Positions 1 to 32,000 of a stretch of 32,000 nt of DNA are shown piece by piece. The stretch is from Nitrososphaera viennensis EN76. GTDB lineage: Archaea > Thermoproteota > Nitrososphaeria > Nitrososphaerales > Nitrososphaeraceae. The notes below the pieces were generated by a model, which was given only the letters and a program-made list of their open reading frames with translations, made no database searches and had not been told where the DNA came from. Positions within the stretch are counted from its first letter, which is position 1. Every line of letters starts with the position of its first letter. The translations under genes and the position numbers were made by a program. The stretch spans positions 2,250,001 through 2,282,000 of the forward strand of contig NZ_CP007536.1 in NCBI RefSeq assembly GCF_000698785.1. Direction: 5' to 3'.

Positions 1-59
1 TGCAGGCGTACGAGATGCGGCTTGACAGCGAGGGCGAGATCTACAGCGACAGCACCTAG
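1..59 (+). CDS. 3' end of an upstream element gene (partial; ...QAYEMRLDSEGEIYSDST*)
   Basis: Frame 3 is open from the window edge to the TAG at 57-59. That TAG forms the first 3 nt of the recurrent TAGTTCT motif. Confidence 0.35.
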   Translation, partial: QAYEMRLDSEGEIYSDST

Positions 60-67
60 TTCTATAT
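57..67 (+). promoter_or_regulatory. Element junction motif copy (TAGTTCTATAT)
   Basis: Exact TAGTTCT. The TAG is the stop codon of the upstream partial gene. The next ATG is at 66. Confidence 0.4.
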
Positions 68-365
68 GTGTAAAAAAGATGGTGAGTATTTGGGAGCATT
101 GGACCACATCAACAGAGAAGAGTTCCAGAATTTCCGCCAGGATGCCGGCGAGCACTTCAAGATGCTGCACGAGTGCGACAGGCGCATAGAGCGCAAGATA
201 GACGAGCTTGCCGCCCTGCTGGAGCCCGTGCTTGACGAGCACGCCCAGAGCATGGAAAGCAGGCGCGGCAGGCGTGAGGTCAAGATGCTTGCGATAGGCG
301 CCGCCCTTGGCGCGTTCTTTAGCGCAGTGACAGCCGCGATGCTGCTTCTTTTCCAGCTGGGCTAG
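66..365 (+). CDS. Small tail-anchored protein with a charged coiled-coil-like N-terminal part and one C-terminal TM helix
   Basis: 99-aa ORF with an ATG start. The hydrophobic C-terminus is MLAIGAALGAFFSAVTAAMLLLF. The gene ends in the junction-motif TAG. Confidence 0.6.
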   Translation: MCKKDGEYLGALDHINREEFQNFRQDAGEHFKMLHECDRRIERKIDELAALLEPVLDEHAQSMESRRGRREVKMLAIGAALGAFFSAVTAAMLLLFQLG

Positions 366-373
366 TTCTTTTT
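363..373 (+). promoter_or_regulatory. Element junction motif copy (TAGTTCTTTTT)
   Basis: The TAG is the stop codon of 66..365. The first T lies 35 nt before the ATG at 398. Confidence 0.5.
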
Positions 374-397
374 GCCCTTTTTCTGCAAGAGACTTTC

Positions 398-607
398 ATG
401 AGCGATCCATCCGTAGAAAAAGTGAGCCTGAACGCCAAGGAGATAATCCTTGCAATAGTGGTGTCTGCCGGGGCAGTCACGGCCCTGGTCTCTGCCGGCG
501 CGCTCTGGACCGGACACGCAGAGATAGCGGAAAAGGCGGGCCTTGCGTTTGTGAGCGGCATCGTGGGCTTTGGCGCGGGCATCGTGACTGCGCTGTGGGG
601 CCGCTAG
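398..607 (+). CDS. Small two-TM membrane protein (holin-like in size and topology only)
   Basis: 69-aa ORF with two hydrophobic segments. The ATG lies exactly 35 nt after the motif at 363, and the gene ends in the motif TAG at 605. Confidence 0.6.
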   Translation: MSDPSVEKVSLNAKEIILAIVVSAGAVTALVSAGALWTGHAEIAEKAGLAFVSGIVGFGAGIVTALWGR

Positions 608-615
608 TTCTTTTC
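605..615 (+). promoter_or_regulatory. Element junction motif copy (TAGTTCTTTTC)
   Basis: The TAG is the stop codon of 398..607. An in-frame GTG at 641 lies 36 nt downstream. Confidence 0.45.
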
Positions 616-631
616 TGGTTTTCTTTCATTT

Positions 632-1120
632 TTGTTGTTTGTGGGAGCAGCAGTAGAACATCTGTGCTTTACATTCGATGTCTGCGTAGTTGGTTTTGGA
701 CATTCTTCCTTAAGATGCATTGAATGTGGTCTTGTACTTGAAACTGAAAACTGTAAATGGGTTGCAATTGACGGCAGGCCAATATGCATAAAACATCATC
801 ATGATATCACATACACAGACGTTGAGAAAAACTATTCCAAGTTTATTGCAGGTACAACCAAACGTAATTTTACATTTGATCCGGAAACTGGAAAGGCATA
901 CGATGCAACTGATCCTGAATGCGCAAAGAAATTTTACGAAATATATGGAGACCGTAAAAACAACGTCGCCTTAATTGCCATAACTAATAATAGATCTAAT
1001 AGTCTGAATGATACTACAAAAAGAGCATTTCATAAACTGCAAAAAGAACAAAAAGATCGTTCGTTGGGAGGTGGATATCTGATGGAAACAAAACATACAC
1101 CGATATATCCTTCGCTGTAG
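632..1120 (+). CDS. Hypothetical Cys/His-containing protein inside the AT-rich insert
   Basis: ORF with only non-ATG starts available: TTG at 632/635 or GTG at 641. It contains CIECG...C...C.KHHH, a possible zinc-binding pattern. Its composition is clearly more AT-rich than the neighbouring genes. Confidence 0.4.
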   Translation: MLFVGAAVEHLCFTFDVCVVGFGHSSLRCIECGLVLETENCKWVAIDGRPICIKHHHDITYTDVEKNYSKFIAGTTKRNFTFDPETGKAYDATDPECAKKFYEIYGDRKNNVALIAITNNRSNSLNDTTKRAFHKLQKEQKDRSLGGGYLMETKHTPIYPSL

Positions 1121-1216
1121 CAGGACAAAACGACAGCGAGCTTGGAATGCTGTTAAAGCGCTATAAGCAAGAAGCAATATTGATTATCGGCAAGAACGGA
1201 AAAATAAGGTGGTTAT

Positions 1217-1408
1217 ATGAAGAGTGAACAAAAAAGACTGGGCGGGCTTAAGTTCAAGAACCCTTGGCCAACAAGAGTTGAAGGAGATGTGCTTCCTATA
1301 GCTGTCATCTATCGTCTAATGTTCTTGGGATTCTCTGACAGAGATCTTTCACCTGAAGCTAGAGAAGCTCTTTACGCATATACTGCTACATTTAGCGACA
1401 CACAATAG
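1217..1408 (+). CDS. Hypothetical small protein in the AT-rich insert
   Basis: 63-aa ORF with an ATG start preceded by AAGGTGG. No recognisable family. Confidence 0.35.
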   Translation: MKSEQKRLGGLKFKNPWPTRVEGDVLPIAVIYRLMFLGFSDRDLSPEAREALYAYTATFSDTQ

Positions 1409-1451
1409 AAAAAGGAATAATGACGACTGGTAACAACAACGACGTGTATAT

Positions 1452-1462
1452 TAGTTCTCAAT
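1452..1462 (+). promoter_or_regulatory. Element junction motif copy (TAGTTCTCAAT)
   Basis: This copy is not attached to a stop codon. It lies 35 nt before the ATG at 1487. Confidence 0.5.
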
Positions 1463-1486
1463 TTCTCCACCTTGTAACTTTATTGC

Positions 1487-1669
1487 ATGTCGTCATCATC
1501 ACCGCCCGTCTGTCCTTGGGACAACGAAAAACTGCAAGCACTTGAAGGCCGGTTCCAGTTCGTCTGCGAAAAGCACGGCGAAAGGGGCCGGTTCTTCTGG
1601 GACGTCGTGCTAAACGGCGCAGGCACGCTGGGCTCGTTCCGCTGGACAGACTACCCGCCTTCGGACTAG
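1487..1669 (+). CDS. Hypothetical small protein
   Basis: 60-aa ORF. The ATG lies exactly 35 nt after the motif at 1452. The composition matches the rest of the element. Confidence 0.5.
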   Translation: MSSSSPPVCPWDNEKLQALEGRFQFVCEKHGERGRFFWDVVLNGAGTLGSFRWTDYPPSD

Positions 1670-1675
1670 TAGTGT

Positions 1676-1686
1676 TAGTTCTCTTT
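1676..1686 (+). promoter_or_regulatory. Element junction motif copy (TAGTTCTCTTT)
   Basis: It lies 9 nt after the stop at 1667-1669 and 35 nt before the ATG at 1711. Confidence 0.5.
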
Positions 1687-1710
1687 TCCCTTTTCTTTCT
1701 TTTTGGTTTC

Positions 1711-2190
1711 ATGTCTGAAACCTGGAAGGTCGCCGGCCAGTCTTCCGACCTCACAAAAACTGTCGAGATGCTCGTGAAGGAAAAGCTGGAATCGCAGTGG
1801 ACAGAGACTGACCCGCCTGCTGCAAGCATTGACTTTGGAACCGGCTGGGGCGCCGGGATGACGAAAAACTATGCTGTGCACTGCCTTCATGCCTCTACCA
1901 CCTCGGCTCCTGTAGTGAACGGCTGGTCAAAGTACATGTACGAGACGCTTGTTGACGTGCACGTGTTTGCGCTGCGCACCACGCTTTTTGAGCCGGACCA
2001 GCTGCGAAAGATGCGACAGCACATTGACAAGATAATCGCACAGAACAAGGCGTCGCTTGGCCAGGGAATATCGTCGATGAGGCTCGTAAGGTGGACAGCC
2101 GCGCACGACCCAAAGGACATCACTGACACGCCGTACTGGCACCTTGTCGGCCACCACAAAATAACATACTACAAGGTCAACACCGCTTAG
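1711..2190 (+). CDS. Putative neck/tail-terminator-position protein
   Basis: The internal ATG at 1711 (MSETWK...) lies exactly 35 nt after the motif at 1676. The gene sits directly upstream of the putative major tail protein. The functional call rests on position only. Confidence 0.5.
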   Translation: MSETWKVAGQSSDLTKTVEMLVKEKLESQWTETDPPAASIDFGTGWGAGMTKNYAVHCLHASTTSAPVVNGWSKYMYETLVDVHVFALRTTLFEPDQLRKMRQHIDKIIAQNKASLGQGISSMRLVRWTAAHDPKDITDTPYWHLVGHHKITYYKVNTA

Positions 2191-2198
2191 TTCTCTTT
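2188..2198 (+). promoter_or_regulatory. Element junction motif copy (TAGTTCTCTTT)
   Basis: The TAG is the stop codon of 1711..2190. It lies 35 nt before the ATG at 2223. Confidence 0.5.
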
Positions 2199-2222
2199 AT
2201 TTTTCATGCCAAATCCTAATGC

Positions 2223-3101
2223 ATGTCGTATACCCCGACAGGCAGTTTTAACATACTGAAACGCCTCCAATTTGTTGAAGAAAGTACTTTTGGCCAAGCC
2301 CCTGCCTCTCCGTCGTTTGTGCTTGCAGGCCACAACGTCTCGCTGCGCGAGACCACCGAGGTCTCGGCGCAAAAGTACCGGGACCTCGGGAGCAGGGACC
2401 TGTACAAGATGCTAAAGACGGGCGAGATGTACTCCTTTGAGCTGCGCTACCAGCCGATAAACACCGCCCTTCTCAGGTACGGGACAGAGCTTCCAAACGG
2501 CGCTGGCACGATAGAAAAGTCGCTTGCGTTTGTCTACACGCAGCTCGTCAACGGGACGGAGACGTGGCACAGGTTCCTCGGCGCAAGGACAGACCAGGTG
2601 GAAATCGAGGTGACAGAGGCGTCCGTGCAGGTGTCGCACCGCTTTTTGTGCAAGGACATACCCGCCACCGTCACCGCAGACCCGTTCACCACGCCCACGT
2701 ACGCCGGCGCCGACACGTCGGCCCCGTACACGGGTGTCTCTTCCGGCTCCAACCCGCTTACCATAAACTCGGAGACGTACGACACGCCGCGCTTCAAGGT
2801 GTCGGTCAACTGGAACCTGGACGTCGTCAAGCCAAACGGCGAGGTGCAGGCCAAGTTCATCCTGCCCACAAACCGCGACATCACAGTCGAGTTTGACACG
2901 TGGGTCAAGGACGACGTGCTTCGCGCAGACACCAAGTCGCTTGCGGCAAGGTCTGCCAGCTACACCATTGCGCCCGGCAAGTCGCTCACGTTCACGGACC
3001 TGTACCTTGCAAAGCAGAGCAAGAACAACGACGCAAACGACGCCAAGGTCCTTATCGAGACGCTGACCGGGACTGCCAGGTCGATGTCGGTGAGCCCGTG
3101 A
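2223..3101 (+). CDS. Major virion structural protein, best guess major tail (tube) protein. A capsid role is not excluded.
   Basis: 292-aa ORF. It is immediately followed by the overlapping chaperone pair and then the tape measure gene, which is the canonical order major tail, G/GT, TMP. The ATG lies 35 nt after the motif at 2188. Confidence 0.5.
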   Translation: MSYTPTGSFNILKRLQFVEESTFGQAPASPSFVLAGHNVSLRETTEVSAQKYRDLGSRDLYKMLKTGEMYSFELRYQPINTALLRYGTELPNGAGTIEKSLAFVYTQLVNGTETWHRFLGARTDQVEIEVTEASVQVSHRFLCKDIPATVTADPFTTPTYAGADTSAPYTGVSSGSNPLTINSETYDTPRFKVSVNWNLDVVKPNGEVQAKFILPTNRDITVEFDTWVKDDVLRADTKSLAARSASYTIAPGKSLTFTDLYLAKQSKNNDANDAKVLIETLTGTARSMSVSP

Positions 3102-3466
3102 TGGCTGCTATCGAGTCAAGCCTCGAGGCTTTCTATGCCTCGCTTATCGAGGAGAACGAAAAGCGCATAATGGAGCACATGAAGCAGGATTCTTTTGACC
3201 TTTGCGGCAAAACTTTTCGCTACCGCAAGATAACCACCGCGCAGCACTTGGAGCTTGACAGGATGCAGGCGGGTATAGAGGACCTCGTGCTCGCCAAGGG
3301 CGCTACCAAGCTAGAGATAACCGCCAAGCTTGCAGAGATTTACCAGAAAAGGGCGCAGTACCACCTCGGCATGGACGCAGACACGTTCTATTCCCTTCCG
3401 TGGGAGGACGTAAAGCCGGTCCTCGACGCGTGCGTGAGGAGGACGCGCCGGGGCCACCCTTTGTGA
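3101..3466 (+). CDS. Tail assembly chaperone, G-like short product
   Basis: Its ATG overlaps the upstream TGA (ATGA at 3099-3103). The 121-aa acidic helical protein ends 1 codon after a C_CCT_TTG heptamer. Its position is between the major tail protein and the tape measure. Confidence 0.55.
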   Translation: MAAIESSLEAFYASLIEENEKRIMEHMKQDSFDLCGKTFRYRKITTAQHLELDRMQAGIEDLVLAKGATKLEITAKLAEIYQKRAQYHLGMDADTFYSLPWEDVKPVLDACVRRTRRGHPL

Positions 3467-3690
3467 GGCGTGACCTGGAAGTCTTGTACACGACAGGGGC
3501 GGTGCAGTGGTCCTGCCGCGAAAGCAAGGAGGTTTACGACATGGTGACTCTTGTCGAGATGGGCGTCTCGCTCAGGGACATTGCAGGCGACACGTACAGG
3601 GAAGACCTCAACTACCTGCTCTTTGTGCGGGACTTGAAGGCGCAGGCGTCGCGCAGCGGCCTGCTGGAAGGATTTCGGAGGGTGGGCTAG
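3101..3690 (+). CDS. Tail assembly chaperone, GT-like -1 frameshift product (predicted, about 196 aa)
   Basis: The -1 frame is open from 3400 to the TAG at 3688-3690 and overlaps the end of the zero-frame ORF. The X_XXY_YYZ heptamer C_CCT_TTG lies at 3457-3463 in the correct register. Confidence 0.45.
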
Positions 3691-3694
3691 TCTG

Positions 3695-4072
3695 GTGCTT
3701 TCGGTCAAGGGGGTAAGCGAGGCAATGCGCATACTGGACGAAGTGTCGCGCGAGCTTGCCGGAGGAGACATTGCCGGCGCAAGCCTTGAGGCGGTAGGCA
3801 AAGCAGCGCTGGATCTTGCCAACGCCCAGACTCCTGTCGACACGGGGCTGCTTGTCTCAAACAACAAGATGGAGATGAAAAGCAAGGCCGAGCTGGTGCT
3901 GTATAACGACACACCCTATGCAGGCCACGTCCACTATGGCACGTCAAGGATGCATCCAAGGCCGTTCTTCTACCCTGCCCTGCGCTTTCTCGAAGAGCGC
4001 TTTCCGCGGCTGTACGCGCAGGAAGTGGGCGCCTTTGTGCACAAGACGGTGTCGCTGAATTCTGCCAGGTAA
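3695..4072 (+). CDS. HK97 gp10-family head-tail/tail completion protein
   Basis: The sequence ...AQTPVDTGLLVSNN...YNDTPYAGHVHYGTSRMHPRPFFYPAL matches my memory of the HK97 gp10 family pattern (PxDTGxL ... Y...G). Possible starts are GTG at 3695 or ATG at 3725. Confidence 0.6.
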   Translation: MLSVKGVSEAMRILDEVSRELAGGDIAGASLEAVGKAALDLANAQTPVDTGLLVSNNKMEMKSKAELVLYNDTPYAGHVHYGTSRMHPRPFFYPALRFLEERFPRLYAQEVGAFVHKTVSLNSAR

Positions 4073-4080
4073 TTCTCTTG
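4070..4080 (+). promoter_or_regulatory. Element junction motif variant (TAATTCTCTTG)
   Basis: The TAA is the stop codon of 3695..4072. It lies 38 nt before the TTG at 4108. Confidence 0.4.
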
Positions 4081-4107
4081 GCTTGCTGCGGAGCATGAAC
4101 AGCAACA

Positions 4108-5892
4108 TTGAGCACATCATTTACTGCTATCCCTCTTGAATTTCTGATTAAACTCCAGGGCGAGGCGGAGGCACGGGCGCAGATACAGAGCCTCGGCGGC
4201 GCGTTTCAGAACTTTGGCAACGACGCGGCAACAGCCGCGTCAAAGGCAGACGGCGCGGCTGAAAGCAACGAAAAGGTAAAGGTGTCGTTCAAGGATACAA
4301 TCCAGGCATTCAACGACGTGGCAAGCTCGGCCACGACATTGTATAATGCCTACGATGACCTGGCTGACAAGCAGCTACGGATCGAAAAGGCAGAGGCCGC
4401 TGTCACTTCGGCCGAGAACAGCCTGACCTCTGCGCGCAACAAGCTGAACGAAATGACGGCCAAGGGGATCGCGTCGGGCCCAGAGTACGAGAAGCAGCTC
4501 TCCAAAGTCGAGGGCGCGGAAGAAAGGCTGACTCTGGCCACAAAAAATGTCGAAAAGGCGCAGGGCGACATGCAGGAGGCACAGATCAAGTTCGCCCTTG
4601 ACGTAGTGCCGACCGTCATATCGATGGCGTCAAGCCTGCAGATCGGCCTCCGCGGCCTCAGCGCGGCCAACTTTGGCGTGGCAACCAGCGCGCCGGCGGC
4701 CGGCGCGGGTATGCGCGGGGTTGGTACGGCCATGCGCGCCACGCTTGCGGCCATGGGGCCTGTTGGCTGGGTGCTCCTGGGCATTTCCGCTGCAATGACT
4801 ATTGTCGCCACCAACGCCTTTGGCGTGCGCGACGCGATAAACGAAATGGGCAAGAGGATAGGCGACGCAGTGCCCATACTAAAGCCATTGCTCGAAGGCT
4901 TGAACCAGCTTGCGGCAACGATATTTCCGGAATCTGCTTCCAGGGCCGAGGAGATGAACGCCCGGATGGACGCAAGTATGAAAGAAACTGCAAGTTCTAC
5001 AGCCAGCTCCATCACCGAGCAGTCAAGCAGCCTGTCGGACATGAACACTGCATATGCGCAGGCGCAGGAAAGCGTCACCAAGTCGATGCAGACAATGCAG
5101 GACAGCATTACGTCGTCTTCAACCGCGATAATCAAGCAGATCGATGAGCTTGAAGCCCGCATGAGCAGCATCGGCATCTCTGGCGGAATGATGGCAAAGA
5201 GCGCCGCAGACAGCCTCGCAGGACAGATGCAGAATCCCGGGACGCAAACGCCTCCTGCCGCCAGCTCTGCTGCAACGGATCTTGCAAAACAAGAGCAGGA
5301 CAAACAAGCGGCTGACCGCCTTGCAGTGCTCGACAAGCAAATATCCGACATGCGATCACAGATTGCGGCACTCGGTGGCGGCCTTGGTATTGAAAGGCTG
5401 CGCGAGCTTGGCTTTGACAGGGGAGCCGGGGGCGCGACTATGGGTAACCAGATAACCCAGTTGTTTGCACAGCTGGCACCCTTGGAGGACGAAAAAAAGG
5501 CAATTCTTGACGCGCAAGACAAGGCGGAAAAGGATGCCATTGCAGCAAAGTATGCAGAGTACGCTGACAAACTGAGGCTCCCGAAAAGCAAGATAACGAG
5601 TATGGAGCAGGGCTTGGCGGAGGGTTCAAGGCGCCAGACCGTGCTTGCGTACATGAATGCGCTTGCCGCACAGGCTGACCAACATGAGTCCAAAAATATC
5701 ACACTGCAGCTGAAAGAAAACTTGAACCTGTCAACCCAAGTCCTGCCAATGACTAAAGAAGAGGCGATCCGGGGCAGGTCTGACGCTGCGATGCACCCTT
5801 GGATGTATCCTGAAACAATGATAGTCGAGATAGGGGGCGAGCCGTTTGAAGCGTATGTCAAGAGGATACCTGTGAAGGATATGCCGACATAG
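4108..5892 (+). CDS. Tail tape measure protein
   Basis: 594 aa, long and rich in Ala/Gln/Glu. It has coiled-coil-like sequence with a central hydrophobic Gly/Ala-rich block (VVPTVISMASS...GWVLLGISAAMTIVATNAF). It is the largest gene of the module and lies downstream of the chaperone pair. TTG start. Confidence 0.8.
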   Translation: MSTSFTAIPLEFLIKLQGEAEARAQIQSLGGAFQNFGNDAATAASKADGAAESNEKVKVSFKDTIQAFNDVASSATTLYNAYDDLADKQLRIEKAEAAVTSAENSLTSARNKLNEMTAKGIASGPEYEKQLSKVEGAEERLTLATKNVEKAQGDMQEAQIKFALDVVPTVISMASSLQIGLRGLSAANFGVATSAPAAGAGMRGVGTAMRATLAAMGPVGWVLLGISAAMTIVATNAFGVRDAINEMGKRIGDAVPILKPLLEGLNQLAATIFPESASRAEEMNARMDASMKETASSTASSITEQSSSLSDMNTAYAQAQESVTKSMQTMQDSITSSSTAIIKQIDELEARMSSIGISGGMMAKSAADSLAGQMQNPGTQTPPAASSAATDLAKQEQDKQAADRLAVLDKQISDMRSQIAALGGGLGIERLRELGFDRGAGGATMGNQITQLFAQLAPLEDEKKAILDAQDKAEKDAIAAKYAEYADKLRLPKSKITSMEQGLAEGSRRQTVLAYMNALAAQADQHESKNITLQLKENLNLSTQVLPMTKEEAIRGRSDAAMHPWMYPETMIVEIGGEPFEAYVKRIPVKDMPT

Positions 5893-5936
5893 AATCAGAA
5901 TAGCTGAAATACTACCGGCAAAATAATAGAAAACCA

Positions 5937-6533
5937 GTGACTCTTCCAAAGGGGTACAGGCCGGAAAGGGTTCTCTGGCAGGACGACATCACCCAGGGCC
6001 TTTTCAGGCAAAGCGTGGTCGAGCACCGGGAAATAACCACGCTCCGGGTCATCAAGAACGAGGTCGGCATCAGGCTTGCAGACATTGACGAGATATTGGT
6101 AGTAAACACAGAGATAGAGTATGATTCGGTGTATCACGACAGGAGAAAAAACCGCGCGCTTGGCCCGGAGGGCAGATTCAACGCCAAGACACGGGTCATC
6201 GGCGACATCCAGTTTTTCCAGAACGGCAACCTTGTGCTTGTCCTCAACGATGTCTATGATCCAGAGGAAGTGGCAGGCATCGTGCGGTCTGCAAGGGCTG
6301 GAGCCGCCGAAGAACAGGCGCTGCGCAGGGTCAAAGAGGTCCTGGCCGGGCAAGCTCCTGTATCGGGCAGCAGGACTCCTGTGTCCTGCCCCTCATGTGC
6401 AGGCGAAAACCCTCCTGGATCTAATTTCTGCAACAAGTGCGGCGCCGCGCTTCCCCCTGGATGCCCAAAGTGCGGCAGCAGCAACCTGACCGGGTCTTCG
6501 TTCTGCAGCATGTGCGGCAGCCCTCTCAGCTAG
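5937..6533 (+). CDS. Distal-tail-position protein with a C-terminal double zinc ribbon
   Basis: 198-aa ORF directly after the tape measure gene. The C-terminus is CPSCAGENPPGSNFCNKCGAALPPGCPKCGSSNLTGSSFCSMCG, which is two CxxC...CxxC ribbons. GTG start. Confidence 0.6.
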   Translation: MTLPKGYRPERVLWQDDITQGLFRQSVVEHREITTLRVIKNEVGIRLADIDEILVVNTEIEYDSVYHDRRKNRALGPEGRFNAKTRVIGDIQFFQNGNLVLVLNDVYDPEEVAGIVRSARAGAAEEQALRRVKEVLAGQAPVSGSRTPVSCPSCAGENPPGSNFCNKCGAALPPGCPKCGSSNLTGSSFCSMCGSPLS

Positions 6534-6541
6534 TTCTCATT
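6531..6541 (+). promoter_or_regulatory. Element junction motif copy (TAGTTCTCATT)
   Basis: The TAG is the stop codon of 5937..6533. The ATG at 6548 is 17 nt downstream, and an in-frame GTG at 6569 is 38 nt downstream. Confidence 0.4.
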
Positions 6542-6547
6542 TTCCGG

Positions 6548-14608: not shown

Positions 14609-14747
14609 ACGAACTGCAAAAATGTTACATTGATAATATGTGTTATCCCGTTTCTAATCTTATAGAAATCTCGCGCAATTCCCTCAAGACGCTGCCTTGA
14701 GCCGTTTCTGCAAAAACAATATCAACTACGTAATATATCGTCTGAGC

Positions 14748-15173
14748 ATGGCCAAAAAGTCAGCAGGTGGAAGTAAAACAAACGGCATCGTCATAAAAGC
14801 AAAGGCGACATCTTCGAGGATTCTCGAAATAGGACAGAACGGGATCAGGACCGAATTTTCTAACAAGGGCACGATGAGCGGCAAATACCGCGGAGTTCAC
14901 TGGGATACTGTAGAGACGCAAATGAACATCGACGGGACGTCAAGCTGGCGCGTCAAGTTTATTCAGATGACTGACAAGGGAGACATGCTTGTGGGAGAAG
15001 GGGAGGGAACAGGAGAAGCTCCCAATTCTAAAGGCGTTGCAAAACTAAAAGGCAGGGGAACGGTAATGACCGCTTCTGAAAGGCTGGCAGAATTAAACGG
15101 CAAACAATGGATCTGCGAAGTAGACAACAATGTGGCTACTGGCTTTGCCACAGTACGTGTGACTTTTCAGTAA
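14748..15173 (+). CDS. Hypothetical soluble protein
   Basis: 141 aa from the ATG at 14748 (MAKKSAGG...). The longer ORF from 14697 has a non-ATG start. It is divergent from the NirK-like operon. Confidence 0.55.
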   Translation: MAKKSAGGSKTNGIVIKAKATSSRILEIGQNGIRTEFSNKGTMSGKYRGVHWDTVETQMNIDGTSSWRVKFIQMTDKGDMLVGEGEGTGEAPNSKGVAKLKGRGTVMTASERLAELNGKQWICEVDNNVATGFATVRVTFQ

Positions 15174-15189
15174 GTAGAGCCTGTCTTTC

Positions 15190-15206
15190 TTTTTTGTTAA
15201 TTTTTT
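15190..15206 (+). terminator. Two T6 tracts downstream of 14748..15173 (archaeal oligo-T terminator candidate)
   Basis: TTTTTTGTTAATTTTTT lies 17 nt after the stop codon. Confidence 0.35.
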
Positions 15207-15279
15207 ACTTTATCTTGAAAAGATACTATATGCGTGTTTTGGGTTAAAAATGGAAAAAGGAAGAAGAAGATGGCCAGGC

Positions 15280-15960
15280 TTAGAAGCCCATGCCTCCCAT
15301 CGGACCTTCTGATGTCTCATTGCCTGGCGGCGGTTGCATCATTTGGCCGCCTGGACCGCCAAACATCCCGCCATGCGGACCCATCATCATGCCTCCGTGC
15401 ATGGCCCCAAGCTGGGCAAGCGGTATTGCCTGAGATGCAAGGACGCTTCCGTCGCCGGCATCGACGATCACCGAGTGTAACATTTCGTTGTTTATGTCAA
15501 CTACTATGACGCTGTATACCAAGAAGCCCTGCACTACATCAAGGTGACCTACAACTGCCGTTCCGTTGGCCTGAGTTTCTGCCGTAGCGACTGCTTCGCT
15601 GAGCGTTACGTTCAGGTTTTCAGTCAAGAAGTCTTTTATCGCTTGCTTGACGTCTATTGTGCCTGTTATCTGACCCGGTTGACCTAGCTGCTGACCTTCA
15701 GGTTCTGGAACCGTCTGGTTGCCATTATCCTGTATCGTCGTTATTCCGTTGTTGTTGTTATTATTTACAAAAGCAACCGTCTGGGTGCTATTGCCGCCCG
15801 GAGCTGTTTGGTTTCCACCTGGACTCGTCTGGTTTCCTTCCGGGCTGGCCAGGTCTTGCGCGAACGCAGCCGGCGCCACAATAGCCGGCGATGCAACTGC
15901 AAAGCCCAAAGCCAACAGGGAAAGAATAAACGCTGTTTTATTTCCTGTTAGACTTGACAT
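15280..15960 (-). CDS. Secreted/anchored PepSY-like domain protein with a sequon-rich linker and a Met/Gly/His-rich C-terminal tail
   Basis: N-terminus MSSLTGNKTAFILSLLALGFAVAS. Linker GNQTSPGGNQTAPGGNSTQT. PepSY-like core ...VVGHLDVVQGFLVYSVIVVDINNEMLHSVIVDAGDGSVL. Tail MHGGMMMGPHGGMFGGPGGQMMQPPPG...PMGGMGF. Confidence 0.75.
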   Translation of the reverse strand: MSSLTGNKTAFILSLLALGFAVASPAIVAPAAFAQDLASPEGNQTSPGGNQTAPGGNSTQTVAFVNNNNNNGITTIQDNGNQTVPEPEGQQLGQPGQITGTIDVKQAIKDFLTENLNVTLSEAVATAETQANGTAVVGHLDVVQGFLVYSVIVVDINNEMLHSVIVDAGDGSVLASQAIPLAQLGAMHGGMMMGPHGGMFGGPGGQMMQPPPGNETSEGPMGGMGF

Positions 15961-16009
15961 TACCCAAATGTAGCAGCCATGGCTTTAAAGGCTTGAGCAA
16001 AAATGATAG

Positions 16010-16022
16010 GTAACGCGGTTAT
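16010..16022. promoter_or_regulatory. Palindromic operator candidate GTAAC-GCG-GTTAT
   Basis: It matches RTAAC-N3-GTTAY. It lies about 63 nt upstream of the start at 15960, just beyond the TTTAAA box at 15984-15989. Confidence 0.5.
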
Positions 16023-16143
16023 CGGGAATATGTAAGGTAGAATCAACGGCGTTAAGTTTTCTGGTAATTCTATATTGAAAAAATCTCTGATATTTTGAGA
16101 TCAAAAATAAGAAAATCTGGAAAAAATGAGGTGGCGTCAGGGA

Positions 16144-16644
16144 TCAGGACTGAGTTCCCTGAGGTCCTGATTCAGGAGCAGCGTGGTTCCACGAGCCGTA
16201 CCCGTGAAATCCGTGGCCCTTGAAGCCATGTCCGCCAAACATGCCAATTCCGCGGCCGCCGCCCATCTGGATGTCGCCGGACGTGTGGAGCACTTGGCCG
16301 TTTCCTGCGTCAACTACAACTATGTGTCCTACTTGTGTATCAGCGTTGACTACAAAGAACTTGTAGGCGAGGTAGCCCTGAACAACGCCAAGGTTGCCTG
16401 ATACTATCGTGCCATTCGCAACCTGCGCAGCAGCCGTGTCTGCGGCAGCCGTAAACGACACCTTCAGATTGTCCTTGATGTAGTTCTGCACGGTTCCCTT
16501 GACATCCACCGAGCCTTTGATGCTTGGGGCGGTTTTGTTCTGCTCCTGAGCGAACGCGGTCCCTGCAGCCAGCGCGGTTATCAGCACTGCCGCTACTGCA
16601 ACGGCTGGGATCACGACGCTCTTTCGAAGGTATGGGTTTCCCAT
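16144..16644 (-). CDS. Secreted PepSY-like domain protein with a Gly/His-rich tail
   Basis: It has a signal-like N-terminus. Core ...VSGNLGVVQGYLAYKFFVVNADTQVGHIVVVDAGNGQVL. Tail MGGGRGIGMFGGHGFKGHGFHGYGSWNH. Confidence 0.75.
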   Translation of the reverse strand: MGNPYLRKSVVIPAVAVAAVLITALAAGTAFAQEQNKTAPSIKGSVDVKGTVQNYIKDNLKVSFTAAADTAAAQVANGTIVSGNLGVVQGYLAYKFFVVNADTQVGHIVVVDAGNGQVLHTSGDIQMGGGRGIGMFGGHGFKGHGFHGYGSWNHAAPESGPQGTQS

Positions 16645-16693
16645 GATTGGTGTAGTTGGAAAAATAGTTTTAACCCTTCTTTACAAGTGATAG

Positions 16694-16706
16694 GTAACAA
16701 AGTTAC
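16694..16706. promoter_or_regulatory. Palindromic operator candidate GTAAC-AAA-GTTAC
   Basis: Perfect inverted repeat, about 62 nt upstream of the start at 16644. Confidence 0.5.
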
Positions 16707-16909
16707 TACAGTTAAAATGATGATGTTTCATATGCAGACACTGCTCACTTTGAGAGGCGTGTTTTTCCATCAGATTCAGAAACGAATGATTCAGAAACCT
16801 GATGATTTAAAAAAAGAAAAAGAGAAAGTGCCCACCCGTTGTCATTTGCTTGACTTTTGTGGGCCCTCTGTCTGTGTGTGCAAGATTCGTTGCTTTGGTC
16901 CTTGCTTTC

Positions 16910-17185
16910 TTAACCAGTCATGTTTCCAGTCTGGTTTCCGCCAGTCATGTTTCCACCCGGAAGCGGGAACGGAGGAGCTGGAGGAGTTGCCTGGTCTGGA
17001 TTTGCTTCAAAAGCCGTCTGGGTCATGTTTCCAGTCACGTTTCCAGGCGGCGTCACGTTTCCACCCGGAGGAGTCACGTTTTGCGCGAAAGCGACTGGTG
17101 TTGCTATCGCCACTGATGCGACGGCAAAACCTGCAGCCAGCAACGCAAGTACGAACGCCCTTTTGTTTCCTGTTAGACTTGACAT
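16910..17185 (-). CDS. Truncated paralog with signal anchor plus NxT-repeat linker only and no PepSY core (possible gene remnant)
   Basis: The start is taken at the MSSLTGNKRAF Met (17185), by analogy with its paralogs and the TTTAAA box at 17211-17216. The product is 91 aa with 7 N-x-T sequons. Confidence 0.5.
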   Translation of the reverse strand: MSSLTGNKRAFVLALLAAGFAVASVAIATPVAFAQNVTPPGGNVTPPGNVTGNMTQTAFEANPDQATPPAPPFPLPGGNMTGGNQTGNMTG

Positions 17186-17236
17186 CGCTGAAATGTTGCG
17201 CAATACTGGCTTTAAAGGCTTGAGCAAAAATGATAG

Positions 17237-17249
17237 GTAGCGAGATTAT
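17237..17249. promoter_or_regulatory. Degenerate operator copy GTAGC-GAG-ATTAT
   Basis: It occupies the same position relative to the start at 17185 as the site at 16010. It lies next to a 33-nt block identical to the 15960 promoter. Confidence 0.35.
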
Positions 17250-17442
17250 CCGGAACATTTAGAGCAAAATTTGCAAATACTATTTTGGCTGTGAAATGTC
17301 TGGAAGCTCTCTTTGAACTTCTTTCTGTTTAGCGCCACTCGCAGGCATTTTTTCGCAATCAACGCAATCATAGGTCTGACATGCCCTGTCATATCTAGAA
17401 ATGGGTAATTTGAAAAAAGAGATAAAGGAGGACGAAATCGCG

Positions 17443-18153
17443 TCAGAAAACGCCTCCGATGCCCAGGTCGCCCATAGGCGCTCCTTCCGAAGTGGTGAGT
17501 ACATTTCCTGTTCTCGGGTCGACGACTACCTGGAAGAGCATTCCATTGTTTACGTCTATCACGGTGATATTATACACCGGATTGCCCTGCATTATCTCAA
17601 AGCTGCCTGCAATTGCCGTGCCGTTGACAAACTGTCCTTCTGCAACGTCAGCAGCGTCCACCAGCGTCGCAGTCGCGTTTCCACTGTCTAGAAATTCCTT
17701 TCCTCCTTGACCACCAATCGTGCCTAAAGGCGTTCCTTCAGAGATGGCAAGTACAATTCCGCTGCTGGGGTCGATGATCACGCTGTAGGCAGTATCATTA
17801 CCAATGTTGGCCACTGTGGTGTTGTACACCAGGTAACCCTGCACTACATCAAGGTGACCTAGAATTACAGTTCCATTGACAACTTGATTCTCTGCTATAT
17901 CTGAAGCATCGACAAATGTTGCGTTCAGGTTTTCATTTAAAAAGTCCTTTGCTGCTTGTTGGGCATTTATGGAGCCAGTTATCTGAAGGGATGTCTGTGT
18001 GGCATTACCTCCTTCCGGACTGGCTGGCGGGACTTGCGCGGAAGCAAGAGGCATCATCACCACTACTGCTGTTGTACCCAGTGACGCAACCGCAAAGCCG
18101 ACCGCCAACAGGGCAGGAATAAACAATTTCTTGTTTCCTGTAAGACTTGACAT
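17443..18153 (-). CDS. Secreted/anchored protein with two PepSY-like domains
   Basis: N-terminus MSSLTGNKKLFIPALLAVGFAVAS. There are two copies of the ...G(H/S)(L/F)(D/E)(V/I)(V/M)QG(Y/N)(L/P)VYN(T/I)TV... core. Confidence 0.75.
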   Translation of the reverse strand: MSSLTGNKKLFIPALLAVGFAVASLGTTAVVVMMPLASAQVPPASPEGGNATQTSLQITGSINAQQAAKDFLNENLNATFVDASDIAENQVVNGTVILGHLDVVQGYLVYNTTVANIGNDTAYSVIIDPSSGIVLAISEGTPLGTIGGQGGKEFLDSGNATATLVDAADVAEGQFVNGTAIAGSFEIMQGNPVYNITVIDVNNGMLFQVVVDPRTGNVLTTSEGAPMGDLGIGGVF

Positions 18154-18202
18154 TACTACATTCTTGTAACTACAATTTTAAAGAATTGGGAAAAAAGAAT
18201 AG

Positions 18203-18215
18203 TTAAGAAAATTAC
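18203..18215. promoter_or_regulatory. Degenerate operator copy TTAAG-AAA-ATTAC
   Basis: It lies about 63 nt upstream of the start at 18153. It matches the extended site at 16689-16706 at 14 of 18 positions. Confidence 0.3.
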
Positions 18216-18244
18216 CGACACATCTGATAGAACCGTGGCAACTA

Positions 18245-18646
18245 CTATCTATTCTGCCCCGCGTTATTCGCAGGTTCGTCTTCGTCGAATTTCTTGTCAA
18301 TCTCTTCCTGCAGTTTCTTGTACCTGTCGTACTTTTTGGTCCACTTTGAAAGGACCAGCCACTGCCTTATGCCAATCCCAAGCCAGACTATTGATACTAT
18401 CCATGGCAGCTGCCTGAGAAACACCCTTTCCTGGTGTATTTCCCGGAATCCTCCCGGGCCAGGCATGAAAGGCTCCGTCAGGGCGTTTACAATCAGGAAC
18501 GTCAGGGGCGGCACTATCATTCCCGTCAGTACCATGACTATGAACAGCCTCTTTGTCCTGTTAAGCTCGAAAATTATGCCGTCTATTATCTTGAAGAGGT
18601 TCTCGCTCTTGTTGCTGTGGTGATGGTCCTTGCCTTCGTCAGACAA
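18245..18646 (-). CDS. Two-TM membrane protein downstream of the wHTH regulator
   Basis: 133 aa with two hydrophobic helices and a charged C-terminus. TTG start, 38 nt after the regulator's stop. Confidence 0.5.
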   Translation of the reverse strand: MSDEGKDHHHSNKSENLFKIIDGIIFELNRTKRLFIVMVLTGMIVPPLTFLIVNALTEPFMPGPGGFREIHQERVFLRQLPWIVSIVWLGIGIRQWLVLSKWTKKYDRYKKLQEEIDKKFDEDEPANNAGQNR

Positions 18647-18684
18647 CCCTCTGCTTCACCTCCGCTGCGCAGCCTGGAAACATT

Positions 18685-18984
18685 TCAATCATTTGCTGTA
18701 GTATCTCCCCTTGGAAACAGCTCTTCGTATGGCTCAAGGACGGCCCTGAGTATCTCCTTTCCCTTTTCCGACACGCTGTATTTTATTATCATCTTGCTCC
18801 CCCACGGTTCTTCTTTTCTGGTTATCATGCCCTTGTTGACCATCTCGTCAAGTATCTCCCTGTGCTTTGCGTTGTTGAGGCCACAGTAGCTCATGAGTTT
18901 ACTCTGGTTCAATTCTCCATGTTCATACAGCTTGAGTATGATGTCCTTTCTGATGTAGATCCTTTCTCGATATTCATGCACCAA
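18685..18984 (-). CDS. Small winged-helix transcription regulator (archaeal HTH_45-like)
   Basis: 99 aa. The pattern ...DIILKLYEHGELNQSKLMSYCGLNNAKHREILDEMVNKGMITRKE...KYSVSEKGKEIL fits small archaeal wHTH proteins. It is divergent from the ABC operon. Confidence 0.65.
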   Translation of the reverse strand: MVHEYRERIYIRKDIILKLYEHGELNQSKLMSYCGLNNAKHREILDEMVNKGMITRKEEPWGSKMIIKYSVSEKGKEILRAVLEPYEELFPRGDTTAND

Positions 18985-19076
18985 TTCAACTCATGCAATA
19001 ATTGCTTGTTCTCTTCATCCTGCATTGTCATCTTTCTATATAAATAATTGATCATGCTCTCTCCCTCAGAGACAAA

Positions 19077-19089
19077 ATAACAACGTTAT
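19077..19089. promoter_or_regulatory. Palindromic operator candidate ATAAC-AAC-GTTAT
   Basis: Perfect inverted repeat in the divergent region between the regulator and the ABC operon. Confidence 0.45.
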
Positions 19090-19134
19090 TCATGTAGATC
19101 GGAATGTCATCCTTGCGCCCTAAAAAGTACAAAG

Positions 19135-19147
19135 GTAACAATGTTAC
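19135..19147. promoter_or_regulatory. Palindromic operator candidate GTAAC-AAT-GTTAC
   Basis: Perfect inverted repeat 67 nt upstream of the ATG at 19202. The flank GTTACTTGTCATTTGTAAA resembles GTTACCTATCACTTGTAAA at the 16644 promoter. Confidence 0.5.
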
Positions 19148-19201
19148 TTGTCATTTGTAAATAACACTTATTACGAAATTTTCTTACATTTTTTTCTGGG
19201 T

Positions 19202-19594
19202 ATGGCAGTAAAAAGAAGAGTATTACATTACGCAGCAGCCGCTGCGACCGCGATTGGAGGCATACTGCACCTCATCCTTGCGCCAAACATGCTTGGATTC
19301 AACACCAATACGGGCCTGTTTTTCCTCATAGGCGGGATCGCCCAGGTCTTCTGGGTCGTACCGACGATAAGGAGGTGGGGCAAACCATGGTACGCGGTCG
19401 GCATTGGCGGCACGGCTGTCCTGGTGGCGGTATACTTTATCACAAGGGTGCCGGGCAACCCGATCACCGGCAGAGGAGGCGGCGTGAATCCGATGGCGAT
19501 TGCAGTCGAGGTTGCGCAGCTGGCGTTCATCGGACTGTGCATCGCGATTCTTGCAATGGCCGGGAAAAAGAAAGAGGAAGCAGGCAAAAAATGA
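19202..19594 (+). CDS. Four-TM membrane protein, first gene of the ABC operon
   Basis: 130 aa from the ATG at 19202, with four hydrophobic helices. Its stop overlaps the next start (ATGA at 19591-19594). Confidence 0.6.
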   Translation: MAVKRRVLHYAAAAATAIGGILHLILAPNMLGFNTNTGLFFLIGGIAQVFWVVPTIRRWGKPWYAVGIGGTAVLVAVYFITRVPGNPITGRGGGVNPMAIAVEVAQLAFIGLCIAILAMAGKKKEEAGKK

Positions 19595-20361
19595 CGCACC
19601 CTTATCATCATCATGATCCTTCTGCAAGGCCGGAATTCCATGAAGAAACAGGAGGTGCCGCGGACTTGCCCAGAGATATCGCGCTGGAAGCGAAGGACCT
19701 GTACAAGGTGTTTGGCTCGGGTGCCGGCAAAGTGGTGGCACTAAAGCACGCGACTTTTACAGTGAAAAAAGGCGAGTTTGTGGCCATAGTCGGGCCTTCA
19801 GGAAGCGGCAAGTCCACCCTGCTCAACCTCCTTGGAGCCATCGACAGGCCTACTTCGGGCAAAGTCATCATAAACGGAGTGGACATTTTCTCTCTCGGCG
19901 ACCAGGAAATAGCAACGATGAGGAACAAGCTCATCGGCTTTATCTTCCAGTCGTACAACCTGATAAACAGGACCACGGTCCTGAGAAACGTCGAGCTCCC
20001 TGCAATCGTGATGGAGATAGGCAAGGAGGAAAGGCGCAACAGGGCGCTAAAAGTGCTTGAAGTGCTGGGAATAAAGGACAAGGCAAACTTCAAGCCGACA
20101 AGCCTGAGCGGAGGGCAGCAGCAGCGAGTCGCCATCGCAAGGTCGCTGATGAACAATCCTGCAATCCTGCTTGCTGACGAGCCGACTGGAAACCTTGACA
20201 CCAAGACGGGAAACGAGGTTTTCGCGCTCTTGAAAATGCTGTCGCACAAATTCCGCATGACGATAATAATGGTGACGCACAACCCAGAGCTTGCAGCCGC
20301 CACCGACCGCGCCATCTACGTCAGGGATGGTGGCATCGAAAAGGAGGTCAGGAATTTATGA
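19591..20361 (+). CDS. ABC transporter ATP-binding protein, MacB/LolD-type
   Basis: Walker [10 protein letters not shown], signature [15 protein letters not shown], Walker [14 protein letters not shown]-loop VTHN. It also has a His-rich N-terminal extension, MTHPYHHHD. Confidence 0.9.
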
Positions 20362-22367
20362 TGAGGATGATGACGCCTGGCAGCAAAGTTAGCGCAGGCA
20401 CGCGGATCCTGTCACTCCTTTTAATCGGAATCCTGCTCTTTTCTCTTTCGTCGGTCGTCCTGACAGGCGCAAGCGCGCAGAGCGAGCTACCGCAACCATC
20501 CGAGAGGCAGATCATCGACGCGTCAGTGAGCGGCCCAGCGTTTCTCAACGCATATTGGATCGACCGCAGCACGAGCACCTCTGCTGCCGCCGATGTCCGA
20601 AAAGAAGTCGGGCCGGGAGATGGCGCGTCGACGCTGGCCGTGGTGATGGTGAACAGGGGGTTCTCTGCAATCACCGGTGTTACCGGCCTGCTTACCCTGC
20701 CAGCAGGATTCTCGTCCAATGGCAGGGCCTCTCCCGGTGGCACCGCCCTTGCCACCGTTGACAGCGTGGTGGACGCTGGCCAGACATTCATCCTGTACTT
20801 TGACCTGGATGTCTCTAACAGCACCCATGTCGGGACGTACAACACCGCGCTAAAGGTAGAATACCAGAGATTGTATGAAACTGGGAGCCCGCGGAGTAAC
20901 GAGGACACCATCCCGTTCAGGCTGACTGGCAAGGTCATCCTTGATCCTGTAGCAGTCACGCACAACCTGGTACCCGGCGTGTCAAACAACGTCGACATTG
21001 CGATAAGGAACACTGGCAGCGCGCCTGCAACCGGCGTGATAGTGTCGATAACTGGCATCAGCATAAACGGCGGATCGACAAGCACAATTGAGAGCTCTTC
21101 AGGCGCAACAATCAGGCCGCAGATAACCAACTTTGGGACAAACACCTTTACCCTCGGCACGATACCGGCAAGGTCAAACGCCACGCTCACCACAACCTTG
21201 TTTCCAAACATATCCGCGGGAGGAAACACTGCAGGCATACAACTGCAAATCACGTACAACGATGCGACAGGCAGCGCCAAGACCCTGACGCCGGCGATAG
21301 GGGTCATTGTGCTGCAGAATGCGCCCTCGGTCATTGGCGTGAGGGCTTCCTCGGGCGAGAACCAGACCGACAACCGCATAGTCGCCGGCAAGGCGGATAA
21401 CTTTGTCCTTGAAATCGCAAACAAGGGCACCAGCAGGATAAACAACGCGGTCGTGACCATGCAGTCCAGCTCTACTTCTCTGAACATACTTGGCGATTCA
21501 AAGTGGGCAGTAGACGAGATCGACCCCGGCTCGCAGGCCAAGCTTGAAACTCAGGTGTTTGCATCAACCTCGCTTATCGGCAACCCGGCAACGTTTGACG
21601 TGACCATCGACTACATCCTTGACGGGTCGCCCAAGACGGAAAAGTACGTCCTTGGGACATATGTTGACGGCGAAATAGTGCTCCGCGTCTACGGTTTATC
21701 GATCAACTACGTCGGAGCCACGCCTACCCTCGTCGGCAACATACTCAATGAGGGCAACACCGCGGCATTTTTCACGACAGTCGAGCTGGTGCAAGCACCT
21801 GGAGAAAGCCAGCCTGCTCAGCGGGGCAACAACTCTGCTGGCAGTAGCGGGCAGTCCAGCTCTCAATTTCCGCAACAGGGCGCTACCCCGGGCGGCGGGC
21901 AAAGGAACAACAATACTGCCGCCACCGCGCCTGCCCCGCAGTACCTTGGCGACCTGACGGCAAACTCGCCGCTTCCATTCAGCATACCGATGGACATCCC
22001 GCGCAACTCTGCAGCCGGCACGACGCATCCCGTGACGCTAAAAATAACCTACAAGGACAACCTGAGAAACTCCCACGAGTTTGTAACCAGCGCAAATGCC
22101 GTCTTGGCACAGCAACAGGCTTCTGCATCTCCTGCAGGGAGAATAATCCAGAACCAGAACGGGAGCCAATTCTTCATGATGGTAGTAATAATAATAGGCG
22201 TCGCAATAGCGGCCGCAGCAGCCGCCTTTTTCGTAGTCAAAAAGAGGCGCGCAAATGCAAAAAAGCTGAAAGAAGTTCAGGATGACGGCCCTGACAAGCG
22301 CAAGAACATCGAGGACATACTGGAAAACCCTGCTACGGATACAAAAGATCCGCCGACATCATCGTGA
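20358..22367 (+). CDS. Large surface protein with repeated CARDB/COG1361-like beta-sandwich modules, an N-terminal signal and a C-terminal TM anchor
   Basis: 669 aa. Recurrent ...(I/V)xNxG(x)xxAxxVxV... modules include DIAIRNTGSAPATGVIV, LEIANKGTSRINNAVVT and VMVNRGFSAITGVTG. There is a Gln/Ser/Gly low-complexity linker. The C-terminal helix FFMMVVIIIGVAIAAAAAAFFVV is followed by KKRR. Confidence 0.75.
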   Translation: MMRMMTPGSKVSAGTRILSLLLIGILLFSLSSVVLTGASAQSELPQPSERQIIDASVSGPAFLNAYWIDRSTSTSAAADVRKEVGPGDGASTLAVVMVNRGFSAITGVTGLLTLPAGFSSNGRASPGGTALATVDSVVDAGQTFILYFDLDVSNSTHVGTYNTALKVEYQRLYETGSPRSNEDTIPFRLTGKVILDPVAVTHNLVPGVSNNVDIAIRNTGSAPATGVIVSITGISINGGSTSTIESSSGATIRPQITNFGTNTFTLGTIPARSNATLTTTLFPNISAGGNTAGIQLQITYNDATGSAKTLTPAIGVIVLQNAPSVIGVRASSGENQTDNRIVAGKADNFVLEIANKGTSRINNAVVTMQSSSTSLNILGDSKWAVDEIDPGSQAKLETQVFASTSLIGNPATFDVTIDYILDGSPKTEKYVLGTYVDGEIVLRVYGLSINYVGATPTLVGNILNEGNTAAFFTTVELVQAPGESQPAQRGNNSAGSSGQSSSQFPQQGATPGGGQRNNNTAATAPAPQYLGDLTANSPLPFSIPMDIPRNSAAGTTHPVTLKITYKDNLRNSHEFVTSANAVLAQQQASASPAGRIIQNQNGSQFFMMVVIIIGVAIAAAAAAFFVVKKRRANAKKLKEVQDDGPDKRKNIEDILENPATDTKDPPTSS

Positions 22368-22381
22368 GTGTGTAATGTGCG

Positions 22382-23668
22382 ATGAAGATCGACGATATCT
22401 ACTACCTCTCGTTTGAAGCCCTCCGGGACAGGAAGGTCCGCTCCGCCCTGACGATACTGATGGTAGTGGTGGGAAGCTCCCTAATGGTCGCGCTCAACGG
22501 CCTCACCGCGGGATTTGGAGTGTTTATCGAAAAGCAGTTCAGCAACTTGGCAAGCAACGTCCTGACCCTGACCAACTCTGGCGGAGGCGGCACCTTTGTT
22601 GGTGGAGGCGGAGGAGGCGTTGTCATTTCTGCCGGCGGCCAGCCTCAATCGTCCGGCACCACGGTCACCTTTAACGCCGCGGTAGTCACAAAGGTAAAGA
22701 CACTGCCACTGGTAAACGATGTCATACCCACGTACACGGGGCGCGTCACGCTAGAGTCGCAGGGAAGAGAGAGGAGCGTTTCCGTGTTTTCAATAGATCC
22801 AGACAAGCTTGTGACCATAGCGCCCACGATACAGTACAAGGAAGGCGCAAAACTGGAGCAGAACGACCCCACTGGGATGGTGGTCGCGGACTTCATCGCC
22901 AATCCCGAAGGCCAGCCGACCCCGTTCCTCGTAGTCGGACAGACGGTCAAGGCGTCCTACTCGTTTGTGGATCCGTACACCGGCGAGGACAAGCAAGAGT
23001 CAAGGTCGTTCATAATAAGAGGCGTAATGGCCCAGACGGGAAACCCGAGCATCGACAGGGCCGTAATAATCAGCCCCGAGATCGCAAACTCGCTCCTGCA
23101 CAAGAATGGCAGGTACGACTCTCTCATGGTAGTCGTGCCGTCGCCGGACGACGTCAGCACGGTGCAGGATGAAATCCGGGTTATATATGGCAACGGCGTC
23201 GGCATCAGCACCCCGCAGGCAGTACTGCAGGCAAGGCAGCAATTTACGTCCGGCTTTAGCTCTTTTATCCTGGCAATAGCGCTGGTCGCGCTGGTCGTGG
23301 GCGCAGTCGGCATCGTGACAACTCTCTACACTTCTGTCACGGAGAGGATCCGCGAAATCGGCACAATAAAGGCGATAGGAGCTCTCAACAAGGACATACT
23401 CTTGATCTTCATAAGCGAAGCCTCGATAATAGGGGTAATTGGGGCCACGCTGGGGCTGGTGTTTGGAATTACAGCAGGGTCCCTCCTGACAGGCGTATTC
23501 AGTTTCGGGCCGAGAACGGGCGGTGGCCAAGATATATCGCCGGTTTACCTGCCATCGGACCTCCTGTACGTGTGGGGCCTGTCCGTAGGGCTGAGCCTGA
23601 TGGCCGGCATTTACCCTGCATGGAAGGCGTCGCGGCTTGAGCCCATCGTTGCTTTGAGGCGGGACTGA
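22382..23668 (+). CDS. ABC transporter permease, MacB/FtsX family
   Basis: 428 aa. The N-terminal TM (RSALTILMVVVGSSLMVAL) is followed by a large extracytoplasmic domain and three C-terminal TMs with the FtsX-type ...ERIREIGTIKAIGA... motif. Confidence 0.85.
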   Translation: MKIDDIYYLSFEALRDRKVRSALTILMVVVGSSLMVALNGLTAGFGVFIEKQFSNLASNVLTLTNSGGGGTFVGGGGGGVVISAGGQPQSSGTTVTFNAAVVTKVKTLPLVNDVIPTYTGRVTLESQGRERSVSVFSIDPDKLVTIAPTIQYKEGAKLEQNDPTGMVVADFIANPEGQPTPFLVVGQTVKASYSFVDPYTGEDKQESRSFIIRGVMAQTGNPSIDRAVIISPEIANSLLHKNGRYDSLMVVVPSPDDVSTVQDEIRVIYGNGVGISTPQAVLQARQQFTSGFSSFILAIALVALVVGAVGIVTTLYTSVTERIREIGTIKAIGALNKDILLIFISEASIIGVIGATLGLVFGITAGSLLTGVFSFGPRTGGGQDISPVYLPSDLLYVWGLSVGLSLMAGIYPAWKASRLEPIVALRRD

Positions 23669-23713
23669 CGGAAAAAGGGCCTCTGTGTCCAACCCCTTGG
23701 CTTTCGGTTCTTC

Positions 23714-23905
23714 CTATTGCTTGTACGCGGGCCTGTCGGATGGCGCGAAATTGTCGAGGATTCCCTGCGCGCGCTCTGGCTCGGTGCGCAGCACCTCCCT
23801 GACGATCTTTTGCACCTGCTCAAGGGTGTAAAAGTAGTCTCCCTTGCGAAACCAGATGTCTCCCTTGAGATCAAAAAGCTCGTGCAGTTCCATTGTATCT
23901 CGCAT
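23714..23905 (-). CDS. Small hypothetical protein
   Basis: 63-aa ORF downstream of aspartate kinase on the same strand. Confidence 0.4.
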   Translation of the reverse strand: MRDTMELHELFDLKGDIWFRKGDYFYTLEQVQKIVREVLRTEPERAQGILDNFAPSDRPAYKQ

Positions 23906-23986
23906 AAAAAAGAGTCTCTGCGATATTGAATGCTTGCTAGTTTTCTCACAAGTGAGAATCGCTGCGGCGACTTCAGCTATTGTTGG

Positions 23987-25396
23987 TTATTTGCGCGCTT
24001 TTCCCAGCCCAAACTCTTCATGCAGGGCATTTACCGCGCGCTCACAGTCGCTGTCGTTCACCACAAATGCGAGGTTCAGCTCCGACGAGCCCTGTGCTAT
24101 CATTATGACGTTGATGCTGCGCTTGGCGACGGCGCCAAACACCTTTGCCGCCACGCCCTTTATCCCGCGCATGCCCGAGCCCACCACCGCAATGACTGCA
24201 ACGTCATCGCTCACGTTCACCTGCTTTATCACCTTGCCAAGCAGGTTCAGTTCAAGCGTGGTTGTCGCCTTGTCAAGGTCGCTCTTGCGCAGGACCATGG
24301 AGATGCTCGACTCCGACGGGCTCTGGGATATCATCATGATGTTCACCCTGTTCCTGGCAAGCGTGTCAAAGATCTTGGCCGCAGTCCCCGGCGCCCCCAC
24401 CATGCCGCCTCCGCTCACGTCGACGAGCGCTGTGTGGCGTATTGCGCTTACCGACTTCACTATCTTTTGCGAGTCGCGGCTTGGGTTCTGCGTGATTACC
24501 GTGCCGGGGTGCTTGACGTTGAACGTGTTGCGTATGCGTATCGGGATCTTGGTGTCCATGACGGGCTCTAGCGCCCTTGGGTGCATGTACTTGGCGCCAA
24601 AGAGCGCCATCTCCATCGCCTCTGCAAACGAGACCTCCTTTAGCACCTGCGCGCTTTTCACTATCTTGGGGTCCGCTGTCATCAGGCCGTCAACGTCGCT
24701 CCAAAGCCACACCTCGCTTGCGCCGACGCTTGCCGCGACTATGGTCGCGGTATAGTCCGAGCCTCCGCGCCCTATCGTAGTCGTGTTGCCGTGCTGGTCT
24801 GCGCCGATAAAGCCAGTTATGACCGGCACCGCCCCGCGCTTTGTTATCGGGCCAAGCCTGTGGTTCACGCGAAGCTTTGTCGTGTCCATTAGCGGGCGGG
24901 CCTCGCCGAAATTGGAATCCGTCACGATGCCTGCCTCCTTGCCGGTAAGGTATTCCGAGTCGACGCCGATGTCCCTGAGGGCGTACGCGACTATCGGGGT
25001 CGACAGGCGCTCGCCAAACGACATCAGGTAGTCAAGCGACTTGGGCGTCACCTCTCCCAGAAGGACGATGCCTCCAAGCACGTCTTTGAGCTCGCCGATC
25101 GTCTTTCTCACGTCTGCAAGCGCGTCTTCCCTTAGTTTCTTGTCGGATATCGCGCCGCTTGCAATGTCGGTGTGGATCTTTAATGATTTTTTCACGAAAT
25201 CCTCGATCGAGGTGCGGTCGCCGCGCCTCACGCTGTCTGCTATGGACAGGAGGCCGTCGGTCATGCCCCTGACCGCAGAAACAACGCAAACGACGTCGTT
25301 GCCTGGCTTGTGGGATGACTTTATCAGCTGCGCTACGTGCCGGACCTTGTCTGGCGAGTCCACCGCCGTACCGCCAAACTTCATCACGATTATCAT
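23987..25396 (-). CDS. lysC: Aspartate kinase
   Basis: The N-terminus VMKFGGTAV is followed by an amino-acid kinase fold with ...GGSDYTA..., and there are two ACT-like C-terminal repeats. Length 469 aa. Confidence 0.9.
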   Translation of the reverse strand: MIIVMKFGGTAVDSPDKVRHVAQLIKSSHKPGNDVVCVVSAVRGMTDGLLSIADSVRRGDRTSIEDFVKKSLKIHTDIASGAISDKKLREDALADVRKTIGELKDVLGGIVLLGEVTPKSLDYLMSFGERLSTPIVAYALRDIGVDSEYLTGKEAGIVTDSNFGEARPLMDTTKLRVNHRLGPITKRGAVPVITGFIGADQHGNTTTIGRGGSDYTATIVAASVGASEVWLWSDVDGLMTADPKIVKSAQVLKEVSFAEAMEMALFGAKYMHPRALEPVMDTKIPIRIRNTFNVKHPGTVITQNPSRDSQKIVKSVSAIRHTALVDVSGGGMVGAPGTAAKIFDTLARNRVNIMMISQSPSESSISMVLRKSDLDKATTTLELNLLGKVIKQVNVSDDVAVIAVVGSGMRGIKGVAAKVFGAVAKRSINVIMIAQGSSELNLAFVVNDSDCERAVNALHEEFGLGKARK

Positions 25397-25406
25397 TGCA
25401 AAGTCA

Positions 25407-26159
25407 TCAGTCCTGTACGCGGGGAGCCAGATAGAAGTGTATGCGGCCGACGTTTGCTATCTTGAACTCCAGCCTGAGGGGCATCTTGCTTGAATACTCG
25501 GCAGCGACAGAGCCTCCCATCGCAATGACTGCCTTTGTTATCTTGCTGAGGTAGTCGAGGCTGTACGTAGCCTTGCTGTCCTCCTTGACGGCAAGCTCTT
25601 CAAGCCCCTCGTTTCCTGCTTCAAGCGTCACGCTTGCCTCGCCCGAGTCGCCCTTGCCTGCAAAGTTTATCCTGCCAGACTTGCTATCAAGCGAAATGAA
25701 TTCAGATACTACCTGAACGTCTGATAGCACCTTGTCAAACGCCACTGCTGAAAGCACTGCTTTTGAGTTAAAGTTGAGCTTTGGAAGGGGAGTCGAGCTG
25801 GCGGAACTCTCGATGAGCCGGGTCTTGTACTCGCGCTTGTAGCCGTTCTGCATCCTTACGTGCAGCATGCTGTCGTCGCCCAGCAGTATCTCTACAGTGT
25901 CCTTCTTGTCCGCCCTCTTGACCAGCTTTGAGAACTCGTCGACGCGGATCCCGAACTTGACTGCGCTGTCGCACTCGTACTTTTCAAACGCCGCAGCGGG
26001 CCAAAAGATGTCGATGAGCGCAATGTGGGACGGGTCCATCCCGCGAAAAGATATGCCTTCGGCTGTCGCTTCAAACGTGGCCTCGTCGACCAGCGTCGAG
26101 ATTGCAGACGCAACGGCTTTCCACTCCTCGGGAGACTTTGTCTTGGCTACAAACACCAA
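25407..26159 (-). CDS. pcn: DNA polymerase sliding clamp (PCNA)
   Basis: 250 aa. ...EATFEATAEGISFRGMDPSHIALIDI... and the two-domain layout are typical of archaeal PCNA. Confidence 0.85.
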   Translation of the reverse strand: MVFVAKTKSPEEWKAVASAISTLVDEATFEATAEGISFRGMDPSHIALIDIFWPAAAFEKYECDSAVKFGIRVDEFSKLVKRADKKDTVEILLGDDSMLHVRMQNGYKREYKTRLIESSASSTPLPKLNFNSKAVLSAVAFDKVLSDVQVVSEFISLDSKSGRINFAGKGDSGEASVTLEAGNEGLEELAVKEDSKATYSLDYLSKITKAVIAMGGSVAAEYSSKMPLRLEFKIANVGRIHFYLAPRVQD

Positions 26160-26280
26160 ATTACAGTATGTGGCAGCCTATACTGATTTTAAACATTGCT
26201 GTCCGCAAGCCCAGTCTTGGGCACAAAAAGATCTTTGGTTTTTCTAAAATCCTGCCATAGATCTGCAAGCGTGTTTGCAA

Positions 26281-27342
26281 ATGTTGCAGCCTTGTCCAAC
26301 TCTTAAATACGATAATCTCGATAGTTATACTGTCTGGTTATTGGACGATCCTTTCGCTGTGGATGTCCAGCGTGGCAGTCCGACAGCAGCCGAAACCGCA
26401 AGGAGCATTAGCAGTAATACCCCTACTACTGTTACTAGCGTGTCAGAGGGCCTGAAGGCGGGCCAGAGGATAGCCAAGATTTCCGTGATAACGCTGGTCG
26501 CCATAGGCATAGCCGAGCTTGCAATGGGCCAGATAAGCGGGAGCATCGTCGCAACCGCAGACGGCATCGACTCGCTTTCTGACGCCATGATCTCGCTCAT
26601 CGTCTTTGTCGGGCTGTACCTGGCAAACCGGCCTGCAAACAAGAAATTCCCCTTTGGCTATTACAAGGTGGAAAGTTTCGCCGCGCTCATTGCGGCAATA
26701 GGAATGGTCGCCATAGGCGCGTTCATCCTGTTCCACTCGTACGAGTCGCTGATGGATCCGCACAGGATAGAGCAGCCAGTGCTGACTATGGTTGTCCTGG
26801 CAGCCGCCGGCGCCATATCACTCCATAGGGCGCTCCAGATGAGAAAGATAGCGCGAAAATACGACCTGCTTTCGCTCAAGACGGACGCCAAGAACTCGAT
26901 AAAAGACGGCTCGGCATCGATAATCGGTTTTGTCAGCGTGCTAGTCGCGTCGCAGTTTGGGTTCCTCCAGATGGACGCAATCGGCGGCATGATAATTGCA
27001 GGCTACATATTCTCTGTCGCGTATTTCTCGCTAAGGCAGTCATCACTCACGCTTGTTGACGCATGGCAGAACCCCGGCACTTCTGACAACGTCAAGCAGC
27101 TTATCGAGGCCAAGTTCCAGGCAGAGCCGGTGAGGGTCAGGTCGGTGTTCCTGAGGCCGACCGGCATGATGGCCCACGCAGAAGTGCACCTTGAAGTCGA
27201 CGGGGACAAAAAGCTGGCAGACTTTGAATCGCTGTCTCTTCAGGTCCAGAGCCTTATTCGCTCCAAGTTCCGGCTTATTGACAGGATATCCGTGATACCG
27301 CACCCGACGTCTTTTGACGGAAAAAAGGATACACGACTGTGA
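26281..27342 (+). CDS. Cation diffusion facilitator (CDF) family metal efflux transporter
   Basis: The TM core contains ...ADGIDSLSDAMISLIV...FPFGYYKVESFAALI..., and there is a C-terminal cytoplasmic domain. It has an unusual N-terminal extension of about 60 aa. The start is ATG at 26281 or TTG at 26275. Confidence 0.8.
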   Translation: MLQPCPTLKYDNLDSYTVWLLDDPFAVDVQRGSPTAAETARSISSNTPTTVTSVSEGLKAGQRIAKISVITLVAIGIAELAMGQISGSIVATADGIDSLSDAMISLIVFVGLYLANRPANKKFPFGYYKVESFAALIAAIGMVAIGAFILFHSYESLMDPHRIEQPVLTMVVLAAAGAISLHRALQMRKIARKYDLLSLKTDAKNSIKDGSASIIGFVSVLVASQFGFLQMDAIGGMIIAGYIFSVAYFSLRQSSLTLVDAWQNPGTSDNVKQLIEAKFQAEPVRVRSVFLRPTGMMAHAEVHLEVDGDKKLADFESLSLQVQSLIRSKFRLIDRISVIPHPTSFDGKKDTRL

Positions 27343-27396
27343 TCTAGAAGAAGAACCAGAAAGTCTTTAACAAATGAGCCGCATCTTCTTTCCGTC

Positions 27397-28668
27397 GTGA
27401 AGTTTCTTTTCGTGTCGCCAGAAGCCCTGAGCCTTGACCTTGCATACAGGATAGTGCAAGAAGGGCACGAAGTGAAGTTCTGCGTGCAGAGCGAGACTGA
27501 AAAGGACGTGGGCGACGGCTTTGTGGAAAAGGCCGACAGGTGGGAGGACCACGTTTCCTGGGCAGAAGTCATAGTGTTTGACGACATTGGCTTTGGCAGG
27601 GCCGCAGACAAGCTGCGCGCGGAGGGCAAGAAGGTCGTGGGCGGGAGCGCCTACACCGACAGGCTAGAGAGCGACAGGGAGTTTGGCCAGAACGAGCTTG
27701 CCCGGGCCGGCGTCTCGATACTCCAGAGCCGGACGTTTTCCGACTTTGAGGAGGCGATAAAATTCGTGCAGGCCAACCCGTCGCGGTACGTGATAAAGCC
27801 AAGCGGCAAGGCGCAGAACGATAAAGAGCTCCTGTTCGTGGGACAGGAGGCAGATGGAAACGACGTGATAAACGTCCTTGCACACTACAAGAAACACTGG
27901 TCAAGCAAGATACGGGTCTTTCAGATCCAGCAGTTTGCCTCCGGGGTCGAAGTCGCAGTCGGCGCGTTTTTCAACGGCAAGGACTTTGTCAAGCCGATAA
28001 ACGTGAACTTTGAGCACAAGAGGCTGTTTCCCGGCGACATCGGGCCAAGCACGGGCGAGATGGGATCCTTAATTTTCTGGACGCACCAGAGCAGCATCTT
28101 TGGGCTGACGCTTGAAAAGATGAAGCAGCAGCTGGTCGAGTCCGGCTACGTGGGCTATATCGACATAAACTGCATCGCAAACGGGACTGCCATCTACCCG
28201 CTAGAGTTCACGTCGCGCTTTGGCTACCCGACCATATCGATACACATGGAGGGGGTGACGGGCGAGTGGGGCAGGTTCCTCCATTCTATTGCAGGCGGGG
28301 AAAATGTCGCGCTGGAGGCAAAGAAGGGGTTCCAGATAGGGGTGGTGATCGCGGTGCCGCCGTTTCCGTTCACGGACGACAAGACGTTTCGCAAGTTCTC
28401 CGAGGACGCGACCGTGCTGTTCAAAAAGCCGGACATGGCCGGCGTGCACCTTGGCGAGATAAAAAAGGACGGGAGCGACTGGCGCATCGCAGGGCGCTCA
28501 GGCTATGCGCTGGTTGTAACGGGGTCGGGCATAACAACGGAAGAGGCCCGGCAGCAGGCTTACAACAGGGTTGCAAACATCATGATACCGAACATGTTCT
28601 ATCGCACGGACATTGGAGCCAAGTGGATAAAGGACAGCGACCTGCTTCTTTCGCTTGGTTACCTCTAG
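27397..28668 (+). CDS. PurD-like ATP-grasp ligase (phosphoribosylamine--glycine ligase family, divergent)
   Basis: 423 aa with ATP-grasp organisation (...YVIKPSGKAQNDKELLFVG..., ...FEHKRLFPGDIGPSTGEMGS...). The N-terminus lacks the canonical GSGGREHA motif. GTG start. Confidence 0.6.
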   Translation: MKFLFVSPEALSLDLAYRIVQEGHEVKFCVQSETEKDVGDGFVEKADRWEDHVSWAEVIVFDDIGFGRAADKLRAEGKKVVGGSAYTDRLESDREFGQNELARAGVSILQSRTFSDFEEAIKFVQANPSRYVIKPSGKAQNDKELLFVGQEADGNDVINVLAHYKKHWSSKIRVFQIQQFASGVEVAVGAFFNGKDFVKPINVNFEHKRLFPGDIGPSTGEMGSLIFWTHQSSIFGLTLEKMKQQLVESGYVGYIDINCIANGTAIYPLEFTSRFGYPTISIHMEGVTGEWGRFLHSIAGGENVALEAKKGFQIGVVIAVPPFPFTDDKTFRKFSEDATVLFKKPDMAGVHLGEIKKDGSDWRIAGRSGYALVVTGSGITTEEARQQAYNRVANIMIPNMFYRTDIGAKWIKDSDLLLSLGYL

Positions 28669-28916
28669 GCAAGCGCGCTGATGCCGTCGTTCGTGACAAC
28701 CATCGTTATAGTCGACCTGATGTCGTCTATCTTGCGCAGTTTTGAAGATATTATCTCCTTGACCCTGTCCGGGTCGGGAGCCTCTATCTTGACCAGTATG
28801 TCGTAAACTCCGCGGACCTTGTAAACCTCTTTCACGCCTTCTATCTTGCGCAGCTCTTCTGCGACGCGGCTGTCGCTCCCAAGGCTGGTGTTCACTAGAA
28901 CAATGACTTTGCGCAC
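28665..28916 (-). CDS. Stand-alone Lrp/AsnC-type ligand-binding (RAM) domain protein
   Basis: 83 aa. ...VAEELRKIEGVKEVYKVRGVYDILVKIEAPD...IRSTITMVV is the RAM beta-alpha-beta-beta-alpha-beta pattern, and there is no HTH. GTG start. Confidence 0.7.
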   Translation of the reverse strand: MRKVIVLVNTSLGSDSRVAEELRKIEGVKEVYKVRGVYDILVKIEAPDPDRVKEIISSKLRKIDDIRSTITMVVTNDGISALA

Positions 28917-29032
28917 AGTTATTCTAGCGCAGCCCCAAGATTTAAACTCCCTCTGCGAATCTTGGCGCAGATTCTATGCTCGTATAATCATAATTCCATT
29001 TCCGGGGTAGAGACTCGTACCTGAAAGTGCAA

Positions 29033-29773
29033 CTATAATTGTCTATCTGTTGATGTTGTATATGCCTCTATGCGGTCGTGCTTGCGAAATGCGCCATAGT
29101 AGGCCAGCGCGGCCATGGCCAAGGCAAGCAGGTACCAGTTTGGTATTACGAAACTTCCAAGATCGATTGCGCCCATGTGCATCGAAGTCCAGTCCGTAGA
29201 CTGCATCAGCCTGCCTCCCTTCGGGTCGCCTGCAAGGGGTACAAGCCACCTGTTGGCAAACCATGCAAAATCCTCGATAAGGATCGCTGCTATCAGGTTT
29301 GCAAACCCGAGAAACAGCGCCTTTCTCCTCTTGTGCTTGCCCAGCAGCTTGAACGCCATGTCGTCCCACAGGGCGACAAAGCTGATGAGGATGAATATGA
29401 AGAGCATGGGGAAGAGGTGGTACTGGTACATGTTGCCGATGATTGGCCTGGTTTCCCTGCTGGCAGAAGAACTTGCCGTCCCCTCGACCTTGCCGTTTGA
29501 GATCTGGAGCGCGGGGTCCTTGATGTAGTAATATTCAAGGTGTGCAAAACTGATCGCAAAGACCGCGCAGATCACGGCGGTGGCGATGAACTCTACCTTC
29601 CTTGCTCCCAGATGTGCCAGAATGTTCTCGCGGTAAGTCAGGCCGCTGGAATGATCCCCGTCCTTGCGTTCTGATTTGGAGCCTATGTATGATGTAGGGC
29701 CGCACTGGATAAAAGAGTTAAGGGCATGTATGTGTCTTGTTTCTAAATGCCGGGCTGCAAAAAATCGCGGCAT
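29033..29773 (-). CDS. Multi-pass membrane protein of unknown function
   Basis: The start is taken at the internal Met at 29773 (MPRFF...), 21 nt after the upstream RAM gene's stop. The protein has several hydrophobic helices. The longer ORF to 30052 overlaps the RAM gene out of frame. Confidence 0.55.
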   Translation of the reverse strand: MPRFFAARHLETRHIHALNSFIQCGPTSYIGSKSERKDGDHSSGLTYRENILAHLGARKVEFIATAVICAVFAISFAHLEYYYIKDPALQISNGKVEGTASSSASRETRPIIGNMYQYHLFPMLFIFILISFVALWDDMAFKLLGKHKRRKALFLGFANLIAAILIEDFAWFANRWLVPLAGDPKGGRLMQSTDWTSMHMGAIDLGSFVIPNWYLLALAMAALAYYGAFRKHDRIEAYTTSTDRQL

Positions 29774-29793
29774 CGCTGCGCGCGTATATGCTA

Positions 29794-30036
29794 CTATTGT
29801 CGATCCTTTTTGACGGCTATTATCGTAGTTGTAGTGCACGTCATGCCCGGCACGGTCCTTATCTTGACTATGGTATCGCGCAGGGCCTCTTCGGACTTGG
29901 CATCGACCTTTACGATGATGTCGTATATTCCAGACGTCTCGTAAACGGCCGCGGCATTTGAAATGTTCTCCAGTTCGCTCTTGGCGGCCTGTACTAGCTT
30001 GGGGTCGCAGTTGAGGAACACAAACGCAGACGTCAT
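29794..30036 (-). CDS. Stand-alone Lrp/AsnC-type RAM domain protein
   Basis: 80 aa. ...AKSELENISNAAAVYETSGIYDIIVKVDAKS...IRTVPGMTCTTTTI is the RAM pattern, and there is no HTH. Confidence 0.7.
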   Translation of the reverse strand: MTSAFVFLNCDPKLVQAAKSELENISNAAAVYETSGIYDIIVKVDAKSEEALRDTIVKIRTVPGMTCTTTTIIAVKKDRQ

Positions 30037-30057
30037 CTGGAGCGCCTACCACTACTA

Positions 30058-30144
30058 CTACTTTTCTGCTCTAAGCAGGGAATAGGCCAGCACCGCTGCC
30101 GAAACTGCAAGCGACGCGACAAATATTGCAAGGGCCATGTCCAT
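30058..30144 (-). CDS. 28-aa single-TM peptide immediately downstream of kdpC (KdpF-like in size and context only)
   Basis: The peptide MDMALAIFVASLAVSAAVLAYSLLRAEK is below the ORF-track cutoff. GGAGGAGGG lies 11 nt upstream of its ATG, directly after the kdpC TAA. Confidence 0.4.
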   Translation of the reverse strand: MDMALAIFVASLAVSAAVLAYSLLRAEK

Positions 30145-30164
30145 CCGGTTCTTTTCCCTCCTCC

Positions 30165-30641
30165 TTATCCCTGTCCCGTTCCAAGGAACTCTGCATATGT
30201 GTCCGGGTACTGCCTTGCAAGCTCTATGTTCAGCTCTAGCACGTTGACATGATCAGGGGCAAAAGCCACCAGGTTTGCCGACCTGTTTCTCTCGATGTTG
30301 AGGTCTATCATCGTAACGAGGTAGTTCTCCGGTATGCCAGTAGCCTGGCTTACGCCCTTTGCCTGCGAATAGGCATCGTCGGGGGTTATGTGGGGGTCGA
30401 CTCCTGACGCTGTTTCCACTGCAGGCCGGGGGTGGAAAAACTTGGGCGACGAAAATTCCTGCGCGACGAGCCGCGACCCGACCTCCTTTCCATTCAATTC
30501 CAGGATGCTCCCGTTTGACTGGAACGGAAGCGCGCTCTGCCCTATCGCCACCAGCGCAAGAGGGTACGCTATTCCGGTCACGACCAGCATCAGCACAACC
30601 ACCCTGATTGCGGGCTTTAGCGTTCCGGGCTTGATCTCCAT
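30165..30641 (-). CDS. kdpC: Potassium-transporting ATPase subunit C
   Basis: The start is at the internal Met at 30641 (MEIKPGTLKPAIRVVVLMLVVTGIAYPL...QSALPFQSNGSIL...GSRLVAQEF...FHPRPA...SGVDPHITP). This matches the KdpC family pattern. Confidence 0.85.
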   Translation of the reverse strand: MEIKPGTLKPAIRVVVLMLVVTGIAYPLALVAIGQSALPFQSNGSILELNGKEVGSRLVAQEFSSPKFFHPRPAVETASGVDPHITPDDAYSQAKGVSQATGIPENYLVTMIDLNIERNRSANLVAFAPDHVNVLELNIELARQYPDTYAEFLGTGQG

Positions 30642-30666
30642 CTTTTTCTTGTCTCCTCCTCTCCTA

Positions 30667-32000
30667 TCACATAAAGATCGACAGAAGTACGTCGATCCCC
30701 TTGATGGCCGCAAACGGCAGTATCGCCCCGCCTATTCCGTAGATGAACATATTCCTCACAAACGTCTTTTGTGGGGGCTCGGGCTTGAACCGCGTCCCCT
30801 TTAGAGCCAGCGGTATCAGGAGCGGTATGATGATTGCGTTGAATATCAGAGTCGACAGCACCGCCGTCTCGGCGCTGTGCAGCTGCATTATGTTGAGCGC
30901 CTGCATCTTGGGGTTGCTCTCCATGAACATCGCCGGCAGCAGCGCAAAGTACTTTGCCACGTCGTTGGCGATGCTGAACGTGGTTATGGCTCCCCTCGTC
31001 ATGAGCAGCTGCTTGCCGAGCTTGACCACCTTCAGTATCTTTGACGGGTCCGAGTCAAGGTCGACCATGTTTGCGGCCTCTTTTGCAGCAGCTGTCCCGC
31101 TGTTCATGGCAAGGCCGACGTCGGCCTTGGCAAGCGCAGGCGCGTCGTTGGTGCCGTCGCCTACCATGCCTATGACGTGGCCCCTTCTCTGCTCCTCCTC
31201 GACTTTTCTCAGCTTGTCCGTGGGCTTGGCCTCTGCTATCACCTGATCGACATTTGCCTCGTGTGCAATGACCTCTGCGGTCAGCTTGTTGTCCCCTGTT
31301 ATCATAACCGTGCTTATTCCCGTAGCCCTGACCTCGTCAAGCTTTTGCCGGATGTTTTCCTTGAGGTTGTCCTTTAGCGCAACAAGCCCTATGGCCGTCC
31401 TGTCGATCATCACGATGAGGGGCGTGCCGCCGGTCTTTGAGACTTCCTGGGACTTCCATTTCAGCTCAGCCTCGTTGAGGTTGTCGGCCATCGGAAGCAT
31501 GGCGTCTATGGAGCCTTTGAGGATCCTTGCGTTCCTGTTGGAGCGGGTGATCTCTCGCAGCATTGTCGCGACTCTGCAGCCGCTGCTTACCGGGCCGTTG
31601 AACGACTTGACTGCCTCCATCTCTTCCAGGGTCGCCCTCTTGCTCGGGATGAGCTCTATGCCGCTGTACCTTGTCTCTGCGCTGAACTCTATCGGCTTTG
31701 CAGTGATTATCTTTTCCAAAAGTGGCGGCACGAAATTCTTTGCCTCTGCAAGGTAGACCGTAGATTTGCCTTCGTGTGTAGTGTCGTGTATGGATGCTGC
31801 AAACGCTGCCTGGCCAATGTCCTCTTCAGTAAAGCCCTGCATCGGCATGAACGCTATTGCGCTCCTGCTTCCCTCGGTGATGGTGCCTGTCTTGTCAAGC
31901 ACCAGCACGTCGCAGTCGCCGGCCGCCTCGATCCCCTTGCCGGATTTTGCAATGATGTTGTCGCGCCCAAGCCTTGTGATCCCTGCGACTCCGATTGCGG
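30667..32000 (-). CDS. kdpB: Potassium-transporting P-type ATPase subunit B (partial; the N-terminus is beyond the window)
   Basis: The reading frame is open to the window edge. The DKTGT phosphorylation motif (CDVLVLDKTGTIT) is at about 31885-31925. Also present are MITGDN, GDGTNDAPALA and the C-terminal TM helices typical of KdpB. Confidence 0.9.
   Translation of the reverse strand, partial: AIGVAGITRLGRDNIIAKSGKGIEAAGDCDVLVLDKTGTITEGSRSAIAFMPMQGFTEEDIGQAAFAASIHDTTHEGKSTVYLAEAKNFVPPLLEKIITAKPIEFSAETRYSGIELIPSKRATLEEMEAVKSFNGPVSSGCRVATMLREITRSNRNARILKGSIDAMLPMADNLNEAELKWKSQEVSKTGGTPLIVMIDRTAIGLVALKDNLKENIRQKLDEVRATGISTVMITGDNKLTAEVIAHEANVDQVIAEAKPTDKLRKVEEEQRRGHVIGMVGDGTNDAPALAKADVGLAMNSGTAAAKEAANMVDLDSDPSKILKVVKLGKQLLMTRGAITTFSIANDVAKYFALLPAMFMESNPKMQALNIMQLHSAETAVLSTLIFNAIIIPLLIPLALKGTRFKPEPPQKTFVRNMFIYGIGGAILPFAAIKGIDVLLSIFM

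What the first reader, a model, noticed from the sequence alone, without database searches (positions are those of the whole stretch)
3101..3690. Candidate programmed -1 frameshift (G/GT-type tail chaperone) in an archaeal virus-like element
The 121-aa ORF 3101..3466 lies between the putative major tail protein and the tape measure gene. An ORF in the -1 frame, open from 3400 to 3690, overlaps it.

One codon before the zero-frame stop, the sequence cac CCT TTG tga contains C_CCT_TTG at 3457-3463. This is an X_XXY_YYZ heptamer in the correct register for tandem tRNA slippage. Slipping there would give ...RRGHPF-VRRDLEVLYTTG... and a product of about 196 aa ending at 3690.

This arrangement of two overlapping ORFs and a slippery site near the end of the first, upstream of the TMP, is the conserved G/GT arrangement of bacterial long-tailed phages. 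I could not identify a convincing downstream stimulatory hairpin by eye.
Basis: partly seen in the sequence, partly recalled or inferred. Interest (0 to 1): 0.65.

Follow-up and report, generated by a model that had tools for sequence, protein, structure and literature searches.

The report
Frameshifted tail chaperone in thaumarchaeal provirus
A provirus in the soil ammonia-oxidising archaeon Nitrososphaera viennensis most probably makes its tail-assembly helper in a short and a long form by letting some ribosomes slip back one base, a trick long known in bacterial phages that is conserved across this previously unnamed group of thaumarchaeal virus proteins.

Summary
ORF 3101-3466 (121 aa, "G") ends ...cac CCT TTG TGA. 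C_CCT_TTG (3457-3463) is an in-register X_XXY_YYZ heptamer, the only one in the ORF. The -1 frame then runs to 3690 (75 more codons, "T"), giving a 196-aa product. Its junction is GHPL-VRRD, not HPF-VRRD.

I collected 20 distinct loci with G homologues (roughly 25-45% identity), mostly metagenomic plus two Nitrososphaerota MAGs.
- T lies in the -1 frame in 15 loci, and two truncated contigs show its start there. It is fused in-frame to G in 2 copies. It is never in the +1 frame.
- 15 of the 17 loci have a canonical in-register heptamer at the homologous codons, in six sequence variants. The other two have X_XXT_TCT.
- T homology starts right at the heptamer. In at least 7 loci no start codon is available there.
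- Two G homologues without T lack the heptamer.

G sits directly after the tail tube gene, but an HK97 gp10-like gene separates T from the tape-measure-like gene. G and T match no Pfam, PHROG, NCBIfam or PDB family. Fold matches to phage tail assembly chaperones are weak. No downstream stimulatory RNA structure was found. I class it as a new member of a known kind.

The parts
2223..3101 (+). Tail tube (major tail) protein gene, 292 aa. Its stop overlaps the G start (TGATG).
   Evidence: Pfam Phage_tube_2 (PF18906), E = 4.4e-24, 85.9 bits against a cut-off of 27. The same family lies next to G homologues in other loci.
3101..3466 (+). 'G' ORF, 121 aa, the zero-frame product and proposed tail assembly chaperone. 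It is a helical protein with one beta-hairpin.
   Evidence: About 22 representative homologues at E down to 1e-17. AlphaFold2 pLDDT 94. No hit in Pfam, PHROGs, NCBIfam or PDB sequences. Weak BFVD fold matches, several of them named tail assembly chaperone.
3457..3463 (+). Slippery heptamer C_CCT_TTG in the X_XXY_YYZ register. P-site CCU re-pairs to CCC and A-site UUG re-pairs to UUU.
   Evidence: It is the only in-register heptamer in the ORF. The identical heptamer sits at the homologous codons in L016, L030 and L032, each preceded by a different amino-acid codon that ends in C.
3464..3466 (+). Zero-frame stop TGA, directly 3' of the heptamer. Together with G3463 it forms GTGA.
3463..3690 (+). 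'T' segment in the -1 frame: 75 codons plus TAG. It is proposed to be made only as the C-terminal extension of the 196-aa GT fusion (3101-3463 joined to 3463-3690).
   Evidence: The T-domain HMM match starts at 3466, E = 6e-22. The alignment with 11 other conceptual fusions and the natural fusion P0026 has no gap at the junction. The AlphaFold2 model is helical with pLDDT 60-77.
3695..4072 (+). HK97 gp10-like tail completion / head-tail connector gene, inserted between T and the tape-measure-like gene.
   Evidence: NCBIfam TIGR01725, 33.6 bits against a cut-off of 30.8. PHROG 5, E = 2e-15. Pfam PF04883, E = 0.01. A gene with the same Pfam family hit follows the G/T pair in L017 and L018, and unscanned ORFs of similar size do so in other loci.
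4108..5892 (+). Tape-measure-like protein gene, 594 aa. It is rich in Ala, Ser and Gln, with a central hydrophobic stretch.
   Evidence: Assigned from its sequence, its position, and the gene map of Nvie-Pro1 in PMC6563490, which lists MTP and TMP. No family hit, so the assignment is inferred.

Best explanation
**What it is.** The window covers the tail module of the Nitrososphaera viennensis provirus Nvie-Pro1. Genes 3101-3466 and 3463-3690 form a G/GT-type pair of tail assembly chaperones expressed by programmed -1 ribosomal frameshifting.

**How it works.** Most ribosomes translate G (121 aa) and stop at TGA 3464. A minority slip back one base while CCU and UUG of C_CCU_UUG (3457-3463) occupy the P and A sites. 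An alternative is that the slip happens while tRNA-Leu sits in the P site and the UGA stop waits in the A site. Slipped ribosomes continue in the -1 frame to 3690 and make a 196-aa GT fusion with the junction ...GHPL-VRRDLEV....

**Likely function.** By analogy with phage lambda gpG/gpGT, the G part would coat the tape-measure-like protein (4108-5892), and the T part would recruit the tube protein (2223-3101) to start tail polymerisation. Neither form would end up in the finished tail.

**Shown:** the sequence anatomy and its conservation across the family. **Inferred:** that slippage actually occurs, its efficiency, and the chaperone function.
For: **Source.** The G protein is encoded identically on record FR725450.1 and on a 2.53-Mb contig. 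PMC6563490 describes Nvie-Pro1 in N. viennensis EN76.

**Frame relation.**
- HMMs of G and T run on frame translations place T in the -1 frame in 15 loci: 14 and L036.
- Two further truncated contigs (L019, L022) show the start of T-like sequence in the -1 frame.
- T is fused in-frame to G in 2 copies (L011/P0026 and the second copy in L021). It is never in the +1 frame.

**Heptamers at the homologous Gly-x-Pro-Phe/Leu codons.**
- C_CCT_TTG: window, L016, L030, L032.
- T_TTT_TTA: L014, L017, L018, L019, L027, L028.
- T_TTT_TTC: L029.
- A_AAA_AAC: L020.
- C_CCA_AAC: L022, L024.
- C_CCA_AAT: L036.
- The two exceptions share a variant: T_TTT_TCT in L025 and C_CCT_TCT in the third copy in L011.

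**Codon-level constraint.** Given the amino acids and uniform synonymous codon choice, each site has a 1-8% chance (25% in L029) of forming a heptamer. The summed log10 p over 14 loci is -19. The background rate is 0.004 per codon.

**No independent start in relatives.**
- The heptamer lies 0 to 16 codons upstream of the G stop.
- In L017, L018, L020, L022, L024, L030, L032 and L036 the -1 frame opens only 0-9 codons before the heptamer.
- In L016, L017, L018, L020, L022, L024 and L032 there is no ATG/GTG/TTG between that opening, or any plausible point, and the conserved T residues.

**Natural fusion.** P0026 (245 aa) was seen on 5 contigs, and the three places shown come from three samples. 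It joins G and T in one frame with no slippery sequence. It aligns as GLPY|VSMNLRNLFF against GHPL|VRRDLEVLYT.

**Negative controls.** The G homologues without a T ORF (L033, L034) have no heptamer at the site.

**Context and fold.**
- The pair follows the tube gene, and the gp10-like and TMP-like genes come after it.
- BFVD fold matches to G and GT are weak (E = 3e-3 to 1, TM 0.4-0.6). Most functionally named hits, and every one that states a function, are 'tail assembly chaperone', including the one from haloarchaeal virus HCTV-1.

**Precedent.** -1 G-T frameshifting is predicted in the haloarchaeal siphoviruses HVTV-1 and HCTV-1, -2 and -5 (PMC5009743).
Against: - There is no experimental evidence for the fusion product.
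- In this window, and in L014, a start codon (GTG 3463; ATG in L014) overlaps the G stop. Coupled re-initiation giving a free 75-aa T protein therefore cannot be excluded for this particular locus.
- No stimulatory RNA structure follows the site. Folding z-scores are about 0 for the window and range from -2 to +1.9 in 14 loci.
- G and T belong to no known tail-assembly-chaperone family by sequence. The PDB fold search found nothing, and the BFVD matches are below significance.
- A gp10-like gene separates T from the TMP-like gene, unlike the canonical order.
- Nvie-Pro1 has no detected att sites or replication genes. It may be a domesticated or inactive element (PMC6563490), so the site might not be in use today.
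- The loci are related, so the combined probability overstates independence.
Confidence: 0.8

Rival explanations
1. G and T are two separate genes. T (75 aa from GTG 3463, 86 aa from GTG 3430, or 49 aa from ATG 3541) is translated on its own, for example by termination-reinitiation at the GTGA overlap. The heptamer would then be incidental.
For: - Gene callers and public annotation call T as a separate CDS from GTG 3463 or GTG 3430.
- Overlaps of the GTGA/ATGA type are a common coupling arrangement. L014 has ATGA at the same place.
- GGAGG lies 8 nt upstream of ATG 3541.
Against: - In L016, L017, L018, L020, L022, L024 and L032 the homologous T sequence has no start codon at or before its conserved N-terminal residues. 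In L017, L018, L020, L024, L027, L028 and L036 it begins 9-16 codons upstream of the G stop.
- The GTG/ATG in the window and L014 is an automatic by-product of a heptamer ending in G or A followed by TGA. L029, with TTC TGA, has no start codon there.
- T homology, the LExLYxxG motif, extends 25 codons upstream of ATG 3541. The GGAGG encodes the conserved KEVYDM motif.
- Most genes of this operon have no Shine-Dalgarno-like motif.
- The public start calls disagree with each other.
Confidence: 0.1
2. The signal is an inherited relic. Nvie-Pro1 is a decaying or domesticated element whose tail genes are no longer expressed, so the heptamer and T frame are intact in sequence but do nothing now.
For: PMC6563490 reports no att sites and no replication genes for Nvie-Pro1. 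It raises both a GTA-like domesticated state and an inactivated provirus.
Against: - All morphogenetic ORFs in the window are intact and tightly packed.
- G, the heptamer and the 75-codon T frame are undisrupted.
- The same paper argues that conservation of the morphogenetic module speaks against decay.
- This rival concerns present-day use, not what the feature is.
Confidence: 0.08
3. The frame change is made at the RNA level: RNA polymerase slips on a homopolymer run, and the ribosome does not.
For: Many relatives have T6 or A6 runs at the site, such as TTTTTTA and AAAAAAC.
Against: - The window and three relatives use CCCTTTG, and three others use CCCAAAC/T. None of these has a run longer than three bases.
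- From general knowledge, productive transcriptional slippage usually needs runs of about 8-9 or more.
- The strict codon register of every site fits tRNA re-pairing, not polymerase slippage.
Confidence: 0.01
4. It is a chance coincidence of a heptamer and an open -1 frame.
For: For the window alone, the chance of an in-register heptamer somewhere in the 22-codon overlap is about 8%.
Against: The heptamer is conserved at the homologous codon in 15 of 17 loci, in six sequence variants. T homology lies in the -1 frame in every case. Heptamer presence tracks the presence of T.
Confidence: 0.01

Closest known systems
Bacteriophage lambda gpG/gpGT and the conserved tail-assembly-chaperone frameshift of long-tailed dsDNA phages (Xu, Hendrix & Duda 2004; summarised in PMC5009743)
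   Same: - Two overlapping ORFs lie downstream of the major tail/tube gene.
- The second ORF is in the -1 frame and has no conserved start of its own.
[quoted passage not shown]
- Short and long products share the N-terminal part.
- The family shows low sequence conservation but a conserved arrangement.
- From my own recollection of the lambda work, which I did not check here, no downstream RNA stimulator is required there either.
   Different: - No sequence-family membership was found in Pfam, PHROGs or NCBIfam.
- The heptamers here are C_CCU_UUG, U_UUU_UUA/C, A_AAA_AAC and C_CCA_AAC/U. Lambda uses G_GGA_AAG, and none of the sites here has the bacterial-type AAG in the A site.
- A gp10-like tail completion gene separates T from the tape-measure-like gene.
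- The host is an archaeon of the Nitrososphaerota.
Predicted G-T -1 frameshifts of the haloarchaeal siphoviruses HVTV-1 and HCTV-1, -2 and -5 (Pietila 2013 and Sencilo 2013, as cited in PMC5009743)
   Same: - Archaeal tailed viruses with a predicted -1 G-T frameshift.
[quoted passage not shown]
- The prediction is bioinformatic only.
- The HCTV-1 tail assembly chaperone appears among the weak fold matches to the GT model.
   Different: - The host phylum differs: Euryarchaeota halophiles against soil and marine ammonia-oxidising Nitrososphaerota.
- No detectable sequence similarity.
- The UUA, UUG and UUC A-site codons used here are not reported for those viruses.
Programmed -1 frameshift in the major capsid protein gene of Methanobrevibacter virus MSTV1 (PMC11375127)
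   Same: - An archaeal tailed virus uses -1 slippage to append a C-terminal domain to a fraction of a structural-module protein.
- One relative has the domain fused in-frame instead, as with P0026 here.
   Different: - A different gene (the capsid protein, with an Ig-like decoration domain).
- A different slippery sequence.
- A different host lineage.

Membership tests
G/GT-type tail assembly chaperone pair expressed by programmed frameshift (Xu et al. 2004 arrangement) | Two overlapping ORFs located immediately downstream of the major tail / tail tube gene | tested here: met
   G starts at the stop of the Phage_tube_2 gene (TGATG). The same adjacency is seen on the L014-type contig. In L015/L016 G abuts an unscanned upstream ORF. 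In L011 and L036 the tube gene lies further upstream.
G/GT-type tail assembly chaperone pair expressed by programmed frameshift (Xu et al. 2004 arrangement) | The pair lies immediately upstream of the tape measure protein gene | tested here: not met
   An HK97 gp10-like gene (3695-4072) intervenes before the TMP-like gene at 4108-5892. The same order occurs in L017, L018 and the L014-type contig. In L030 the order is G/T, a 141-aa ORF, the tube gene, then a long ORF. The pair is near the TMP-like gene but not adjacent to it.
G/GT-type tail assembly chaperone pair expressed by programmed frameshift (Xu et al. 2004 arrangement) | The second ORF is in a shifted frame, has no conserved initiation site of its own, and its homology begins at the shift site | tested here: met
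   T is in the -1 frame in 15 loci, with two truncated contigs also showing its start there. It is never in the +1 frame. At least 7 loci have no start codon before the conserved T residues. The window itself does have GTG 3463.
G/GT-type tail assembly chaperone pair expressed by programmed frameshift (Xu et al. 2004 arrangement) | A slippery sequence in the correct register within the overlap, conserved among relatives | tested here: met
   Six canonical heptamer variants occur in 15 of 17 loci at homologous codons, and two loci have X_XXT_TCT. The probability given the amino acids sums to log10 p = -19.
G/GT-type tail assembly chaperone pair expressed by programmed frameshift (Xu et al. 2004 arrangement) | Both G and GT are actually produced, at a low fixed GT:G ratio, and both are needed for tail assembly but are absent from virions | not testable with these tools
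   This needs proteomics, reporter assays and genetics.
Known tail assembly chaperone protein families (Pfam Phage_TAC families, lambda gpG family, PHROG tail assembly chaperone families) | Significant sequence match of G or T to a curated tail-assembly-chaperone profile | tested here: not met
   The window proteins gave no hits. The 23 G homologues each gave only scattered single chance hits. A profile search against PDB sequences found nothing relevant.
Known tail assembly chaperone protein families (Pfam Phage_TAC families, lambda gpG family, PHROG tail assembly chaperone families) | Structural similarity of G to tail-assembly-chaperone folds | tested here: inconclusive
   The G model is confident (pLDDT 94). 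The PDB search found no match at E <= 0.001. BFVD best E = 2.9e-3, with TM 0.4-0.6. Several hits are named tail assembly chaperone, and no other function is stated among the named hits.
Canonical -1 programmed ribosomal frameshift signal (heptamer plus 3' stimulatory structure) | X_XXY_YYZ heptamer in the zero-frame register | tested here: met
   C_CCT_TTG at 3457-3463.
Canonical -1 programmed ribosomal frameshift signal (heptamer plus 3' stimulatory structure) | Stable hairpin or pseudoknot 5-9 nt downstream | tested here: not met
   Minimum-free-energy z-scores are -0.01 for 3464-3560 and +1.24 for 3440-3620. In 14 loci z ranges from -2.0 to +1.9, with no common structure. Pseudoknots were not searched explicitly.

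The most novel reading that the evidence does not exclude
This may be the first recognised case of conserved programmed -1 ribosomal frameshifting in viruses of Nitrososphaerota (Thaumarchaeota).
- It defines a new tail-assembly-chaperone family that is invisible to Pfam and PHROGs.
- Its shift sites use eukaryote-like A-site codons (UUA, UUG, UUC, AAC, AAU), plus an unusual X_XXU_UCU variant.
- It apparently needs no RNA stimulator.
- Within the family, evolution has moved between frameshifted, in-frame fused and tandemly duplicated chaperones (L011, L021).
- Because N. viennensis can be cultured, it would give a natural test system for -1 frameshifting on a TACK-archaeal ribosome.
- It would also give a functional read-out of whether Nvie-Pro1 is a live provirus or a domesticated GTA-like particle.
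Probability: 0.5. Interest if true: 0.55.

Novelty: new member of a known kind. Interest (0 to 1): 0.45.

Why it matters
- **Annotation.** Public records split this locus into two 'hypothetical' genes with inconsistent starts. The 196-aa GT product is missing from them.
- **Evolution.** The G/GT recoding device, one of the most conserved features of long-tailed phages, would extend to viruses of a second archaeal phylum. That supports deep common ancestry of tail assembly mechanisms.
- **Tools.** The work yields a profile for a tail-chaperone family that current virus-annotation libraries miss. It also gives a simple rule (heptamer plus -1 T domain) for recognising tail modules of thaumarchaeal viruses in soil and marine metagenomes.
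- **Decoding.** It provides a set of natural shift sites for studying -1 frameshifting in archaea, where experimental cases are very few.
- **Status of the provirus.** An intact, selectively maintained recoding signal argues that the Nvie-Pro1 tail module is, or recently was, functional.

Tried and rejected
**Searches that found nothing or failed**
- A word-indexed protein search with the fused 196-aa query returned only the window's own protein. The exhaustive HMMER search was needed to find relatives.
- P0003, a 1386-aa protein with 22 repeats matching residues 121-155, is a repetitive sequence. I dismissed it as spurious.
- The search for related loci with the full G alignment failed because no stretch was conserved enough. 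A subset alignment found nothing in IMG/VR viral contigs, 8 loci in metagenomes and 2 in genomes.
- Pfam, PHROGs and NCBIfam scans of G and T, and of the 23 G homologues, gave no family.
- A PDB sequence profile search and a PDB fold search gave nothing.
With a shallower alignment the T part reached only pLDDT 60-77.
- A second word-indexed search with the GT alignment added only three unnamed G homologues of the L024 type.

**Features tested and set aside**
- No downstream RNA structure stands out, in the window or in 14 loci.
- ATG 3541 with its GGAGG was rejected as the start. The conserved T sequence extends upstream of it, and the motif encodes the conserved KEVYDM.
- An upstream Shine-Dalgarno-like stimulator is unresolved. 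GAGGAGG lies at 3436-3442, and AGGA/GGAG occurs 13-20 nt upstream of the heptamer in 9 of 14 loci. It coincides with a conserved Arg codon, and the operon does not generally use Shine-Dalgarno motifs.
- The window contains no tRNA gene.

**Literature**
- I found no mention of a frameshift or a chaperone for Nvie-Pro1 or other thaumarchaeal viruses in the library held.
- The original Nvie-Pro1 paper (Krupovic et al. 2011, Biochem Soc Trans) is not held, so prior mention there cannot be excluded.
Full report
**1. What is in the sequence**

- ATG 3101 overlaps the stop of the upstream gene (TGATG).
- The ORF runs to TGA 3464-3466 and encodes 121 aa.
- Its last sense codons are CAC CCT TTG, so C_CCT_TTG (3457-3463) lies in the X_XXY_YYZ register. 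It is the only in-register heptamer in the ORF.
- The -1 frame is free of stops from 3259 to TAG 3688-3690.
- A slip at the heptamer gives 121 + 75 = 196 aa.

Two details need correction.
- The A-site Leu is decoded before the slip, so the junction is ...RRGHPL-VRRDLEV..., not HPF-V.
- The pair is not adjacent to the tape-measure-like gene.

**2. Source and neighbourhood**

The G protein is encoded identically on record FR725450.1 and on a 2.53-Mb contig. PMC6563490 describes the provirus Nvie-Pro1 of Nitrososphaera viennensis EN76. It reports a complete tailed-virus morphogenesis module, no recognisable att sites and no replication genes.

Genes around the finding:

| Coordinates | Product | Evidence |
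|---|---|---|
| 2223-3101 | Tail tube protein | Pfam Phage_tube_2, E = 4e-24 |
| 3695-4072 | HK97 gp10-like tail completion protein | NCBIfam TIGR01725 above cut-off; PHROG 5, E = 2e-15 |
| 4108-5892 | 594-aa tape-measure-like protein, Ala/Ser/Gln-rich with a hydrophobic core | Sequence only, no family hit |

From about 11.3 kb onward the window is host DNA, including a multicopper oxidase, ABC transporter genes and aspartate kinase. GC content falls there from 0.57 to 0.49.

**3. Relatives**

- The word-indexed search found only the window's own protein.
- An exhaustive HMMER search with the fused 196-aa query found about 22 representative G homologues of 98-166 aa at 30-43% identity. Many end in ...Gly-x-Pro-Phe/Leu.
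- The same search found one T homologue called as a separate 79-aa ORF (P0021).
- It also found one 245-aa protein (P0026) that spans the junction in a single frame.
- I retrieved DNA for 20 distinct loci besides the window. Two are MAGs labelled Nitrosopumilales and Nitrososphaera.

**4. The comparative test**

HMMs of G and T were run on frame-by-frame translations.
- T is in the -1 frame relative to G in 15 loci: window, L014, L016, L017, L018, L020, L024, L025, L027, L028, L029, L030, L032, the third copy in L011, and L036.
- Two truncated contigs (L019, L022) show the beginning of T-like sequence in the -1 frame.
- T is fused in-frame to G in two copies: P0026 in L011, and the second G copy in L021.
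- T is never in the +1 frame.

At the codons homologous to the window's Pro-Leu, 15 of these 17 loci carry a canonical in-register heptamer.

| Heptamer | Loci |
|---|---|
| C_CCT_TTG | window, L016, L030, L032 |
| T_TTT_TTA | L014, L017, L018, L019, L027, L028 |
| T_TTT_TTC | L029 |
| A_AAA_AAC | L020 |
| C_CCA_AAC | L022, L024 |
| C_CCA_AAT | L036 |
| X_XXT_TCT variant | L025 (T_TTT_TCT), third copy in L011 (C_CCT_TCT) |

My inference for the variant is that tRNA-Ser could re-pair on UUC with a G-U pair in the middle position.

The constraint acts on nucleotides, not on amino acids.
- The residue before the heptamer varies (His, Arg, Ser, Ala, Pro, Leu, Asn), but its third base always matches.
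- Given the amino acids and uniform synonymous codon use, each site has a 1-8% chance of forming a heptamer (25% in L029).
- The summed log10 p over 14 loci is -19. Relatedness of the loci inflates this figure.
- The background rate is 0.0040 per codon.

**5. Why independent initiation is unlikely**

- The heptamer lies 0 to 16 codons upstream of the G stop, and T homology starts directly after it.
- In L017, L018, L020, L022, L024, L030, L032 and L036 the -1 frame is closed by a stop only 0-9 codons upstream of the heptamer.
- In L016, L017, L018, L020, L022, L024 and L032 no ATG, GTG or TTG precedes the conserved N-terminal T motif (LExLYxxG).
- The natural fusion P0026 was seen on five contigs, and the three places shown come from three samples. 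It has no slippery sequence (CTG CCC TAC GTC). It aligns with the conceptual fusions without a gap at the junction.
- Two G homologues that have no T ORF (L033, L034) also lack the heptamer.

In the window, GTG 3463 overlaps the stop as GTGA. Gene callers use it, or GTG 3430, as the T start.
- This GTG is an automatic consequence of a heptamer ending in G followed by TGA. The public start calls also disagree with each other.
- ATG 3541, with GGAGG 8 nt upstream, lies 25 codons inside the conserved T sequence. The GGAGG encodes the conserved KEVYDM motif.
- Genes of this operon generally lack Shine-Dalgarno-like motifs.
- Some re-initiation at 3463 cannot be excluded for this locus.

**6. Mechanism**

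- No downstream structure stands out. The z-score is -0.01 for 3464-3560 and +1.24 for 3440-3620. In 14 loci z ranges from -2.0 to +1.9, with no shared fold.
- Transcriptional slippage is unlikely. CCCTTTG and CCCAAAC/T have no homopolymer run, and the codon register is strict.
- In the window, L014 and L029 the zero-frame stop directly follows the heptamer. A P-site slip while the stop codon waits in the A site would give the same product as tandem slippage. This is an inference.
- A purine-rich AGGA/GGAG motif lies 13-20 nt upstream of the heptamer in 9 of 14 loci. It coincides with a conserved Arg codon, so I make no claim about it.

**7. Is it a tail assembly chaperone?**

- By sequence, no known family matches.
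- The G model is confident (pLDDT 94): a long N-terminal helix, a beta-hairpin and four further helices.
- The PDB fold search found nothing.
- BFVD gave only weak matches (best E = 2.9e-3, TM 0.4-0.6). Most functionally named hits, and every one that states a function, are 'tail assembly chaperone'. For the GT model this includes the one from Haloarcula californiae tailed virus 1.
- The T part is predicted helical with moderate confidence.
- The functional label therefore rests on gene position and on the recoding arrangement, which is itself the hallmark of this class. Homology remains unproven.

**8. Comparison with what is known**

- The G/GT frameshift is conserved in long-tailed phages and has been predicted for the haloarchaeal siphoviruses HVTV-1 and HCTV-1, -2 and -5. 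[quoted passage not shown]
- A -1 frameshift in a capsid gene is described for a methanogen virus. One relative of that virus carries an in-frame fusion, which parallels P0026 (PMC11375127).
- I found no report of this frameshift for Nvie-Pro1 or any thaumarchaeal virus in the library held. The 2011 paper that first described Nvie-Pro1 is not held.

**9. Verdict**

It is a new member, and a new protein family, of a known kind of system. The unusual features are:
- the gp10-like gene between T and the tape-measure-like gene;
- the set of shift sites with UUA, UUG, UUC, AAC or AAU in the A site, and none with AAG;
- the X_XXU_UCU variant;
- loci with tandem or fused chaperone copies.

Interest is moderate. 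Nothing here overturns expectation. It corrects the annotation, extends a conserved recoding device to another archaeal phylum, and offers a tractable test case for -1 frameshifting in archaea.

Noticed in passing
L021 260-1323; L011 6001-8550; L023 2152-2857: Some relatives carry tandem G-like copies.
- In L021 the first copy ends with ctA_AAA_AAT. The -1 frame there runs, with no Met (ATG) in the stretch examined, into a second G-like domain fused in-frame to T. A G1-G2-T product is possible.
- L011 is a 108-kb contig whose TMP-like ORF is annotated at 2867 aa. It has an in-frame G-T fusion (P0026), a solo G copy, and a G/T pair in the -1 register.
- L023 has a second, weaker G-like match (E = 7e-4) in the +1 frame and no heptamer.
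   Followed up: partly
L025 around 3380-3392; L011 8297-8305: The only two -1 G/T loci without a canonical heptamer share the variant X_XXT_TCT (T_TTT_TCT and C_CCT_TCT). This suggests a non-standard shift site in which tRNA-Ser re-pairs UCU to UUC.
   Followed up: partly
window 3695-4072: An HK97 gp10-like tail completion gene sits between the chaperone pair and the tape-measure-like gene. The same order recurs in L017, L018 and the L014-type contig. In L030 the tube gene also follows the chaperone pair. This is a non-canonical tail-module gene order.
   Followed up: partly
window 3430 and 3463: Public gene calls for the T ORF disagree: 86 aa from GTG 3430 (P0029) against 75 aa from GTG 3463 (P0002). 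G also has a 122-aa variant from GTG 3098 (P0028). No record seen here joins G and T.
   Followed up: yes
window 3436-3442, and upstream of the heptamers in L016, L018, L030, L032 and others: A purine-rich AGGA/GGAG motif lies 13-20 nt upstream of the shift site in 9 of 14 loci. It could be a Shine-Dalgarno-like stimulator as in E. coli dnaX, but it coincides with a conserved Arg codon.
   Followed up: partly
window 5937-6533 and 6548-8185: Downstream of the TMP-like gene lie a 198-aa protein with a C-terminal double zinc ribbon (Pfam DZR / Zn_Ribbon_1) and a 545-aa protein with a choice-of-anchor R domain (NCBIfam NF041539). These are unusual components for a tail-tip region.
   Followed up: no
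window about 11300-32000: This stretch is host chromosome. It carries a multicopper oxidase (13586-14608, - strand), two PepSY-domain proteins, an ABC/FtsX-type transporter (19375-23668), aspartate kinase (23987-25396, - strand), a cation efflux protein and GAR synthetase. GC content falls from about 0.57 to 0.49 at 10-11 kb, which marks the approximate right end of the provirus.
   Followed up: partly
L001 3577-4209 (provirus region upstream of the window): Nvie-Pro1 carries a RelA_SpoT-domain gene between the Mu-like portal gene and the capsid gene.
   Followed up: no
C-termini of T segments (window 3676-3687; L014, L016, L030, L032): T segments of the soil clade end in a conserved basic motif, Trp/Phe-Lys/Arg-Lys/Arg/Gln-Val-Gly/Ser (FRRVG, WKKVG, WKQVS, WKRVS). 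It may be the contact with the tube protein.
   Followed up: no

What the first reader, a model, noticed from the sequence alone, without database searches (positions are those of the whole stretch)
16004..19153. Shared palindromic operator RTAAC-N3-GTTAY upstream of the PepSY genes and the ABC operon
Four perfect matches occur at 16010-16022 (GTAACGCGGTTAT), 16694-16706 (GTAACAAAGTTAC), 19077-19089 (ATAACAACGTTAT) and 19135-19147 (GTAACAATGTTAC). Two degenerate copies sit at the equivalent position of the other two paralogs (17237-17249 and 18203-18215).

The pattern has 8 fixed and 2 two-fold positions, so about 0.1 chance matches are expected in 32 kb. All copies are intergenic. Each gene-proximal copy ends 62-67 nt upstream of a start codon, just upstream of the BRE/TATA position.

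The flanks are also conserved in gene orientation. GTTACCTATCACTTGTAAA lies before 16644 and GTTACTTGTCATTTGTAAA before 19202. GTTACCTATCATTTTTGC lies before 15960, with GCTACCTATCATTTTTGC before 17185.

Two sites lie in the divergent region between the small wHTH gene (18685..18984) and the ABC operon. This is the classic layout for an autoregulated local regulator.

Inference: one regulon links four secreted PepSY proteins with the operon of the 4-TM protein, ABC ATPase, CARDB-like protein and MacB permease. The HTH_45-like protein is the candidate regulator.
Basis: partly seen in the sequence, partly recalled or inferred. Interest (0 to 1): 0.75.

Follow-up and report, generated by a model that had tools for sequence, protein, structure and literature searches.

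The report
Conserved archaeal regulator binding site
The repeated palindrome GTAAC-N3-GTTAC is very likely the DNA site recognised by the small regulator protein encoded next to it, and the same regulator, site and target genes recur across ammonia-oxidising archaea, a group with almost no characterised gene switches.

Summary
RTAAC-N3-GTTAY occurs 4 times in the 32 kb window (0.02 expected). All four copies lie in promoter regions of a Nitrososphaera viennensis gene cluster (wHTH = NVIE_027020).

The regulator assignment is supported by 135 related loci from genomes and metagenomes.
- Perfect GTAAC-N3-GTTAC sites sit at fixed promoter positions.
  - One position is immediately upstream of BRE/TATA of the wHTH and membrane-partner genes.
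  - The other ends exactly 49 nt before the ATG of secreted PepSY, cupredoxin or SRPBCC genes.
- The half-site changes together with the first residues of the predicted recognition helix.
  - N38/K40 goes with GTAAC.
  - R40 goes with GTACC.
  - L38 goes with TTAAC.

- The copies at 17237 and 18203 are decayed (2 and 3 mismatches).
- The copy at 19077 is not conserved in the closest relative.
- One of the "PepSY" genes lacks the domain.

Two points remain inferred. The sign of regulation is open; the geometry favours activation. The signal is unknown. Copper or another envelope metal is suggested by His/Met-rich tails, cupredoxin targets and mild induction under Cu limitation.

I found no published description. 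It is a new member of a known kind, of solid interest.

The parts
16010..16022 (.). Perfect palindrome ATAAC-CGC-GTTAC (gene orientation). Distal operator of the PepSY_A promoter; it ends 49 nt before the ATG at 15960.
15997..16009 (-). Degenerate proximal site CTATCATTTTTGC, directly abutting the palindrome. It matches the cross-genus consensus sTwwC-AwT-gGTnA.
15984..15989 (-). TATA box TTTAAA of PepSY_A, 20-21 nt after the palindrome and about 25 nt before the ATG. This spacing implies a leaderless or near-leaderless mRNA (inferred).
15280..15960 (-). PepSY_A (AIC16969). Secreted PepSY protein with a Met/His/Gly-rich C-terminal tail (MHGGMMMGPHGGMFGG...).
16694..16706 (.). Perfect palindrome GTAAC-AAA-GTTAC. 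Distal operator of the PepSY_B promoter; it ends 49 nt before the ATG at 16644.
16681..16693 (-). Degenerate proximal site CTATCACTTGTAA.
16144..16644 (-). PepSY_B (AIC16970 = NVIE_026980). Secreted PepSY-like protein with a His/Gly-rich tail. log2FC +1.34 under Cu limitation in Reyes et al. 2020.
17237..17249 (.). Decayed copy (ATAATCTCGCTAC in gene orientation, 2 mismatches), 51 nt before the ATG at 17185.
16910..17185 (-). 91-aa truncated paralog. It shares the signal peptide and promoter with A and D but has no PepSY domain.
18203..18215 (.). Decayed copy (GTAATTTTCTTAA in gene orientation, 3 mismatches), 49 nt before the ATG at 18153.
17443..18153 (-). PepSY_D (AIC16972 = NVIE_027000). 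Secreted protein with two PepSY domains. log2FC +0.83 under Cu limitation.
18245..18646 (-). mem133, a 2-TM membrane protein found only in AOA, with no Pfam family. It sits immediately downstream of the wHTH in nearly all loci. It has a conserved cytoplasmic N-helix and post-TM2 segment and a variable outer loop. Proposed signalling partner of the wHTH (inferred).
18685..18984 (-). 99-aa wHTH regulator NVIE_027020 (HTH_45, 'ArnR1-like'). TTG or GTG start. Predicted recognition helix at residues 38-50.
19077..19089 (.). Perfect palindrome ATAAC-AAC-GTTAT, 30 nt upstream of the TTTATATA box (19039-19046) of the wHTH. It is not conserved in the closest relative L001, so it is treated as an auxiliary site of uncertain function.
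19135..19147 (.). Perfect palindrome GTAAC-AAT-GTTAC, conserved with both flanks in L001. It acts in both directions: as the distal site for the DUF7475-ABC operon (+ strand) and as a BRE-adjacent site for a wHTH promoter (- strand).
19119..19126 (-). TATA-like TTTTTAGG, 8 nt from the 19135 palindrome. This is the spacing seen in wHTH and mem133 promoters of other genera.
19148..19160 (+). Degenerate proximal site TTGTCATTTGTAA of the ABC-operon promoter, followed by the TATA-like CTTATTAC (19167-19174).
19202..23668 (+). Four-gene operon: DUF7475 4-TM protein (19202-19594), ABC ATPase with a His-rich N-terminus (19591-20361), exported NPCBM_assoc/CARDB protein (20358-22367, NVIE_027040) and MacB/FtsX permease (22382-23668, NVIE_027050). 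The last two show log2FC +0.72 and +0.63 under Cu limitation.

Best explanation
GTAAC-N3-GTTAC is the operator of the adjacent 99-aa winged-helix regulator (NVIE_027020, HTH_45/ArnR1-like), which probably binds it as a homodimer.

Module and targets.
- The regulator and the 2-TM protein encoded directly downstream (18245-18646) form a module conserved throughout ammonia-oxidising archaea.
- The module regulates itself.
- It also controls a small set of extracytoplasmic or membrane proteins.
  - In this window these are two intact PepSY promoters and the DUF7475-ABC-CARDB-MacB operon.
  - Elsewhere the targets also include cupredoxins, SRPBCC proteins and DoxX.

Two promoter layouts exist.
- In wHTH and mem133 promoters, one perfect site ends 7-8 nt before the TATA box, immediately upstream of BRE.
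- In effector promoters, a perfect distal site abuts a degenerate proximal site that occupies that same BRE-adjacent position. The palindrome ends 49 nt before the ATG of a leaderless mRNA.

What is shown:
- the over-representation of the site;
- its conservation;
- the promoter geometry;
- the covariation between helix and operator.

What is inferred:
- The regulator acts mainly as an activator that helps TFB/TBP recruitment once the BRE-adjacent site is filled, with cooperative loading from the distal site (about 55:45 over repression).
- The membrane partner modulates its activity.
- The input relates to copper or another envelope metal (about 35-40%).
For: Statistics.
- 4 hits against 0.02 expected in the window.
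- 44 perfect sites in 505 kb of 55 genome loci against 1-7 in shuffles.
- 73 of 80 independent metagenome loci carry the site.

Context.
- The wHTH-mem133 pair is syntenic in nearly every locus.
- Sites lie upstream of the wHTH, in the wHTH-mem133 spacer at about +293 to +338, and upstream of PepSY (51 site-sides), cupredoxin (4), SRPBCC (11), DoxX (3) and ABC genes.

Geometry.
- The distance to the ATG is 49 nt in 23 distinct effector promoters, including both intact PepSY promoters of the window.
- In the wHTH and mem133 type the site lies 8 nt from the TATA box.

Binder identity.
- The AF2 model (pLDDT 88) places residues 38-50 in the recognition helix.
- CGLN-N/H-x-K/M helices go with GTAAC in about 98 loci.
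- S/P/A-V-R helices go with GTACC/GGTAC at the same three promoter positions (L013, L017, L078, L081, L117, L123).
- L-x-K helices, including the paralog clade, go with TTAAC-N3-GTTAA.

Sign of regulation.
- Archaeal activators ArnR/ArnR1 bind inverted repeats upstream of BRE (PMC10117864).
- PepSY_B, with an intact site, is expressed higher than PepSY_D, with a decayed site (6.9 against 3.8). This is weak evidence.

Metal link.
- PepSY targets in all genera carry His/Met/Gly-rich tails.
- Plastocyanin-type targets occur in four loci.
- The paralog module sits with a cupredoxin gene.
- The ABC ATPase and mem133 have His-rich N-termini.
- Four mapped genes of the cluster are significantly up under Cu limitation, by +0.63 to +1.34 log2.
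Against: - No binding or expression experiment addresses this site directly.
- The covariation rests on perhaps 2-3 independent evolutionary events, because the R40 loci and the L38 loci are each probably clades.
- The whole N. viennensis genome could not be scanned, so regulon size and background density in that genome are unknown.
- The 19077 site is not conserved in the nearest relative.
- Two of the four paralog promoters carry decayed sites. One of them (NVIE_027000) is still mildly induced under Cu limitation, so that response need not run through this operator.
- About a quarter of all genes were up in that experiment, and the data for five genes of the cluster are not in the stored part of the supplement.
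- No fusion, homology or structural evidence links mem133 to the wHTH. The link rests on synteny and on conserved cytoplasmic segments only.
- MarR/PadR-type proteins are more often repressors.
Confidence: 0.75

Rival explanations
1. The palindrome is a genuine operator but is bound by a different transcription factor. That factor could be a paralogous HTH_45 protein or an unrelated regulator encoded elsewhere. The adjacent wHTH and membrane protein would then be regulon members only.
For: - No binding data exist.
- AOA genomes encode paralogs of this wHTH with very similar operators, TTAAC-N3-GTTAA.
- The degenerate proximal sites (for example TTAACAATGGTGA) resemble the paralog-type motif, so a second protein may also act at these promoters.
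Against: - The half-site changes together with residues 38 and 40 of this wHTH's recognition helix, and it changes at all sites of a genome at once.
- The site is tied to the wHTH-mem133 gene pair in over 100 loci, including the wHTH's own promoter.
Confidence: 0.12
2. The repeats are leftovers of tandem gene duplication. Paralogous PepSY genes would have copied their promoters, and the palindrome would have no regulatory role of its own.
For: The A, C91 and D promoters and signal peptides are clearly paralogous, with near-identical flanks CTATCATTTTTGCTCAAGCCTTTAAAG.
Against: - The same palindrome precedes non-homologous genes: DUF7475/ABC, wHTH, mem133, cupredoxin, SRPBCC and DoxX.
- It is conserved across genera in which the flanking sequence has diverged.
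- In the duplicated promoters C91 and D the palindrome has decayed while the flanks are retained.
Confidence: 0.03
3. The element acts at the RNA level as a short hairpin (5-bp stem, 3-nt loop), for example as a terminator or stability element after the wHTH gene.
For: - In many genomes a copy lies just after the wHTH stop codon.
- The change from GTAAC to GTACC preserves pairing.
Against: - Most copies lie upstream of the TATA boxes of leaderless genes, or between divergent promoters, and so are not transcribed.
- The stem sequence itself is fixed rather than freely compensated.
- Rfam finds nothing in the window.
- The copy after the wHTH gene is followed at 8 nt by a TATA box and then the mem133 start.
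Confidence: 0.02

Closest known systems
ArnR / ArnR1 of Sulfolobus acidocaldarius (membrane-bound one-component activators of the archaellin promoter)
   Same: - The DNA-binding domain is of the same type. UniProt names NVIE_027020 'ArnR1-like wHTH' and Pfam places it in HTH_45.
- The binding sites are inverted repeats upstream of BRE (PMC10117864).
- Both have a link to the membrane.
   Different: - ArnR is a single polypeptide with HAMP, sensor and C-terminal TM segments. Here the wHTH is a 99-aa soluble protein and the TM part is a separate, unrelated-looking gene.
- No fusion proteins were seen among 214 mem133 homologs.
- The targets are secreted PepSY or cupredoxin proteins and an ABC exporter, not the archaellum.
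MarR/PadR-type local regulators (e.g. LmrR-lmrCD, OhrR, archaeal BldR)
   Same: - Small dimeric wHTH with a palindromic operator.
- Autoregulation.
- A divergently transcribed ABC exporter.
- Foldseek matches to MarR-family and LmrR/PadR structures.
- Marginal Pfam MarR hit (24.8 bits against a cut-off of 24.6).
   Different: - Only 99 aa, with four helices and a wing.
- It lacks the N- and C-terminal dimerisation helices of canonical MarR proteins of about 145 aa.
- No significant sequence match to any solved structure (best E = 0.067).
- It is paired with an obligate membrane partner.
AspA, centromere-binding protein of Sulfolobus plasmid pNOB8
   Same: - Best structural match (4rs8, TM 0.63/0.73, 23% identity).
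- A minimal archaeal wHTH that binds a palindrome.
   Different: - AspA works in plasmid partition with ParA/ParB neighbours.
- Nothing of that kind is present here; this is a chromosomal promoter-bound system.
ECF sigma/anti-sigma and BlaI-BlaR1-type pairs (regulator plus membrane partner). From my own knowledge, used as an analogy only.
   Same: - A DNA-binding protein is co-encoded and co-regulated with a small membrane protein.
- The shared promoter motif also marks the regulon.
   Different: - No homology.
- No protease or anti-sigma domain is detectable in mem133.
- An interaction between the two proteins has not been shown.
Published Cu-limitation promoter motifs of N. viennensis (Reyes et al. 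2020, PMC7785015)
   Same: - Same organism.
- Some genes of the cluster are mildly Cu-responsive in that dataset.
   Different: - The published motifs are TTCSGSMTTTGWACYANT and RATTTAAABATAGATTTAAATAATAAS.
- No match to the published up-motif (TTCSGSMTTTGWACYANT) occurs in the window even with 3 mismatches; the down-motif was not searched.
- That paper states that regulation of the Cu genes is an open question.

Membership tests
Operator of an autoregulated local transcription factor | The motif is statistically over-represented and confined to intergenic or promoter DNA. | tested here: met
   - 4 hits against 0.02 expected in the window.
- 44 sites against 1-7 in shuffles in 505 kb.
- Almost all sites lie 15-160 nt upstream of starts of recurrent gene families.
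Operator of an autoregulated local transcription factor | A site is present in the regulator's own promoter and is conserved in orthologous promoters of other genomes. | tested here: met
   Sites lie about 50-310 nt upstream of the wHTH start and/or in the wHTH-mem133 spacer. This holds in 25 of 27 genome loci with the N38 helix and in 73 of 80 metagenome loci.
Operator of an autoregulated local transcription factor | Operator sequence and DNA-reading residues of the regulator co-vary. | tested here: met
   - N/H38 with K/M40 goes with GTAAC.
- R40 goes with GTACC/GGTAC.
- L38 goes with TTAAC.
- Residues 38-50 form the predicted recognition helix.
- Only about 2-3 independent events underlie this.
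Operator of an autoregulated local transcription factor | Physical binding and a regulatory effect. | not testable with these tools
   Needs EMSA or footprinting, DAP/ChIP-seq, and in vitro transcription.
HTH_45 (PF14947) / ArnR1-like wHTH | Pfam model match above the gathering score. | tested here: met
   29.3 bits against a cut-off of 25.5. The precomputed PF14947 assignment is present on most homologs.
ArnR-type membrane-bound one-component system | HTH, HAMP/sensor and C-terminal TM helices in one polypeptide. | tested here: not met
   The protein is 99 aa and consists of the wHTH only. The TM protein is a separate gene, and no fused homologs were found.
ArnR-type membrane-bound one-component system | Inverted-repeat sites upstream of BRE of the target promoter. 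| tested here: met
   The palindrome ends 7-8 nt before the TATA box in wHTH and mem133 promoters. Effector promoters have a distal plus a proximal site. The feature of the known family is taken from PMC10117864.
MarR family (PF01047) | Pfam match and the canonical fold of about 140-150 aa, with N- and C-terminal dimerisation helices flanking the wHTH. | tested here: inconclusive
   - Pfam 24.8 bits against a cut-off of 24.6.
- The model shows only H1-H4 plus the wing in 99 aa.
- Foldseek hits cover only the wHTH core of MarR proteins (TMt 0.40-0.52).
PadR family | Pfam PadR match. | tested here: not met
   No PF03551 hit at E <= 0.01. There is only structural similarity to LmrR and Rv3488.
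Copper-responsive regulon | Target genes encode copper proteins and respond to copper availability. | tested here: inconclusive
   - Cupredoxin targets occur in 4 loci and next to the paralog module.
- PepSY targets carry His/Met-rich tails.
- Four genes of the cluster show +0.63 to +1.34 log2 under Cu limitation.
- However, 784 of 3180 genes were up in that experiment, and the data for the other genes were not retrievable.

The most novel reading that the evidence does not exclude
The site marks a previously unrecognised two-protein signalling module found across the whole class: a minimal soluble ArnR1-like wHTH plus a dedicated 2-TM partner, functionally a 'split' membrane-tethered one-component system. 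This module would be the long-sought regulator of extracytoplasmic copper or metal handling in ammonia-oxidising archaea. Its recognition code can be read from natural variation: residue 40 K/R pairs with base 4 A/C, and residue 38 N/L pairs with base 1 G/T.
Probability: 0.3. Interest if true: 0.75.

Novelty: new member of a known kind. Interest (0 to 1): 0.6.

Why it matters
[quoted passage not shown] Almost none of their transcription factors has a known binding site or regulon. The 2020 copper-limitation study of this same organism states that regulation of its copper genes is open.

This finding provides three things:
- A concrete and immediately testable regulator-operator pair, conserved from soil Nitrososphaera to marine Nitrosopumilus.
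- Natural specificity variants that predict the outcome of point mutations.
- A defined set of envelope proteins as targets. These are His/Met-rich PepSY proteins, cupredoxins, a MacB-type exporter and a new membrane partner, and their function could be approached through the regulator.

The site could also serve as a regulated promoter part for the genetic tools now being developed for these organisms.

Tried and rejected
- **Published Cu-response motifs.** I checked whether the palindrome equals the published N. viennensis motifs. It does not.
- **Literature search.** I searched for PepSY with AOA, for the NVIE locus tags, for ArnR with Thaumarchaeota, and for regulon with inverted repeat with Thaumarchaeota. 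Nothing describes this motif or regulon.
- **Link to N. maritimus expression studies.** I looked for N. maritimus locus tags through exact-sequence cluster look-up of Nitrosopumilus orthologs. Only unnamed hypothetical proteins came back.
- **Fusion evidence.** I looked for wHTH-mem133 fusion proteins. None occurs among the 120 homologs listed; lengths there are 119-180 aa and none has a Pfam domain.
- **Family assignment for mem133.** Pfam and NCBIfam give only noise-level hits.
- **Half-palindrome at 14616-14628.** GCAAAAATGTTAC lies next to the multicopper oxidase start. I rejected it as a site because it has 2 mismatches, which is chance level, and the wrong distance to the start.
- **TTAAC-N3-GTTAA sites in the window.** Only one 1-mismatch hit, at chance level.
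- **Rfam and tRNA scans of the window.** Nothing found.
- **Expression values for the remaining genes.** NVIE_026970, 026990, 027010, 027020 and 027030 are not in the stored, truncated copy of the supplement.

Full report
**Observation.** The window comes from Nitrososphaera viennensis. The wHTH at 18685-18984(-) is NVIE_027020 (AIC16974), and neighbouring proteins match AIC16967-16980 exactly.

An exact search for RTAAC-N3-GTTAY returns the four reported sites and nothing else. Shuffles give a mean of 0.02 hits. All four sites are intergenic.

- PepSY in genes A and D.
- A sub-threshold PepSY hit in gene B.
- HTH_45/MarR for the wHTH.
- DUF7475, ABC_tran, NPCBM_assoc/CARDB and MacB_PCD+FtsX for the operon.

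The 91-aa gene 16910-17185 shares only the signal peptide and promoter with its paralogs.

The two 'degenerate copies' are at the equivalent positions. They carry 2 and 3 mismatches, a level at which the window as a whole is at chance: 28 observed against 22 expected.

**Comparative evidence.** A scan of one genome per species returned 55 loci that encode relatives of the wHTH. They come from Nitrososphaera, Nitrosocosmicus, Nitrosopolaris, Nitrosotenuis, Nitrosarchaeum, Nitrosopumilus and Nitrosotalea.

In nearly all of these loci the wHTH is directly followed by a homolog of the 133-aa membrane protein at 18245-18646. PepSY genes and the ABC operon are frequent neighbours.

These 505 kb hold 44 perfect sites, against 1-7 in shuffles. 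An independent sample of 80 metagenome loci (277 kb) gives the same picture. Of these, 73 have perfect GTAAC-N3-GTTAC at the same offsets from the wHTH.

**Geometry.** In 23 distinct promoters of secreted or membrane-anchored proteins the palindrome ends exactly 49 nt before the ATG. Both intact PepSY promoters of the window belong to this group.
- A TATA box begins 20-21 nt after the palindrome, which implies leaderless mRNAs.
- The 13 nt in between form a conserved but degenerate second site, sTwwC-AwT-gGTnA.
It also shows that the conservation is not only a product of paralogous duplication.

In wHTH and mem133 promoters a single perfect palindrome ends 7-8 nt before the TATA box. That is immediately upstream of BRE, the position held by the degenerate proximal site in effector promoters.

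In the window, the 19135 site has both layouts.
- Towards the ABC operon it is followed by a proximal site and a TATA-like box, with the ATG at +54.
- Towards the wHTH it is followed by 8 nt and then TTTTTAGG.
- Both flanks are conserved in the closest relative, L001.

The 19077 palindrome is not conserved in L001.

**Who binds.** An AlphaFold model (pLDDT 88) gives helix 1, helix 2, recognition helix 38-50, a wing and helix 4. The nearest structures are AspA, MarR-family proteins and LmrR/PadR. No solved structure matches by sequence.

Across loci, the residues that open the recognition helix track the half-site.

| Helix after CGLN | Half-site | Loci |
|---|---|---|
| N/H-x-K/M | GTAAC | about 98 loci |
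| S/P/A-V-R | GTACC/GGTAC, at all three promoter positions of a genome | L013, L017, L078, L081, L117, L123 |
| L-x-K | TTAAC-N3-GTTAA | L027, L032, L033, L035 and a paralog clade |
| I-I-T | CTAAC-N3-GTTAG | L028 |

The change of all sites in a genome together with the helix is the strongest available argument that this wHTH reads this palindrome. The number of independent events is small, perhaps two or three.

**Regulon content and signal.** The gene families downstream of sites are:
- mem133 (69 site-sides);
- PepSY proteins (51);
- the wHTH itself (27);
- a membrane-anchored SRPBCC protein (11);
- cupredoxins (4);
- DoxX (3);
- ABC/DUF7475 operons;
- small membrane or zinc-ribbon proteins.

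PepSY targets in every genus carry His/Met/Gly-rich tails. The paralog module lies next to a cupredoxin gene. The ABC ATPase and mem133 of the window have His-rich N-termini. A NirK-like multicopper oxidase and a CDF transporter are neighbours.

In the published Cu-limitation transcriptome, four genes of the cluster are significantly up.

| Gene | log2 fold change |
|---|---|
| NVIE_026980 | +1.34 |
| NVIE_027000 | +0.83 |
| NVIE_027040 | +0.72 |
| NVIE_027050 | +0.63 |

These values come, and the tag mapping. About a quarter of all genes were up in that experiment, and the other genes of the cluster are not in the stored file. A copper or envelope-metal role is therefore a reasonable but unproven reading.

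**Mechanism.** A site immediately upstream of BRE is the location used by archaeal activators such as ArnR/ArnR1. The design of a perfect distal site plus a weak proximal site suggests cooperative filling of the BRE-adjacent position. The intact-site gene PepSY_B is expressed higher than the decayed-site gene PepSY_D.

I therefore favour activation, but only slightly, because MarR/PadR-like proteins are commonly repressors.

mem133 has strongly conserved cytoplasmic segments and a variable outer loop. The wHTH has an invariant C-terminal EPYEELFPR. A partner-switch role for mem133 is inferred from synteny only. No fusions were found.

**Novelty.** Searches of the paper library found no description of this motif, regulator or regulon. 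The published N. viennensis motifs are different.

In kind, it is an ordinary local regulator with a palindromic operator. Its value lies in three things:
- its conservation across the whole class;
- the natural specificity variants;
- the scarcity of any defined regulon in these organisms.

Noticed in passing
window 2223-3101 (+), and the surrounding first ~11 kb: Encodes a phage tail tube protein (Phage_tube_2, E = 4e-24). It lies among large ORFs with no Pfam hits, so this looks like a provirus or tail-like element block.
   Followed up: partly
window 13586-14608 (-) and 26275-27342 (+): A two-domain multicopper oxidase (UniProt name 'copper-containing nitrite reductase') lies directly beside the PepSY cluster. 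A CDF cation-efflux gene lies a few kb beyond the ABC operon. Both are metal-related neighbours without the palindrome.
   Followed up: partly
window 18985-19031 (-); also L001 and the leaders of many loci: The wHTH uses a conserved TTG start with an in-frame stop just upstream. It also has a conserved leader (ATTGAGTnAAATTGGT). In N. viennensis and L001 a conserved 39-codon ORF starting at 19031 overlaps the start in another frame.
   Followed up: no
L037-L050 (paralog clade): A paralogous wHTH (46-50% identity) sits convergent to a cupredoxin-mem133-like operon. It carries perfect TTAAC-N3-GTTAA sites at about -230 to -285 and +1180 to +1235. This motif resembles the degenerate proximal sites in PepSY promoters.
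   Followed up: partly
L003, L052, L055, L077, L085, L091, about +555 to +760 from the wHTH start: A different perfect palindrome, ATATC-AAA-GATAT, recurs downstream of mem133 in the loci with a CGMNN helix. It is unexplained.
   Followed up: no
window 15280-15960 and 16910-17185 (-): PepSY_A and the truncated paralog contain runs of N-x-T/S sequons (GNQTSPGGNQTAPGGNST, GNVTPPGNVTGNMTQT). These suggest heavy N-glycosylation of the secreted proteins.
   Followed up: no
L012, L021, L024 between the palindrome and the wHTH: In some Nitrosopumilaceae a 55-66 aa Cys-rich (zinc-ribbon-like) ORF starts 35-55 nt after the palindrome. It precedes the wHTH, probably as the first gene of the operon.
   Followed up: no
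L013, L017, L078, L081 (GTACC clade): A conserved 131-139 aa cytoplasmic protein with no Pfam family is a target 49 nt downstream of the variant palindrome.
   Followed up: partly
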